64,000 nucleotides of DNA, taken from positions 1-64,000 of the IMG/VR virus record IMGVR_UViG_3300013126_001527. One strand, 5' to 3'. The notes below the pieces were generated by a model that saw only the letters and a program-made list of their open reading frames with translations, was not told where the DNA came from and did not search any database. Shown in pieces: positions 1 to 64,000 of the stretch. Origin of the DNA: a virus. The translations under genes were made by a program, and so were the position numbers. The first letter of the stretch is position 1; each line of letters starts with the position of its first letter.

Positions 1-2
1 CA

Positions 3-1052
3 GGCTTCAAGAACCGCATTATCAATGGTGCGATGATGATTGACCAGCGTAATGCTGGGGCTAGTGTGAATATGGCAGCATTGGATGGTGGGTATTGTCT
101 TGATAGATGGAGAACTCAAAAAAATGGGTCTGGCGTTTTAGCTTTACAACAAACATCAACAGCGCCAGCAGGATTTTCTAGCTCATTAAAAGTAACGGTA
201 TCAACAACCTCAACACCATCAGCAGGTGATTTTTATACTATTGGGCAGATTATTGAAGGATATAACTTTGCTGACATGGCTTGGGGAACATCAAGCAATC
301 AAGCAATTACTATTTCATTTTGGGTTCAATCTAGCGTAACAGGAACATATACAGCAAGTGTATATAACTATGGGGTAGGTGCTTATGCATATCCAGCTAC
401 ATTTACAATAAATTCTGCTAATACTTGGGAACAAAAGGCTGTAACAATTAGCGGAGCAACTTCTGCTGCATCTGGAACATGGGTTACTGGAAATACAGGC
501 TCTTTATACTTGCGTGTTGATTTAGGTTCTGGTTCTAGCTTTAACGGAACAGCAAATGCATGGAACTCTACAGGTGGATTTAGAACTTCATCTTCAGTGT
601 CGTTAATTTCTAACGCATCTGCTACCTTCTACATCACAGGTGTTCAACTAGAAAAAGGCTCTACCGCTACATCATTTGACTATAGACCGTATGGTACAGA
701 GTTGGCGTTATGTCAGAGGTATTATGTCGATTTGGCAAACAACGGCGGCGCTACTCAAAACTCTTGGCGTGCCATCGGTTTTGCCGCAACCTATACAACA
801 ACTCAGGGTACTTACGTCGTTCAGGTTCCTGTGCCAATGAGAACCCTACCTTCTCTGTCCCAGTCGGGAACTATGTATTTGCAAAATTTGGGAGCCACAT
901 CGGTTTCAAGTTTTGGTGGCCCCTATTCGATGGCGGGGACGGTTATTGAAGGAGATTTCACGATGGTAGGCGCTGTGACAGCAAACACCACTGCTATTTT
1001 GCGATGGAACAATTCGTCCACTCAAAAGTTTGCTTATTCTGCGGAGTTGTAA
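3..1052 (+). CDS. Tail fibre / carbohydrate-binding-like virion protein, 5' truncated by window edge
   Basis: Frame open from nt 3 (GFKNRIINGAMMIDQRN); ITGVQLEKGSTATSFDYRPYGTELALCQRYY motif typical of phage tail-fibre C-terminal modules. Confidence 0.75.
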   Translation, partial: GFKNRIINGAMMIDQRNAGASVNMAALDGGYCLDRWRTQKNGSGVLALQQTSTAPAGFSSSLKVTVSTTSTPSAGDFYTIGQIIEGYNFADMAWGTSSNQAITISFWVQSSVTGTYTASVYNYGVGAYAYPATFTINSANTWEQKAVTISGATSAASGTWVTGNTGSLYLRVDLGSGSSFNGTANAWNSTGGFRTSSSVSLISNASATFYITGVQLEKGSTATSFDYRPYGTELALCQRYYVDLANNGGATQNSWRAIGFAATYTTTQGTYVVQVPVPMRTLPSLSQSGTMYLQNLGATSVSSFGGPYSMAGTVIEGDFTMVGAVTANTTAILRWNNSSTQKFAYSAEL

Positions 1053-1053
1053 A

Positions 1054-1218
1054 ATGTACAAAACAATCACCACTCAAGGCGGCGAAAGCATCATCAAGAC
1101 CAATGATGATGGCTCAACAACTTCTTTTGCAAAGAGTGAAAACAACACAGACTACCAAGCCTATCTAGCATGGCTTGACGAAGGCAACACACCAGAACCT
1201 GCGGATGAGGTAAAGTAA
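1054..1218 (+). CDS. Small tail-fibre-associated (assembly chaperone-like) protein
   Basis: ATG 1054 directly after fibre stop; NTDYQAYLAWLDEGNTPEPAD motif typical of small genes that follow phage fibres. Confidence 0.65.
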   Translation: MYKTITTQGGESIIKTNDDGSTTSFAKSENNTDYQAYLAWLDEGNTPEPADEVK

Positions 1219-1386
1219 TTGTTCGGAATTAGCACATTTGCCCAAGTACCTTTTGCTAGCTTAGCATCAACAGCACACGTTGCTTCGATGACTGAGAATG
1301 TAGGTATGGCTGACGCTAATACACAAGTTTGGTCTTTCCAACAAGCGCTTCAATTAGTGTCTGGTAATTCAAATGCACTTCATTAG
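1219..1386 (+). CDS. Short ORF (55 aa), possibly truncated virion-protein remnant
   Basis: TTG start, GAGG upstream; MFGISTFAQVPFASLA...; not in ORF track (<60 aa). Confidence 0.35.
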   Translation: MFGISTFAQVPFASLASTAHVASMTENVGMADANTQVWSFQQALQLVSGNSNALH

Positions 1387-1567
1387 TGGCTTTATCATAG
1401 CTGCTGTGTTGACACCATTCATCGGTGCTTACTCTATTGCTGTAGTGGCTGTTATTGCGTTACTAAAAGAGATATACGACTACCTACACCCTGACAAGCA
1501 CACTGCTGACTTTTGGGATTGGGTAGCTACTATTCTTGGTGGATTATTAGGTGCAATTTTATTATAA
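1373..1567 (+). CDS. Small membrane protein
   Basis: Hydrophobic segments, KEIYD and D-x-x-D-x-x-AT motifs; may lack its N-terminus. Confidence 0.5.
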   Translation: MHFISGFIIAAVLTPFIGAYSIAVVAVIALLKEIYDYLHPDKHTADFWDWVATILGGLLGAILL

Positions 1568-1650
1568 ATATATAAAACAGGAATAATATCTGTAGCGCCA
1601 GCAGGGTTTATAAACTCGCTGAAATCTTCCAACAAACTGCCGATTAAAAT

Positions 1651-1658
1651 TATAAATA
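1651..1658 (+). promoter_or_regulatory. T4-type late promoter TATAAATA (second copy at 1563-1570)
   Basis: Exact T4 late consensus upstream of structural gene at 1687. Confidence 0.6.
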
Positions 1659-1686
1659 ATATAAACATTGCGGATAGGGAAGCAAT

Positions 1687-2010
1687 ATGACAACAAATAA
1701 TCTTGACTTTAAAGTCAAAAATGGACTACAAGTAGGTACTGATGCAGTAATTACAGGATCAGCAACAGCTACTTCATTTATTGGAGATGGGTCAAGCTTG
1801 ACTGGTCTTCCTACTCAAGCATCATTATCAGTTGATGATCTTATTACGCTTTCAGGTGTTTCTGAAGGTTCTGCAAATCTGGGTTCTTTTACCGGAACTA
1901 CAATCGCAAATAACTCAACAGTTAAATCTGCTGTACAACAATTAGAAACATCGGTAGAAACTAAAGCTGATGTAGGTGTTGCGGCTGCTTTATCAATTGC
2001 TCTAGGATAA
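1687..2010 (+). CDS. Virion structural / short fibre protein
   Basis: DFKVKNGL N-terminus, ATSFIGDGSSLTGL fibre motif, C-terminal ALSIALG. Confidence 0.55.
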   Translation: MTTNNLDFKVKNGLQVGTDAVITGSATATSFIGDGSSLTGLPTQASLSVDDLITLSGVSEGSANLGSFTGTTIANNSTVKSAVQQLETSVETKADVGVAAALSIALG

Positions 2011-2013
2011 TAA

Positions 2014-2340
2014 ATGGAAACCGCATTCACCTCTTATGTAAATAAAGATGTAGGTACTTCGGCTGCTACTATAGTAACTGCCGCAACTTCTACTCAAGTA
2101 ACTTTAATTGGTATGTCCTGTTCTAATACAACAGTTAATCCAGTTACGGTTGATGTGTATATCACAAGATCAGCAACAAACTATTATTTAGTTAAAGGTG
2201 CAACTGTACCTGTTGGTGGTTCATTAGTTACTATTGGTGGGGATCAAAAAGTAGTATTAATTGCTGGAGATATACTTAAAGTATTATCTTCTGTTGCATC
2301 TTCTATAGATGTTATAACATCATCTTTGGTAACAAGTTAA
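2014..2340 (+). CDS. Conserved small virion protein
   Basis: VKGATVPVGGSLV...QKVVLIAGD motif; paralogous to N-terminus of gene at 63476. Confidence 0.6.
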   Translation: METAFTSYVNKDVGTSAATIVTAATSTQVTLIGMSCSNTTVNPVTVDVYITRSATNYYLVKGATVPVGGSLVTIGGDQKVVLIAGDILKVLSSVASSIDVITSSLVTS

Positions 2341-2341
2341 T

Positions 2342-5300
2342 ATGGCATATATTGGGAATACACAACAGAATCAAAACTACGTTCCAGCCGTTGATTATTT
2401 CAATGGTGACGGTGCCACTGTAGCATTTACACTTAGCCGTCCTGTAGCTTCTGTAGCTCAGGTTCAAGCTGTTATTGAGAATGTCCCACAAAACCCCGGC
2501 AGTGCATATACAGTCAGTGGCAATACAATCACGTTTACATCAGCACCGCCATTAGGCACAAGCAATATCTATGTGTACTACACAAGTCCTAATACGCAGG
2601 TAGTTCAACCTGGACAGGGTACTGTAAGCCCAAGCTCATTAAGCACAGGCGGACTATATTGGGATACAATCGGTAATGTTGGGATTGGTACAAGTAGTCC
2701 TAACGCTAAATTAGAAGTATATGGGCAGCGTATACGTGTAAATGCAACCCCTGACCCCGGTATTGAATTTGCAAATACATCTGCTGTTAAAGGCTATGTA
2801 TTCTATGATACAACTAATGATTTGATGACAATGCGTCACGCATCTAGTACAGGTATCAATCTAAACTCCTCTGGTAACGTAGGGATTGGTACAAGTAGTC
2901 CTGTAGATTTACTTACAATTTATCGTTCATCTGGTTCTGGTATTACTTCTGGTATTTCATTACAAACTGCTGCTGGTGGTGTTGGTGATGGGTCTTATAT
3001 TAAATGGACAGGCGCAAGTACCAATGAAAAAATTGCTCGTATTGATGGTGTTGAAGAAGGAACGGATTTAGGCTCAATTAGATTTAACACAGGTAATGGC
3101 GCAGATAGTTTTGCAGAACGCATGCGTATCAGCAACCACGATCTCACTGCAAATAGTTTTATCAGCACTGCGCAACATACTAATAGTAATACTGAGGGCG
3201 TATATAAAATTAACACTGCGAATACCAATTATATTCTTTACTATCCTCGTCGTTTAACAGGGTTAAAACTTGGATATCCTCTTAATAAGTTTGACTCACA
3301 GATACGCAAGGCTGATATTTTTGGTGGTGCAGAATTGCCTATAACTAGTATCTCAAGTGATGTTTCTAATCCGAGTACTATCACAGTAACAACTCCATAT
3401 GCACACGGTCTTGGTCCGGGTACACCAATTATTGTTAATATCACTAATAGTCCAAGCTCAGGCAAAGAATATGCCGAAGGGTCATTTAATATTTTAAGTA
3501 TTCCATCAACAACAACTTTCACATACCAGGCTAAAACTGGCTTAGATGTTAGTGATGATATCGAAGCAACAATTTATATAAGACCAAGTTCATTCTTTGT
3601 ACATAGACCTTTTGACGGTGGTGTATTAATTGGCTCAGGTACTCCACACCACGGTGCAATGTCTGCACGCCAAAGTAAAAAATACTTCCGTTATCAATCA
3701 GGTAAAGGACTTGTGTGGACAAGTGGTACACTGTTAAGTACTAACTTTGACGTAGTAAACGTCAGTGCTACAGGTACAGCAGTGAGTGGTAACACTATTA
3801 GCATTACTACCGAGGTTGAACATTACCTACAAATTGGTGCCAACGTTCGATTGAGTGGAGTTACTACCACAGGCTACGAAGGTTACTATCGAGTATATGG
3901 TATTACTAGCGACACTGCATTTACAGTAGCGTTAAACGAAGAACTTGGATCAAGTGCACCTACACTAGATCTACAACCAAAACTTAACCTAATAGGATGG
4001 CACGGCGGATCTGTACGTGCGGGTATATTTGATGACCAAAATGGTGCATTCTGGGAAAATAACGGAACTCATATCAACGTGGTGTTACGTTCAGCTACAT
4101 TTCAGCTTGCGGGTACTGTAAGCATGGAAGTCGGCAGTAACTATGTAACTGGTGACGGTAACTGCCGTTTCTTAGAACAGCTTAAAATTTATGACCGTAT
4201 TGTAGTACGAGGCATGAGCCATACAGTAACCAGCATTATTAATAATAACTCGTTAACTGTTAGCCCAGCTTGGCGCGGAGTAAGTAACCAAACACGTGTT
4301 AAAGCTAGTCGCGTAATTGATCAGCGTATTCCACAAAGTCAGTTTAACATTGACAAAGTTGACGGCACAGGACCAAGTGGTTATGTGTTGGATGCAAGTA
4401 AAATGCAGATGTTGCTGATCCAGTATACGTGGTATGGTGCTGGTTTCGTAGACTTTGGTCTACGTGGCCCACTAGGCAACTACATTATGTGTCATCGTAT
4501 ACAAAACAACAACGTCAATGATGAAGCATATATGCGTTCAGGTAACTTACCTGTACGGTATTCTGCAAACAATGAAGGCCCTACTGCAAGATTATCTACA
4601 GCTGCTAACACCAGTGTAACTACATTTACAGTTGATGATGCTAGTCAATTTCCAGCAGCAAGTGTAGCTTATCCATTCTATGTGCAAGTAGAAAACGAAG
4701 TAGTTAAAGTACAAGGACATACTCCGGGTACTAATACATTTACTAACTGCACTCGCGGTGCTACATTTACTCTATGGCAAGATGGGTCTAGTAAATCATT
4801 TACTATGGGCAGTGCTACCACTCACTCAGCAAACGTTGGTGTCACATTATTAGATTGCACATCAAGTCCAACCCTAAATCACTGGGGTAGTGCAGTTATT
4901 ATGGACGGTGGTTTTGACCAAGATCGTGGTTATGCGTTTACCTACGCACGCAATAACATGGCGTTGCCTAGCACTGCTGGTGCAAAATCCACAGTATTCT
5001 TAATGCGTTTGGCACCAAGCGTAAGTAACACTATTATTGGTGATATTGGTCAGCGAGACTTGATTAACCGTGCGCAATTGATTCTTGAGAACATGGTTGT
5101 AAACGTAACTGGCGGACGTTTCGTTGTTGAAGGGATTTTAAATCCAACTAATGTTACATCAAACACAATTGAGTGGATTGATCTAAATACAGAAAACAAC
5201 GGAAATCAACCAAGTTTTACACAGTTTTCAACGGCATTTGAGTTTACTGACAGTGCAACTGGTGGTGTAATTGGTGCGTTGCGTAATGAATTTGGTGGTA

Positions 5301-5836
5301 TGGACCGTTCGGGTATTGCACCGTCGACGTTTGTTCGATATATCAATTACGCCAAACTTGGCACAACACCTGGTATGACTACCAGCGGTGCAGGTACAGG
5401 TGCCAATGTTAGTATTTGGAAAACATATTCAGGTACAAGCACAGTAAACTATGTTACTACACAGATTGTTGTTTGGGAACAGGGTACTGGTTTTGCTGTA
5501 GGCGATACTATTACTGTACCTGGTAACATTTGGACTACCTCAACTACCAGCACATCATATAGTGGCACTGCGCCGACTAATAATGTTACCTTAACCGTGT
5601 TAGCTGTGGCACAGGGTGTTGAAGGTGGTGAACGTTTATTTGCTATCCCAGTAAGTACAACAAACTCAGGCTTCTTAGATCTAAGCAAAGTTAAACAAAT
5701 TGGTACTAGTGCTATCCCAGGCAATGGAATTTACCCAGACGGTCCAGAAGTATTGGCTATTAACGTTACTGCAATTACTCCAGGTAGTGCTGCAACAGGA
5801 GACTTCCAAATTACGTTCTCAGAAACACAAGCGTAA
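2342..5836 (+). CDS. Large tail fibre/baseplate-associated structural protein (mosaic)
   Basis: 1164 aa, T/S/G-rich; two GNVGIGTSSP repeats; TVTT..HGL beta-modules; abrupt change of sequence character near 3130-3190. Confidence 0.7.
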   Translation: MAYIGNTQQNQNYVPAVDYFNGDGATVAFTLSRPVASVAQVQAVIENVPQNPGSAYTVSGNTITFTSAPPLGTSNIYVYYTSPNTQVVQPGQGTVSPSSLSTGGLYWDTIGNVGIGTSSPNAKLEVYGQRIRVNATPDPGIEFANTSAVKGYVFYDTTNDLMTMRHASSTGINLNSSGNVGIGTSSPVDLLTIYRSSGSGITSGISLQTAAGGVGDGSYIKWTGASTNEKIARIDGVEEGTDLGSIRFNTGNGADSFAERMRISNHDLTANSFISTAQHTNSNTEGVYKINTANTNYILYYPRRLTGLKLGYPLNKFDSQIRKADIFGGAELPITSISSDVSNPSTITVTTPYAHGLGPGTPIIVNITNSPSSGKEYAEGSFNILSIPSTTTFTYQAKTGLDVSDDIEATIYIRPSSFFVHRPFDGGVLIGSGTPHHGAMSARQSKKYFRYQSGKGLVWTSGTLLSTNFDVVNVSATGTAVSGNTISITTEVEHYLQIGANVRLSGVTTTGYEGYYRVYGITSDTAFTVALNEELGSSAPTLDLQPKLNLIGWHGGSVRAGIFDDQNGAFWENNGTHINVVLRSATFQLAGTVSMEVGSNYVTGDGNCRFLEQLKIYDRIVVRGMSHTVTSIINNNSLTVSPAWRGVSNQTRVKASRVIDQRIPQSQFNIDKVDGTGPSGYVLDASKMQMLLIQYTWYGAGFVDFGLRGPLGNYIMCHRIQNNNVNDEAYMRSGNLPVRYSANNEGPTARLSTAANTSVTTFTVDDASQFPAASVAYPFYVQVENEVVKVQGHTPGTNTFTNCTRGATFTLWQDGSSKSFTMGSATTHSANVGVTLLDCTSSPTLNHWGSAVIMDGGFDQDRGYAFTYARNNMALPSTAGAKSTVFLMRLAPSVSNTIIGDIGQRDLINRAQLILENMVVNVTGGRFVVEGILNPTNVTSNTIEWIDLNTENNGNQPSFTQFSTAFEFTDSATGGVIGALRNEFGGMDRSGIAPSTFVRYINYAKLGTTPGMTTSGAGTGANVSIWKTYSGTSTVNYVTTQIVVWEQGTGFAVGDTITVPGNIWTTSTTSTSYSGTAPTNNVTLTVLAVAQGVEGGERLFAIPVSTTNSGFLDLSKVKQIGTSAIPGNGIYPDGPEVLAINVTAITPGSAATGDFQITFSETQA

Positions 5837-5855
5837 TTATTTTGTACTAAAGACT

Positions 5856-5881
5856 ATAGGACCTGCGGGTCCTATTTTCTT
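5856..5881 (+). terminator. Rho-independent terminator
   Basis: ATAGGACC-tgcg-GGTCCTAT followed by T-rich tail. Confidence 0.65.
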
Positions 5882-5882
5882 G

Positions 5883-5889
5883 ATAAATA
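5883..5889 (+). promoter_or_regulatory. Late promoter ATAAATA
   Basis: T4 late-like motif between terminator and gene at 5913. Confidence 0.55.
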
Positions 5890-5912
5890 CTCTAAAGACA
5901 TGAGCGGAAATA

Positions 5913-8900
5913 ATGGCACTAACAAGACCTAGAGCAAGTCAGATCAATACCGTTATAACTAACGTAACTGACCCCTTAATTGTACTCAACAACGGCAGCA
6001 CCACAGCCAACATTGATGTTGGCCTGGTTATGAATCGCAACAATGGAACTTTACCAAATGTTGCTTTTTTCTGGAACGAAAGTGCCAATAGTTTTGTTGC
6101 AAGTTTTACAACATCCACAGGCGGCACAAATGCTAATGTAGTTGTCGGCGAATATGCCAATGTTCGTGTTAACACCTTAACTGGCGACATTGTATCAACG
6201 CTAGGGAATATTGCTAGTTTAACTTCTAGTAATTTAGTATTACCTGGCACATTGACTCTCGGTAGTCAAATATTCTACACACAGGGTAGTGATGGTTTTA
6301 GTGTCAATGAGGATTTTAATATTGGCAACGCTACTATTACAGGATATCACTATACATCGGGCGCCGGGCGCAACAGTGTGGCATTTACCTTGGCTAGAAC
6401 AGGGCAGTTCACTAACGGGTTTGGTATCCATGGAACCACTAGCGATAATAAATTTGTAATTGGCAGTGAGTATGCAAATTCAACATTCCAATTTAAAAAA
6501 TCCATTGGAATGCCATTTGACGTTTCTGGCGGTACTACTCTATTTGAGATCTTACCTACCGGTAACTTAACTGTCTATGGTAGTATTTTACCAGATGCTA
6601 ATGTGAGCTATGATCTAGGTAGTCCAACACAGAGATTCCGAGATGGTTACTTTAGCGGTAATACTATCTACATTGGCAGTGAGCAAATGGGTGTCGATGC
6701 TGATGGTAACTGGTCATTTACCAGCAACGGCGCTACAGTTTCGCTAGGCGCAACTACAGAATTTAACCCGCCAAATGCAAACATTTCAGGAAATGTAACT
6801 GCTACAAACTATCTATTTTCCAACGGCGTCAATCTTATGTCAATGGTTAATAGCGAATTTGGCAATGTATGGGCTAATGCGGCCGCTCAATCTGGTAATC
6901 TTGCAGTGTTATGGCAAAATGGATTGGATATTACCTCAAACATAGTTGCTCTTGACAATTACACTAGCACATTGAGCACTAGAATAGTAGATGCCGAGGG
7001 CAACATTATCGCCATTTACGCCAATCTTAGTTCTGTTGCAGGTAGTCTAGCAACTCTGACTAGTAATGCTGGTGCACAAGCAGGAGCGATTTCTAGTCTG
7101 ACAGGCAACAGTGTTAGCCAAGCATCTGATATCTCAAATTTATATACAATTAAAGCTAACATTGATACACCTACATTTACAGGAAATGCAACCTTTAACA
7201 GTATAGGTGCAGTACAATTACCTAGCGGGACGTCAGACCAAAGAACTGCTGGCACTGCTGGACAAATACGTTATAACAGTGAAACGGGCAGTTTTGAGGG
7301 CTACACTACTACATGGGGCAGTTTGGGGGGTGCCGGTGGCGGCGGAACTCCGGGCGGTGCAGACACTTACATACAGTTTAATGATGCAGGCACTACCTTT
7401 GCTGGCGCTAGCGCATTAAAATACTTTAAAGGCAACGGAGTGATACTAGCCAATGCTGATGTTGTTAGTACATCTAGCACAACTGGGACCATGCAGATTA
7501 TTGGCGGTTTGGGCGCGACTGGGAACACTACCATACAGGGAATATTAACCATTGGTTCCGAAAACATGACCAATGTAGTTGAATTTACCGATACTGTTGG
7601 CGCATTCTATCATAATGCCAACAGTTGGGCACAGGTCACTCTACAAAATTTAAATTCTGATATAGGTAGCAGCAGTGATTTTATTGCTTATGCAAACAAT
7701 GGAGATAATACCAGTGGTTGGATTGACATGGGTATCACTGGAAACAACTTTGTTAATCAAGGTGGGGAGTACGGTATTACCGGGCCCAATGACGGCTATA
7801 TATTCATGGCTGGCAAGGACGGAGCTAATACAGGGGGCAATTTAGTTATTGCAACCAGCGGTTACGGCACACATAACGATATTGTTATTGCTACCGGCGG
7901 GTTTGATAGCATCCACGAAGAAGCCAGATTTGTAGCCCATGTAGGTTTGAAATTAGTCCAAGGGACGCCGAGCACTAGTGCAACCACTGGTGCTCTTCAG
8001 GTTGTTGGCGGCGTGGGCATTGGCGGCAACTTAAACATTCTAGGTGATGCTACCATACAAGGTAATCTAAACATTGTAGGTAATGTTATTCGATTTGAAA
8101 CCAATAGTCTTTCTATTACAGATAGTTTACTTTACCTAGCAGAGGATAATTCAAGTGACTTCTTAGATCTTGGATTAATTGGAAGTTTTACTAAAGACAG
8201 CTACTATCAACATGGTGGTATTGTTAGAGACGCAACCGACGGGATTTGGAAATTCTTTGCCAATGTAGAATCAGAACCTACAACAACTGTGGATTTTGGT
8301 AGTGCTACCTATAGTCCTATCAAAGCAGGAAATATTATTGCCACAGGCAATGTGGTAGTAGGATCTAATATTCGTGTAACAGGCGCTCTATTAAACTCAG
8401 CTGGAGAAGCTGGCATACCGGGGCAATATCTCACTACTACAGGAACTGGGCTTGCCTGGACTGATATCGAAGCAGGTGCGCTGTACACTGCGGCTAACAC
8501 TGCACCATCGTCACCAACAGTTAACGACGTTTGGTATGATACCGACACTGGAATTTTGTTCCAATATCAAGATGATGGCGATACTGAGCAATGGGTAGAC
8601 ATTAGTTCAGTTGCCTTAAATACCAATGTAGCTACGGTGGCGGGTACTAGTTTAAGTATCTCAGGCAACGGTACAGTAGGTGGCACATTTACATCAGCAG
8701 ATGCTATAACTGTAAACAGCGCAAATTCACCCACTGCCATCGCCAATGGGGGCACCAATGGAGTAGGCAACATTGGCTCTAGTGGTGGTGCATTTAATAC
8801 CATATTTGCTAAAGCAACATCAGCCCAGTACGCCGACCTAGCAGAACGCTACACCTGCGATCAACAATATTACCCAGGAACCGTACTAATATTTGGTGGC

Positions 8901-9206
8901 AGCGCAGAAGTTACATTAGCTACAGATTCACATGATCCACGAGTTGCAGGTGTGGTAACAACGCATCCAGCATATCTAATGAATGACAGTATCCAAGGGG
9001 TTGACATAGCCTTAACCGGAAGAGTACCATGTCGTGTATTGGGTCCGGTAAATAAAGGTGATAGATTGGTTTCTAGTAATATTCCAGGAGTAGCACAACG
9101 CTTAGATCTGGAACAGTATGTTCCGGGATGTGTTATTGGCAAGAGTTTAGAAGTTTTAGAAAATAACAGCGTAACAACAATTGAAGTAGCAGTAGGAAGA
9201 TTTTAA
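5913..9206 (+). CDS. Long tail fibre with C-terminal intramolecular-chaperone autocleavage domain
   Basis: 1097 aa; STSATTGALQVVGGVGIGG repeats, GQIRYNSETGSFEGY motif, C-terminal AQYADLAERY...ALTGRVPCRV...GCVIGKSLE domain. Confidence 0.8.
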   Translation: MALTRPRASQINTVITNVTDPLIVLNNGSTTANIDVGLVMNRNNGTLPNVAFFWNESANSFVASFTTSTGGTNANVVVGEYANVRVNTLTGDIVSTLGNIASLTSSNLVLPGTLTLGSQIFYTQGSDGFSVNEDFNIGNATITGYHYTSGAGRNSVAFTLARTGQFTNGFGIHGTTSDNKFVIGSEYANSTFQFKKSIGMPFDVSGGTTLFEILPTGNLTVYGSILPDANVSYDLGSPTQRFRDGYFSGNTIYIGSEQMGVDADGNWSFTSNGATVSLGATTEFNPPNANISGNVTATNYLFSNGVNLMSMVNSEFGNVWANAAAQSGNLAVLWQNGLDITSNIVALDNYTSTLSTRIVDAEGNIIAIYANLSSVAGSLATLTSNAGAQAGAISSLTGNSVSQASDISNLYTIKANIDTPTFTGNATFNSIGAVQLPSGTSDQRTAGTAGQIRYNSETGSFEGYTTTWGSLGGAGGGGTPGGADTYIQFNDAGTTFAGASALKYFKGNGVILANADVVSTSSTTGTMQIIGGLGATGNTTIQGILTIGSENMTNVVEFTDTVGAFYHNANSWAQVTLQNLNSDIGSSSDFIAYANNGDNTSGWIDMGITGNNFVNQGGEYGITGPNDGYIFMAGKDGANTGGNLVIATSGYGTHNDIVIATGGFDSIHEEARFVAHVGLKLVQGTPSTSATTGALQVVGGVGIGGNLNILGDATIQGNLNIVGNVIRFETNSLSITDSLLYLAEDNSSDFLDLGLIGSFTKDSYYQHGGIVRDATDGIWKFFANVESEPTTTVDFGSATYSPIKAGNIIATGNVVVGSNIRVTGALLNSAGEAGIPGQYLTTTGTGLAWTDIEAGALYTAANTAPSSPTVNDVWYDTDTGILFQYQDDGDTEQWVDISSVALNTNVATVAGTSLSISGNGTVGGTFTSADAITVNSANSPTAIANGGTNGVGNIGSSGGAFNTIFAKATSAQYADLAERYTCDQQYYPGTVLIFGGSAEVTLATDSHDPRVAGVVTTHPAYLMNDSIQGVDIALTGRVPCRVLGPVNKGDRLVSSNIPGVAQRLDLEQYVPGCVIGKSLEVLENNSVTTIEVAVGRF

Positions 9207-9209
9207 CAT

Positions 9210-9803
9210 ATGGCACAATTTCCAAGTACACCCAATAATGGCGATCAAACCACCGTTAATGGTATAACCTATACCTATAACAGTACTAAGACTGCTTGGA
9301 TTCGTAATAGCACAACTGGCGCTAATCTAACAGCCAACAGCCTAACCATCACTGACTCTACTAATAGCTCGAGTACTACAACAGGTGCGCTAGTAGTTAC
9401 AGGTGGGGTCGGCATTCAAGGAAATCTAAATGTAGGTTCATTCTATGCCACTACAGGTATATTCAGTGGACCAGTTGCATACAGTGATCAAATTACAGTT
9501 AGCGGAAATTTAGTAGTATCCGGACCGGCTAATTTTTCAGGAACAGTTCAACTTGATAATGTAACAGCGGCGACTTTTAGTGGCACAACTTCAGTATCAG
9601 GTACGTTCACTTATAATGGCGGCACTGTATTAACTACTGCCAACAGTCCTAGCTTAGGTGCAAACAGTATTATTAGAACAAATAGTAATACTATTGACGA
9701 AGATATTACTATCCCAAGTGGCACCAATGGTGTTAGTGCCGGACCGATCACCATCGCCGACGGTAGAACTGTTACAGTTAGTGGTGATTGGAGTATAGTT
9801 TGA
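9210..9803 (+). CDS. Short tail fibre / adaptor heading the paralogue array
   Basis: FPSTP..GITYTY N-terminus; C-terminal TIDEDITIPSGTNGVSAGPITIADGRTVTVSGDWSIV. Confidence 0.65.
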   Translation: MAQFPSTPNNGDQTTVNGITYTYNSTKTAWIRNSTTGANLTANSLTITDSTNSSSTTTGALVVTGGVGIQGNLNVGSFYATTGIFSGPVAYSDQITVSGNLVVSGPANFSGTVQLDNVTAATFSGTTSVSGTFTYNGGTVLTTANSPSLGANSIIRTNSNTIDEDITIPSGTNGVSAGPITIADGRTVTVSGDWSIV

Positions 9804-10366
9804 GTAACGTTGTAGTAGATGAATTATCAGGTCGTCGCGATGGCAACCATGTAATTGCAGTTCCAGCGGGACAGACTCTACACGTGGCCGGCCACGTAAT
9901 ACAGACTGTGTGGAGAAAAATGGATTATCATGCCACTTATAATAGTTACAATGACACTGTTAGTCGTGATATTGACGGTTTAAATCTATCAATTACACTG
10001 AAAAATGCTAATAGCTTAGTTTATTGTAAATGGTGGTTATTTTATGAATGTCATCACGACATTACATTTCAAGCCAAACGGGGCGGCACTGTGATTGGAT
10101 ACAATTCTGAAGTAGGCAACGTCAGATGGAGTGGCATAGGCGTAGGAGACTATGAGCACAGTCATGATCAAAGCAGTACTCCAACTTATAGCCACATGTG
10201 TTGGGTTGATGCGCCCGGTTCAGTTGGTCCTCACACATACAGTTTAGGTTCAAGGTCTAGCACAGGAACAAACTACGACATTCGTATCAATCGTGCATGG
10301 GCCAATTTTACCAATGACTACGAAGCTGGCGTAAGTTGGTGTGTGCTTGAGGAGATTGCACAGTGA
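9800..10366 (+). CDS. Tail-tip/receptor-binding-like paralogue A1
   Basis: TTG start overlapping upstream TGA, GGAG RBS; YExHHD, STP, WxDxPG, YExGVS motifs shared with A2/A3. Confidence 0.65.
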   Translation: MSNVVVDELSGRRDGNHVIAVPAGQTLHVAGHVIQTVWRKMDYHATYNSYNDTVSRDIDGLNLSITLKNANSLVYCKWWLFYECHHDITFQAKRGGTVIGYNSEVGNVRWSGIGVGDYEHSHDQSSTPTYSHMCWVDAPGSVGPHTYSLGSRSSTGTNYDIRINRAWANFTNDYEAGVSWCVLEEIAQ

Positions 10367-10917
10367 CTTTAACTGTACAAAACCTAGCATCGGCCACTGG
10401 TTCACAAATTGCTATTCCTAGTGGGCATCGTCTGCAACACCAGGGCAAAGTTATACAAACGGTCTACGTAAGAAGCGATGCTAGAGCTACTTATACTGCC
10501 GCACCATCAGGAGATGGTACACAGATTACTCCCTTAAATTTAACCATAACTCCCACTAGAACAGACAGTGTTATATGGCTACGATGGACAATATTTTATG
10601 AAATGTATCATGATTGCATGTTTATCGTACATCGAAATAGTAGTCTAATAGGCTACAATACCTACAGAGGTAATGTACGATATAGCGGCATTCTCGCCCC
10701 TCACTATGATAATGATTACAACTCGACTCCTCAAACTAGTACAATCAATTGGTTTGACCGCCCTGGGACTACTAGTGCAACAACATATCAGTTAGCTGTG
10801 CGTTCATCAAATAGTCCCACCAACACACTGTCTTTGAATCGAACTATTGGTAACGTCGGGACTGATGGTTACGAGGTTGGAGTTAGTTGGGGATTTGCTA
10901 GGGAGATATCAGGATGA
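10363..10917 (+). CDS. Tail-tip/receptor-binding-like paralogue A2
   Basis: GTGA overlap; GKVIQTV, ITP, YEMYHD, STP, WFDRPGTTSATTY, YEVGVS. Confidence 0.65.
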   Translation: MTLTVQNLASATGSQIAIPSGHRLQHQGKVIQTVYVRSDARATYTAAPSGDGTQITPLNLTITPTRTDSVIWLRWTIFYEMYHDCMFIVHRNSSLIGYNTYRGNVRYSGILAPHYDNDYNSTPQTSTINWFDRPGTTSATTYQLAVRSSNSPTNTLSLNRTIGNVGTDGYEVGVSWGFAREISG

Positions 10918-11519
10918 CTCTGCGTGTTGATAATATCTACGGCGCCAGTAATGTTGTTCGTGTGGCTAACCCTAATGTACTATATGCCCCTGGACACATT
11001 GTTGATGTGTCTTACACCGTAAGTATGGAGAGAATGTATTACACAATACCAACCAATGATGGTGGTATGAGGGGTGATAGTTTTGCAGAAGGTAGTAACC
11101 AAGGTGGCACTATATTACGTCCACTAGATGTTACAATAATACCCAAAAGTCCGGATAGTTGGATTTTTATTGAATTCAATGTATTCTACGAAGCACACCA
11201 TGATATTGTGTTTACTGTGTTACGTGATGGTATGTTAGTAGGAGCCCAGTGGGGGTCAGGCTATAATCAAGGCATGTGGACTGGTGCGGCACCATCTAGA
11301 TACGATAACAATAATGATAGTACACCTTCATATCTTAATTTGCCTTGGATAGACCGCCCAGGAAAAACACAACCAGTGACCTATAGTTTTGCAGCCAAAG
11401 CGTCTGGCGCCACAGCTCGCGATATGACATTAAATTGTACTTACACTAATTATTTAAACGGCGCAGATTATTACGAACAAGGTGTAAGTTTTAGTATAGC
11501 GCAAGAAATTGCCGCATAA
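10914..11519 (+). CDS. Tail-tip/receptor-binding-like paralogue A3
   Basis: ATGA overlap; YEAHHD, STP, WIDRPG, YEQGVS. Confidence 0.65.
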   Translation: MTLRVDNIYGASNVVRVANPNVLYAPGHIVDVSYTVSMERMYYTIPTNDGGMRGDSFAEGSNQGGTILRPLDVTIIPKSPDSWIFIEFNVFYEAHHDIVFTVLRDGMLVGAQWGSGYNQGMWTGAAPSRYDNNNDSTPSYLNLPWIDRPGKTQPVTYSFAAKASGATARDMTLNCTYTNYLNGADYYEQGVSFSIAQEIAA

Positions 11520-11530
11520 GGAAATAAAAT

Positions 11531-11977
11531 ATGGCAGAAGATTTATCACAAGTAGCAAGCGAAGACCTTCCTCAAGCTAGAGAGCTATTACCACTTCCGC
11601 TGGCTATCAGAGAACTAGCGCCGACTAGTCGCTGGAGCCTAATAGGCGAAGATCTTAGTGGGTTGGTATGGGAAGATGATCCTACGACTAGACCCACAGA
11701 CGAAGAGATTTTAACCAAAGCCCGCGAAATCAAAGCACAGGCACCGTTGGCATTGCTGAGACGCCAACGTGATGCACGTATGCGCGAAGTTGACTGGGTG
11801 ACTCTACGTGCTATGCGCACAGGTGAAGCAATATCGCAAGAGTGGAAAGACTACATGCAGGCCTTGGCTGACATTACAGAAACTTCAACGCCTTCAATTG
11901 TAGCTGGAGTTTTAGTAGGAGTAACATGGCCTACCAGACCAGATGGCAAACCTGCAGGTTCGGCATATAGAACATAA
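11531..11977 (+). CDS. Tail fibre assembly chaperone-like protein
   Basis: LRRQRDARMREVDW...WKDYMQALADIT...WPTRP matches phage tail assembly chaperone motif. Confidence 0.75.
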   Translation: MAEDLSQVASEDLPQARELLPLPLAIRELAPTSRWSLIGEDLSGLVWEDDPTTRPTDEEILTKAREIKAQAPLALLRRQRDARMREVDWVTLRAMRTGEAISQEWKDYMQALADITETSTPSIVAGVLVGVTWPTRPDGKPAGSAYRT

Positions 11978-11980
11978 ATT

Positions 11981-12481
11981 ATGAGTACAGTCAAAGCTGA
12001 TAATATACAAGGTGGGAGTAGAGAAACTCTAATACCAACTAGCGAATTGCGCAGTCGAGTAATCAAATCCTATCAATTTAATTGGAATGGCGGTTGGTGG
12101 GATCCTAGTGACAGCTATCAATGGTTGCCAGCTGGGTATCACGATTACTTGCCTGCTAGTGCAAATAGCCGTATCAGATTTACGATTAGTCTGAGTTATT
12201 GCCACATCAACGGTCATGGAATCAGTCATTGTATTTTTTATGCAAATGGCAACGAAGTAGGTAGGCACTGTATTGCCGGACAAAGCCCAGAACACATGCA
12301 TACCTATGTATGGGATATAGCCAGCTGGGGCACAACAGAAGGACGAATTGGTTATCAGATTCGTCGATATGGTGGTAGTAACAGCGGAAGATTTCACGGC
12401 GTGACTCATTGGGACGGAATTGGCGAAGGCAATCCAACAGCACACAGTGAATTCTTAATAGAGGAATATCTACCCCTATGA
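11981..12481 (+). CDS. Tail-tip-like paralogue B1
   Basis: GGWWDP, HGISH, SWG, IGYQIR, C-terminal IEEY shared with B2-B6. Confidence 0.65.
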   Translation: MSTVKADNIQGGSRETLIPTSELRSRVIKSYQFNWNGGWWDPSDSYQWLPAGYHDYLPASANSRIRFTISLSYCHINGHGISHCIFYANGNEVGRHCIAGQSPEHMHTYVWDIASWGTTEGRIGYQIRRYGGSNSGRFHGVTHWDGIGEGNPTAHSEFLIEEYLPL

Positions 12482-12987
12482 GTACCATAATCACCGATCA
12501 ATTACAATATGACTATGATAAACCTTTAGTCCCAATTACCGAACTAGGTCATAGAGTTATTAAAAGTTTTAGACAAAATTATGATGGTGGTCTGTGGAAC
12601 CCTGATACAAATTATAATTGGGTACCTGGTATGTATACGTCATACACTCCACTGTCGTCATCTAGTCGGATTCGTGTATATTGTCATTTGCCTTATGCTA
12701 GAAACAGTGGGAGCTCACACGCTATAAGTAATTGGATATTTTATGCTAACGGAGTTGAACGTGGTCGGCACAGTGTCAGTGGCAACCATTTAGAAGATAT
12801 GAGCTGCTACGTATGGGATATGGCCAGTTGGGGTACAATCGAAGCTACAATAGGTTATCAGATGCGAGCTCATGCGAATGACAATCATGAAGTTCGTCCG
12901 TACACCACACAATACTGGGACGGTGGTGGAAGTACACAAACATGTCGAGGTCAGTTTGTGATTGAAGAATATTTAACTGGAGTATAG
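12478..12987 (+). CDS. Tail-tip-like paralogue B2
   Basis: WNPDTNYNWVPG, SHAISNW, GNHLED, SWG, ANDNHEVR. Confidence 0.65.
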   Translation: MSTIITDQLQYDYDKPLVPITELGHRVIKSFRQNYDGGLWNPDTNYNWVPGMYTSYTPLSSSSRIRVYCHLPYARNSGSSHAISNWIFYANGVERGRHSVSGNHLEDMSCYVWDMASWGTIEATIGYQMRAHANDNHEVRPYTTQYWDGGGSTQTCRGQFVIEEYLTGV

Positions 12988-12990
12988 ATT

Positions 12991-13488
12991 GTGGCATTAA
13001 CTGTAGAATATTTACAAAATACAGCAGGATCAGTTACTGTTCCAGTTAGCGAATTACAGATTAGAACTATACAGTTTTATCAAGCTGAATATACATCGGG
13101 TGAATGGAATCCTGACACAAATTATAACTGGATACCCGGTGCTTATGCCGATTTCACACCAAGGCGAGCAGATAGCCGTATAAAATACACCATGCGCTTG
13201 CCTACCGCATGGTCAAATGCCTCGCATGCCATCAGCCATTGGTATTTTTGGGCTGCTGGCACACTATATTGGTATTGGAGTGAAAGTGGAACACATGTTG
13301 AAAATGCAAAAATGTTTCAATTTGAAGTGCCTAGTTGGGGTACAAGTACTCAGCGTATAGGAATGCAGATGCGTAGCTACGCTAACGATAATCACGAAGT
13401 TCGAGCATATAGAACATATTATTGGAATGGTGCAGGTAGTGTTCAGAATGCCTACGGGCATTTGATAATTGAAGAGGTTCTTTATTAA
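12991..13488 (+). CDS. Tail-tip-like paralogue B3
   Basis: GTG start; WNPDTNYNWIPG, SHAISHW, GTHVEN, ANDNHEVR. Confidence 0.65.
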   Translation: MALTVEYLQNTAGSVTVPVSELQIRTIQFYQAEYTSGEWNPDTNYNWIPGAYADFTPRRADSRIKYTMRLPTAWSNASHAISHWYFWAAGTLYWYWSESGTHVENAKMFQFEVPSWGTSTQRIGMQMRSYANDNHEVRAYRTYYWNGAGSVQNAYGHLIIEEVLY

Positions 13489-14036
13489 TGACTACACTTA
13501 CAGTTAATGCATTAAAACATACTAACAGCGGTCATGCTATTCCGATTAAAGAGCTCACAGCTCGTGTAATACAGCGCCATGTTGCAGACTATACCAGTGG
13601 CGAATGGAATCCAGACAACACTAGTAATTGGGTGCCAGGTAGCTGGGTTGATTTTACACCCCTAAGAGCCGACAGTAGAATTAGCTATATCTGGCGTTGC
13701 CCCCATGCGTGGTCAAATGCCACCCATGCTATCAGCCATTGGAGATTTTATGTCAATGGCATTTTGTATTTTTGGCACAGTACCAGTGGAGTACATATCG
13801 AAGACGGCTGTGTACTAAAATGGGACGTTCCAAGTTGGGGGACTTCTGCAGGTAGAATAGGTTATCAAATACGATCATATGCCAACGACAATCACGAAGT
13901 AAGATTGTATACTACATATTACTGGGATGGCGCCGGCCGCAGTGCCCAAAATGCCTACGGACAATTAATTGTAGAAGAATACGTTGGTGTAAGTGATGCA
14001 ACTAGTAATAATTCTTACAGTGTTACAGCTGGTTAA
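13488..14036 (+). CDS. Tail-tip-like paralogue B4
   Basis: TAATG overlap; THAISHW, GVHIED, ANDNHEVR; closest to B3. Confidence 0.65.
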   Translation: MTTLTVNALKHTNSGHAIPIKELTARVIQRHVADYTSGEWNPDNTSNWVPGSWVDFTPLRADSRISYIWRCPHAWSNATHAISHWRFYVNGILYFWHSTSGVHIEDGCVLKWDVPSWGTSAGRIGYQIRSYANDNHEVRLYTTYYWDGAGRSAQNAYGQLIVEEYVGVSDATSNNSYSVTAG

Positions 14037-14065
14037 ATACTATAAATGAAATTAAGGAGAATAAT

Positions 14066-14395
14066 ATGGCAGATGTAGACTTTGGCGAAGTAATGCATAA
14101 GTTCTATGCCGGTAGACAATACGGAGTGCGCGGACCTAACTATGAAGATATTACCTGGTTAGAATCTGAACCTAAACCCAGTAGAGAAGATCTAATAGCT
14201 AAATGGGAAACTATTAAAGACGAAGTAGTTCTGCGAAGAGTAGCGCAAGCTCGTGCTACTCCTGGTAACTATCCTAGTAGAGATGATATGATTGTTGCTT
14301 TGTGGGAAATGGTTGTTGAAAATCGACCCGAAACAGCCCAAGCACTTCAAGCACGTCGTGAAGAAATTAAAACTCAATTTCCAAAACCAGTATAA
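14066..14395 (+). CDS. Tail fibre chaperone-like small protein
   Basis: Strong AAGGAG RBS; YEDITW..KPS...YPSRDDMIVALW...IKTQFPKP motif common beside phage fibre genes. Confidence 0.6.
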   Translation: MADVDFGEVMHKFYAGRQYGVRGPNYEDITWLESEPKPSREDLIAKWETIKDEVVLRRVAQARATPGNYPSRDDMIVALWEMVVENRPETAQALQARREEIKTQFPKPV

Positions 14396-14398
14396 TCA

Positions 14399-14911
14399 AT
14401 GACCGGGATATTAAAAGTTGATACTATACGTAATGTGGCCAACACAGTTAGCCTTACGCCTGCAAACTTACAACGCAGGCTAGTACAGCGTACCACTAGA
14501 TGGTTTAAAGGTGGGCTTTGGAATCCCGGTAACAATTACAGAGAAATTCCGGGAAGTTTAATTAATATTACTCCGCTATATGATAACAGCTATTTGACCT
14601 ACACCTATATGTGTCCATTGGGACATCGCGGTGCAGCACACAGTATCACCCATTGGATTTTTGTAGCCTATGGTCAAGAGTACGGTAGACATAGTCGTTC
14701 AGTAGATCACCAAGAATCTGGACAAGCACTGCGCTGGGAAGTACCTAGTTGGGGTGCTGGAAGATCTGGAACCATGGGATACTTTACTCGCCAATACACT
14801 GACAGTAATCATAGTGTGCATTTTAACGGTCGTAGATATATCGATGGCAGCGACAGCAGTAGAGCTGTTCCAAGTTGGGTCTCTGTTGAGGAGTATTTAC
14901 CTGCACCATGA
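14399..14911 (+). CDS. Tail-tip-like paralogue B5
   Basis: GLWNPG, AHSITHW, DHQES, SWG, SNHSV, VEEY. Confidence 0.65.
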   Translation: MTGILKVDTIRNVANTVSLTPANLQRRLVQRTTRWFKGGLWNPGNNYREIPGSLINITPLYDNSYLTYTYMCPLGHRGAAHSITHWIFVAYGQEYGRHSRSVDHQESGQALRWEVPSWGAGRSGTMGYFTRQYTDSNHSVHFNGRRYIDGSDSSRAVPSWVSVEEYLPAP

Positions 14912-15423
14912 CCGGAATTCTTACAGTTAATACTTTACAAAATGAAGCTGGCGATGTTAGCATTAACACTTCGCATCTACAAAGACGCATATTACAACGT
15001 GTGAGCTACGTGCATCGAATTGGGTGGTGGAGAGGAAGCAAGACCTATTACTGGGTACCAGGTGCATATGTTGACTTTCGTCCTATTAGGTCAAACTCAA
15101 GGGTACGACTAACATTTAGTATACCTACTAGACAGTATGGCAGCCAGCATATGATCATGCATTGGATGTTTTATAGAGACGAAGTTTATTATGGTCGACA
15201 TTGTCGCGGAGGACACCATGTAGAGAATGCCTTTGCTATGGAATGGGATATCGCTAGTTGGGGAGAAATGCAGTACGCTAGGGTAGGGTATAAATGTCGT
15301 AGTTATGTAGAAGGCAACCATAATGCGCACCTATATCTAACTCAATATTGGGATGGCGGCAGCGCAAGCAACGACATACAAGGACAAGTTATTGTTGAAG
15401 AATACATACCTGCAGCATTTTAG
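14908..15423 (+). CDS. Tail-tip-like paralogue B6
   Basis: ATGA overlap; QHMIMHW, GHHVEN, SWG, GNHNAH, VEEY. Confidence 0.65.
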   Translation: MTGILTVNTLQNEAGDVSINTSHLQRRILQRVSYVHRIGWWRGSKTYYWVPGAYVDFRPIRSNSRVRLTFSIPTRQYGSQHMIMHWMFYRDEVYYGRHCRGGHHVENAFAMEWDIASWGEMQYARVGYKCRSYVEGNHNAHLYLTQYWDGGSASNDIQGQVIVEEYIPAAF

Positions 15424-15434
15424 TCAAATCTGAG

Positions 15435-15463
15435 TTGCTATTCTAATCAAGCTACTATATACT
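15435..15463 (+). promoter_or_regulatory. Sigma70-type promoter
   Basis: TTGCTA-17 nt-TATACT upstream of 15497. Confidence 0.55.
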
Positions 15464-15486
15464 ATTATAGTAGCTTTTTATTTTTT
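15449..15486 (+). terminator. Rho-independent terminator overlapping a sigma70 promoter
   Basis: AAGCTACTATA/TATAGTAGCTT inverted repeat followed by T-run. Confidence 0.65.
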
Positions 15487-15496
15487 AAGACTGTAT

Positions 15497-15943
15497 ATGA
15501 CTCCCGAACAACTAATCTGTCAATTTATCAAGAAAGACCAACGAATTCTACAAATAGGCGGTGATGATAATCTTAAAGATCTAGCCGAGGCAGATACCTA
15601 CACTTATCTATCTGTTGATCAACTTAATGTCATTCCAGCACAACCTTACGATTATGTTATTCTAACAGAGGTGCTTGAATTAGTCGACGACCCCGTTAAA
15701 TTAATTAATACTGTTAAAAATCTATCTCGTAGCGTAGTAATATACGAATACAAATATGATGATGTTGAAATCAAACCTACATGGCGCAAACCGTGGCAAT
15801 CAGTAGGTTTGGAGTTTTCATTAACCCGAGGTTTTGACTACGTGAATAGTATATTTTTAGGTTACGCTACTATACATATATGCGAAATGCCATATACTAC
15901 ATCAGAAACTGAACAAAAGGAACACCCAAATGCTATTAGATAA
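15497..15943 (+). CDS. Class I SAM-dependent methyltransferase-like protein (degenerate)
   Basis: RILQIGG motif-I-like and YDYVILTEVLELVDDP segment. Confidence 0.5.
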   Translation: MTPEQLICQFIKKDQRILQIGGDDNLKDLAEADTYTYLSVDQLNVIPAQPYDYVILTEVLELVDDPVKLINTVKNLSRSVVIYEYKYDDVEIKPTWRKPWQSVGLEFSLTRGFDYVNSIFLGYATIHICEMPYTTSETEQKEHPNAIR

Positions 15944-17432
15944 CATAGCTATTGTTGGCGGCGGAACTAGTGGATTAGTTACTGCACTTATATTAAGAAA
16001 AACGTATCCTAAACTAAAAATTGATCTAATAGAATCAGATCAAATTGGTATTGTAGGAGTAGGTGAGGGCAGTACCGAACACTGGTCAAACTTCACAGGG
16101 TTTTGTGATATTAGTATTAGTCAACTAATCAAAGAAACAGACGCCACCTTTAAATATGGTATTAAGTTTGATAATTGGAACGGTGACGGCAAACATTACA
16201 TGCACTCTGTATCAAGTGCATTTAACATCGAAAGCCAAACAAATAGTAAATTTGTCTACAGTTGGTTAATAGCCAATGGAGGGACTCCACAAGACATCGT
16301 ACACGAGTATGTAGGAAAGAGCCTACATAGAAAACCCTATTGGAGCATTAATCAGTTTCATTTTAACACGTTTAAACTAAATGAATTCTTACATAAACTC
16401 TGCGAAAGACGTAGTATTAATATAATTAAGGCAGAGATTGAGTATGCTACACTTAACGAAGACGGAGATATTGGCGGATTAAAAACATCAGATGGTCGTA
16501 CGTTGTCTTATGATTTTTACGTAGACAGTACAGGATTCCGCAGGCTACTGTTAAAAAACACACTAGGAGTTCAATGGAAAAGTTACAACAAGTATCTGCC
16601 AATGAATAGTGCGATTGCATTTCCTACAGAACGAACAGAAACTATCCCAAGTTGGACCTTAAGTAAAGCATTGGACTCAGGATGGTTGTGGAGAATTCCT
16701 ACACAGAATCGGTATGGTAATGGGTATGTGTTCAATGATCAATTTATGGATTTTGACCGGGCTAAACAAGAAGTAGAAAGATTGTACGGACACGAAATTG
16801 TAGTAGCAAAACAAATTAAGTTTGACGCAGGTATGTTAGAGCAGTCTTGGAAAAATAATTGCGTTGCTATAGGCCTAAGTAGTAGTTTTGTAGAACCGTT
16901 AGAAGCCAGTGCGATTGGCGCCAGTATACAACAAGCATTTATGTTTTCTACGGCTGTTGCTAGTTACATTCCAAATAGTGGGAATACCTATGCCGAACGA
17001 GTGTTTAATAAAGAAAATCAAGAATTAGTAGAAAATATCATTGACTTTGTTAGTCTACATTATGTTGTTAAACGTCAGGATACTGACTTTTGGAAGAGTA
17101 TACAACAATTACCAAAAACTGATAGCCTACTAGAAAAATTAGAAATTTTTAAACATAAATTTCCAGGAAAGAGTGACTTTGAAAATCGACGATTAATGTT
17201 TAAAGAAGCCAATTGGATTTTAATCATGCATGGCCAAGGATTGATACCGCAACACGTAGCACAGCAAGATGTAAACATACAACCGTCGCATGTCATTGAC
17301 AGTATTAATAATAATATTACTAATATTATCGGGCCTATGGGTATAAACGACGATCAAGCAGTTGATCATCGGACTGCACTACAGTGGTTAGTGGACAATC
17401 CGGAACAGGGTTTTTATGAGTCAGATTTTTAA
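15930..17432 (+). CDS. Tryptophan halogenase family flavoprotein (PrnA-like)
   Basis: IVGGGTSG FAD motif, GVGEGS, ATFKYGIKFDNW, WLWRIP (WxWxIP), FVEPLEAS. Confidence 0.9.
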   Translation: MLLDNIAIVGGGTSGLVTALILRKTYPKLKIDLIESDQIGIVGVGEGSTEHWSNFTGFCDISISQLIKETDATFKYGIKFDNWNGDGKHYMHSVSSAFNIESQTNSKFVYSWLIANGGTPQDIVHEYVGKSLHRKPYWSINQFHFNTFKLNEFLHKLCERRSINIIKAEIEYATLNEDGDIGGLKTSDGRTLSYDFYVDSTGFRRLLLKNTLGVQWKSYNKYLPMNSAIAFPTERTETIPSWTLSKALDSGWLWRIPTQNRYGNGYVFNDQFMDFDRAKQEVERLYGHEIVVAKQIKFDAGMLEQSWKNNCVAIGLSSSFVEPLEASAIGASIQQAFMFSTAVASYIPNSGNTYAERVFNKENQELVENIIDFVSLHYVVKRQDTDFWKSIQQLPKTDSLLEKLEIFKHKFPGKSDFENRRLMFKEANWILIMHGQGLIPQHVAQQDVNIQPSHVIDSINNNITNIIGPMGINDDQAVDHRTALQWLVDNPEQGFYESDF

Positions 17433-18063
17433 GCAAGGGTTAAATTGGGTAATAGTTGATCATATAGGTAACCTTGATTCAACTAACAAAATGTTAGAGA
17501 CTGTTACACAAGATGACTGGCACGCATATACTAGTGCAAAAGGTCCCAATAGTCATCAACACTATATAATTAATCCAAATTGGATGCCACATGCCAATCA
17601 TCAAGAACCCGTTGGTTGGCCAGATATTCGACGCAAGTTTACTAAAATCGTACAAACCGAGATAGTCAACTATGGTCTTATGCCAATGAATTGGACTGAA
17701 CTACATGCCTGTTCAGCATGGACTGTAACTGGAGAAGAAAACAGCTATCACACAATTCACGAACATGGGCCTATGAATATTTGTAGTGTTACATATTTAA
17801 AAGTTCCAGAGCATCAAGAAAGTCCTGCTGGACAAATTTACTTTGTGCTACACAGTGACGGGTATAATCCACTAAGTACTCCAAACATGCGAGTGCTACA
17901 CATACAACCACAACAAGGAATGATAGTTATATTCCCAAGTTGGCTATTGCACGGTGTATATCCGCAAGGACCTGGATTGCGACAAACTTTAAATATAGAC
18001 TTTAACGGTGACCCTAACTACAAGTTTAATATTCCACATTCTGGCGGCGCAAGTTACGGTTGA
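17416..18063 (+). CDS. Putative 2OG-Fe(II) oxygenase
   Basis: HxH (IHEH), SVTYL, IFPSWLLHGV, R-x-T-L-N double-stranded beta-helix motifs. Confidence 0.8.
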   Translation: MSQIFKQGLNWVIVDHIGNLDSTNKMLETVTQDDWHAYTSAKGPNSHQHYIINPNWMPHANHQEPVGWPDIRRKFTKIVQTEIVNYGLMPMNWTELHACSAWTVTGEENSYHTIHEHGPMNICSVTYLKVPEHQESPAGQIYFVLHSDGYNPLSTPNMRVLHIQPQQGMIVIFPSWLLHGVYPQGPGLRQTLNIDFNGDPNYKFNIPHSGGASYG

Positions 18064-18088
18064 CACGCAGTTTAAAAGATTGTATAAT
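18060..18088 (+). promoter_or_regulatory. Consensus sigma70 (early) promoter
   Basis: TTGACA-17 nt-TATAAT upstream of DNA ligase. Confidence 0.85.
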
Positions 18089-18118
18089 ACGCTTATACTT
18101 AATAGATAGGTGTAGTTT

Positions 18119-19435
18119 ATGGATCAACCTTGGCAAGTAATTAGCGCATTAGAAACGCACAATCTCCGTACTAACAAAGAACAAATTATTGCCGCACAAA
18201 TCCAAAGTCAAAACACGGAATTTTTTGAAGGTTGTCGTCTTGCACTGGACAGTATGATTACTTTTGGTGTAAAACAAGTTTCAGAAAAAGATAAAGATGA
18301 AGGCCAAGGCCTTAGTTGGACGGGCTTTAAGCAACTAGCAGAAGCATTAGCCAATCGACAACTCACTGGCAACGATGCCCAAACAGCCATTGCCCACGCA
18401 CGTATGCGAGCAACTAAACAGCAATGGAATTTATGGTATCGACGTATCTTAATCAAAGACCTGCGCTGTGGTACTAGCGAAAAAACCATCAACAAAGTAG
18501 TGGAGAAATTAAATGCTAAAGATTACATTATTCCTGTGTTTACTTGTCAACTTGCTCATGATTCTGCCAATCACGAAACTAAAGTGGCAGGAGAAAAACT
18601 TGTTGAAGTTAAACTCGATGGAGTACGTGTTATTGCTATTGTCTATCCAAACGGCCTTGTTAGTCTTTTTAGCCGTAACGGTAAACAACTGGCAAACTTT
18701 CCATTGGTTGAGCAACAATTAGCCAAACACGCTATTTTCTTTGCAGAACCTGTGGTCCTTGACGGAGAAATTATGAGTGCTAGTTTTCAGGATCTAATGA
18801 AACAAGTACATCGTAAAAGTGGTGTAGCCAGTACTGATGCTGTATTGAACCTATTTGATATCCTTACCTTGCGTGAATTCCAGCAGGGTCAAGGAGAACA
18901 TCGGCAAATTGATCGCAGTTATAGTCTGCAGGCATGGTATAATCAATTTAAGGATCACATGCCTAATGTTACAGTAGTAGGGCAAGAACTAGTTGATTTG
19001 GATACACCAGAAGGACAAACTCGCTTTAAAGAGATCAATGCTACTGCTATTAGTGGCGGCTATGAGGGTATCATGATCAAAGATCCAACCGCAGTTTACG
19101 AATGCAAACGTAGTACTGCCTGGCTTAAACTTAAACCATTTATTGAAGTTAGTTTGGAGGTTGTAGATGTTGAAGAAGGCACTGGCAGAAATAGTGGCAA
19201 AATGGGGGCTCTGGCATGTCATGGGCAAGATGATGGCCGTGATATTATTGTTAATTGCGGAAGTGGGTTTACTGATAACGATCGTGCAGTTTATTGGGAA
19301 TCACGTGAGGAACTAATTGGACAGATTGTGGAAATTCGCGCTGACGCTGTCACGCAAAATCAAGACGGTACGTACTCGTTACGTTTTCCTAGGTTCCTCC
19401 GTTTTAGGGGTTTTGAAATTGGCGAAAAACTATAA
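18119..19435 (+). CDS. lig: ATP-dependent DNA ligase
   Basis: KLDGVR adenylation motif, LDGEI, EGIMIK, WLKLKP, CGSGF, SLRFPRF. Confidence 0.95.
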   Translation: MDQPWQVISALETHNLRTNKEQIIAAQIQSQNTEFFEGCRLALDSMITFGVKQVSEKDKDEGQGLSWTGFKQLAEALANRQLTGNDAQTAIAHARMRATKQQWNLWYRRILIKDLRCGTSEKTINKVVEKLNAKDYIIPVFTCQLAHDSANHETKVAGEKLVEVKLDGVRVIAIVYPNGLVSLFSRNGKQLANFPLVEQQLAKHAIFFAEPVVLDGEIMSASFQDLMKQVHRKSGVASTDAVLNLFDILTLREFQQGQGEHRQIDRSYSLQAWYNQFKDHMPNVTVVGQELVDLDTPEGQTRFKEINATAISGGYEGIMIKDPTAVYECKRSTAWLKLKPFIEVSLEVVDVEEGTGRNSGKMGALACHGQDDGRDIIVNCGSGFTDNDRAVYWESREELIGQIVEIRADAVTQNQDGTYSLRFPRFLRFRGFEIGEKL

Positions 19436-19679
19436 ACTAGCACAAGACGCAAATAAAAGCGTAGTCTACGGTGCCTTGTTGGAAATAACAAAGAATCCCC
19501 GCTTATGGCGTCACAGTGATGTTGGGCGTGAGTATAGCTATCTGACTAAAGAAGGATATGAAGTTATTGGTGATCTTATGCAGGATATCTTACGAACTGT
19601 AGATGCATTAGACCAAAAAGTTGTTGAGCAAAAGGCCAAAGAAGTTGTTTGGAAAGAATTAGGCAAGGAACAAGAATAA
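19419..19679 (+). CDS. Hypothetical protein
   Basis: Probable TTG start overlapping ligase 3' end. Confidence 0.5.
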   Translation: MAKNYKLAQDANKSVVYGALLEITKNPRLWRHSDVGREYSYLTKEGYEVIGDLMQDILRTVDALDQKVVEQKAKEVVWKELGKEQE

Positions 19680-19732
19680 TGTTATTAGGATGGGGCAGTG
19701 ACGCATTTAGACTATCAAAAGAAAGGAATCGT

Positions 19733-20008
19733 ATGATCTTAACACGCAATGAAATTATTGAAGCATTACAGGAACACAAATGCATAGTAAAGTTTACTAA
19801 AGTAAATGGCGAAGTACGTGAAATGCCCTGCACCTTACGAGAAGATATTGTGCCCAAATACGAACGCAAAACACCAATGAAAGATGCTACAGGTAAAAAT
19901 CAAAATGTTCTTAGTGTGTGGTGTTTAGACAAAAACGAATGGCGCAGTTTTAGGGTGGATAACGTACTTGAATTGCGATTAGATTTAGGCATGCCTATAG
20001 TAACGTAA
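19733..20008 (+). CDS. WYL_2/Sm-like SH3 beta-barrel phage protein
   Basis: AAGGA RBS; VKFTKVNGEVREMPCTL...VWCLDKNEWRSFRVD signature. Confidence 0.75.
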   Translation: MILTRNEIIEALQEHKCIVKFTKVNGEVREMPCTLREDIVPKYERKTPMKDATGKNQNVLSVWCLDKNEWRSFRVDNVLELRLDLGMPIVT

Positions 20009-20035
20009 TTTTGGTAAAAATTTGATAAAAAGTGG

Positions 20036-20064
20036 TTGACAAAATCATTAACTGAGTATATAAT
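20036..20064 (+). promoter_or_regulatory. Consensus sigma70 promoter
   Basis: TTGACA-17 nt-TATAAT. Confidence 0.85.
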
Positions 20065-20122
20065 ATATGCTCATGCTTAGGAAAGCAGTTGTACTTTTAT
20101 TAAACTTTATGGAGATTTACGC

Positions 20123-20368
20123 ATGGCAAATTTAGCTAAAGTAACAAATCAAGTAGCATTCTTAGAAAAATACCTACGCGGTACAGGTAAATCATTAACA
20201 GCAGCTCAAGCAAAAGCAAACTACGGTATTGGTAACTTGTCAGCTCGTATGAGTGAGTTTCGTAAATGTGGATTGAATGTTAAGACTTCTGTTAATACAA
20301 CAGGTAAAACTGCTTACACTGTTACTGCTCGTGATTTAACTGGTTCACGTGCTAAGTATTTTTCTTAA
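20123..20368 (+). CDS. Small winged-HTH DNA-binding protein
   Basis: LTAAQAKANYGIGNLSARMSEFRKCG HTH-like; own promoter, GGAG RBS and terminator. Confidence 0.65.
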   Translation: MANLAKVTNQVAFLEKYLRGTGKSLTAAQAKANYGIGNLSARMSEFRKCGLNVKTSVNTTGKTAYTVTARDLTGSRAKYFS

Positions 20369-20395
20369 TATTAACGTTTAAGTTAATTATTCTTC

Positions 20396-20425
20396 AAAAA
20401 GCCCCTAATAGGGGCTTTTTGTTTT
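20396..20425 (+). terminator. Rho-independent terminator
   Basis: AAAAAGCCCC-taata-GGGGCTTTTT. Confidence 0.85.
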
Positions 20426-20439
20426 ATAAGTAATAGTAT

Positions 20440-21189
20440 ATGAAGTTTATTAATCGATACCAATACGTAATATTCCAAATTTTAGCACATCTGGTTACAG
20501 CGTGGGCAGTGTTTGCCTTTCACTGGTCTGAATGGTTGCTGGCTATTCCTTTTTACTTTTTGCTAGTAGGAGTTGGTATTAGTATCACTTATCACAGACT
20601 ATGTACGCATCAAGCATATAAACATTTCCCTCATTGGTTAAAAATATTAGGACTTGTATTTGGCACAGCCAATGGTCAAGGTACTAGTATTGGGTGGGTT
20701 ACAAAACATGCACAGCATCACAGCAAGAGCGACACTGAACTAGATCCACATAGCCCACACTACGCTAACCCCTATAGACTATATTGGACTAATTTGATTC
20801 ATGGCGCCAATGTCAACCCAAAATATGGTATCACAGCACTACGCGATCCAATTCAAATTTGGTTTCACAAGTATTATTGGTTTGTAAACGCCGCATATGC
20901 AGGTCTTATGTGGCTTTTAGGTGTTGAATTTTTAGTATTTGGTTACTTTGTTCCGGCGGCTTTGGGTTGGTTTGTAACTGGATATGGGGTAGCCTGTGCT
21001 AGTCATCAACGAGGTTATATTAGCTACAACAACACTAAAGACCACAGCAGAAATAACATTTGGGTAGGATATTTGGTATTTGGTGAAGGGTACCAAAATA
21101 ATCATCATCGTTTTCCAAGTGACTGTGTACTAAGTAAACGTTGGTACGAAATTGATACCCTTGGGTGGTTATTTAAACGCTTCCGTTAA
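20440..21189 (+). CDS. Membrane fatty-acid desaturase (Delta-9-like) 1
   Basis: TM helices; His boxes HRLCTH, HAQHH, GEGYQNNHH; DPHSP. Confidence 0.9.
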   Translation: MKFINRYQYVIFQILAHLVTAWAVFAFHWSEWLLAIPFYFLLVGVGISITYHRLCTHQAYKHFPHWLKILGLVFGTANGQGTSIGWVTKHAQHHSKSDTELDPHSPHYANPYRLYWTNLIHGANVNPKYGITALRDPIQIWFHKYYWFVNAAYAGLMWLLGVEFLVFGYFVPAALGWFVTGYGVACASHQRGYISYNNTKDHSRNNIWVGYLVFGEGYQNNHHRFPSDCVLSKRWYEIDTLGWLFKRFR

Positions 21190-21563
21190 AGCCCATCTGG
21201 ACGAGTTACATGTTCAATTTGTGTGTAACCTGTTAAATCAGGATTGTTAACGTCTTCTAAAACTAAAGTTTGCCCCGTTTCTGATTGATATGCATTAACT
21301 TCATCTATAGTGTCTGGAGTACCCCAACTTGGGATATACAGACGTGCTGTACTTTCATATTCATCAAAGAACGCATCGTCAGAGAACACATGATCGACTA
21401 CTAGCGTCAAATCAGTATCCGGATTGCCCTTCATGTATGTGGTAATCTTGCCTGTGTCGTTAAATCTTGAAATATTTTCTACTACTGTGTCAAAAAAGAC
21501 ATACATAGCCCAAACTGAATTAGTGTCGGGTCTAGTAAAAGTTCCTCTAATAGATTTTGCCAT
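21186..21563 (-). CDS. Hypothetical protein
   Basis: AAGGA RBS and minus-strand ATAAATA late-like motif near 21590. Confidence 0.6.
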   Translation of the reverse strand: MAKSIRGTFTRPDTNSVWAMYVFFDTVVENISRFNDTGKITTYMKGNPDTDLTLVVDHVFSDDAFFDEYESTARLYIPSWGTPDTIDEVNAYQSETGQTLVLEDVNNPDLTGYTQIEHVTRPDGL

Positions 21564-21605
21564 TTTAAAATCCTTAAAATATATCAAGTATTTATTATTT
21601 TTTGA

Positions 21606-21634
21606 TTGACTTTTTTATGTTTTGATAGTATAAT
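21606..21634 (+). promoter_or_regulatory. Sigma70 promoter
   Basis: TTGACT-17 nt-TATAAT. Confidence 0.75.
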
Positions 21635-21654
21635 TGCTACTGTTAATAATAATT

Positions 21655-22251
21655 ATGGCACACATTATGGCAACTACTAAAACATATTTGGCTATTGGCG
21701 CGGCTGTATTCGTAGGTAACGTCTTGTATCATGCGATCGATAATGGCAGTGAGCGTATCAGCAACGTAGAGGAACAGGTCGCTGAAATGCGTGAAGAAGT
21801 TGAAGAACTTAAGCAGGTGGTTCTTGCGCACACTCCTATACATGTAAAATACAACAAAGATGACGTTGAATGTTTAGCTCGCAATATCTATTGGGAAGCC
21901 GGGGTTGAGGATATGATGGGTAAAATTGCTGTAGGTAACGTTACAATCAACCGAGTAAAAGCTCGTTATTGGGGTACACATATCTGTGATGTTGTATATA
22001 GCAAGGATCAATTTAGTTGGACTAAAGAAAGAAAACGTGCCTGGGTCAAATTGCAAGGACAAGCATGGAGAGACAGCCGGGCTGCAGCCCATGCGGTATT
22101 GGATGGCATTAGCGTAAAGCAATTAAACAAGGCCTTGTATTATCATGCAGATTATGTTAAGCCTAAATGGCGAGATAAAGACAAGCAAGTGACCCAAATT
22201 GGGAGACATATTTTCTATACACAAGCAAAGGACACAAATATCAAGTTATGA
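21655..22251 (+). CDS. Cell wall hydrolase, SleB family, N-terminally anchored
   Basis: CLARNIYWEA, VTINRV, QFSW, YYHADYVKPKW, IGRHIFY. Confidence 0.9.
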   Translation: MAHIMATTKTYLAIGAAVFVGNVLYHAIDNGSERISNVEEQVAEMREEVEELKQVVLAHTPIHVKYNKDDVECLARNIYWEAGVEDMMGKIAVGNVTINRVKARYWGTHICDVVYSKDQFSWTKERKRAWVKLQGQAWRDSRAAAHAVLDGISVKQLNKALYYHADYVKPKWRDKDKQVTQIGRHIFYTQAKDTNIKL

Positions 22252-22709
22252 AATATTTTAGTTACGGAATGAACACTAATTTAAGTAGCATGGCCATGCG
22301 ATGCCCCAAAGCTCGCAGTCTTGGCGCCACTGTACTACCGCATTATCAATTTGAATTTAAAAGTTTTGCCACAGTTACTCCAAAAATGGATCACAAAGTT
22401 GAAGGTGTTCTTTGGGAAATCTCTGATGAATGTGAACGTAGTTTGGACCGTTTAGAAGGCTATCCAATTTACTATGGTAAAATTATTGTTTGGGTTGAGT
22501 ATGAGGGTCAACTGGTCCCTTGTATGACTTACTTAATGTACCCGGAAGAAGAATACAACTACCCTAGTCAAAGTTATGTAGACATGCTTACAGAAGGGTA
22601 CACATCACACGGTATCAGCTTAGACCAAATCAATTGGGCACTAGTACAGATAGATGACCTAAATGGTAATACCTGGTTGACAGGTAAAGAAGTAAATTAT
22701 ATAGTATAA
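22248..22709 (+). CDS. Gamma-glutamylcyclotransferase (AIG2-like)
   Basis: YFSYGMN, VEGVLW, LDRLEGYP motifs. Confidence 0.85.
   Translation: MKYFSYGMNTNLSSMAMRCPKARSLGATVLPHYQFEFKSFATVTPKMDHKVEGVLWEISDECERSLDRLEGYPIYYGKIIVWVEYEGQLVPCMTYLMYPEEEYNYPSQSYVDMLTEGYTSHGISLDQINWALVQIDDLNGNTWLTGKEVNYIV
22677..22705 (+). promoter_or_regulatory. Sigma70 promoter
   Basis: TTGACA-17 nt-TATAGT within end of GGCT gene. Confidence 0.7.
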
Positions 22710-22726
22710 GTATCAAGGAGACACAT

Positions 22727-23584
22727 ATGGCCACTGAGCAACAAAAAGAAGAGTTGATGCAGACTCTTAAATTTACGCCGCGTAACTATAAAATTGAAAT
22801 TTGGGGTTATGGTGGAGAAATTTATTGGGGTCCGGTTGACCGTAAAATCTACGACTTGTTCAAAGAAAAATCAATCGATATTGAGCAGTACGCAGGTGGT
22901 TGGGATGACGACATGTGGGCAGATATTCCAGCAGACATGCGTCCATTTGAACCAGGTAGTGCTTATGAGTGTGATTATGGGTGTCATTTGAGCGGTGCTA
23001 CCTTTGACGAAAGTAGTTACGTAACTGTCTACGATGAAAATGGTGAGCAGGTTTGGCAAAGTAGCCTAGACAGTGTGGCCCTTGCTGAACACGGGGTAGG
23101 ATACGATTGCATTGATGAGAAGTATGTCAATGACTACGAACCAGGCACTGTAGTGTTTATGGGTGCGCAGGGTGAAAAAGGACTATTTTTTGGTAACGAG
23201 TTTGAAATTAAATCGCCGTTTGATCCTAGCAAGCTACAGATTAACTATGAAGACTGTGACGGCTGGATGCTGACCAGCAGTGTAAGTTATGATGGCCAAG
23301 ACATTGACGGCAATGACTACGATACCACAGGTAAGTGGGGTGAGAACAAGTGGCTCATCATTGGTAGTGATGAAGAAGTCTATGATGGCGTAGAACGTGA
23401 CGAAGAATCCTATGAAGATACTAGCGATGATGACGAAGAAATTACATTAGATGATTGGGATCCTACCGCAGAGTTAGATAAGATTGAAGTTCCTAAAGTA
23501 GATAATACGTTCCCCATGCAGGATGGTGATGGTGAACCGTTGGACGACCCAGACAGTTCATCAAAGGGTAAGTGGCCATTCTAA
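22727..23584 (+). CDS. Highly acidic hypothetical protein
   Basis: AAGGAG RBS; D/E-rich; C-terminal KWPF. Confidence 0.7.
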   Translation: MATEQQKEELMQTLKFTPRNYKIEIWGYGGEIYWGPVDRKIYDLFKEKSIDIEQYAGGWDDDMWADIPADMRPFEPGSAYECDYGCHLSGATFDESSYVTVYDENGEQVWQSSLDSVALAEHGVGYDCIDEKYVNDYEPGTVVFMGAQGEKGLFFGNEFEIKSPFDPSKLQINYEDCDGWMLTSSVSYDGQDIDGNDYDTTGKWGENKWLIIGSDEEVYDGVERDEESYEDTSDDDEEITLDDWDPTAELDKIEVPKVDNTFPMQDGDGEPLDDPDSSSKGKWPF

Positions 23585-23940
23585 TGTCGATATATACAGC
23601 AACTAATAGTCCTAATTACAGTAACGTAATTGTTGGTGGCAGTCTAACTGCTACTACAGCCAACCATAACAGTGTGATTACTGTGTCCAACGGTACAGGC
23701 GCTACTTGGAGTAATCAAGCCAGAACTACTGCCAAAGGGCAACTACACCTAGAAGGTCCAGATGCTGACTTGGTTATCAATGGTGTTAAGCTCAGTGACA
23801 TCTTAAATGGCATTACTGCTAGACTTAGTATCCTACAGCCTAAACCAGAACTGCTTGAAAAGTACGAAAACCTACGTCAAGCATACGAGCATTATAAAAC
23901 CCTAGAAGCCTTGCTACATGAAGAATCAACTTCTAAATAG
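23584..23940 (+). CDS. Hypothetical protein
   Basis: TAATG coupling; C-terminal LRQAYEHYKTLEALL helix. Confidence 0.6.
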   Translation: MSIYTATNSPNYSNVIVGGSLTATTANHNSVITVSNGTGATWSNQARTTAKGQLHLEGPDADLVINGVKLSDILNGITARLSILQPKPELLEKYENLRQAYEHYKTLEALLHEESTSK

Positions 23941-24115
23941 CAATTACGTACTGGACGTTCGAGGCGAAGCTATCAATCAAGTTGATGAGTGGGTCAATCT
24001 TCATTTAACCAAAGATGAAGATTATACCTACATGCTGTCTGATGTATTTCCTCCCCGTTTTAGGTACTATTTTAAGTGCCCGCAACAGCATTTAATGGCC
24101 ACACTTAAGTCTTGA
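23918..24115 (+). CDS. Hypothetical protein
   Basis: 65 aa ORF in operon. Confidence 0.5.
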   Translation: MKNQLLNSNYVLDVRGEAINQVDEWVNLHLTKDEDYTYMLSDVFPPRFRYYFKCPQQHLMATLKS

Positions 24116-24140
24116 CATTTTGGTTAAATGGTGCTATAAT
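24112..24140 (+). promoter_or_regulatory. Consensus sigma70 promoter (extended -10)
   Basis: TTGACA-17 nt-TATAAT with TGn extension. Confidence 0.85.
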
Positions 24141-24172
24141 AGCATTAAATAATACAAAAGAGAGCTAGAATT

Positions 24173-24514
24173 ATGTCAATTTTACAGGCACTTTTACAAA
24201 CGTATATCTTTATTAGTGTAGCTTTTACCACGTTCTTCTTAATTGGTTTGATTAGAAATTTATACAAAGCTCTTAAAAAAGACGAAGCTGCAGAAGTACT
24301 TGAAAAAGTTAAAAATCAACTGAAATTAGTCTACATTGAACAGGACTGTGGTATGTTTCATTTGTATGACAAAACTACTAATTGTTTCATTGCCCAAGGG
24401 TACACAGAAGATGAAATGTGGGCTACAGCCAAGTTGAATTTTCCTAAACAAGAGTTTATAATAGAAGGTGAAAATGGTAAGGCCGTTCTTGTTTCAGTAA
24501 AGGATATAAAATAA
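24173..24514 (+). CDS. Membrane-anchored hypothetical protein
   Basis: N-terminal TM helix; LYDKTTNCFIAQG. Confidence 0.65.
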   Translation: MSILQALLQTYIFISVAFTTFFLIGLIRNLYKALKKDEAAEVLEKVKNQLKLVYIEQDCGMFHLYDKTTNCFIAQGYTEDEMWATAKLNFPKQEFIIEGENGKAVLVSVKDIK

Positions 24515-24936
24515 TGACCATGCATCTACTACCGCCTATGTATTCAACTACCGGCAAAAAGCGAGGCAAGCAGAAACACCGTACAGCAGAAAGTGCTAAC
24601 AAGGCACGACGTAATGCTGAATCATGGCAACAACTATTGGAGAAATATGATGTTAAACCCAGTAAAGTGGTGGTGGAGAAATCTAGGTCCAGCAGAACAA
24701 CTGCTGGTAAAAGTGTGGCTGTTCCTAGGTATGATTGGCGTAGCCGTATTGATCCTAGTCGCCTTACTGACAGCATTCCTAGCCGTGACACAGGTGTCAG
24801 TGTAGCGGCTCGTCCAGCAGACAAAGTTTATACTGGTGATGCCATGTTAGGTGTTAGTGTCTTACACAAGTCAAATGGTATTCCGGTATTCCGTCAAGAA
24901 GATGCTGTGGATATTGCTAAGATGCGGAGAGGATAA
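24514..24936 (+). CDS. Conserved basic phage hypothetical protein
   Basis: C-terminal VYTGD..LG...HKSNGIPVF..EDAVDIAKMRRG motif recognised from T4-like phages. Confidence 0.7.
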   Translation: MTMHLLPPMYSTTGKKRGKQKHRTAESANKARRNAESWQQLLEKYDVKPSKVVVEKSRSSRTTAGKSVAVPRYDWRSRIDPSRLTDSIPSRDTGVSVAARPADKVYTGDAMLGVSVLHKSNGIPVFRQEDAVDIAKMRRG

Positions 24937-25124
24937 TGCGTAAAATTATTGGTTGGGTACTAAGTTGGACCCTATATTGGTTAGGTGATCTTGTGAGTAA
25001 ACCTATGAATTGGTTTGAGTGGGCATGGTGGTTATATCCTGTGTACAATCGCTTAATGAATTGGAGTTATGACATACAAGAATGGAGCGGGAACACAGGT
25101 CCATGGAAAAAATCAAATGGGTGA
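24936..25124 (+). CDS. Small Trp-rich hypothetical protein
   Basis: TAATG coupling, GGAG RBS. Confidence 0.55.
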   Translation: MRKIIGWVLSWTLYWLGDLVSKPMNWFEWAWWLYPVYNRLMNWSYDIQEWSGNTGPWKKSNG

Positions 25125-25542
25125 TGAGTGGAAAGAATACTATCGAGAAGTAACGGAGGACATGGGTTTGGGTAAAGACGAAGTGGCTAAAATGCTTATG
25201 GATATGTACGATAGTAAAAATCGCAGTTGGATGTATGCCAGTGACGAGGAAGACCTTGAGATTACAGAAGCATACTATGAAGATGAAGAAAGTGTTGACG
25301 CAGAGTATGCTACCATCCTAATGGACGAACTTACTGAGAACGGGCTAGACTCACACATCTTACTCAAATATCCAAAGATTGCCGATTGGTGGGGTGGTAT
25401 ACTTAAAGAACGCAAAAAGAAAGCAGAAGCACTGCGTAAACGTGAAGAAGCACGTCGTAAGAAGGAAGAAGACGCACGTGCTCGTGAGTCGTTGCTAGCA
25501 CGCCTAACCCCAGAAGAAAAGCGTTTATTAGGAGTCAAATAA
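25117..25542 (+). CDS. Hypothetical protein with acidic core and basic coiled-coil C-terminus
   Basis: C-terminal LARLTPEEKRLLGVK. Confidence 0.6.
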   Translation: MGDEWKEYYREVTEDMGLGKDEVAKMLMDMYDSKNRSWMYASDEEDLEITEAYYEDEESVDAEYATILMDELTENGLDSHILLKYPKIADWWGGILKERKKKAEALRKREEARRKKEEDARARESLLARLTPEEKRLLGVK

Positions 25543-25577
25543 GTTGTTAATAAATAGAGTATTAAAGGAAGTATAGT

Positions 25578-25793
25578 TTGGCCAAAGAAGACGTATTAAA
25601 ATTTACCGGCACAGTTGATGAAGTATTAGGCAACAGCATGTTCCGTGTTACATTAGAAAATGGACATAAAGTTGTGGCATATATCGGCGGTAAAATGCGT
25701 ATGCACACTATTAAAATTATTATGGGTGACACTGTAGAAGTTGAAATGACCCCATATGATCTAACTAAGGCACGTATTGTTTACAGAAAGTAA
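25578..25793 (+). CDS. infA: Translation initiation factor IF-1
   Basis: MAKEDV...FRVTLENGH...[30 protein letters not shown]; TTG start, AAGGA RBS, ATAAATA at 25550-25556. Confidence 0.95.
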
Positions 25794-26536
25794 TGCAATT
25801 AAATCATAAAGTTAAGCTAGTGACTGTAATACAACACATTATAGCCCTTGCAGGGCTATATTTTTACGGCATCACATGGGGATCTACCTTAACTGTTTTG
25901 GTTTTTTATTTTATATTCTTTGGGCTAGGGGTTAGTGGGGGATATCACAAACTATTCTGCCATAGGGCATTTGAAACTACAAAGTTTTGGCGCCGGACTC
26001 TATTAGCTATTGGCACAACTAGTGGTTTGGGAAGTAGTATTGCGTGGAGTTTAAGCCATAGACTTCATCATAAGTACAGCGACCAAGGTGTTGACAAAGA
26101 TCCGTATTATCCGCAAGGTGGCTTTTGGCCTGCATTTGTTGCTTGGTGGGTAGTTCCTCGTAATGTACCATATAATCCTCTGATTATTCGCGATCTACTA
26201 GCCGATCCAGAGCAAAGATTTATTCACGATCATTATTTTAAAATCTTAATTACATTTGTTTTAGTACTAACTGCTATTAATCCCTGGCTCACTATCTTTG
26301 TTTGGGCAATCCCAAACGTACTAGGATATCACGCTATACAAGCTGTTGGAGTTATCAGCCACAGTTTTGGGTCACAACAACACAACAACCACGATAATAG
26401 TCGTGATAATTTTTTAGTTGGTATTCTTACCTTTGGTGAGGGGTTTCAAAACACCCACCATTATACTCCGAGTGCATACAGGTTACACCGTTACGATGTA
26501 GTGGGGTATATCATCGACCACTTCCTTAAGAAATAA
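25793..26536 (+). CDS. Membrane fatty-acid desaturase (Delta-9-like) 2
   Basis: His boxes HKLFCH, HRLHH, GEGFQNTHH; TM helices. Confidence 0.9.
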   Translation: MQLNHKVKLVTVIQHIIALAGLYFYGITWGSTLTVLVFYFIFFGLGVSGGYHKLFCHRAFETTKFWRRTLLAIGTTSGLGSSIAWSLSHRLHHKYSDQGVDKDPYYPQGGFWPAFVAWWVVPRNVPYNPLIIRDLLADPEQRFIHDHYFKILITFVLVLTAINPWLTIFVWAIPNVLGYHAIQAVGVISHSFGSQQHNNHDNSRDNFLVGILTFGEGFQNTHHYTPSAYRLHRYDVVGYIIDHFLKK

Positions 26537-26607
26537 CGCTTTCCTAACAGATTTTGTTTGTTCATTCTAGGTAAATACAATATATAGAATTTATCTAGAG
26601 CGAACAT

Positions 26608-27162
26608 ATGACTATATCTACAGAACAATTTATTAGCGTTAACGTGGGATCTTCAGCCAACGACGGCACCGGTGACAGTTTACGAGATGCGTTTATCAAA
26701 GTTAATGAAAATTTTGCTAACATAAGCGATATTGGATTTGATGCCGGGAACATTAATGTCCAAGGGGCTATTGAAAGTCAAGGCAATATTTCTGCACCAT
26801 TTTTTGTAGGAAGCGGAGAATTTCTTACTAATCTAGCACTAGGCAATGTTACTACAGTTGGTAATTTGACAACACTAACAGTAACCGGAAATATCACTGC
26901 TAGTGCTAATGTTAATGTTACTAACAACATTGTATCCGGAAACGTATATGCACAGGGATTTTTCTTATCAGATGGTAGTTTACCTCTTGACAGCTACACC
27001 GAAGATGCCAATTTTACAGGCAATGTGACTGTAGCTAACGTATATGTTCCAACTTCAAATAGCAGTGCAGGCAGCGCAGGTCAAATTGTGTGGGACACAG
27101 ATTACCTTTATGTGTGTATTGCAACAGATACATGGAAACGTGCCAATTTGGCAACATGGTAA
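26608..27162 (+). CDS. Baseplate wedge/fibre-connector protein (T4 gp9/gp10-like N-terminus)
   Basis: VNVGSSANDGTGDSLRDAFIKVNENF; C-terminal GQIVWDTDYLYVCIATDTWKR. Confidence 0.75.
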   Translation: MTISTEQFISVNVGSSANDGTGDSLRDAFIKVNENFANISDIGFDAGNINVQGAIESQGNISAPFFVGSGEFLTNLALGNVTTVGNLTTLTVTGNITASANVNVTNNIVSGNVYAQGFFLSDGSLPLDSYTEDANFTGNVTVANVYVPTSNSSAGSAGQIVWDTDYLYVCIATDTWKRANLATW

Positions 27163-27173
27163 TAGGATAAATT

Positions 27174-30100
27174 ATGGCTTTACCTAAGTGGTTAACTCCA
27201 GCTGGCGTTCTTGGGATTATACCTGAAACTGAGTATTACGAATTTCCGCTAGATGCCTACGATGCTAGTGGTGGTACACTAACCTATCGTTTAGTGTCTG
27301 GCAGACTCCCTCCAGGGATACAATTAATTTCAACAGGCCGACTACAGGGCATCCCTATTAGTGAGTTAGGCACAGACATTAACATTGAGTATCGATTTAC
27401 TATACGAGTACAAAATAGCTCAACCGGTGGGTTGTCTGACAGAACATTTAGTATTACAATCACTAATGTATTTCCTCCGACTATTATACCAAGAAATGTT
27501 GATTTAGGTCTTTATCTTGATGGTACTGTAGTAGATCTGACCTTAGAGGCCATTGAGTTTACACCAGGCGCTGCACTAACATGGCGATTAGTTGAAGGAG
27601 AATTGCCTCCAGGGTTGTCTATTACTACCAGTGGCGTTATACAGGGGTACATAGAACCTATCCCAGAAACAGCAATTAGAACAATATCAGGCAACGACGA
27701 AGGTGGAAATGTCCTATCTTTAACAGGCTGGGGGGTTCACTACTGGAACGAGACAGTTTATTATCCAGATGATTCTAGTGTTGCAATCGGTTGGGCGCCA
27801 ACTACTCGCGCAGTAAGTAAAAGATTTACCTTTTCAATTGAAGTGTCCGATGGGGTTAACTACGATCGCACAGACTATACATTAGATGTGTTTCCTCGCA
27901 GTAGTTTAACCGCTGACAATGATACACTAACCGTAGATACTACAACAATACAGTCTACATACGCACTGCAAATTGATAGCGGCGCCAAACACGACCCAAT
28001 TATTCTTACCACACAAGACGATCTTGTACCAGTTCGGCAAGGTAGTTTCTTCAGTTTTAACGTAGATGCGCTTGACTTGGATGGTGATAATTTAGAATAT
28101 ACATTACCAATTGTAGCTAGCGGTGCGTTTGATGAGCAAGATTTTACCAGCACATCTTCGTTAAATTATGTGCCAACTAGTCCTTTGTCTGGTGTTATAT
28201 CAGCAGGGGTGTTTCCTAAAACTAGTATATCAAACACACTAGCAACTATTAATTTATATACTGGATATTCTATATCTGCTAACGTAGGAGATTATATTAC
28301 ACAGGCAATCACTGGTGCAAACGCACAAGTTCGTGCCAATGTGATAAACAGTAATCAAGTCACTGTGACTATTTTAAATAGCGGTTTTGCTGAAACTAAA
28401 GGCAATCTAGCGGTCAATGGGACCGAACTAGTGGTCTCAAGCTACACTAGTGCAACTGCAACGTGGGCAAATGTAGGGGTGATTCCTGAAACTGTTACCA
28501 CAGGAGAACCGGAAATTATCGTTGATCGCACTAGCCCGGGATTGTCTCCGGGAGATGCTATTAAAATCCTTGGTTCTAGCGATTTTTGGTACTCTGCAAC
28601 TGTAACATCCGACACATCTGTAAAATTATTAGGGAATACTAAAGTAGCAGGCAATGTAGGCGACACATTAACGCAGGCAATCAGTGGCGTAGATGCTAGT
28701 ATAAACAGTATCAGTGATACCACTGGGACGCTAACCATCGGTGGCGCCATTTTAGTAGGTACTATTCAAATATTAGGAAATTTAGTTACAGCCAATGTGG
28801 GAGATTTTGTAACGCAAAATGGATCTTTGGCAAACGCACAGGTTACTAGTAATGTAGTCGACGGCAATAATATTTCCGTAAGATATCTAGTAGGATCATT
28901 TACTACTGGGTCTGGTAATTTAAAAATTAACGGTGCAAATGTAGCATCGTATCCTGCTTCAATAGTTAGATACTCAAGTACAGTTGGGCTAACTGCTAAC
29001 GTAGGTGATTTTATTACCCAACCATCTACAGGAGCAAATGCTCAGATTACTGCCAACATAATTTCAGGGTTAACTGCTCAAGTAGAACTAGTTAGTGGTG
29101 CATTTACCCTAGGATCAGGAAATATCCAACTCAATGGAGCAAACATTAATGCGTATCCAAGTAATGTTACGGCAACCACTGACATTGAGGTTACCTACAA
29201 CACCAGTGACGTATTTTACTTAAATTCCACCGAAAGCACTGCAAAAATATTCATAGCAAATACTTCTACAAACAGTACCCCTATTAGTATTAACAGCGTT
29301 GGAATAACTGTTGGAAGTTTAGCAATAGAAGGCACTACGGGATTTGATGAAGGCAAATTTGATCAAGGTACCCTAGCGTTGCCACCCGGGTTGAGCATCA
29401 ACCCCGATACTGGGTGGATGACTGGACAACTACCGGCTCAAACAATTAATCAGATTGATTACGATTTTGAAATCTTAGTTAGAAAATCAGATGATCCGAC
29501 ATATGAATCAAGTAAACTGTACACACTAACTGTACTTGGTGATTTAAATAATCGAATTAATTGGATCACCCCGAGCAATCTTGGGACTATACAAAATGGC
29601 AAGGTTAGCGACCTATTTGTAAAAGCATTGTCGACTAAAGGAAAGCCTTTAGTATATTCATTAAAGACCGCTGGAAGTCACAGACTTCCGCAAGGTCTAT
29701 CGGTAACGACTAGTGGGTTAATTTCAGGGCGTGTAAGTTTTCAATTATTTGGATTAGATCAAGGGTCAACATCTATCGACGGCGGTGACACTACGTTTGA
29801 CAATACTTATACCTTTACCGTGGTTGCAAGTGACATTGATCGCACAGTGTCTGCTGAAAGAACATTTACTATACAAGTAATTAATAGAAACATCAAACCA
29901 TACGAGAATCTGTACCTTAAAGCTCTAACCTCTTACGATCAACGACAATATTTTGATAGTATTGTGCAGAATCGTACAGTATTCCCACAAGAACTTATAT
30001 ACAGAGGTGAAGATCCGTGGTTTGGTATTGCTAGAGATATCAAAACATTATTTTTGGCGGGCTTAGAACCAAGTACATTAGAAGAATATATACAGGCCGC

Positions 30101-31304
30101 AGATACTAACCACTTCACAAAACGATTAACATTTGGTGATGTAAAAACTGCGCAAGCACTTGATGAGAATTTTAATGTAAAGTATGAGGTTGTATACCTA
30201 GAGATTTTTGACGAGAATACAAATGCAGAGGGAAGTGGCCCTGCAGATGTTATAGATTTAACAGGTCGACTTGAAACTCCATATTACGATGAACAAGGCA
30301 ACGATTATACTATTGCTTACCCTAATTCATTTACTAACATGAGTTCTGTTATAGTGGCTGGTTTGGGCTATGCTAACAAAGGCGCCTTGCCAGACTGGAT
30401 GACTAGTCGGCAACCCAATGGTCGACAACTTGGATTTGTAAGATCAGTTGTTCTAGCATATACAGTGCCAGGGGCTAGCGATCTGATTGCATACCGTTTT
30501 AGAGAACAAAATTATCAACTAAACTCCATTGATTTTTCAGTAGATCGTTATCAAGTTGATAATAGTTATAGTGAAAATTTTGACATTAGTGCTGGCGCAT
30601 TTTTGACTAGTACAGAGACAACATTTGATCGATATCCAGCACTTTCTAATGTTTTTGCTGACAAAGGTGTTGTCGATTATGCAAGCCCTCTATCTTTTGA
30701 AGACATCAATAATCGTAGCTTAACAAGTATCAGAAGTCTTGGTGGAATCGACGGTATTAACAACATTAAAACCGGTGATCGATTAGTGTTTGGATCACAA
30801 GAATTTCGCAAGGGGCAAAATGATATTGGGGATTATAACCAGGGATGGAGTAGAGTAGAAACCCTCTGGGATGGTGAAATTTGGGATAACAGTCAAGGAA
30901 CCAGTACTACTAGTGACGATTTAGGTTGGGATGCGGCTAGCTATGTCTCTGGTTACAACGAACACAATCTTGATCTAACAGTTAATAATGAACGTATTGG
31001 CATTTGGGAAGTTTTGATAACTGATCAGATTGTCACATTATCGTTTGTTGAAACTATGGAATTTTATGATAAAGTCTATGTCAGAAACGGTCTGACCTAT
31101 GGGGGTACTAATATATACTACGATCCTGTTATCAAACAAGGTAATCTGATTCCGAATTATAGTATTATACCTCAACAAATTAAAACAACGTACACTAGCT
31201 TTGATGGTAACGGTACTCGATTCTTTGACTATCGAGATGAATACACCGAACCTGAAAGCGGTGATAAATACATTAAATTTCCCAAACTCGGAGTGTTTAA
31301 TTAA
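27174..31304 (+). CDS. Large virion protein with putative Ig-like (He_PIG) domains
   Basis: Repeated G-x-LPPGL-S-I...G-x-I-x-G motifs; four internal (A/G)NVGD..TQ repeats (28277-29050). Confidence 0.75.
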   Translation: MALPKWLTPAGVLGIIPETEYYEFPLDAYDASGGTLTYRLVSGRLPPGIQLISTGRLQGIPISELGTDINIEYRFTIRVQNSSTGGLSDRTFSITITNVFPPTIIPRNVDLGLYLDGTVVDLTLEAIEFTPGAALTWRLVEGELPPGLSITTSGVIQGYIEPIPETAIRTISGNDEGGNVLSLTGWGVHYWNETVYYPDDSSVAIGWAPTTRAVSKRFTFSIEVSDGVNYDRTDYTLDVFPRSSLTADNDTLTVDTTTIQSTYALQIDSGAKHDPIILTTQDDLVPVRQGSFFSFNVDALDLDGDNLEYTLPIVASGAFDEQDFTSTSSLNYVPTSPLSGVISAGVFPKTSISNTLATINLYTGYSISANVGDYITQAITGANAQVRANVINSNQVTVTILNSGFAETKGNLAVNGTELVVSSYTSATATWANVGVIPETVTTGEPEIIVDRTSPGLSPGDAIKILGSSDFWYSATVTSDTSVKLLGNTKVAGNVGDTLTQAISGVDASINSISDTTGTLTIGGAILVGTIQILGNLVTANVGDFVTQNGSLANAQVTSNVVDGNNISVRYLVGSFTTGSGNLKINGANVASYPASIVRYSSTVGLTANVGDFITQPSTGANAQITANIISGLTAQVELVSGAFTLGSGNIQLNGANINAYPSNVTATTDIEVTYNTSDVFYLNSTESTAKIFIANTSTNSTPISINSVGITVGSLAIEGTTGFDEGKFDQGTLALPPGLSINPDTGWMTGQLPAQTINQIDYDFEILVRKSDDPTYESSKLYTLTVLGDLNNRINWITPSNLGTIQNGKVSDLFVKALSTKGKPLVYSLKTAGSHRLPQGLSVTTSGLISGRVSFQLFGLDQGSTSIDGGDTTFDNTYTFTVVASDIDRTVSAERTFTIQVINRNIKPYENLYLKALTSYDQRQYFDSIVQNRTVFPQELIYRGEDPWFGIARDIKTLFLAGLEPSTLEEYIQAADTNHFTKRLTFGDVKTAQALDENFNVKYEVVYLEIFDENTNAEGSGPADVIDLTGRLETPYYDEQGNDYTIAYPNSFTNMSSVIVAGLGYANKGALPDWMTSRQPNGRQLGFVRSVVLAYTVPGASDLIAYRFREQNYQLNSIDFSVDRYQVDNSYSENFDISAGAFLTSTETTFDRYPALSNVFADKGVVDYASPLSFEDINNRSLTSIRSLGGIDGINNIKTGDRLVFGSQEFRKGQNDIGDYNQGWSRVETLWDGEIWDNSQGTSTTSDDLGWDAASYVSGYNEHNLDLTVNNERIGIWEVLITDQIVTLSFVETMEFYDKVYVRNGLTYGGTNIYYDPVIKQGNLIPNYSIIPQQIKTTYTSFDGNGTRFFDYRDEYTEPESGDKYIKFPKLGVFN

Positions 31305-31306
31305 TT

Positions 31307-32194
31307 ATGTCATCAATTAACCCAAATAACATCAACGGCGGCTACCCTATTGCCGGTCAAGACAACGACAGCCAAGGCTTCCGTGATAATTTTACGAATA
31401 TTAAAAACAACTTAACATTCGCTAAAACAGAGATCGAAGATCTACAAAATAATGCTATATTAAAGAGTGCATTAGCTGGTACTGTCTTAGATAACAATTT
31501 AAATAACAGCATTCTTAAAGGTGCCCAGCTTCTTAAAACAACTGAAACTATCAACGATCTAGGTTCACTAAGCGGAACAGTTGAAGTTAGTTGGAACGAT
31601 GCACATTTCCAACTAGTAACGTTAACCGGCAGTATCACTGCATTAACGCTTGCAGATTGGCCTACTAGTGGTTTTTGGACCAAATTAAGATTAGCGGTTG
31701 TAATCAACAATACCGCACACACACTAACACTAGATTCAAGCTCAACTACCTATTTAGGACTTAGTGACATCCAAGGAGCGAGTGGGTATACTATCACTTT
31801 CCCAAAGACTGGTACATACGTTTTTGAGTTTAGTACTTACAACAATGGTACTGATGTCTTAGTACAAGAACTTACTCGCAATCGTAGCGTTCGAGTAACT
31901 GACTATCAGTATTTGACGCCAGCAAATGCAAGTATCGCAAATGTAAGTCCAACTGTATCTACAGTTATTATCGAACCTGCCACTGTTATTGATGAAGCAA
32001 ATATTCGCATGCCAGGGAATACTCAAGTTATCGATGGACAAACTATTAGTTTTGCTTTTGGTAATACAATCACCGCAGTTACACACTACGGAAATGGTGC
32101 AACTATACTTGGTGGACTGACTAGTGCTAGCACTTCCACTGAAGCAAAATATGTATTCAAATCATCAACAAATTCTTGGTACCGAATGGGTTAA
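31307..32194 (+). CDS. Virion structural protein
   Basis: YPIAGQDNDSQGFRDNF N-terminal motif followed by short coiled coil. Confidence 0.65.
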   Translation: MSSINPNNINGGYPIAGQDNDSQGFRDNFTNIKNNLTFAKTEIEDLQNNAILKSALAGTVLDNNLNNSILKGAQLLKTTETINDLGSLSGTVEVSWNDAHFQLVTLTGSITALTLADWPTSGFWTKLRLAVVINNTAHTLTLDSSSTTYLGLSDIQGASGYTITFPKTGTYVFEFSTYNNGTDVLVQELTRNRSVRVTDYQYLTPANASIANVSPTVSTVIIEPATVIDEANIRMPGNTQVIDGQTISFAFGNTITAVTHYGNGATILGGLTSASTSTEAKYVFKSSTNSWYRMG

Positions 32195-32215
32195 TGATTA
32201 ATTAAACCAAAACGA

Positions 32216-32244
32216 TTGACTCCTTATTTGTATTGTTTTATTAT
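32216..32244 (+). promoter_or_regulatory. Sigma70 promoter
   Basis: TTGACT-17 nt-TATTAT (TATAAT adjacent). Confidence 0.65.
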
Positions 32245-32267
32245 AATACTATAAGGAGTTTTCTTTT

Positions 32268-32675
32268 ATGCAAATCGATTTAAACAAATATCAAGAATTC
32301 GTAGAAGCAGTTACATCCGGCGAATCCAATCATCCGGGACAATTTATCAACCAAATTCAACATATTCGCTCTAGTACAAATGTTAATCCAAGCCTATTAC
32401 TCACAGCCGCAATTGGACTAGCTGCAGAAACAGGCGAATTTGCCGAAATACCTAAAAAAATCTTGTTTCAAGGCAAACCAGTAAACGAAGAAAGCCTATT
32501 CCACATGAAGCGCGAACTAGGCGACATTATGTGGTACTGGGTTAATGCTTGTCGTGCGCTCAATCTAGATCCAAATGATGTTATTGCTGAAAATGTGCGT
32601 AAGTTAGAAGCTCGGTATCCGGGCGGTGCATTTGACCCATACTACAGCGAGAATAGGAAACAAGGAGATTTGTAA
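32268..32675 (+). CDS. mazG: MazG-like nucleoside triphosphate pyrophosphohydrolase
   Basis: GLAAETGEFAEIPKK, RELGDIMWY, NVRKLEARYP. Confidence 0.9.
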   Translation: MQIDLNKYQEFVEAVTSGESNHPGQFINQIQHIRSSTNVNPSLLLTAAIGLAAETGEFAEIPKKILFQGKPVNEESLFHMKRELGDIMWYWVNACRALNLDPNDVIAENVRKLEARYPGGAFDPYYSENRKQGDL

Positions 32676-32914
32676 TGCATCCACTGGCTCCAGATTTATC
32701 TAAATTAACTGAAGACGAATTGCACCAGAAACGTGCCGAGTTAAACAATAGACTAATGTTTGCATATCGAATGGGGCAAGGAGACATGATTGGTCAAATA
32801 CAAATGCTGGTAAATGATTACGACATGGAAATACAAAAGCGTAATCAAAAGATTCTCGACGATTTGAGCAAAAACAACAAAAATTTTAACGACAAGATCA
32901 ATATTGGGCGATGA
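32675..32914 (+). CDS. Hypothetical coiled-coil protein
   Basis: TAATG coupling; MHPLAPDLSKLTEDEL. Confidence 0.6.
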   Translation: MHPLAPDLSKLTEDELHQKRAELNNRLMFAYRMGQGDMIGQIQMLVNDYDMEIQKRNQKILDDLSKNNKNFNDKINIGR

Positions 32915-33423
32915 AATACGATCAATACGGCCGTGCCTATACGGAAAGTAGCGAACTGTGTAACTTACTGTATAGAAACCCTGACTTAGATTTAAGTCTA
33001 TTTCAGGTTGAAGATCCGCAAGAATATAACAAAAGCCGCAGTGAGTTACATGCAGAAATGCCATATTTACGAGGGTATGTTGAGTTAGGTGAAACAGTTA
33101 GTTTTTTTGATAACCGTTGGCAAAGTAAGTGGCACATGCCTGAAGAATATAAGCAATTAGATATTGCTGAATATGTCTTAGGCTTGTGTAAAGAAGATTA
33201 TGAACTACAGCGTGTAGGTGAAGAATTGTTGCTATTTCAAGAACGTGATTTATTCAATCTACTACGATACTTAAAATATCTAGTAGACACTCTACGCAAA
33301 CATAATGTTGTTTGGGGTGTAGGTCGTGGTAGTAGTGTAGCAAGCTATGTGTTATTCCTAATAGGAGTACATAAAATTGATTCACTGTTCTATAATCTTG
33401 ATATCAGAGAATTTCTCAAATAA
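32911..33423 (+). CDS. Stand-alone fragment of family C DNA polymerase (DnaE-like)
   Basis: RVGEELLLF, WGVGRGSSVASYVLFLIGVHKIDSL; only 170 aa, ends before catalytic PDID. Confidence 0.8.
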   Translation: MKYDQYGRAYTESSELCNLLYRNPDLDLSLFQVEDPQEYNKSRSELHAEMPYLRGYVELGETVSFFDNRWQSKWHMPEEYKQLDIAEYVLGLCKEDYELQRVGEELLLFQERDLFNLLRYLKYLVDTLRKHNVVWGVGRGSSVASYVLFLIGVHKIDSLFYNLDIREFLK

Positions 33424-33449
33424 ATATACGCATATAATAGGAGATTATT

Positions 33450-33863
33450 ATGTCTAAAATGTACAGATCGGCAATGGGCAAACCCATTGATCTTGATATG
33501 ATTCGTCTAGCAAACGAAGATGTTATTGCAGTAGGCAATATGCGAGTTAATGCTCGCGGTGACGAATTAGGTCCAGGTGGCAAGGTTGTAAAAACTCGAT
33601 CTCAAGCTATGAGAGAATTTCACAAACTAAACACACCTGTTGCAGCAGATGATGAAATCTTAACCAGCGCACCAAAAATACAAAAACCTGCTGGGAAAAT
33701 GGTTGCTCCTGTAGCAGAAGATACTCCGGTAGTAACGTCGTCAAATAAACCTCGAGGCAGCTTTGCTGAGTCTATTGCTACTGAGACTGAGGTAACTACA
33801 GAGCTACTAGATCCAGCCCCGTTACTAGGCAGCAACAAAGACCAAGGTGTTCAACGTATTTAA
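33450..33863 (+). CDS. Conserved phage hypothetical protein (late)
   Basis: ATAAATA 33420-33426, AGGAG RBS; AVGNMRVNARGDELGPGG motif. Confidence 0.65.
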   Translation: MSKMYRSAMGKPIDLDMIRLANEDVIAVGNMRVNARGDELGPGGKVVKTRSQAMREFHKLNTPVAADDEILTSAPKIQKPAGKMVAPVAEDTPVVTSSNKPRGSFAESIATETEVTTELLDPAPLLGSNKDQGVQRI

Positions 33864-33871
33864 AGGTATAT

Positions 33872-34222
33872 ATGAGTTTCGATCCAGTAAAAATCAAATC
33901 AATTCGTGCTATAAAAGATCATATTATTGTAACAGATATGAACTTTGATCAAAAAATCAGTCACGGTGGCATTATTATTCCTACGGGTGACGGTAAACTA
34001 GAAGGGGTGCATCCTCGTTGGGCCCAAGTGTACGCCATTGGCCCAACCCAAAAAGATATACGTGTAGGACAATACGTTTGTGTTAAACATGGGCGTTGGA
34101 CTCGAGGTCTTGACATTGAAGACCCGTCTGGCAGTTATACTATCAGACGAGTTGATCCAAAAGATATTCTATTGGTTAGTAATGATCCAATGTCTGATGA
34201 AACTATCGGTCGAGGATTATAA
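33872..34222 (+). CDS. GroES-like co-chaperonin
   Basis: IRAIKDHIIV, GGIIIP mobile loop, VYAIGP, VGQYV, DILLV. Confidence 0.75.
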   Translation: MSFDPVKIKSIRAIKDHIIVTDMNFDQKISHGGIIIPTGDGKLEGVHPRWAQVYAIGPTQKDIRVGQYVCVKHGRWTRGLDIEDPSGSYTIRRVDPKDILLVSNDPMSDETIGRGL

Positions 34223-34474
34223 TTGAACGATAGTGATAATATCACTGATTTAACCAATCTTAGTTCCGATGGTGCACAAGTAGCAAGGTTTATTCATGAT
34301 CTTGCTAATATGTGTCGTAGCCCTTATACTGATGCATTTACCCAATGCCATTGTAAACATCAACTTTATCTGTTAAAATGTTTTATAGAAGATCAGTTCA
34401 AAGATCTGCCCGAATTTCCACAACAGGAAAAAGAGTGGGAACAAGAACGTTTAATTGAGGTATTAAAGAAATGA
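34223..34474 (+). CDS. Hypothetical protein
   Basis: TTG start in operon. Confidence 0.5.
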   Translation: MNDSDNITDLTNLSSDGAQVARFIHDLANMCRSPYTDAFTQCHCKHQLYLLKCFIEDQFKDLPEFPQQEKEWEQERLIEVLKK

Positions 34475-34629
34475 ATCATCCAGATCCAATTTGGCATCGT
34501 AATATTAGTTTTATAAAAAGTGCCTTGCGCATTTTAGCAGGGTTTGTGTTATGTTTTAATGCGTATATTAGCGCAGGTGTATTATTAATTTTAGCAGAAA
34601 TTTTAGGAATTGTAGAGGAGTTAGTGTGA
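34471..34629 (+). CDS. Small membrane protein (52 aa)
   Basis: MNHPDPIWHRNISFIKSALRI...AEILGIVEELV; ATGA/GTGA overlaps on both sides; absent from ORF track. Confidence 0.65.
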   Translation: MNHPDPIWHRNISFIKSALRILAGFVLCFNAYISAGVLLILAEILGIVEELV

Positions 34630-35552
34630 AACAACTTTGGGTAGAACAGTATAGACCAAAAACTGTAGACGGGTATGTGTTCCAAGACGATAGTATGAAG
34701 GAGCAGGTACAAAGTTGGATTAAAGCAGGCATGATTCCGCACCTATTACTACATGGCGGCCCAGGTACCGGTAAAACAACATTAGCACGTATGCTGATTA
34801 ACGAACTGGGGGTTGATGAATATGATGTTATGTTTGCTAATGGTAGTAAAGAGGCACGTAAAGTAGAATGGGTAGACAAATTAATTAGTTTCTGTCAGAC
34901 TATGCCATTTGGCACCTTCAAGGTTGTGTTAATTGACGAAGCTGATTATATGAATCCGGTAAGTGTTCAACCAGCATTACGTAACCTAATGGAAGAGTAC
35001 AGCGACAGTGTTCGATTCATTCTTACCTGCAACTATCCAAATAAAATCTTGCCACCAATACATAGTCGTTGTCAAAGTATCCATGTAAACAAAGCTGACC
35101 ACACAGAGTTCACAGCACGTGTAGCCACTGTATTAGTTGAGGAAGGCATAGAGTTTGACCTAGACACACTAGACAACTATGTTCGTGCTACCTATCCAGA
35201 TCTGCGTAAGTGTTTAAATCTTGTACAGCAAAACTCTACAGACAATAAATTACGCAGTCCTAAAGAAGGTGACAAAGCTGTAGGTGACTGGAAACTTGAC
35301 TGCGTATCATTATTTAAAGCAGGTAAAATTCGTGAGGCACGTAAACTCTTATGTGAGCAAGCAGAAGCAGAAGAGATGGATGGTGTTTTTCGTTGGATGT
35401 ACGATAACTTAGATCTATGGAGTAAAACCGAAGAAGGTCAAGATGAAGCAATTACTATCATTCGCAAAGGCCTAGTGAATCATAGTATGGTAGCAGATGC
35501 TGAGATCAATTTAAGTGCTACACTTGTTGAACTAAGTCAAATAGGATCCTAA
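34626..35552 (+). CDS. Clamp loader AAA+ subunit (T4 gp44/RFC small subunit-like)
   Basis: LWVEQYRP, GGPGTGKT, LIDEAD, FILTCNY, IHSRC. Confidence 0.9.
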   Translation: MKQLWVEQYRPKTVDGYVFQDDSMKEQVQSWIKAGMIPHLLLHGGPGTGKTTLARMLINELGVDEYDVMFANGSKEARKVEWVDKLISFCQTMPFGTFKVVLIDEADYMNPVSVQPALRNLMEEYSDSVRFILTCNYPNKILPPIHSRCQSIHVNKADHTEFTARVATVLVEEGIEFDLDTLDNYVRATYPDLRKCLNLVQQNSTDNKLRSPKEGDKAVGDWKLDCVSLFKAGKIREARKLLCEQAEAEEMDGVFRWMYDNLDLWSKTEEGQDEAITIIRKGLVNHSMVADAEINLSATLVELSQIGS

Positions 35553-35553
35553 T

Positions 35554-35868
35554 ATGGCAGATTTAAACATTTATCTATTAGCAAAATACTCAGGTCAACC
35601 TAAAGACCCTAAACGCACTGCACAGCCAGGTTACATGAGCAATCCAGACAATATTCACTATGAAGAGCAAGTATATTTGGCTCGTGGGTTGAAGCAAAAA
35701 GACCTCCAAAATCAGGTTGTTTTGAACCTAACTGAGCAAAAAATAGTCAAAAATAACTTCAATCCTGGCAAAAACTTTGAGGAAATTTTTACTCACTACT
35801 ATGAAGCTTATCCAACATATATCGATGACTGTGTAAATCAATTAAATGAAGCGTACCAAATTAAGTGA
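35554..35868 (+). CDS. Hypothetical protein
   Basis: 104 aa ORF in operon. Confidence 0.6.
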   Translation: MADLNIYLLAKYSGQPKDPKRTAQPGYMSNPDNIHYEEQVYLARGLKQKDLQNQVVLNLTEQKIVKNNFNPGKNFEEIFTHYYEAYPTYIDDCVNQLNEAYQIK

Positions 35869-36166
35869 TTGCGGCAGTCGCGGGTGGTTTATAGGTGATT
35901 TTGCAGGAAGTGTATGGCCTACTAAAGATTTTGAAATATGCTATCAAAAGAATTCCCGTAGTCAAACAGCTAGCCATATTCATAAAATTGCCCACGAAAT
36001 TACCCTAGTAATCAGTGGGCGACAGATCTGCAATGGCGAAATGTTTACCGCCGGGGATATTTGTATATTAGAGCCCGGCGATATTAGTCAAATTGAATAT
36101 CTAGAGGAAACTGAAGTGGTTACTATTAAAGTACCGAGTGTTCCCTCTGACAAGCATTATCTATAA
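35846..36166 (+). CDS. Cupin-fold protein
   Basis: RGWFIGDF, HIHKIAHEITLVISG, LEPG. Confidence 0.7.
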   Translation: MKRTKLSDCGSRGWFIGDFAGSVWPTKDFEICYQKNSRSQTASHIHKIAHEITLVISGRQICNGEMFTAGDICILEPGDISQIEYLEETEVVTIKVPSVPSDKHYL

Positions 36167-36910
36167 TTAAACTTCTCCGTAAATATGTAACACCTCCTTT
36201 ACTGCGGGATGACGCATAATATCTCTATTTGCAAATTCAACACCGGCTACATACTTACTATGTTGGTATGCGGCAACAAGACCTTTAAAGTCCAGTAACC
36301 CGTTGTCGTCTTCTCTACGGTCTGCCTGACGTGTATCGCCTGTAACAACTATCTTGGAGTTTTCACCGAGTCGCGTTAGGAGCATCTTCATCTGTCCAGG
36401 AGTGGCGTTTTGCATTTCATCTGCTACTATCCAACTATCCTTAAAAGTGCGACCTCTCATGAATGCTAGTGGAGCTATCTCTATTATTTGTTCGTCTATC
36501 ATTCTGGCTACTTCTTTTGGGCTATAATACTCTGCAAATACATCAAACAGAGGTCTAGTCCAAGGTTCCATTTTAGCGTTAATATCACCTGGTAGGAAAC
36601 CATGCTTCTCATCATCCACTCCTACCGCCGGACGAGTCATTACAATTTTCTTCACCTCCCCTTCTTTATATGCTTTAATGCCGGCTAATACGGCTAACAT
36701 GGTTTTACCCGTACCGGCAGGACCTGTAGCAAAAACAATACTCTTGCTATCGTCCGATAATAATTCAATGTATGCTTCTTGATTTAGACTTTTTGGGATT
36801 AATGTTACTGATTTGCGTTGTTGTACATAATTGTTAAAACTTATCACGGTATTATCTACTACAAATGCTTGGGTGTTATTACTACGACTACTTCTGCGAT
36901 GTCTTGGCAT
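36167..36910 (-). CDS. phoH: PhoH-like ATPase
   Basis: GPAGTGKT, GFLPG, FMRGRTF, DEMQN, LTRLGE, GD..QAD, RHP; GAGGAG RBS. Confidence 0.95.
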   Translation of the reverse strand: MPRHRRSSRSNNTQAFVVDNTVISFNNYVQQRKSVTLIPKSLNQEAYIELLSDDSKSIVFATGPAGTGKTMLAVLAGIKAYKEGEVKKIVMTRPAVGVDDEKHGFLPGDINAKMEPWTRPLFDVFAEYYSPKEVARMIDEQIIEIAPLAFMRGRTFKDSWIVADEMQNATPGQMKMLLTRLGENSKIVVTGDTRQADRREDDNGLLDFKGLVAAYQHSKYVAGVEFANRDIMRHPAVKEVLHIYGEV

Positions 36911-37069
36911 ACTGCTCCTCTTTCTCGTTGAAATGTAGATTAAAGGCATCTACACAGATATTTAAGAATCCATAGCAAGAAGTAAAGTTAACAGTTAAAT
37001 CTAAATTCTCATGGCTAAATATTAAGCTCTTGTAAGAATCCTTTCTGCAATACTCATTTACTATTCTGA

Positions 37070-37077
37070 TATAAATA
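37070..37077 (+). promoter_or_regulatory. T4-type late promoter TATAAATA
   Basis: Exact consensus upstream of 37099. Confidence 0.7.
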
Positions 37078-37098
37078 CTTAAAACGAGTTGAATAACC

Positions 37099-37629
37099 AT
37101 GGCTAGAGCAATTAAAGACGTTATCGAAAACACCAAAGAAATATTCATGACCGACAGCAGTCTGACTACTTTGTTAGACTTTGAACGTGTGCTTGACGAG
37201 CTTGATCTTTATGTTTTTAAAAATTGGAAACAAGGCGAATTGGTAGAAGGCCCAATATATGAAAAATATTTTGTGTCTTGTACATTTATGTGGCCTAGAG
37301 CAATGATGCCAGATCCTCGGGGTGGCGAGCGACTATTGGATTACGATTGCGAAGTTTATTACAGTAAAGATTATGTAGAGTTTCCTGTAGATATTAAGAG
37401 CCCAAACGATTTTGAACCAGGTACCAAAATGCCAAAAATGGCTAAAAATCCAGTTTGGCTAGTCACAATAGTGATGCCAAAAAGATTGATGCAAGAAATA
37501 CAGCAAGGCAGCTTAGAGCTTGAGAGTGCCACGTTAGATCTTGAAGATATTGAACAAGCATACGAAGAAGGCAACGATCAAACTGTTGACCAAACTACTC
37601 AATCGGATCTAGACAATGCTACATTCTAA
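37099..37629 (+). CDS. Conserved phage hypothetical protein
   Basis: LDFERVLD...NW..GELVEGP...MPDPRGG. Confidence 0.65.
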   Translation: MARAIKDVIENTKEIFMTDSSLTTLLDFERVLDELDLYVFKNWKQGELVEGPIYEKYFVSCTFMWPRAMMPDPRGGERLLDYDCEVYYSKDYVEFPVDIKSPNDFEPGTKMPKMAKNPVWLVTIVMPKRLMQEIQQGSLELESATLDLEDIEQAYEEGNDQTVDQTTQSDLDNATF

Positions 37630-38176
37630 CCAGTTAAACGAAAATTTAGAAATAGGCGATTTGAAACGCTTAATTCACAATGAACTACACATTGATGAAT
37701 ACAAGAGTAAAATGGGCGATGATAGCGATATCTGTGTGTTGAGTTTTAAAGTTTCTGGTAAAGAGCCTAGCACAGATTTAGTTAACTTCATTGAAAAAGG
37801 GTACAATTATGTACTCGATGCCGATGTTAGTTCGGGCGAAAAAGAGGGCGGAGACTACTTAGTATTTGTTGAGCTTGATCGTACCTCCAAACTGCCAGAG
37901 CAGATAACGGCAATAATTAATGATATTTTAAATTTAACTGAGCAATCAATAAATGAGTGGCGATTTAAATATCGAAAAAGTACAAAAGAACACCCGTTAA
38001 CAGTCGACACACTAGCTAACACTATACCGCTGTCTCCAGAAGACTATCAAAAACGTTTTAAACAAGAGCAGGATGAAATTGATGCTCTTAAGGCGGCCGC
38101 CGGAGTTGAAGTGGATACAGTGGCTCCTACAAATGAATACACAGAAAGTTTGAGGATTGCCGCCGGCATTAGATAA
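37616..38176 (+). CDS. Conserved phage hypothetical protein (possible head protein)
   Basis: IDEYKSKMG...FIEKGY..VLDADVS; N-terminal QLNE, C-terminal LRIAAGIR. Confidence 0.6.
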   Translation: MLHSNQLNENLEIGDLKRLIHNELHIDEYKSKMGDDSDICVLSFKVSGKEPSTDLVNFIEKGYNYVLDADVSSGEKEGGDYLVFVELDRTSKLPEQITAIINDILNLTEQSINEWRFKYRKSTKEHPLTVDTLANTIPLSPEDYQKRFKQEQDEIDALKAAAGVEVDTVAPTNEYTESLRIAAGIR

Positions 38177-38200
38177 GCATTTCAATAAAGGACATCAACG

Positions 38201-39037
38201 ATGCAAATTACAGCAGAACATATTCAATCATTATTTCCAAAATACAAATACCCAGCAGACCTAGCAGAAGCACTAACAGAATCATTTGACAAGTATGATA
38301 TTAATACTGTTAATCGTGCCGCTGGTTTCTTGGCACAGTGCGGACATGAAAGTGCAGGGTTTACAGTATTGCAAGAAAACCTAAACTATTCAGCCGACGG
38401 GTTGAACAAAATCTTTAAGAAGTATTTTCCAACAGTGGCAGATGCACAACCATATGCTCGTAATCCAGAAAAGATTGCTAACAAGGTATATGGTGGGCGT
38501 ATGGGCAATGGTCCAGAATCTAGCGGTGATGGTTACAAATTCCGTGGCCGTGGCGCTATCCAATTAACTGGTCGTGACAACTATACACAGTTTGCCAAGG
38601 CAGTAGGCCTAACCGTTGACGAAGCAGTAGCAGACTTAGAAACACTTGACGGTGCTATTGAATCGGCATGTTGGTTCTGGCAGAAAAACGGACTTAACGC
38701 TATCTGTGATGCAGACGACGTTGTTAAAATGACCAAACGTATCAATGGTGGAACCATCGGCTTAGAAGATCGCAAGAAACACTACGAACATGCTAAACAT
38801 GTATTAGGTGGCAGTCATGTAGAAGAATCACACGGTGTTAGTGTAACCACATACGAAACAGTACGTGTTGGCTCTAAAGGTGAAACAGTCAAAGCTGTGC
38901 AGGCTGCACTGGGGCTAACAGCAGATGGCGCATTTGGGCATGGCACAGAAAAAGCAGTTAAAGCATGGCAAACTAAAAATGGCCTTACAGCAGACGGCGT
39001 AATGGGTCCTAAGAGCCTACAAAAACTATTAGGATAA
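38201..39037 (+). CDS. Endolysin, glycoside hydrolase family 19 with C-terminal peptidoglycan-binding domain
   Basis: FLAQCGHES, ENLNYS, FRGRGAIQLTGRDNY, TKRINGG; GLTADG repeats. Confidence 0.9.
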   Translation: MQITAEHIQSLFPKYKYPADLAEALTESFDKYDINTVNRAAGFLAQCGHESAGFTVLQENLNYSADGLNKIFKKYFPTVADAQPYARNPEKIANKVYGGRMGNGPESSGDGYKFRGRGAIQLTGRDNYTQFAKAVGLTVDEAVADLETLDGAIESACWFWQKNGLNAICDADDVVKMTKRINGGTIGLEDRKKHYEHAKHVLGGSHVEESHGVSVTTYETVRVGSKGETVKAVQAALGLTADGAFGHGTEKAVKAWQTKNGLTADGVMGPKSLQKLLG

Positions 39038-39040
39038 TCT

Positions 39041-39496
39041 ATGTTCTTACTACATTTTTTACCGGATAGTTTCTTACAAACAGTAATCAACATTGTACTT
39101 TTCTCAGGGTTAGGGTTAACTGTAGTGGGTTTTTTCCTAGCAGGATGGATTCCAGGTGCACGCAATTATAAGTCACTTATTCAAATCTTAGGTGTTACAC
39201 TATTAGCCGCTGGTATCTACTGGAAGGGTGGCTACGGTGTTGAAATGGAATGGCGTGGCCGAGTAGCTGAACTTGAGGCTAAACTAAAAACAGCAGAAGA
39301 AAAATCACAACAGGTCAATACCGTGATTGAAACCAAAGTAGTTACACAGGTTAAACATATCAAAGATACACAGGTTAAGATACAAAAACAAATTGTCGAA
39401 CGAGAAAAGATTATCAACGGTGAATGTGAAGTTCCAGCAGAGGCTATTGAGTTGCTAAACAAAGCTGCTGAACGTCCAACAGGAGAAAACAAATGA
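39041..39496 (+). CDS. Inner-membrane spanin (Rz-like)
   Basis: N-terminal TM helices, coiled coil, C-terminal Cys; follows endolysin. Confidence 0.7.
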   Translation: MFLLHFLPDSFLQTVINIVLFSGLGLTVVGFFLAGWIPGARNYKSLIQILGVTLLAAGIYWKGGYGVEMEWRGRVAELEAKLKTAEEKSQQVNTVIETKVVTQVKHIKDTQVKIQKQIVEREKIINGECEVPAEAIELLNKAAERPTGENK

Positions 39497-39888
39497 GTAA
39501 TTCAATTAACAAATATATCAAACTATTCGAAGAAGAATTAGCAGGACTGCGTGCTGTTGGCGTATCAGAGCCAGAGGATTCAGAAGAGTCTTCATTGCCC
39601 GAAGTCAACATTTCATTCCAGCATGATACGGATAATAGCCCTAAAAAATCCGTAATGGTCAACGCAGGTGGAATATACACCGGTGATGCCAACGATCTGC
39701 GTGATATACTACACGACATGAACGTTCCAATCCCCGACGAAGATGCTCAACCAAACGATTCGGGTGTTTGGGTCAGCGTAGATGAAAACGGTAAGAGAAT
39801 CACAGCAATGGCAGATAATGAAAAAGGTGACGAACTGTTAGCTATGTTAAAGAACGCCGGCTTATATAAAGGTGGGCCAGATGCGTAG
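39493..39888 (+). CDS. Acidic hypothetical protein inserted in lysis cassette
   Basis: N-terminal KYIKLFEE, C-terminal LAMLKNAGL. Confidence 0.55.
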   Translation: MSNSINKYIKLFEEELAGLRAVGVSEPEDSEESSLPEVNISFQHDTDNSPKKSVMVNAGGIYTGDANDLRDILHDMNVPIPDEDAQPNDSGVWVSVDENGKRITAMADNEKGDELLAMLKNAGLYKGGPDA

Positions 39889-40138
39889 TTTATTACTGGT
39901 CTTGCTACTTTCAGGTTGTTCAACGCTAGTTCCTGTTAAGGCTAAGTTTCCGGAACTACCCAAAGAGTTGGCTATTGAATGTCCAGACCTAAAACAACTA
40001 CCACCAGATACTAAAAAGCTAAGTGATGTAGTCAGCAACGTAAGTGAAAACTACGGTACCTACTATGAATGCCAAGCACGTAAAGAAGCATGGGTAGAGT
40101 GGTACAAGGCACAGAAACAAATCTACGAGAGCAACTAA
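39881..40138 (+). CDS. Outer-membrane spanin lipoprotein (Rz1-like)
   Basis: Lipobox LLSGC, Pro-rich segment, two further Cys. Confidence 0.75.
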   Translation: MRSLLLVLLLSGCSTLVPVKAKFPELPKELAIECPDLKQLPPDTKKLSDVVSNVSENYGTYYECQARKEAWVEWYKAQKQIYESN

Positions 40139-40545
40139 TGAAAAAATTTATTCTTATAGCAGTAGCGACGTTGGCATTAAATGGCTGTGCCATTGTTGAT
40201 ATCTACAAGCAAGCACGGTGGGATAACAATGAATACAGTCTAGTAAATGAAGTACAAACATCAGCTGCATTAGGTATTGATGTTTGTGCTTATCCTAAAG
40301 ATGTTGTTTACTACGTAGATCATATCTATAGTAAAAGTTTAGAGTTTAGAAACTATACTGCAGAAATTGATCGTAACCAAGAAGCAAACAAAATGGCTGA
40401 AAGTTTATTAGCCATTACTAAAGGTTTAAAAGAACGCTACCACAGCGGCGATGAGCCTACACAAAAATACTGTGAACTAAAAATGACAACTATACAAACC
40501 AGTTCCAGTACTATCAAGCGAGCACTAGGAGCTAAACCAAGATGA
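40138..40545 (+). CDS. Lipoprotein
   Basis: MKK + hydrophobic + LNGC lipobox. Confidence 0.7.
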   Translation: MKKFILIAVATLALNGCAIVDIYKQARWDNNEYSLVNEVQTSAALGIDVCAYPKDVVYYVDHIYSKSLEFRNYTAEIDRNQEANKMAESLLAITKGLKERYHSGDEPTQKYCELKMTTIQTSSSTIKRALGAKPR

Positions 40546-40748
40546 CAACCAGAAACGATGTAGTAGCAGAAGCACAAACATTAGAAAACGAATTTAAAGC
40601 CGGGCGTCTCTCGGCAAGTGAATTAAAAGAATTATTAGAAGATTTAAAGCACAGCAAAGCTATTGTAGCTGCCGCAGGCGACTTAGAAGTTAAAGCTCAG
40701 CTGTTTGAGTTAATTGACGGCATCATCTGTGCTGCTGGCGCTATCTAA
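40542..40748 (+). CDS. Small hypothetical protein
   Basis: ATGA overlap, AGGAG RBS. Confidence 0.6.
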   Translation: MTTRNDVVAEAQTLENEFKAGRLSASELKELLEDLKHSKAIVAAAGDLEVKAQLFELIDGIICAAGAI

Positions 40749-40784
40749 TAAATATTATTATAATAATCAACAAGGAGTAAGACA

Positions 40785-41075
40785 ATGGCAAAAACAGCAG
40801 AAGAACGCACATCAGATTGGATGACCACCAAGTGGCGTCCGTTAATGGCAATCACATACATGGCAACAATTTGGTTTGATTTTATTCTTGGACCAGTTGT
40901 TTTTAACGTATTACAATATTGGAATCCGGGTCAGGCGATTACTAGTTGGACAGCACTAACACTACAAGGTGGTGGTTTATATCACATCTCTATGGGTGCT
41001 ATTCTAGGTATTGCGGCTTGGACACGTGGCAAGGAAAAAGTAGCTGAATTAGAAAACGGTGGCGCGGGAAAATAG
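40785..41075 (+). CDS. Holin (GTA 3TM-holin-like), short form
   Basis: KWRPLMA, TLQGGGLYHISMGAILG..AWTR..EK; own late promoter 40748-40754 and AAGGAG RBS; in lysis cassette. Confidence 0.75.
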   Translation: MAKTAEERTSDWMTTKWRPLMAITYMATIWFDFILGPVVFNVLQYWNPGQAITSWTALTLQGGGLYHISMGAILGIAAWTRGKEKVAELENGGAGK

Positions 41076-41317
41076 CAGGGTACGAAACAGCCCCTGAGCA
41101 AAATGTTTCAACAGAACCGCAATGGATTGTTACAGATAGCAGCCCAGCGGACAATGTGTCAGTGACTGCACCTGTTGAAGCTGCTGAATCAGAGGTTGAA
41201 GTTCCTGAGGTAGCTGAAACACAAGAATTGTATGACGCACCTGAGGTAGCTGAAACTCCTCAACAGCCCAAAATAGCAGAAGATCCAAATCGTCCAAAAA
41301 GACGTAAAAAATCTTAA
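41066..41317 (+). other. Putative -1 frameshift site and 81-codon C-terminal holin extension
   Basis: Slippery heptamer G GGA AAA (41066-41072) right before TAG; -1 frame open to TAA 41315-41317. Confidence 0.6.
41204..41256 (+). repeat. 17-bp direct repeat CCTGAGGTAGCTGAAAC x2
   Basis: 41204-41220 and 41240-41256; encodes PEVAET twice in the -1 frame. Confidence 0.85.
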
Positions 41318-41341
41318 TCTGGTAGAAAAACAGTAGTAAAT

Positions 41342-41374
41342 AAAAGGGTAAGCATTGACGCTTACCCTTTTTTA
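41342..41374 (+). terminator. Rho-independent terminator with -35 box in its loop
   Basis: AAAAGGGTAAGC-attgac-GCTTACCCTTTT plus T-run. Confidence 0.85.
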
Positions 41375-41383
41375 TTATATAAT
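41355..41383 (+). promoter_or_regulatory. Sigma70 promoter for dnaJ
   Basis: TTGACG-17 nt-TATAAT. Confidence 0.75.
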
Positions 41384-41392
41384 ATACTTACT

Positions 41393-42235
41393 ATGGCAAA
41401 TGCGTATGAAACATTGGGTGTGCCTAAAGGGGCATCCGAAGAAGAAATTAAAAAGGCTTACCGCAGACTAGCGGCTAAGCATCATCCCGATCGCGGTGGA
41501 GATACTGCTAAGTTCCAAGAGATACAGGGTGCTTATGAAACTCTTACAGATCCACAAAAACGTGCGGCTCATGACAATCCGGGTTTTAATCATGGCTCTG
41601 GCGGATTTGAGTTTCACTTTGGTTCTGGTATGGATCCTAATGATATCTTTGGTCAATTTTTTAATCAACAACAAGGATTTAATCCGTTTCACCAACAACG
41701 CCAGCAACAACAGCGTAGAAATAAAGATCTACGCATAAACATCAACATCTCTTTAAAAAGCACATTAAATTCTCAAACTAAAACAGTTAGTGTACAAACC
41801 ACCAAAGGTGACAGATTTACTGTAGATGTTCAGATTCCTCGAGGTGTAACTAACGGAACTACTATTAAGTATTCTCGTATGGGGGACAACTTTTTTGAAT
41901 CATTGACACGCGGCGACTTATATGTTATAATCAACATACAAACTGATGGTCGATTTGAAATCTATGGGCACAATGTTGTTACTAACTTAACTATTAACAG
42001 TGTTGAGGCAATGTTAGGCACAGAAAAAGAAATACAAGGCGTAGAAGATAATACATTTTTAGTTAAAATACCGCCAGGAACACAGTCGGGTTCAAAATTT
42101 GGTCTTCAAGGTCAAGGATTGTATGACCCTAGGGGCGTAATGCGTGGGGATTTAATTGTTACACTTACAATTAATACTCTTATTCCAACCGAGGAACAAA
42201 TTATCAAATTGAGAGAAATTTGGCCCAATCTATAA
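41393..42235 (+). CDS. dnaJ: DnaJ-class chaperone (type II/CbpA-like, no Zn finger)
   Basis: J domain with HPD, G/F-rich linker, GDLYV/GDLIV C-terminal domains. Confidence 0.9.
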
Positions 42236-42262
42236 ATATTTTTAATAACATAAGGTACCTAT

Positions 42263-44560
42263 ATGATTAACAATCCAATAATTGATGCTATTATTGACCA
42301 TGCTACTAATTTTGCTAAGGAAAACAAACATAGTTATGTTACACTTGAGCATCTTTTGTATGCTCTAGTCAACAGCGAAGATTTTGGAACTTTATTGGAC
42401 GATTTTGGAGTTGATGTATCAGGGTTAGAAGAAGATATTCATGAATATGTTATTAAACAAACTCATTTAGTTGATGGGTTTAACCAAGAAGTAGCCCCAA
42501 AACGTACACACAGTTTAGAACGTGTATTCAATCGTGCGTTTACTCAGGTGCTGTTCACAGCACGAGAACGAATGGAACCAATTGATTTATTCTTAAGTAT
42601 TACACAAGAAACTAACAGTCATGCTGCATATTTCTTAATCAAATGGGGAGCGACTCGTAAACAGATAGTTGAGTTCTATACAAAACTTGTAGGACAAACA
42701 GCAAACTCAGAGCGTAAAGAAAAGTCTAAAAAACCAGATGCTATTGATCGCATTTTAGATGAACATTGTACTAATTTAAACAAACAGGTGGCAGAAGGTA
42801 AGATTGATCCTGTAATTGGTCGTGAATATGAGTTAGAAGAAATAGCACAGGTACTAGCACGTAGACACAAATCAAATGTGTTAATGATAGGTGATCCTGG
42901 TGTAGGTAAAACTGCAATCGCCGAAGGATTAGCATATAAGATTGTTAACAATCAAGTTCCTGCGTACCTAAACGATTATATCGTATATAATTTGGAAATT
43001 GGTAGTTTATTGGCCGGTAGCAAATACCGCGGTGAGTTTGAAGAAAAACTCAAAGACGTATTATATGCCCTCAATCAAAAGGGCAAAACAATTTTGTTTA
43101 TCGACGAAGCACACCAAATGCATGGTGCTGGTGCAGGAAGTTCTAGTTCTGTTGATTTTGCTAACATGATCAAACCAGCACTGAGTCGAGGTAATATCAA
43201 AGTTATTGCCAGCACAACCTTTGAAGAATATACTAAATCTTTTGAAAAAGATCGTGCATTGATGCGTAGATTCTATAAATTATCAATCGATGAACCTAGT
43301 CCGGCTGTGGCAAAAGAAATCTTGTTTGGGCTGCGTGGGCATTTTGAAGAGTTTCATGGTGGTGTAATAAGCGACGATGCCATTGAATCTGCTGTTGATT
43401 TAAGTGTTCGATATCAGACTGATCGTAGACTTCCGGACAAAGCCATCGATCTTATTGACATGAGTTGTGCTCGTTTGAAGATCAAGTTTGACGAGTGGGT
43501 TGTGGATAAGGAAGAAATTGTTGAGACTATTAGCAAAGCTACTAAGATCCCAATGGAGAATCTTGACAACAAAGAGTCTACCAAAACACTAACTTCATTG
43601 GATGCTAGCGTTAAAGATCGTCTATTCGGGCAAGACTCGGCAGTAGATCAAGTTTTAGAAAAAATCTATATTGCTAAAGCGGGATTAAAATCTCCAACTA
43701 AACCTGTAGGTAGTTTCTTATTTTTAGGTCCAACAGGTACTGGTAAAACAGAACTATGTAAGTTACTAAGTGAAAACCTAAGTATGAAACTAATTCGCTT
43801 TGATATGAGTGAATACCAAGAGAAACACAGTGTAGCTAAACTTATTGGTGCACCTCCGGGATATGTGGGTTACGAAGACGGTAATCTAGGTGGCGGTTTA
43901 TTAATCAGCGAAGTTGAACGCAACCCACACTCAATTATCTTGTTAGATGAGATTGAGAAGGCCCACCCAGATGTAAGTAATATTCTATTGAGTATCATGG
44001 ACGAAGGCATGGTTACCAGTTCAAATGGTAAGAAAGCAGATTGCCGGCATGCTATTGTTATTATGACATCAAATTTGGGTGCTGCCGATAATGAACGTAA
44101 TAATATTGGATTTGGACGAAGCTTATCTAAAGACGGGCAAGATGATGATGCTGTTAAGAAATTCTTTAAACCAGAGTTCCGCAATCGGTTAGATGCAGTG
44201 ATTAAATTTAATAAACTTGATCAGATGTCAATGAAGAAAATTGTTGTTAAATTTATCAACGAACTTAACGATCTATTGGGAGAACGTCATGTTAAAATTA
44301 ATGCAACTGAATCTTTAGTAGATTATCTAGTAGAGGTTGGATTTGATTCTGCAATGGGTGCGAGACCGTTGAATCGAAAGATCAATGAATTAATTAAAGT
44401 CCCCTTAAGTAAAAAGATTCTTTTTGAAAATGTAGAACCGGGTAGCACTGTAACTGTAGATTATTTAGATAGTAATATTGTGTTTACAGTTAGCTCTCCA
44501 ACTGTTAATCTATTAGAAAATAAAACAGTTGACGAACATGGTTACATTGTAGTAGAATAA
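42263..44560 (+). CDS. clpA: ClpA-like AAA+ unfoldase
   Basis: Clp N-domain (HSYVTLEHLL), GDPGVGKT and GPTGTGKT Walker A, GAPPGYVGY, IGF loop; no ClpB middle domain; TATAAATA at 42231. Confidence 0.9.
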   Translation: MINNPIIDAIIDHATNFAKENKHSYVTLEHLLYALVNSEDFGTLLDDFGVDVSGLEEDIHEYVIKQTHLVDGFNQEVAPKRTHSLERVFNRAFTQVLFTARERMEPIDLFLSITQETNSHAAYFLIKWGATRKQIVEFYTKLVGQTANSERKEKSKKPDAIDRILDEHCTNLNKQVAEGKIDPVIGREYELEEIAQVLARRHKSNVLMIGDPGVGKTAIAEGLAYKIVNNQVPAYLNDYIVYNLEIGSLLAGSKYRGEFEEKLKDVLYALNQKGKTILFIDEAHQMHGAGAGSSSSVDFANMIKPALSRGNIKVIASTTFEEYTKSFEKDRALMRRFYKLSIDEPSPAVAKEILFGLRGHFEEFHGGVISDDAIESAVDLSVRYQTDRRLPDKAIDLIDMSCARLKIKFDEWVVDKEEIVETISKATKIPMENLDNKESTKTLTSLDASVKDRLFGQDSAVDQVLEKIYIAKAGLKSPTKPVGSFLFLGPTGTGKTELCKLLSENLSMKLIRFDMSEYQEKHSVAKLIGAPPGYVGYEDGNLGGGLLISEVERNPHSIILLDEIEKAHPDVSNILLSIMDEGMVTSSNGKKADCRHAIVIMTSNLGAADNERNNIGFGRSLSKDGQDDDAVKKFFKPEFRNRLDAVIKFNKLDQMSMKKIVVKFINELNDLLGERHVKINATESLVDYLVEVGFDSAMGARPLNRKINELIKVPLSKKILFENVEPGSTVTVDYLDSNIVFTVSSPTVNLLENKTVDEHGYIVVE

Positions 44561-44575
44561 TTTTATTAGATGTCA

Positions 44576-44614
44576 GGGCTCCGATAAATAAACATAGTAT
44601 ATTATTAGGAGCCC
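44576..44614 (+). promoter_or_regulatory. RBS-sequestering hairpin enclosing a late promoter
   Basis: GGGCTCC (44576-82) pairs with GGAGCCC (44608-14, RBS); ATAAATA at 44584-90 lies between. Confidence 0.65.
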
Positions 44615-44617
44615 GAA

Positions 44618-44782
44618 ATGGCAAAGTTACAAGAAGAAGTTTTAGTTATCAAAGTTAGCAAAATGTTAAAAGACAATGATGCTGAAAAAGTAATTCTAAC
44701 CGCAGAAACTGTAGCAAGTTTAGAAGCAGTGGTACAAGAACTAGCAGGTGCTCACACCCTAGTTGAAATTCAAGTAGCATAA
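44618..44782 (+). CDS. Small hypothetical protein (54 aa)
   Basis: AGGAG RBS; MAKLQEEVLVIKVSK...LVEIQVA; absent from ORF track. Confidence 0.7.
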   Translation: MAKLQEEVLVIKVSKMLKDNDAEKVILTAETVASLEAVVQELAGAHTLVEIQVA

Positions 44783-44808
44783 TTTAATTCAATAAAGAGA
44801 GATTTTCA

Positions 44809-45597
44809 ATGGCAAAGCGTATTAAACCCAACGCACCTCAGATGGTGCAAAATCAAACTGCTCCTGCACAACAGCAACAATTTGACTTTAGTAAAGTACA
44901 TATTCACTTTGGTATCCCATGCTACGGTGGACAAATTACAGAACCTTGTTTTACCAGTTTCTTACGTTTTATCTTACTAGCAAGCCGTGTAGGATTACAA
45001 TGGTCGTTAGACACTATGGTTAACGAGTCACTGGTAACACGTGCTCGTAATAACTTAATGGCTAAAATGATGACCAATGACAAGGCCACACATTTTATGT
45101 TTATTGACGCAGATATTCGTTTTCAACCAGAAAGTATCCTGCAGATGATTGCCACAGACAAAGATGTAATTGGCGGATTGTATCCTAAGAAAGCCTTGCC
45201 AATTAGCTATGTAATTAACGTACAGCCCGGTACACAAATTATCAACGATCTGTTTAAGGTTGACACTATGGGCACTGGTTTTATGATGTTTAAACGTCAC
45301 GTCTACGAAAAACTAATTGCTGCGCACCCAGAATGTAAATATGTTGATGATGTGGGATTAGGCAAGCAGTTTGAACCAATGATGTATTCAATCTTTGACA
45401 CGGCAATTGACGAAAAGGGACATTACCTGTCAGAAGATTGGTTGTTCTGTAGACGTTGGGCTGCACTAGGCGGCGAAATCTATGCCCACAGTAAGGTACT
45501 GTTAAATCACAGTGGTCATTATGAATTTGCTGGCGACCTAGACGTGTTAATTGGCAAGAAAAAAGCAGAGCATCCGAATCCAAATCAACCTAAGTAA
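44809..45597 (+). CDS. Glycosyltransferase-like protein (GT-A fold)
   Basis: IPCYGG, ESLVTRARN, FIDAD (DxD), GTGFMM, LSEDW.FC. Confidence 0.8.
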   Translation: MAKRIKPNAPQMVQNQTAPAQQQQFDFSKVHIHFGIPCYGGQITEPCFTSFLRFILLASRVGLQWSLDTMVNESLVTRARNNLMAKMMTNDKATHFMFIDADIRFQPESILQMIATDKDVIGGLYPKKALPISYVINVQPGTQIINDLFKVDTMGTGFMMFKRHVYEKLIAAHPECKYVDDVGLGKQFEPMMYSIFDTAIDEKGHYLSEDWLFCRRWAALGGEIYAHSKVLLNHSGHYEFAGDLDVLIGKKKAEHPNPNQPK

Positions 45598-46043
45598 TGC
45601 CTTCCGAACTATTAAGTTTTCAAATTAAACTAAGCGGAACTTACTGGGATAAACTTCCAGAATTTTCCGTTTGGTTAGATGACCAAAAGATTGATCAAAA
45701 TATTCTTTCTTCCAAGGACTGCGTTGTTAATTTTGAGCAAGAACTCTGCCAAGGTGATCACTTTCTCAAAATTCGATTAGAAAATAAAGACCAACGTACA
45801 GATACCATAGTTGAAGATGGTGCAATAATCAAAGATCTTTTACTTAATATTGAAGATATCATTATAGATGACATTAGCATAGGCGGCCTATTGTGGACTG
45901 CTGAATATCTATTAGACGAACCGCAAGAATATCAAGGAAAAACAATTTCTCAGCTCAATCATTGCGTAAATTTAGGGTGGAATGGTACTTATATTTTAAA
46001 ATTTAGTAGTCCATTTTATCGATGGCTATTAGAAAAACTCTAA
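45597..46043 (+). CDS. Hypothetical protein
   Basis: TAATG coupling; beta-rich; C-terminal GWNG..FSSPFYRWL. Confidence 0.6.
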   Translation: MPSELLSFQIKLSGTYWDKLPEFSVWLDDQKIDQNILSSKDCVVNFEQELCQGDHFLKIRLENKDQRTDTIVEDGAIIKDLLLNIEDIIIDDISIGGLLWTAEYLLDEPQEYQGKTISQLNHCVNLGWNGTYILKFSSPFYRWLLEKL

Positions 46044-46073
46044 ACTAAATATAGTATAAACTAAAGGTTTACT

Positions 46074-47096
46074 ATGTTTTTACAGCAATTATTTGAAGCA
46101 ATAGATAAAAGGCATGCGGCATTCTGTTTTGGTCGTATGAATCCACCTACTATAGGCCATGCACAATTAATCAACACCGTAGCTAAAAGTGCTGCAGGTG
46201 GCGATTACTTTATCTTTACTAGCCAAAGTCATGATGCTAAGAAAAATCCCTTAGACTACAGTACAAAAGTTAAATTCCTTAAAGCCCTATTCCCAGAATC
46301 AGCAGGTCATATTGTACAAGATGCCGGTTTAAAAACTATCATACAAGTAGCGCATTGGTTGTATGCTAAAGGTTATCGTAGTGTTACCTTTGTAGCTGGT
46401 AGCGATCGCCTAGCAGACTTTAAAGAGTTGCTAGAGAAATACAACGGAGTACAAGGTCCAAATGGTTTTTATCAATTTGACGCTATTAATTTTGTTAGTA
46501 GTGGGGATCGCGATCCTGACGGAGAAGGATTGGCCGGAGTAAGTGCTAGTGCTGCACGTGCCGCTGCTAAAGCGGGTGATGAACAGGCATTTGCACAAGC
46601 AACTGGCGCAGGCGAATTAACTAATCAACTATATCATGCTGTACGTAAAGGTATGAACGTAACTAAAGACTTAAATGAATTTGCCACGGATGGTTTCAAC
46701 GGTGGTGATGACGAGGGTTTTAGTCCAGCTATAGCAAAAATGGCAGAAGAAGATGGATTTACCAAAGGTGTTGGGCTAGCTGATGTTGCTACACTAGCAC
46801 GAGCGATGGCTATAAACGCTTGGGATACGCAACACGGTGGATTGTACAAACAATATTTCGCTAAAGGGTTTAAGGAAGGTCGCTCAAATAAAGTACAGCA
46901 CGACAATAAACGTTATAATCTCAACTTAACAGTAAACAAGGATGGCTCTATCAGTCAAAGCGTAGCAGAAGATGCCAGCGGCTACATTCCAAAGAATAAA
47001 CGAGAAGCCAAAGACCCACGTTGGTCAAATGCGCTCACTGTAGACGTACACCCAGATACACCTCGTAAGAACATGAAGGCACTTGGTTTGATCTAA
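46074..47096 (+). CDS. Cytidyltransferase-like (HIGH superfamily) protein with extra C-terminal modules
   Basis: FGRMNPPTIGH, KNPL, VAGSDR, SAS; leader MFLQQLFE; internal DLNE and SVAE sites. Confidence 0.8.
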   Translation: MFLQQLFEAIDKRHAAFCFGRMNPPTIGHAQLINTVAKSAAGGDYFIFTSQSHDAKKNPLDYSTKVKFLKALFPESAGHIVQDAGLKTIIQVAHWLYAKGYRSVTFVAGSDRLADFKELLEKYNGVQGPNGFYQFDAINFVSSGDRDPDGEGLAGVSASAARAAAKAGDEQAFAQATGAGELTNQLYHAVRKGMNVTKDLNEFATDGFNGGDDEGFSPAIAKMAEEDGFTKGVGLADVATLARAMAINAWDTQHGGLYKQYFAKGFKEGRSNKVQHDNKRYNLNLTVNKDGSISQSVAEDASGYIPKNKREAKDPRWSNALTVDVHPDTPRKNMKALGLI

Positions 47097-47434
47097 TGCC
47101 GTTTGTAAATTTACAAGTAGAAGTACATTGCCAACAGCCTAACTGGGTTTCTCGTCCCCATAATTTAAAATATCAAAATCCTATATATAGAATTTATCTA
47201 AATGGTGACTTATTTACTGAACGCACATGGATATGGGATAGTAAAAGGATCTTTATTAGCGAAGATATATGGGCTCAGTTAGGAAAAAATATATCTTATA
47301 CAATCAAATTGGTTCCAGTTTTAAAGAATTCCGCTCAGGCTAAATTTAAACTAACCAATTTAGAGGTCAACGACGTTGAAGAGGTAGTATTTGATTCTGT
47401 CAATGACTGCCAGTTAACATTTAAAATACGATAA
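47096..47434 (+). CDS. Hypothetical protein
   Basis: TAATG coupling; YRIYLNGDLFTERTWIW. Confidence 0.6.
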   Translation: MPFVNLQVEVHCQQPNWVSRPHNLKYQNPIYRIYLNGDLFTERTWIWDSKRIFISEDIWAQLGKNISYTIKLVPVLKNSAQAKFKLTNLEVNDVEEVVFDSVNDCQLTFKIR

Positions 47435-47443
47435 ATAGATTAT

Positions 47444-47602
47444 ATGAAAATCTTTGAAGTAATTACTATTAAAGAAAATGCTAGCATAGGCTCAACTGCT
47501 TCGGGCGGTGTTGCTACAAGCATGGGCGGCGGTGCTGGTTTTGGTACTAGTATTTTTATGCGCAGAATTCCAAAGAAAACTAAAAAGAGTAAACAAAAAT
47601 GA
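47444..47602 (+). CDS. Small putative internal head peptide (52 aa)
   Basis: MKIFEVITIKE|NASIGSTASGGVAT...basic tail; ATAAATA 6 nt upstream; absent from ORF track. Confidence 0.6.
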   Translation: MKIFEVITIKENASIGSTASGGVATSMGGGAGFGTSIFMRRIPKKTKKSKQK

Positions 47603-50514
47603 ATATGAAATCCCTATTAGAAAAGATGATGAAGTTTGCCGGAGAACCTGATCAAACAGCTGGTGATCAAGTGCGCAGTTCCGAAAAGGTCAAAAAAAGT
47701 GGCAAAGACCATCCATTCAAAGGTCGATTAGTTGGCGACAGCATAGAACCGCAGACTAATATGTTAGAAGAACTTAGCCAAGAATCTAAAGACAAAAACA
47801 TCGAATGGGCCTTATCAGAGGCATGGGCAGAATTTAAAGAAGCTGCATTTAAAGATACCGCAGAAAAGCGCACTACACGTAAAGGCAGTCGTCCTAGTCG
47901 AGGTCATGAGCCTGTAGCTCGTTATAAAAAAGTAGAAGAAGCCACCCAAGAAGAAATTTGGCAAGGTTGGAAAATTCGCTACGAAACCACGCCTCAAATT
48001 AAAGGACAACCACTACGTTGGATGGTATGGCACACTAAACGAGGCACAGAAAGTGCGCACGAAGGACAGGCAAATACCCCGCAAGAAGCTATCGAAGCTG
48101 CAAAAGCATGGATTCAAAGTGGTGGTAATGCTAAGGAAATCACTACTAGTACAGTAACCATCGACTTTAATGTGAAATTTGCCAACGAAATTGTCAACGG
48201 CAATGATTTTTATGCTAAAATCGTACAAGGACCAACTCTACTAGTTTCAGGTGACGCAAAACCGGGATTCAAACGTAGTCATATTCGTACACAAAAGAGT
48301 AAAGCCACACAAGACACTACGCTATTGCCAATGATTAGCCTGTCAAATTCTGAAGCAACATCTGCAGGATTAAAGGCCCACGGTCGTTATATCTTAGGCG
48401 ACACACAACAAATGGAAGATGGTACACTAGCATATCCGTTAATTTATCAAAGCACAGTACAGGCCAAAGGCGATATAATGCGGTTGGGTAAACCTGGATT
48501 GACTGTAGCGATGAACCGAGAAGTTAGTGGCTTAGAAGAAACAGACCAGGGCATCAGTAAAGCTAAGGAAACTGAGTTTCATACTAAATTAGATACCCTA
48601 GTACACGATACATTTGGTCGCCGTAAAGAAGAAATGAAAGAAGGTTGGGGTCGTGGTCATGACCGCGTTAGCCTACCAGATGAGCCAAGCACATATTGGT
48701 CAGGTAAAGGCCAACTACAAAAAGAATACGAAGCACTGTACGATCAACTAGTCCCAGCATCAGGTGCGGCAGATACTATTGAAGGTGAAGTACTACGTGC
48801 GGCCAGTAAGATTGTTTATCGTCACTACAACGATGGTGATGAATTTAATGCTCCAAGTTTTGGCCAACTTGAAGAATTTATTGGCAAGGTTACTAGTTAC
48901 GATGACCTAGCACACAAGGCCACAGAATTCGCTCTAAAAGCCAACGGCAACTATCATCCTAACCACGGTTGGGACAGCCTAGACGTTATGGAATACGGTC
49001 CTGAAGACAACAGTGATGACTATGATGAAGATGACGGCTGGGATGAAGAGGAAGAAGATACTAGCTGGGACCAAGATGACAATGACGAAGATTTAGATGA
49101 AAGCGATAAAGAAGAGTTCAAATCAACTTATAAAAAGTTCAACGACAAAGTTAAACAACAAAAAGAAAAAGGTGTAGCAGAAAGCTACTACAAATATTCT
49201 GTAAAAAATCCAGATGGTAAGGGTGGAGTATACCACAAAGCAGAACCTGGTTACACAGACCAAATTATTGCTAAAGATATTGCTAAAGCTAAAAGAGATA
49301 ACCCTCGGGCTACTATTCAAGCAACTAAAGATGGTAAACCATTTGACTGGGAAGCTGTATTAGGTGAAGGTATTGTTGATAAAGTTCGTGGTGCTAATTA
49401 TAAACGTCTAGCAAAACGTTCATTTGATAAAGCATACGATGCGCATCAAGACTCTATAGACGCACCAAAAACACCAGCAGAAAGAAGATCAGCACGTGCT
49501 GAATTTAACAAACAATATGACAAAGGTGTTGCTCGTGAAAAACTTGCTAAAGAATTAGGTGAAGGTTGGGAAAGTGGTCCTGAAGAACGTGCCCCGCGTG
49601 AACGTGATCCAGATTGGGAATACGATCAACGTCGCCAAGAGAAGATGGACATTGAAGCTGAGAAAGCTCAAGCACAACGCCCACAAGAACAATACTATAC
49701 TTTAGTAGGTCGTGGTCCTAACTATGAAGCAAACTATGCGTTCCCTGGTGAATATGCTACGCAAGATGAAGCTGTGGCAGCACGTGCTCGTCTAATGGCT
49801 GATCCTAGTACACCAAACCCACGTGACATAGGTATTAGTAAACGTACACGTTACTTAGACATTAAAGAAGGTCGTGAAACTCCTCTACGTGATAAAGAAG
49901 ATTACGCTGCTAAGAAGAAAGCCTTGCAAGACATCCAGTCTGATCCAAGCACAGCGCAAGATTTAGAACTATCAGTAGAAGTTATGCGTAGACTAGCTGG
50001 CTTAAAACAACAGGCTAAAGCTATGGGCCTAGACGAAAGCCGTGCTCACAAGATTTTGGCTCGTAAATTAGCTGACATTGAACGTAAACCTACTGCTGCC
50101 GATACAGACGATGATGCAGCCCGTGCAGAGAAAGCTAAAGCTGATTATGCAAAATATGTAGCTAAGATGAAAAAAGAAAATCCTAATTTTATTCCTATGT
50201 TCAAAATAGATGAATATGGTGCAGATGCTACTACCTCTGCAACTTCGTCAACTATTGATAAAACCAAGGTAAAAGATATAGCGCAGGCAAGCCAAGCACT
50301 AAAGGCCGCAACTGGCAGTACTGCACCTGCACAAAATATTGTAAAAGCAATCGATGCTGCTAGCCAAGGAAAACCAGTTGGACAGCAGGATATGAAGGCT
50401 ATAGAACCCCTAATGAAAGACATTGCTACTGTAGCTAGTGCACCTAAATTAGCAGGTCAATTTAGATCTTTAATGCAACAGGTAGATAGAGAACAAAAAC
50501 TTCAAGGAAAATAA
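47599..50514 (+). CDS. Large charged multi-module protein, putative internal head polyprotein
   Basis: 971 aa; dissimilar modules separated by [LIVM]-x-E sites. Confidence 0.6.
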   Translation: MNMKSLLEKMMKFAGEPDQTAGDQVRSSEKVKKSGKDHPFKGRLVGDSIEPQTNMLEELSQESKDKNIEWALSEAWAEFKEAAFKDTAEKRTTRKGSRPSRGHEPVARYKKVEEATQEEIWQGWKIRYETTPQIKGQPLRWMVWHTKRGTESAHEGQANTPQEAIEAAKAWIQSGGNAKEITTSTVTIDFNVKFANEIVNGNDFYAKIVQGPTLLVSGDAKPGFKRSHIRTQKSKATQDTTLLPMISLSNSEATSAGLKAHGRYILGDTQQMEDGTLAYPLIYQSTVQAKGDIMRLGKPGLTVAMNREVSGLEETDQGISKAKETEFHTKLDTLVHDTFGRRKEEMKEGWGRGHDRVSLPDEPSTYWSGKGQLQKEYEALYDQLVPASGAADTIEGEVLRAASKIVYRHYNDGDEFNAPSFGQLEEFIGKVTSYDDLAHKATEFALKANGNYHPNHGWDSLDVMEYGPEDNSDDYDEDDGWDEEEEDTSWDQDDNDEDLDESDKEEFKSTYKKFNDKVKQQKEKGVAESYYKYSVKNPDGKGGVYHKAEPGYTDQIIAKDIAKAKRDNPRATIQATKDGKPFDWEAVLGEGIVDKVRGANYKRLAKRSFDKAYDAHQDSIDAPKTPAERRSARAEFNKQYDKGVAREKLAKELGEGWESGPEERAPRERDPDWEYDQRRQEKMDIEAEKAQAQRPQEQYYTLVGRGPNYEANYAFPGEYATQDEAVAARARLMADPSTPNPRDIGISKRTRYLDIKEGRETPLRDKEDYAAKKKALQDIQSDPSTAQDLELSVEVMRRLAGLKQQAKAMGLDESRAHKILARKLADIERKPTAADTDDDAARAEKAKADYAKYVAKMKKENPNFIPMFKIDEYGADATTSATSSTIDKTKVKDIAQASQALKAATGSTAPAQNIVKAIDAASQGKPVGQQDMKAIEPLMKDIATVASAPKLAGQFRSLMQQVDREQKLQGK

Positions 50515-50530
50515 CAATAATACGTCAATT

Positions 50531-50564
50531 AAAAAGGGCCCAATTTGGGCCCTTTTGTTTTTTT
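50531..50564. terminator. Bidirectional Rho-independent terminator
   Basis: AAAAAGGGCCC-aattt-GGGCCCTTTT between convergent genes. Confidence 0.85.
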
Positions 50565-51000
50565 AATCATCAAAATTTTCTGGTTCTATGGCTTCTTGTT
50601 GTAACTCTCTATCCAATCGTTTGAGATAGGTCTTAGCTGATGTGAGCTTTTTAAACATGCGTGTTGCCCGTTTTTTATTCAAATATAAACAGAACATACC
50701 ACTTTCATCTTTTTTAACTTCTGCCAGAGTATCACGTTTAAATCCAATATGTACATTATACACCGGATCAGATTGTAATAGTGTGTCAAATCCAAGAAGT
50801 ATGCTATCGCCTTTTTGCCCCACTTTAACTAATTTATCATCAAATACCGCACTGATGTTGGCTTTTCGCATGATTAATGCCGCAGTTCGTGGGTCTTGAA
50901 CTTGTATATAACCTTGTTCATCGACCCAAAAATCTACACCTTCTTCAAATCCATTAAATGGATCTGATATAAGATCTAATAATTCGTCAATTTGTGTCAT
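50563..51000 (-). CDS. Hypothetical early protein
   Basis: Minus-strand ORF behind perfect sigma70 promoter. Confidence 0.65.
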   Translation of the reverse strand: MTQIDELLDLISDPFNGFEEGVDFWVDEQGYIQVQDPRTAALIMRKANISAVFDDKLVKVGQKGDSILLGFDTLLQSDPVYNVHIGFKRDTLAEVKKDESGMFCLYLNKKRATRMFKKLTSAKTYLKRLDRELQQEAIEPENFDD

Positions 51001-51038
51001 GATGTAAAATACCCATTGAGTTGTTGATAATAGCAAAC

Positions 51039-51067
51039 ATTATACATTCAAATCTAGAGTTTGTCAA
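51039..51067 (-). promoter_or_regulatory. Consensus sigma70 promoter (minus strand)
   Basis: TTGACA (51067-62)-17 nt-TATAAT (51044-39); divergent from late ATAAATA at 51082. Confidence 0.8.
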
Positions 51068-51116
51068 GTCTTTTTGTTTTGATAAATATCATATAAGCAC
51101 AAGTATGGACAATATT

Positions 51117-51509
51117 ATGTTATTAACGGAATTCTTTGAAACCTCGGAGGGCAACTCGTATGCAAAGCCTACGACAGCGTCGAGCGTTAAAGAAACTAAA
51201 CGCAAAATTACAGCAAAAAATGATCCCTGCTGGAAGGGTTACCACATGGTGGGCACAAAGTCTAAAGATAGCAAAGAAGTGCCTAACTGCGTTTCGGGAG
51301 AAAAAGGGTCAATGAATGAAACAGCCGATTTGAGTCATATAATTCAAGCACGCCAATTAGCACATCAAGCCATGACAGATACTAGTAAGCGTCATGAATA
51401 TTTTGATTTTATGAAACATTTACGTGACAAACACGGTAAAGAATACAGTATAAAAATCCATCAAAATGCTACTAAATTAGACAGCATCAAAGAAAGTATC
51501 AAGGAATAA
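51117..51509 (+). CDS. Putative internal head protein
   Basis: Leader MLLTEFFE; CWKGYHMVGTK...VPNCV motif; SVKE, SMNE, SIKE sites (alternative start 51105). Confidence 0.55.
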   Translation: MLLTEFFETSEGNSYAKPTTASSVKETKRKITAKNDPCWKGYHMVGTKSKDSKEVPNCVSGEKGSMNETADLSHIIQARQLAHQAMTDTSKRHEYFDFMKHLRDKHGKEYSIKIHQNATKLDSIKESIKE

Positions 51510-51512
51510 TAA

Positions 51513-53792
51513 ATGGCAGATTTACAATATATCTACACCGTTGACCGTCCGGGACCAAGAGCATTTACTATGCCTGATGGTTTTGAAGAAACAGTTGAAG
51601 TTCATTTATGGGGTGCAGGTGGTGGTACCGGATATGGGGGTGCACCAGGGGGTGGTGGCGGTTATGTTAAATCTACTTTAACCATACAATCTGGTGATAT
51701 CATTGAAATTGGTATCGGATTACAAGGAAGCCCTGCACAAAGTGCAACCGCTGGAGGTGGTGGCGGTAATAGCGGCATTGGTTCTAGATATAGTGGCGGT
51801 ATTGGCGGAGGTAGAGGTTACTGGTGCGGTAACTCAGGCGGACCGTTCCCAAGCGGTGGTGGTGGTGGGGCAACTGCCGTATTAGTCAATGGTGTTGCTC
51901 AGGCAGTGGCTGCTGGCGGTGGTGGTGGCGGTGGCTACGGCCACAGAGGTGCCAAATATGCTGGGTTACCGGGTGGTTCATATAGATCGCTCACTGGAAA
52001 TACCCAAGGTGGTGCTGCAAGTTATGGTGGCGGTGGTGGTGGTGGATATCTTGGGGGTGCTGCTGGATATAGTTCAGGACATGCTGTAGTTGGTGGTAGC
52101 GGCGGACAAAATTATGGCACTACAGCAGAAGCAGGCAATGGAGCCACGGCTGGCGGTAGAAATACCATATATGCACCGGTTGCATCTTATGGTAACTCTG
52201 GTTATCACGGATATGCTGTATTGGTGTTTACTAGAAGATTCCAAATTTTTAATAAAGATAGCAGTGAATGGAAACGTGTTTTAAATGCTTGGGTTAAGAC
52301 ACCGCAAGTGTTTATCCCCGTAACAGTTCCGCACACACCTCAAACAGTTACATTTTCTTCTGAAGGCACACATACATTTACAGTCCCTACTGGAATTACG
52401 TCAATTAACGTAACTGCCATTGGTGGTGGTGGTGGTGGCGGTGGCGCTGATGGCGCCGCATCGGGCGGATATCCGGGCGGCGGATACCCTGGAAGTAAAA
52501 TAGTCACAACATTATCTGTTACCCCCGGACAAACATTAACTATCGTTCCGGGCGGTGGTGGTGGCGCTGGTGTAGGTAGAGCTAGCAGTGCAAGACCTGG
52601 TAGTGGTGGGGTTGGATATTACCCTGGTGGCCGCGGTGGGTATGCAGGACCTTCTGGTAGCTCTGGAGCAGGTGGTGGTGGCGGTGGCGCAACTGTAATC
52701 CTGTCAGGAGCTTCTCCTGTGTTGGTAGCAGGTGGTGGTGCTGGTGCAGGTGGTTCCGGTAACGGTAACTATGGAGTAGAATCCATTGGGACTTTTAATT
52801 CTAGTACCTCGGGTGCTGCAGGCCAAGACAAGTCCGGTGACGGGGGCGGTGGTGGTGGTGGCGGTGGTGGCTACCCATATGGTGGTGCTGGTGGCCCAAC
52901 TCGCAGTGGGGATGCAGGAGCATATTCTGGTACAACTGGACAAAGTTTAGTGCCCGCGGGAGGACAACTAGGCACTGGATCAAACGGCGGCAGTTATGCA
53001 AGTGGCACGGGCGGACGAGGCAGCGTAGAAATAACATATACACAACCCGATGAAACTATTTTAGTTGAAGAGGGCGGATGGAAAGGAATACAACAAATAT
53101 ATACAAAACACAACGGTGAGTGGAAACAACTAATTAGTACCGATACAGTAAATGATGGACGTACAGAGAAATTTCTTGTACAAGGATCGTATATATGGAC
53201 AGCACCGGATGATATTATACGTGTTAAAGTATTAGTATACGGTGCTGGCGGTAGTGGTACTGGCGGTGGTGGTGGTGCAGGCGGATATGCTGAAAAATAT
53301 CTAACAGTAACTCCTGGAAGTTCGTATAGTGTCGTTGTAGGAGCAGGCGGTATAGGTAGCCAAGATGGGCAATCAAGTAGTTTTAATGCAAATATCATAG
53401 CCTATGGAGGTTCTGCTGGTACTGCAGCAACTACAGGTACAGATGCAGGTGGTGCTGGTGGCACAGCAACAGGTGGGGACACTAACTTAACTGGTGCTGC
53501 AGGATCTGCCGGTAAGGCGATTTACCACTACTACTATTGGTGGTGGGGTTGGGGTGGTTACTGGGGTTGGGGTGGGTATAATACCTATTCCTATGGATTT
53601 GGTTCATATAACTACGGGTATAATTACAACTACTGGGGCGGTTACTGGGGTTGGGGTTGGCCTCGATCACATTATGCAGGGTATGAATACGGTGTTCCTG
53701 GTGTAGGGTATGACAGTATTGGTAGCGGAGCAGTTGGTCGTGCTGCAGATTCTCCTACTGGAGCAACTGGGGCAGTGTTTGTAATTTATTAA
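51513..53792 (+). CDS. Glycine-rich adhesin-like virion protein with three Gly-rich domains
   Basis: Three V...GAGG/GGGG domains with poly-Gly runs; C-terminal W/Y/G low-complexity insert. Confidence 0.7.
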   Translation: MADLQYIYTVDRPGPRAFTMPDGFEETVEVHLWGAGGGTGYGGAPGGGGGYVKSTLTIQSGDIIEIGIGLQGSPAQSATAGGGGGNSGIGSRYSGGIGGGRGYWCGNSGGPFPSGGGGGATAVLVNGVAQAVAAGGGGGGGYGHRGAKYAGLPGGSYRSLTGNTQGGAASYGGGGGGGYLGGAAGYSSGHAVVGGSGGQNYGTTAEAGNGATAGGRNTIYAPVASYGNSGYHGYAVLVFTRRFQIFNKDSSEWKRVLNAWVKTPQVFIPVTVPHTPQTVTFSSEGTHTFTVPTGITSINVTAIGGGGGGGGADGAASGGYPGGGYPGSKIVTTLSVTPGQTLTIVPGGGGGAGVGRASSARPGSGGVGYYPGGRGGYAGPSGSSGAGGGGGGATVILSGASPVLVAGGGAGAGGSGNGNYGVESIGTFNSSTSGAAGQDKSGDGGGGGGGGGGYPYGGAGGPTRSGDAGAYSGTTGQSLVPAGGQLGTGSNGGSYASGTGGRGSVEITYTQPDETILVEEGGWKGIQQIYTKHNGEWKQLISTDTVNDGRTEKFLVQGSYIWTAPDDIIRVKVLVYGAGGSGTGGGGGAGGYAEKYLTVTPGSSYSVVVGAGGIGSQDGQSSSFNANIIAYGGSAGTAATTGTDAGGAGGTATGGDTNLTGAAGSAGKAIYHYYYWWWGWGGYWGWGGYNTYSYGFGSYNYGYNYNYWGGYWGWGWPRSHYAGYEYGVPGVGYDSIGSGAVGRAADSPTGATGAVFVIY

Positions 53793-53814
53793 AATTTTTT
53801 AAAAGGTGATTTCA

Positions 53815-54618
53815 ATGAAACGTGTATTATCAATCTTATTACTATTAGTATCGGCGCAGGCCTGGGCATGGACACAGACACCTCCCAAACCTCTAGCAAG
53901 TTGTTCAGCAGAAGCTCCATATGGTTTTCCTATTGCAAGCAAAGCAGGATTGGCACAATGTCGATTGGCATTTGCCACAGTATATGACCCAGCAAGTAAG
54001 TTGCCCATGTGGACAACATGGACTATTACACCAACTGAGGCAATAGGATGTATTCCTCGTACTAACGCATTTGTAGCAGATGAAAGTTTACCAAAAGATC
54101 AACGGGCCACTCCAGACGATTATGCAGGAACAGGGTACGACAAGGGGCATGTAGCCCCCGATGGTGATTTGAGTTTTGACCAGCAGGTAGAATACGAAAG
54201 TTTCTTAATGACCAATATGATGCCACAAAGCGGTGGATTAAATCGAGGAATTTGGAAACTGTTAGAAACCTATACCAGAGGTTATGCTGTGCAACGTAAT
54301 ACTACTGTTACAATTTATGCAGGTCCAATTTACAGTATGAGTAACCCAACCATCGGTAAAAACAAAGTAGTTGTTCCGCACGCTTTTTACAAAATATTAA
54401 TTGACAACAAAACTAAAGAAGTTCTAGCATTTATATTCCCGCACAAAGGCGGTCAAGGTAATAATCTAGATGTAGCATTGAGCACAGTTACAGAAATTGA
54501 AAGACAAACTGGTATAAAATTTCCTCTACCCCAAGGTGCAGTATTAAATAAAAAGACTAAGGATTTTCCGGTAGACTTTGGTGCGTTAACCAACGCCAAA
54601 CGAGCTAAATGTAAATAA
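53815..54618 (+). CDS. DNA/RNA non-specific endonuclease (NucA-like) with signal peptide
   Basis: MKR-hydrophobic-AWA signal; GYDKGHVAP, NMMPQ, NRGIW, VVVPHAFYK. Confidence 0.9.
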   Translation: MKRVLSILLLLVSAQAWAWTQTPPKPLASCSAEAPYGFPIASKAGLAQCRLAFATVYDPASKLPMWTTWTITPTEAIGCIPRTNAFVADESLPKDQRATPDDYAGTGYDKGHVAPDGDLSFDQQVEYESFLMTNMMPQSGGLNRGIWKLLETYTRGYAVQRNTTVTIYAGPIYSMSNPTIGKNKVVVPHAFYKILIDNKTKEVLAFIFPHKGGQGNNLDVALSTVTEIERQTGIKFPLPQGAVLNKKTKDFPVDFGALTNAKRAKCK

Positions 54619-54633
54619 TCAAGGACAACTAAA

Positions 54634-55083
54634 ATGGTAGACGAAGTATTTGACGACGAAGTGACCACAGTTCCGCAAGAAACTGTACAAATTGAAGTTC
54701 CAGCACCTATAACTACAGCCCCATGGGGATTTCATGCTATAATGGACTGTAATAATGTTGAATTAGACAAAATTCAAAGCGAATCAAATATTAAAAATTG
54801 GCTTAGTGATTTGTTAATTAAAATTGATATGACCCCAATTGGTGATCCAATTGTTACCAAAACTGGTGTAGGTATGCCCGATAAAGAGGGATTTACCGCA
54901 GTGCAGATTATTGTTACTAGTAACATTATAGCACATTTTATCGACCAAGATCGACACATTTACATTGATGTGTTTAGTTGTAAAGAGTTTAATCCAACTC
55001 TTGTCGAAGAATCAATTAAACAGTTTTTTGGTGCCAACACAGCAATTAAAAAAATATTATTGCCCAGAAACGCGGCTATTTGA
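54634..55083 (+). CDS. speD: S-adenosylmethionine decarboxylase-like proenzyme
   Basis: WGFHAIMD, GFTAVQIIVTSNIIAHF, YIDVFSCKEF. Confidence 0.75.
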   Translation: MVDEVFDDEVTTVPQETVQIEVPAPITTAPWGFHAIMDCNNVELDKIQSESNIKNWLSDLLIKIDMTPIGDPIVTKTGVGMPDKEGFTAVQIIVTSNIIAHFIDQDRHIYIDVFSCKEFNPTLVEESIKQFFGANTAIKKILLPRNAAI

Positions 55084-56187
55084 TTTAAAAAATATTATTG
55101 CAAAATAATATTGAGGATTGACAAACTTAACCCAACTTGGGCCCATAAAAAGGTCTCCCACAGAGTTGGGTATTTTTTTGAATCGTTTGTGATGCTCATA
55201 ATGCCAGCTTTGATTAAGAGCTATTGGAAACAACCAAGGGTAATTCCTTTCACCAAATCTAGACAAATACCAATCATGCTGAAAATTTAACACATTAACC
55301 AAGGTATAAGGTAATAAGAATAAAAATACGACTCCCGATATACCAATGGTCCAGGCTAGTATTATCAAACACAGTATTTTTATCTCTACTAGATAATTGG
55401 TGGTTTTAGGTTTTCTTATTAGGCTAATATCGTAGTCTTTTAGTCCTGGCACCAATTCTTGCTCAACACGTTTAGTAAATAAGTCTTGTTCAGTTTTCCA
55501 AAGTCGATGATGTGTTTGATGATAACTAACCACCCCATCTTGGTCATGGTGTGTACTAGGCACTAATATCTGAATATATGTTTCTATTAAGAATCTAACT
55601 ATTTTATTTTTAGGTATAATGTAACCATGTTCAACGTATTCGTGTCTGATTACATCTGCAGGCATCCACAACAAAAATCCCAAACACAATCCATAGATAA
55701 ACAACTGAAGATCAAAAAATGCACAGACTAACAAAAAATAGAATATTAGAGTCTTGTACTCTAGTAAAAAATAAAAATTTTTTAGATTAATTGTACTCAG
55801 TAACTGATCAACCACACTGTAGTTAAACCGTTTTGCTATAGAAATTTTATGAGTAATTTTTATAAAATCAATATTATTAGTTGGCCATTGGTCAGCCCCT
55901 TGTACCTCAATGCCTGCAGATCGTAAGTTATATTGCAATTTTGCCTCATCTACCAATGTTAGCGATTCCCATGAAAATTTATCAACAGGATTGGAAATAG
56001 ATTTAGTTATACTAGTGAGCAGGCTTGTTGGGGTTACTTTGTGAAAAAAATAACTTAATGCTTCACGCAACTCCCATAGTTGACATTCTTCTAAAGATTT
56101 GTTAGTATACGTGTGTTGATTGAACCAGTCTACAAATCGTTCATAGTCCGGTAAATTTTTTTGAATTTCTTGAGTGAATATAGTCAT
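55057..56187 (-). CDS. Divergent membrane desaturase-like protein 3 with N-terminal extension
   Basis: TM helices; His boxes HEYVEH, HQTHH, HYEHH; very AT-rich. Confidence 0.65.
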   Translation of the reverse strand: MTIFTQEIQKNLPDYERFVDWFNQHTYTNKSLEECQLWELREALSYFFHKVTPTSLLTSITKSISNPVDKFSWESLTLVDEAKLQYNLRSAGIEVQGADQWPTNNIDFIKITHKISIAKRFNYSVVDQLLSTINLKNFYFLLEYKTLIFYFLLVCAFFDLQLFIYGLCLGFLLWMPADVIRHEYVEHGYIIPKNKIVRFLIETYIQILVPSTHHDQDGVVSYHQTHHRLWKTEQDLFTKRVEQELVPGLKDYDISLIRKPKTTNYLVEIKILCLIILAWTIGISGVVFLFLLPYTLVNVLNFQHDWYLSRFGERNYPWLFPIALNQSWHYEHHKRFKKIPNSVGDLFMGPSWVKFVNPQYYFAIIFFKSNSRVSGQ

Positions 56188-56228
56188 TTCCAATTATTTA
56201 TAACATACATTTTACGCTAAATACATAA

Positions 56229-56768
56229 ATGAAAGCACAAGAATTAATTAGAGCAACAGCAAACACCAAAATCTACTTGGACATGGATGGCGTTCTTGCT
56301 GACTTCTTTGCAGAATACGCAAAACTGGCCGGAGTTAAGTCTGGCAAATACCGAGATATTCCACCTGCTAGTCAAGACCCAACATTAAACAAGATGGTTG
56401 GCACAGACTTTTTCTATAGATTACCAAAGTTCAGCACTGCTGACAATTTAATTCAGCTGGTCTTAAGTTATGCACCAACATACAACATTTGCAGTAGTCC
56501 CCTGCGTGGCGATCATGCTAACAGTGAGCAGTGGAAACGCGAGTGGATTAAAAAGCACTTAAGTCCGCAACCTAAAGAAATAATTATTACAGGTATGAAA
56601 GAACGCCATGCTGTTAACGCTGGTGGCAGCCCTAATATCTTAATCGATGATCGAGGCAGTAATATTCTTAAATGGCAAGCTCGCGGAGGTATTGGTATCA
56701 AATATCAAGCAGACGAAGATAGTCTAGACAAAGTAGCAAAAGGATTAATGTTAGCATATGGTTACTAA
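56229..56768 (+). CDS. HAD-family 5'(3')-deoxyribonucleotidase-like protein
   Basis: YLDMDGVLADF, SSP, ILIDD, W..RGGIGI. Confidence 0.85.
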   Translation: MKAQELIRATANTKIYLDMDGVLADFFAEYAKLAGVKSGKYRDIPPASQDPTLNKMVGTDFFYRLPKFSTADNLIQLVLSYAPTYNICSSPLRGDHANSEQWKREWIKKHLSPQPKEIIITGMKERHAVNAGGSPNILIDDRGSNILKWQARGGIGIKYQADEDSLDKVAKGLMLAYGY

Positions 56769-57492
56769 ACTATTAGAAGGTGGTAATATTTTTAAAACAG
56801 CAGATGGTCAACCTGCCACTACACGTATTGCTCGAGATAATGTTGTACCCACAGTGCAATGGTTAGAACAACTCACTGGATTAAATCTTGTAGACAATAT
56901 GCTAGGATCAACTAGTCGCAAAGAAACAAGTGGTGACTTAGACCTAGGTGTAGATAGTACTAAAATTTCTAAAGAAGTATTAATACAGCAACTACTTCGT
57001 CAAGGTATTCCGCAGACAGATATACGTAAAACAGGTGACAGCGTGCATCTAAAAACTCCTATCTTAGGTGATCCAAGTAACGGATATGTACAAACTGACT
57101 TTATGTTCAGCGACAACCCACAGTTCCAAAGTTTTAGCTATGCTGGCACTGGCGCAGGCGAGTTCAAAGGTGTGCATCGTAACATCTTGCTGGCCAGCAT
57201 TGCCAAAGCACTAGACATGAAATGGAGCCCAAAATTTGGTTTGGTCAACCGAGAAACTAACGAAGTAATTAGCAACAATCCTCAAGAAATAGCTAAAACT
57301 TTAGTCAACGGTACTGTGCAGGATTTGGCATCAGTTGAAACTATAGTAAATAAGATAAAGAACCAAGCAAACTACGAACAACTTGTAGCAGACGCAAGGG
57401 AATATTTTGCTCGTGATAATTTAGTATTGCCAGAGTCGGCACCATTACCAGGCACCGGTGCCTGGTTTAGATTGTGGAAGGATCAACTATGA
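56758..57492 (+). CDS. Nucleotidyltransferase-like (Pol-beta fold) protein
   Basis: LGS...SGDLDLG and VQTDFM acidic triad; leader MVTKLLE|GGNIF. Confidence 0.6.
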   Translation: MVTKLLEGGNIFKTADGQPATTRIARDNVVPTVQWLEQLTGLNLVDNMLGSTSRKETSGDLDLGVDSTKISKEVLIQQLLRQGIPQTDIRKTGDSVHLKTPILGDPSNGYVQTDFMFSDNPQFQSFSYAGTGAGEFKGVHRNILLASIAKALDMKWSPKFGLVNRETNEVISNNPQEIAKTLVNGTVQDLASVETIVNKIKNQANYEQLVADAREYFARDNLVLPESAPLPGTGAWFRLWKDQL

Positions 57493-58829
57493 GAGCACGT
57501 CAGTTTATATTAGAATACAGCAGAGAAAAGACTGCCACGGTCTTTGGTAATAAACTCGTCGCTGCTGTAAGCAAAGATAAAAGTCATGATACCGCTATAG
57601 GTAAAATACGTGCTTTTATTGATCAAAAGACCAAAGTTGGCAGCGGTATTGAGCCAGAACAGCGTCAACAGATCTTAGATCAGGTCATGGCCATGTTAGA
57701 GTCAGCTGATCCTACCGCTAATAAAGAATATGTACAATGGTTAGCCAAAGTCTACGCCAACGAAGGCGTTATGATGGAAGACCTTGTGAGTAAGACTACA
57801 GAATGGTTACAAAAGTACGACCTGTACAAAAAGAAAAAGTTCTTTAAAGACAGCGATGCTAAATTGGCCAACATCATGAACTTGTCGTGGCGGGACCTAT
57901 GGGACATCAGTATACGTGCTGACTTTCAAATGCGTGTCCAACAAGCAGAAGAAAAAGCCATGCCCAAGGGCAACGCTGAGCAGGTCTACGAAAACGATAA
58001 GGTTCGCATTATTATTCCTAAAGATAAAGAAGCTGCCTGCTACTATGGACAGGGTACCACATGGTGTACAGCCAGTACACAAAGTACTAACTATTTTAAC
58101 AGCTACAGCAAAGACGGTCCCTTGTATATTCTACTGCCTAAACAGCCCCAGTATGAAGGTGAGAAGTATCAACTACACTTCCCTAGTGGCCAGTTCATGG
58201 ATGAGCAGGATCGCAACGTAGATGATATTATAGAACTATTAGACATGCGTTTTGGCAATCTAGTAGACTTCTTCCGTGAGCGTGAACCGCAGATCAACGA
58301 TTGGCTGGTGTTTACTCCAGATGAAATACTAGAACCTTTGATCGCTAAGATTAAAACCGCAGTCAACGATCATGTACATGAAAAGGTCAACGAATGGGAA
58401 GTAGAAGACGACTACTGGTGGGAGTATTTACGTAAACAAGGTTACGTATACCCAGAAGGGCATGAAGAAGAAGGTGGCATTGATTGGGATGCCGTAGCAG
58501 ATGCTGACGAAAGTTATACCAGTTGGAACTACGAAGCCAGTGACTACATTAGTAGAATAGTTGGTGCTGTGGATCTATCTCCACAGGAAGTACGCAATCT
58601 AGCAGAGGAAGTAGGTCGTGAATGGGGTGCTGATACCCAGGGCATTGATGACCTAGATAAAATTATGGCCTATGCTATTGAACAGACTAACAACCGCAAC
58701 GAGGGTGATGGTGGCGTAGCAGAGTGGATCAATGATCACATCTACATTAAGAAACGTGACGGCCAATGGGATGTCAGCTTGTTGTACACAAACAAAGACG
58801 GCAAGCGTACAGAGTACCCAATACATTAA
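57489..58829 (+). CDS. Hypothetical protein, putative head-packaged
   Basis: Leader MRARQFILE; ADPT..KEY.QW; ACYYGQGTTWCT; KYQLHF..QFMDEQD. Confidence 0.6.
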   Translation: MRARQFILEYSREKTATVFGNKLVAAVSKDKSHDTAIGKIRAFIDQKTKVGSGIEPEQRQQILDQVMAMLESADPTANKEYVQWLAKVYANEGVMMEDLVSKTTEWLQKYDLYKKKKFFKDSDAKLANIMNLSWRDLWDISIRADFQMRVQQAEEKAMPKGNAEQVYENDKVRIIIPKDKEAACYYGQGTTWCTASTQSTNYFNSYSKDGPLYILLPKQPQYEGEKYQLHFPSGQFMDEQDRNVDDIIELLDMRFGNLVDFFREREPQINDWLVFTPDEILEPLIAKIKTAVNDHVHEKVNEWEVEDDYWWEYLRKQGYVYPEGHEEEGGIDWDAVADADESYTSWNYEASDYISRIVGAVDLSPQEVRNLAEEVGREWGADTQGIDDLDKIMAYAIEQTNNRNEGDGGVAEWINDHIYIKKRDGQWDVSLLYTNKDGKRTEYPIH

Positions 58830-58830
58830 T

Positions 58831-59280
58831 ATGAGAGCTGAAGAGTTTAATACAAGCAAATTTAATTGGGCAGACTACGCTGATATGCCTACTAAAGATA
58901 AACTTGAACTAATCGAAAGTCTGTACTCGGGATCGAAAAATTTATTTGAGTCCAACGACGCTGAACAAGTTGATTATTTTTTTAATTTACGGGCCATGTC
59001 TGATCCTGTTGAATTAGACCAAACCTATATTGTAAACTTTCTAGGTTTAATAAACAATCGTGTTTTAACATTACAAGATCCGTTTGTAGGCAAAGTATTA
59101 CAACAAGTTGAAGATCAGTTTGAGATTGAATTACCTGACGGTAGAACTGCTATGTTCCCAGACAAATCACTCAGCGATAAGATGGCTACTTCTATGTTTT
59201 TCTTTGCTGGAAATGTATCGTACGACAAATTTAGAACAACAGTTAAATTAAAATTTAGCAAGGATTTACCAAAGATTTAA
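58831..59280 (+). CDS. Hypothetical protein
   Basis: Leader MRAEEF; internal LFE|S. Confidence 0.55.
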   Translation: MRAEEFNTSKFNWADYADMPTKDKLELIESLYSGSKNLFESNDAEQVDYFFNLRAMSDPVELDQTYIVNFLGLINNRVLTLQDPFVGKVLQQVEDQFEIELPDGRTAMFPDKSLSDKMATSMFFFAGNVSYDKFRTTVKLKFSKDLPKI

Positions 59281-59282
59281 AG

Positions 59283-59360
59283 AACACCACCTTAGGACCT
59301 GTTATTCGTAACGGTACGGTGTTGGCGGCTGCTGCCATGGAGGGATGCCAAAAGTGAGCA
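59283..59360 (+). ncRNA. Candidate structured RNA (unnamed)
   Basis: GC-rich intergenic island; AACACC/GGUGUU stem, UUCG-capped hairpin, GGC-UGCU-GCC hairpin whose loop complements terminal AGCA. Confidence 0.5.
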
Positions 59361-59369
59361 CAGGATATT

Positions 59370-60536
59370 ATGAGAGCACGTGATTTTATTAAAGAACTAA
59401 GACGAAATCCAGAACAAAATGTTCGCGTGTCTGGTTGGGATCAATTTGTTCAAATATACAATCAACACAAACAACAAGGCAACCCCAGCAACTTATATAT
59501 CAGCCTAACTGAATTAGAAAAGTTGGGCATTAATCCATTAAGTGAACACGAAACACCAAATGGTGTTTATGCTTATCCTGCAGACTATGTAATCAAAACT
59601 AAAAGTTTTGAGGACTTGCCCTATGCTGGTGATCAAAAATGGGTAAATGTGTTTACAGTTACTCCAGAAGCTAATATTCTTAAAGTTGATACCGTGGGTT
59701 CAGATGAAGTTAAAGAATACTTAAAACGATTAGTCACTGCATACCCAGAACGAGCAGATGAAATTAAACAATTTGCTAAATCAGCTCCTAAGGAAGCATT
59801 TGCCAACGATGGATGGGATGATATTCCTAATCGCAAAAAACTCAAAAAACTGCCTGGTGCTCAACTATGGTATATAACCTTTGAGTTGAGCGAATATGAC
59901 TCCAATCTTTGGAACAAACTGTTTAGAGTTATGGGCATTGATGGCGTAGCGGATTCTGGCATGGGCATTATCCATCATATGGAACCTGTTCAAGCCGTGT
60001 TCTTTAATCCTAAGGCAATTAAGATGATTGGCAGATTCCCAAACTCTGCCGCTCCAACAGAAAAGTCTATAACTAACCGTCGCAAAGAAGGGCAACAGCA
60101 AACTCAGACTAAACGAAATCTTAACTCAATGAGCGAACGAGATCAAATTGAGTGGATGAATAGAAACCACTACCACGAACACTTTAGATATATCAGAAAC
60201 CCATCACCTAAAGTCCAAAAAGCAGCTATTAAATTAGACCCAAGAAATATTTTATGGATTAAAAATCCAAGCCCAGAGTTATTAATGTATGCTGTTAAGA
60301 AGGAACCGCATCTATTAGATCATTTCAAAAATCAAACATTTGAATTACAGATGGCTGCTATAGGTAAAGATTGGTCTAACATTGAATACTTAGATCATCC
60401 TTTGCCGCAGACAGTTCAACAGGTTATGAGCATGATACCTCGCAAAGAGTTAGAACAACTATATCAAGATCAAATTGAATATATTGAAAACGGGTGGGGA
60501 AATCCTCCTTATTCTTGGTTACCTCCTCTTAGATAA
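59370..60536 (+). CDS. Hypothetical protein with C-terminal helical repeats, putative head-packaged
   Basis: Leader MRARDFIKE; LGINP...TPNGVYAYP; GIIHHMEPVQAVF; repeats like IRNPSPKVQKAAI. Confidence 0.6.
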   Translation: MRARDFIKELRRNPEQNVRVSGWDQFVQIYNQHKQQGNPSNLYISLTELEKLGINPLSEHETPNGVYAYPADYVIKTKSFEDLPYAGDQKWVNVFTVTPEANILKVDTVGSDEVKEYLKRLVTAYPERADEIKQFAKSAPKEAFANDGWDDIPNRKKLKKLPGAQLWYITFELSEYDSNLWNKLFRVMGIDGVADSGMGIIHHMEPVQAVFFNPKAIKMIGRFPNSAAPTEKSITNRRKEGQQQTQTKRNLNSMSERDQIEWMNRNHYHEHFRYIRNPSPKVQKAAIKLDPRNILWIKNPSPELLMYAVKKEPHLLDHFKNQTFELQMAAIGKDWSNIEYLDHPLPQTVQQVMSMIPRKELEQLYQDQIEYIENGWGNPPYSWLPPLR

Positions 60537-60545
60537 ATACTAATT

Positions 60546-63476
60546 ATGCGATACGAACAAATCAAACCCCTATTAGACGAAGCTGTACTTGACGAAGTCA
60601 AGATGAGCCCTAGTGCTCTACAAAAATTTGCCAACAGTCCAGAAGCAGAAGGTATGCTTATGGGTATAGAATTTGAAATGTGCGTGCCAAATGTTGCTGT
60701 AGATGACGACAGTGGCGACGGCGAATATGACTATGACATGGACGAACGTTGTTACAGCATAGATGATATTATAGAATTCTTCCGTAACGGTGAAATGTCA
60801 AACTTAGGTTCCAGCAGTGCTCAACGCCTACGCGAAAAGATGTGGGACGAATACCTAGACTGGACTAGTGATAAAATTGCAGACAATCTAGACACAGACG
60901 AATTGAATGAACGTGTTCGTAATCGTTTACGTGATGACATAGACTGGGAAGATTACGTTGATGATGCTCGTGAAGAACTAGGCGACGAAGTTCCTGACGA
61001 TAAAGTAGAAGAACGGGCTAAAGAACTAGCAGAAGAAGCATTAGATAATGAAATGAGTGATGCTAGTAGTCGCAACTACCAATATTACTACGACGAAATA
61101 CGCCAAGAGATGGAAGATGAAATGCGTGAAGATGCGGACTACGATCAAGAAGCGTGGTTGCGTGACATTGGCGTAGATTACATGAGCGACGCAGAACGTG
61201 AATGGAGCTTAGATTGGCCACACTGGAGTTACTATGGTAGCGACGGTGAAATGGATGTAGAAAGTGTAGGTGACGAGTTTGGTCGTAGTATGGGCTTAGA
61301 ATACGTAAACACATCAAACAACTACCACGGTGCTCGTCGTGATGGTAAAAACTGGATTGTAGAGCCAGATAGTTCAATTGACGCAGATTCAGGCGATGGT
61401 GGTTTAGAGTTTGTTAGTCCTCCTATGCCAATCAAAGACGGTTTAGAAATGCTACAAAAAATGTACAAGTGGGCCAAGGATAACGGTTGTTATACTAACA
61501 AGTCAACTGGCCTACACATGAACATTAGCGTTCCAGATATGACCATTGAAAAACTGGACTATGTTAAACTAGCCCTGTTCATGGGCGACGAACATGTGCT
61601 TAAACAGTTTGGTCGTCAATATAACAGCTATGCTAAGAGTGCTATGAGTAAGATTAAGGACCGTATTCGTCCAGAAGATGTTCCGCACGTACTAGCACAA
61701 ATGAAGCAACACCTAAACAGTCTAGCCAGTAAAACCATACACAGTGGTATTACAGACAAATACACTAGTATCAACACCAAAGACAACTATGTAGAATTCC
61801 GCGGCCCAGGTGGCGACTACTTGGATATGAATCCATTTGAGGTTACTAACACAGTCCTACGTCTGGCTATGAGCCTGCGTATTGCTACCAATCCAGAAGC
61901 ATACAAACAAGAGTATGCTAAGAAACTATACAAATTAGTAGAACAAGACGGTGACTGGACTGACCCCAATAACTCAGTGGCTCTATTCAGTCGTTATGCT
62001 CTAGGCGAAATTAACAAAGACGAATTAGTCAGTAATGTACGTCAGGCACAGGTAGCACGTAAAGAGAAGAAAGGCGAAGAACTACAGTTCTGGGTCATGA
62101 ACAAAGACGGCACGGGCGGCAAGCAGTTAGTGTTTGCTCAAAGTGAAACAGAAGCCATTATCAAAGGTGGCAAGCAGATGGGCATGAACCGTGAGAAGAG
62201 TATTAGCACGCTCAAAGCTGAGGTAAAATCTGCGCCTATTGATTTAGAAGGCATGAGCAAGGAAGAGTACTATCGTCAGGTCAACGATTTACCTACATAC
62301 ACATTAGAACAATTTGTCAATGAGATTAAAAAACGAGAACTCAGTACATTAGAAAAAGCTCTAGACACTGTTAAGAATCGTAGCATGAGTGGCGACTTAA
62401 GTGCTACTAACTACGAGTTCCTACAGGCAGTTATTGAGCGTGAAATTGCTCGTCGCAGTCTACCAGTTGATGACGGTGAGATGACACAGTGGAGAGTACA
62501 TATTACTCAAGGACCACACGCAGGTGTATCTACAATTATCAACGCACCAACACCACGTAATGCCAAGGTAGCGGCACAGGCTATATTCCGTAGTCAATTA
62601 AATGACGCATTTATAGATTACGACTATTTAGAAGCAAGAGAATATACTTTAGCAAGTAGATTACAAGTAGGTACACCAGAACCAGCAAATGCTCAAGAAA
62701 TATACGACAGTTTACCTAACACTTATAAAGCATGGTTAGATGGGTTAGAAGCAGGCGAATCCAGTGTAATACAAACTGTAATAGACAGTGTTGCCAACGA
62801 TACAGGGGCAAATGCTCAGGCATTAAACATAGAACAACGTGATTTAATTATCAGTAGAGCGCAGGCAGAACTACGTCGTCGTGGGCAAGCAACTCAAAGT
62901 AGCGAAGAAGAAATGACCCGCCCATGGCACGTATGGTTAGCAAATATACAGGATCATACAGATGATCAACTGCGTAATGCTCGACATGTCATGGCAGTTG
63001 GCCGAAATGAACCAGGTGCTCGTGGTGCTAGACTAACTGATCGTCAACGTCAGGCTATTGTAGATGAGATTGATGATGAGTTCCGCCGCAGATTAGCTAG
63101 AAGTATTGAACGCGGTGAACAAGCTCGTGCGGCACAGCAAGGTGATATTATAGCACCAGGACTAGGCGAGGTGGACCCGTTGGCGGCACAACAAGCAGAA
63201 TTAATCAACCGTGATGATCCTGTTACATCAAACGATCCTGAAGCTGATAGTCCATTAGAGGTGCCAGGACAAGGTACGCAAGAGTTTCAGATTGTAAATC
63301 CACACACAGGATCTATTGTAGCAGTAATACGTCAGGCTACCCTAGATCACGCTGTAAGTAAAGCACGTCAATGGGAACAAGACCTAGGCTTATCAGCAGG
63401 TGACTTAGAAGTTCGTCAAATTGGCGAAACTAACGAAAGTATTAATCAATTACGCAAATTAGCAGGCATTAAATAA
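60546..63476 (+). CDS. Putative amidoligase (COOH-NH2 ligase, Amidoligase_2-like) multidomain protein
   Basis: GIEFE, VEPDSSI, GLEFVSPP, STGLHMNIS, VEFR; acidic insert; leader ending LLDE; C-terminal LRKLAGIK. Confidence 0.75.
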   Translation: MRYEQIKPLLDEAVLDEVKMSPSALQKFANSPEAEGMLMGIEFEMCVPNVAVDDDSGDGEYDYDMDERCYSIDDIIEFFRNGEMSNLGSSSAQRLREKMWDEYLDWTSDKIADNLDTDELNERVRNRLRDDIDWEDYVDDAREELGDEVPDDKVEERAKELAEEALDNEMSDASSRNYQYYYDEIRQEMEDEMREDADYDQEAWLRDIGVDYMSDAEREWSLDWPHWSYYGSDGEMDVESVGDEFGRSMGLEYVNTSNNYHGARRDGKNWIVEPDSSIDADSGDGGLEFVSPPMPIKDGLEMLQKMYKWAKDNGCYTNKSTGLHMNISVPDMTIEKLDYVKLALFMGDEHVLKQFGRQYNSYAKSAMSKIKDRIRPEDVPHVLAQMKQHLNSLASKTIHSGITDKYTSINTKDNYVEFRGPGGDYLDMNPFEVTNTVLRLAMSLRIATNPEAYKQEYAKKLYKLVEQDGDWTDPNNSVALFSRYALGEINKDELVSNVRQAQVARKEKKGEELQFWVMNKDGTGGKQLVFAQSETEAIIKGGKQMGMNREKSISTLKAEVKSAPIDLEGMSKEEYYRQVNDLPTYTLEQFVNEIKKRELSTLEKALDTVKNRSMSGDLSATNYEFLQAVIEREIARRSLPVDDGEMTQWRVHITQGPHAGVSTIINAPTPRNAKVAAQAIFRSQLNDAFIDYDYLEAREYTLASRLQVGTPEPANAQEIYDSLPNTYKAWLDGLEAGESSVIQTVIDSVANDTGANAQALNIEQRDLIISRAQAELRRRGQATQSSEEEMTRPWHVWLANIQDHTDDQLRNARHVMAVGRNEPGARGARLTDRQRQAIVDEIDDEFRRRLARSIERGEQARAAQQGDIIAPGLGEVDPLAAQQAELINRDDPVTSNDPEADSPLEVPGQGTQEFQIVNPHTGSIVAVIRQATLDHAVSKARQWEQDLGLSAGDLEVRQIGETNESINQLRKLAGIK

Positions 63477-64000
63477 TGGCAAATACATTTTTAAGAAAAG
63501 TAAGCAGTAACGTTAGCACTGTAGAAACAGCCATTGGTAACTATACCGTTGGATCTAATGTTGGTGCGGTAGTAGTTGGTTTAAGTATTTCTAATACCAA
63601 TTTATCCCAAGTTTATGCAAATGTTCTTATTAGTAATGGTATTACCGGACATCACATCATTAAAAATGGTACTATACCTGCACAGGGTGCGTTAATAGTA
63701 GTTGGTGGAAGCCAAAAAATTATCCTACAAGAAGGGGATAGTATACAAGTATCTGCAACTGCAAATGTTGATGCAATTATGAATATCATGGAGACTGATT
63801 CCATTGGAGTGAGTACTGATCCCGTTAGTTACTCCGTGACTGCAAACGTAAATGGAGTCAATGAAAATCAAGCCATTGGATATACTATCTCTACACAAAA
63901 TATAGCCAACAGCACAACATTATATTGGCAGTTAATTGGAAACGTAGTAGCTGCAGATTTCAGTGACAGTGTGACGTCTGGGATCGTTACTATTAGTAAT
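63476..64000 (+). CDS. Virion structural protein, runs off window
   Basis: TAATG coupling; MANTF...IIKNGTIPAQGALIVVGGSQKIILQEGD, paralogous to 2014-2340; no stop before 64000. Confidence 0.7.
   Translation, partial: MANTFLRKVSSNVSTVETAIGNYTVGSNVGAVVVGLSISNTNLSQVYANVLISNGITGHHIIKNGTIPAQGALIVVGGSQKIILQEGDSIQVSATANVDAIMNIMETDSIGVSTDPVSYSVTANVNGVNENQAIGYTISTQNIANSTTLYWQLIGNVVAADFSDSVTSGIVTISN

Follow-up and report, generated by a model that had tools for sequence, protein, structure and literature searches.

A holin-like gene of uncultured giant phages with a probable programmed -1 ribosomal frameshift near its stop codon

Does the last gene of a phage lysis cassette specify one membrane protein or two? 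The question arises from a stretch of DNA, called the window below, that makes up the initial 64 kb of an IMG/VR viral contig of 90.9 kb. Its source is considered to be a giant phage because CheckV puts the completeness of the 90.9-kb contig at only 26%. Almost all genes of the window lie on the + strand and its G+C content is about 40%. On that strand, an ORF extending from an ATG at 40785 to a TAG at 41073-41075 encodes a holin-like membrane protein of 96 residues. The 3' end of the ORF reads GCG GGA AAA TAG. The heptamer directly preceding the stop, G GGA AAA (41066-41072, + strand; Gly-Lys), lies in X XXY YYZ register with the holin frame and could serve as a -1 shift site. From 41072 onwards, the -1 frame can be read through 81 codons before it meets a TAA at 41315-41317.

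This + strand extension occupies an otherwise untranslated stretch of about 240 nt, since an intrinsic terminator on the same strand, consisting of a 12-pair stem followed by a T run (41342-41371), closes the transcript shortly 3' of it. The tail that it encodes contains PEVAET twice, each time specified by one copy of a 17-bp repeat (41204-41220 and 41240-41256, + strand); the copies are 36 nt apart and therefore in frame. Its C-terminal motif, DPNRPKRRKKS (41282-41314, + strand), conforms to a pattern found at the extreme end of the proteins of the family, D-P-x-R-P-x-R-R-x-K. The -1 frame is closed 8 codons 5' of the heptamer and contains no canonical start before a GTG at 41156, 28 codons into the extension. 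A preliminary description of the locus had reported the heptamer adjoining the stop, the open frame of 81 codons, its reach up to the terminator, the in-frame 17-bp repeat and the lack of an ATG or an obvious ribosome-binding site proper to the extension, and all of these are confirmed.

The lysis cassette and its last gene

The 0-frame ORF is preceded by a + strand Shine-Dalgarno sequence, AAGGAG (40772-40777), read from the sequence 7 nt 5' of the ATG. About 30 nt 5' of the start codon lies AATAAATAT (40747-40755, + strand), a weak T4-late-promoter-like motif that rests on a pattern match only. The cassette comprises, in this order, genes for a GH19 endolysin with a peptidoglycan-binding domain (38201-39037), an i-spanin-like, or at least spanin-like, membrane protein (39041-39496), an Rz1/LysC-like o-spanin lipoprotein (39872-40138) and a second lipoprotein with a lipobox-type signal (40090-40545), an ORF of 68 residues and, last, the holin-like gene. 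Synteny comparison shows this order to be conserved among relatives. The o-spanin ORF overlaps the start of the second lipoprotein ORF, and this pair is retained in relatives. Directly 3' of the holin terminator are a DnaJ gene, with a J domain and a C-terminal domain (41393-42235), and then a gene for a ClpA/B-type double AAA+ ATPase (42263-44560); the presence of the two downstream of the holin-like gene is also conserved.

The 96-residue protein is probably the holin of the cassette, because it has weak matches to holin families and a conserved position after endolysin and spanin genes; its lesion-forming activity is inferred. The match to phrog_3427, a holin family, has an E value of 5.8e-6. 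That to PF11351 (GTA_holin_3TM) is weak (E 3.3e-4; 21.6 bits, under the cut-off of 24.8) and aligns only positions 57-96 of the 123 in the profile. PF11351 is matched by all 15 aligned relatives tested, with a best E value of 1.2e-6. The similarity to the two families covers the first hydrophobic helix and the flanking WRP motif. The protein has a strong hydrophobic segment at about residues 19-45 and is charged beyond its last helix; a small membrane protein with a charged C-terminal end is what is seen with holins. Like the members of PF11351 and phrog_3427, it is small, has a similar first helix and is encoded in a lysis cassette, together with an endolysin and spanins as expected of a holin. 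For the PF11351 family, the literature searched reports no frameshift.

A dual-start arrangement of the lambda S type is not met here: there is a single N-terminal start with a Shine-Dalgarno sequence, and the next Met is codon 13. Met13 (40821-40823) precedes the first hydrophobic helix within the motif D-W-M-T-x-K-W-R-P and is nearly invariant in the family. It is not treated as a second start since no ribosome-binding site precedes the codon.

That the frameshift is real and the protein is nevertheless a different late-region membrane protein rather than a holin, for example an antiholin, a regulator of lysis or a factor associated with the membrane or the virion, is unlikely and yet deserves to be kept in mind. 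The sub-threshold Pfam score leaves room for it, as do the other membrane ORFs of the cassette (39041-39496 and 40090-40545). On the other hand, the cassette has no further evident candidate for a holin, and the window protein and its relatives match holin families as described above. The place of the gene after endolysin and spanin genes is also fixed, since it lies directly 3' of the o-spanin gene in the relatives L015 and L019 and directly 3' of the endolysin gene in L045.

Cultured phages gave no match in a DNA search with the region. A protein search of cultured phages retrieved only homologues of 30-34% identity, in Phosso, Atu_ph07 and the PA5oct group, which have no usable frameshift layout and lie outside lysis cassettes. 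Two of them speak for a function other than that of a holin. The homologue in Sinorhizobium phage Phosso (139323-139847), a one-frame hypothetical protein of 174 residues, is encoded away from lysis genes, next to RyR-domain and ligase genes. The homologue in Pseudomonas phage PA5oct (212216-212542) is annotated as a virion structural protein after its detection in virions by mass spectrometry (ESI-MS/MS). For the holin identity, nothing is gained from the distant homologues of cultured giant phages.

In three other relatives (L021, L022 and L027) the holin-like gene encodes 128-130 residues, with a different tail that ends in RYAE. None of the lysis neighbours seen in the window lies within 3 kb of it, and it overlaps an ORF of 436-469 codons by TAATG.

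Slip site and -1 frame

Three scans of sequence collections provided about 200 loci, in which a script located the gene and classed the junctions. The comparison set consists of 50 distinct junctions of the frameshift type, i.e. with a short 0-frame ORF, from independent metagenome assemblies; the synonymous divergence among them is near 0.9. All 50 carry NCG GGA AAR (GCG in 31, TCG in 16, CCG in 2 and ACG in 1). The residue before the Gly is thus variable (Ala, Ser, Pro or Thr) and the third base of its codon is G in every junction. In the long ORFs of this phage, NCG codons account for 5.5-14.5% of their families and GGA for 20% of the Gly codons. Judged from the alignment, the slip site is conserved beyond the protein requirement, with rare codons fixed and four different residues allowed before the Gly. 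The site also exceeds what chance would give: of the four copies of GGGAAAR on the + strand of the 64-kb window, this one alone stands in register with a gene.

The 0-frame stop follows the heptamer immediately in 39 of the 50 junctions, after one codon in 2 and after three codons in 9. Since it lies one or three codons further on in 11 of 50, the stop need not adjoin the heptamer. The -1 frame is open in 49 of the 50, and over 62-93 codons in the 46 relatives for which the sequence is complete; in these 46 it is closed 3-13 codons 5' of the site. Changes in tail length among relatives amount to whole codons. Read in the -1 frame, the extension has a median pairwise dN/dS of 0.47, versus 0.83 and 1.6 for the same alignment in the other two frames; the -1 frame is under purifying selection. 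For the membrane domain the value is 0.13.

Additional evidence comes from relatives in which no shift is needed to read the tail. Seven distinct relatives (L010, L023, L056, L070, L077, L103 and L106) encode a single-frame protein of 159-194 residues and do not have the heptamer of the window. The alignment of their tails with the -1 extensions holds from the first residues past the junction, and the two have in common the blocks G-[FY], T/A-P-E/V and P-Q-W as well as the C-terminal D-P-x-R-P-x-R-R-x-K. In BLASTP, the window extension matches the one-frame 187-aa protein of L010 with an E value of 2e-10, an alignment that covers both the junction block and the C-terminal motif, and the extension of L053 matches L103 with an E value of 6e-28. 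By these comparisons, the -1 frame is a real coding sequence colinear with the in-frame tails of relatives.

Could the downstream frame be a separate small gene, translated from its own start or by ribosomes that reinitiate past the holin stop? Coupling of stop and restart is frequent in phages, and the GTG at 41156 is in frame. However, all 46 complete relatives are devoid of ATG, GTG and TTG within 15 codons of the junction. Their first -1-frame start is found 15-88 codons in, at positions that are not conserved, and four of them have none at all. The most conserved block of the tail, G-[FY]..TAPE..PQW, abuts the junction and precedes those starts, and the one-frame relatives carry this block as part of the holin. 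Independent initiation would also leave the frozen heptamer unexplained, and we regard a separate gene as very improbable. The preliminary description had inferred that frameshifting yields isoforms of 96 and 177 residues. This inference gains support from the conservation in homologues, all 50 of which keep both heptamer and stop, and from the in-frame tails; protein data are lacking.

Downstream RNA and one-frame relatives

The 50 junctions align without gaps over 50 columns and the distance between heptamer and downstream structure does not vary. A short CAGGG...CCCTG stem after the stop had been proposed from the window alone. This stem, helix S1, is present (41076-41080 with 41092-41096, + strand), but it constitutes only half of the likely stimulator, and the other half is better supported. 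The latter, helix S2, pairs GAAAC at 41084-41088 with GTTTC at 41105-41109 on the + strand.

S2 corresponds to alignment columns 25-29 and 46-50, where 98% of the cells are paired. Three of its five pairs change on both sides (in 12, 13 and 10 sequences), and neither this covariation nor the pairing is reached in any of 500 shuffles. When the partner arm is slid by 1-3 columns as a control, pairing falls to 28-69%. RNAalifold predicts S2 unaided. Among nine arm combinations, seven keep the pairing: GAAAC/GTTTC, GGAAC/GTTCC, GGGAC/GTTCC, GAAGA/TCTTC, GGAGA/TCTCC and GAGGG/CCTTC fully, and GAGGA/CCTTC with one mismatch. The compensatory changes alter the encoded residues on both arms.

S1 behaves differently. 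Its GGG/CCC core (columns 19-21 with 32-35) is invariant in 50 of 50 junctions and includes two third positions of the -1 frame, columns 21 and 33, that never vary. Invariance at synonymous positions points to a constraint at the nucleotide level. Since S1 never varies it offers no covariation, and a pseudoknot rather than an S2 hairpin alone is therefore not proven. The 5' arm of S2 lies inside the S1 loop, so that the two helices together would form an H-type pseudoknot. It is likely that such a pseudoknot begins 5 nt 3' of the heptamer, its topology being inferred. A spacer of 5 nt is at the short end of the usual range. Rfam revealed no known element at the slip site and gave only sub-threshold matches, on the terminator. 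An upstream Shine-Dalgarno-like stimulator, GGTG before the heptamer, was considered and dropped, as it is absent in lineages with ATTGAAGC or ATCGAAGC.

A real shift need not be made by the ribosome. Some bacterial genes and insertion sequences owe their two-frame products to transcriptional slippage, in which RNA polymerase edits the transcript, and short runs of G and A do occur at the site. Known sites of this kind need about eight or more identical bases, whereas the runs here are only G3 and A3-A4, with A3 in the variants that end in G. Moreover, a heptamer in exact X XXY YYZ register and a structured RNA that begins 5 nt after it are in keeping with ribosomal slippage, and slippage by the polymerase has very little to recommend it.

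If the ribosome slips at these junctions, some relatives appear to use the same device in the opposite sense. L010 (3001-3561), L015 (3001-3540) and L019 (3001-3540) have an in-register G GGT TTT at the equivalent spot, followed at once by a -1 TAA. A 5-nt spacer, GGGG..CCCC and a perfect 5-bp pairing between loop and downstream sequence come after this heptamer. These one-frame relatives would yield the long form unless the ribosome slips, in which case the short form would result. The reversed polarity suggests that selection acts on making both forms.

The remaining one-frame relatives of the set (L023, L056, L070, L077, L103 and L106) have no canonical heptamer. They have YCT TTT AGY, with the -1 reading TTT TAG, 6 nt 5' of the conserved GGG, and retain both helices. 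YCT TTT AGY could be a single-tRNA slip site or nothing. Because the helices are kept there without a canonical heptamer, the structure may predate the frameshift or serve another purpose; as far as these alignments go, it is not exclusive to the layout of the window. In L179, a more distant one-frame relative, C CCA AAG stands in register and a -1 stop comes one codon after it; no GGGG..CCCC structure is found 3' of this heptamer.

A tree of the N-terminal membrane domain (258 columns, midpoint-rooted) places one-frame forms with other tails at the base and the frameshift forms in a derived group, with a few one-frame forms nested among them. Its well-supported branches require at least two changes of state. 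However, 33 of 80 branches are unresolved, and the tree is too short and too poorly resolved for the number of frameshift origins or the ancestral state to be read.

The basal position of one-frame forms in this poorly resolved tree could be taken to mean that an ancestral frameshift mutation truncated a long holin and that its old tail, no longer translated, is now decaying. The only other observation in favour of such a remnant is L098 (1767-1844), the sole frameshift-type relative with a closed -1 frame, which ends after 4 codons. With one extra G and one C fewer in its helix region, L098 gives the impression of a degenerate copy or of an error in assembly. A dead tail is scarcely tenable in view of a frame that is open in 49 of 50 diverged lineages, with length changes of whole codons, a dN/dS of 0.47 and a C-terminal motif that is retained, of a heptamer kept at synonymous sites and of compensatory changes in the downstream helix.

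Finally, an indel in sequencing or assembly, masking one continuous ORF of 177 codons like those of the single-long-ORF relatives, can practically be dismissed, as the same layout and heptamer recur in the 50 distinct sequences from independent assemblies despite their divergence, and as replaced segments, and not one base, distinguish the junctions of the one-frame relatives. Taken together, the open frame, the selection on it, the absence of starts and the homology to in-frame tails rule out assembly error, a gene of its own and a decaying remnant alike.

Proposed mechanism and known systems

We conclude that a programmed -1 ribosomal frameshift probably operates at the 3' end of the holin-like gene, and put the probability of this reading at roughly 0.85 in the absence of protein, ribosome-profiling or read-level data. 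Very probably, to judge from its sequence, the gene makes both the 96-residue and the 177-residue forms. The majority of ribosomes would read GGA AAA and terminate at the TAG, releasing the 96-residue membrane protein. A fraction would move back by one base on G GGA AAA, tRNA-Gly re-pairing with GGG and tRNA-Lys with AAA; this slip is probably assisted by the RNA pseudoknot, which would pause the ribosome from its position 5 nt downstream. The slipped ribosomes would then translate 81 further codons, giving a protein of 177 residues that has the same membrane domain followed by a presumably disordered acidic tail with a basic end.

The predicted short form has a mass of 10.6 kDa and a pI of 8.1, and the long form (residues 1-96 plus 81) a mass of 19.5 kDa and a pI of 4.7. 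In the tail, acidic residues (17) outnumber basic ones (7), and Pro, Ala, Val, Glu, Gln, Thr and Ser together make up about 73% of the sequence. When the one-frame protein of L010 is modelled with AF2, helices are seen at residues 12-46, 48-59 and 64-90 and no secondary structure after residue 91; by this model the tail of the long form would be disordered. It must be noted that the mean pLDDT of the model is a moderate 63 and that it was not used for fold searches for this reason. The tail is probably cytoplasmic, since charge is present at both ends of the protein and absent from the loop that joins the hydrophobic segments, a topology that is itself inferred.

The proposed frameshift can be compared with several known systems. 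In lambda, the 0 frame of G/GT gives a short product and the -1 frame a C-terminally extended one, an arrangement conserved across diverged phages. Presumably this lambda site works without a downstream structure, as it is usually described, in contrast to the covarying structure of the window. Like the window gene, lambda G/GT has a Gly-Lys heptamer (G GGA AAG) near the 3' end of the upstream ORF. However, it encodes a tail chaperone, not a membrane lysis protein, and its extension is a domain that binds the tape measure protein, not a disordered tail. The rule for frameshifting in tail genes has been described (PMC3091744).

The tau/gamma site of E. coli dnaX, A AAA AAG plus a stem-loop, resembles that of the window in combining a heptamer, a short spacer and a stable structure. 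L010, L015 and L019 are closer to dnaX gamma, in that a slip would lead to a stop and hence to a shorter product. The lineage of the window has the opposite polarity and a different heptamer, and no conserved equivalent of the upstream Shine-Dalgarno-like stimulator of dnaX was seen.

As a textbook matter, a holin and its inhibitor come from one gene by means of two start codons. Like S105/S107 of lambda and S68/S71 of phage 21, the two forms proposed here would be membrane proteins made from one lysis gene, with a shared transmembrane domain and a charged end that differs. By inference from these pairs, the window gene likely follows the same two-protein logic. However, the holin-antiholin pairs of lambda and phage 21 differ by a few N-terminal residues owing to their two starts, whereas the difference here would be a C-terminal tail of 81 residues added by recoding. 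Moreover, antagonism between the two forms, unlike that within holin-antiholin pairs, has not been shown.

The lysis gene of MS2 provides a precedent for a lysis protein whose output depends on a change of ribosome frame (PMC10885494). In MS2, rare shifts are followed by termination and by a restart at a lysis gene of its own; a trans-frame fusion, as proposed for the window, is not made, and no slippery heptamer cassette is involved. A literature search for holin and frameshift retrieved tail-chaperone, transposase and other frameshifts, none of them inside the gene of a holin. A genome announcement refers to predicted frameshifts in genes that lie near holins (PMC9671017). A two-form holin made by frameshifting was thus not found in the literature searched, while the kind of mechanism is itself known.

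Lysis timing sets the burst size and the fitness of a phage. A large clade of uncultured giant phages appears to use frameshifting to obtain two C-terminal variants of a lysis membrane protein, with a recoding signal as well conserved as the classic tail-chaperone frameshift and a default product that appears reversed in some relatives. Programmed frameshifting would thereby be extended to a new class of genes. Relatives predicted to make the short form only, the long form only or both offer a natural matched set for testing the control of holin triggering by the tail. On the practical side, gene callers give a 96-residue protein followed by an empty gap of 240 nt.

What the tail does can only be conjectured. 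It is inferred that the tail-less and tailed forms are both needed in a set ratio, and that the tailed form alters when or how the holin triggers or how the lesion assembles, by analogy with charged holin ends and dual-start pairs. A more specific hypothesis, which we rate as doubtful, holds that heptamer, spacer and pseudoknot act as a ratio-setting device whose polarity can be flipped, and that the tail is a cytoplasmic handle, serving as a Clp-type degron or docking site that times lysis. The unfoldase might be supplied by the phage itself, in the form of the DnaJ and ClpA/B-like proteins encoded downstream, and regulated removal of the tailed form would then set the moment of lysis. As a lead only, it may be added that the R-R-K-K at the extreme C-terminus resembles the tag RRKKAI by which MuA is recognized by ClpX (PMC8138137, Table 1).
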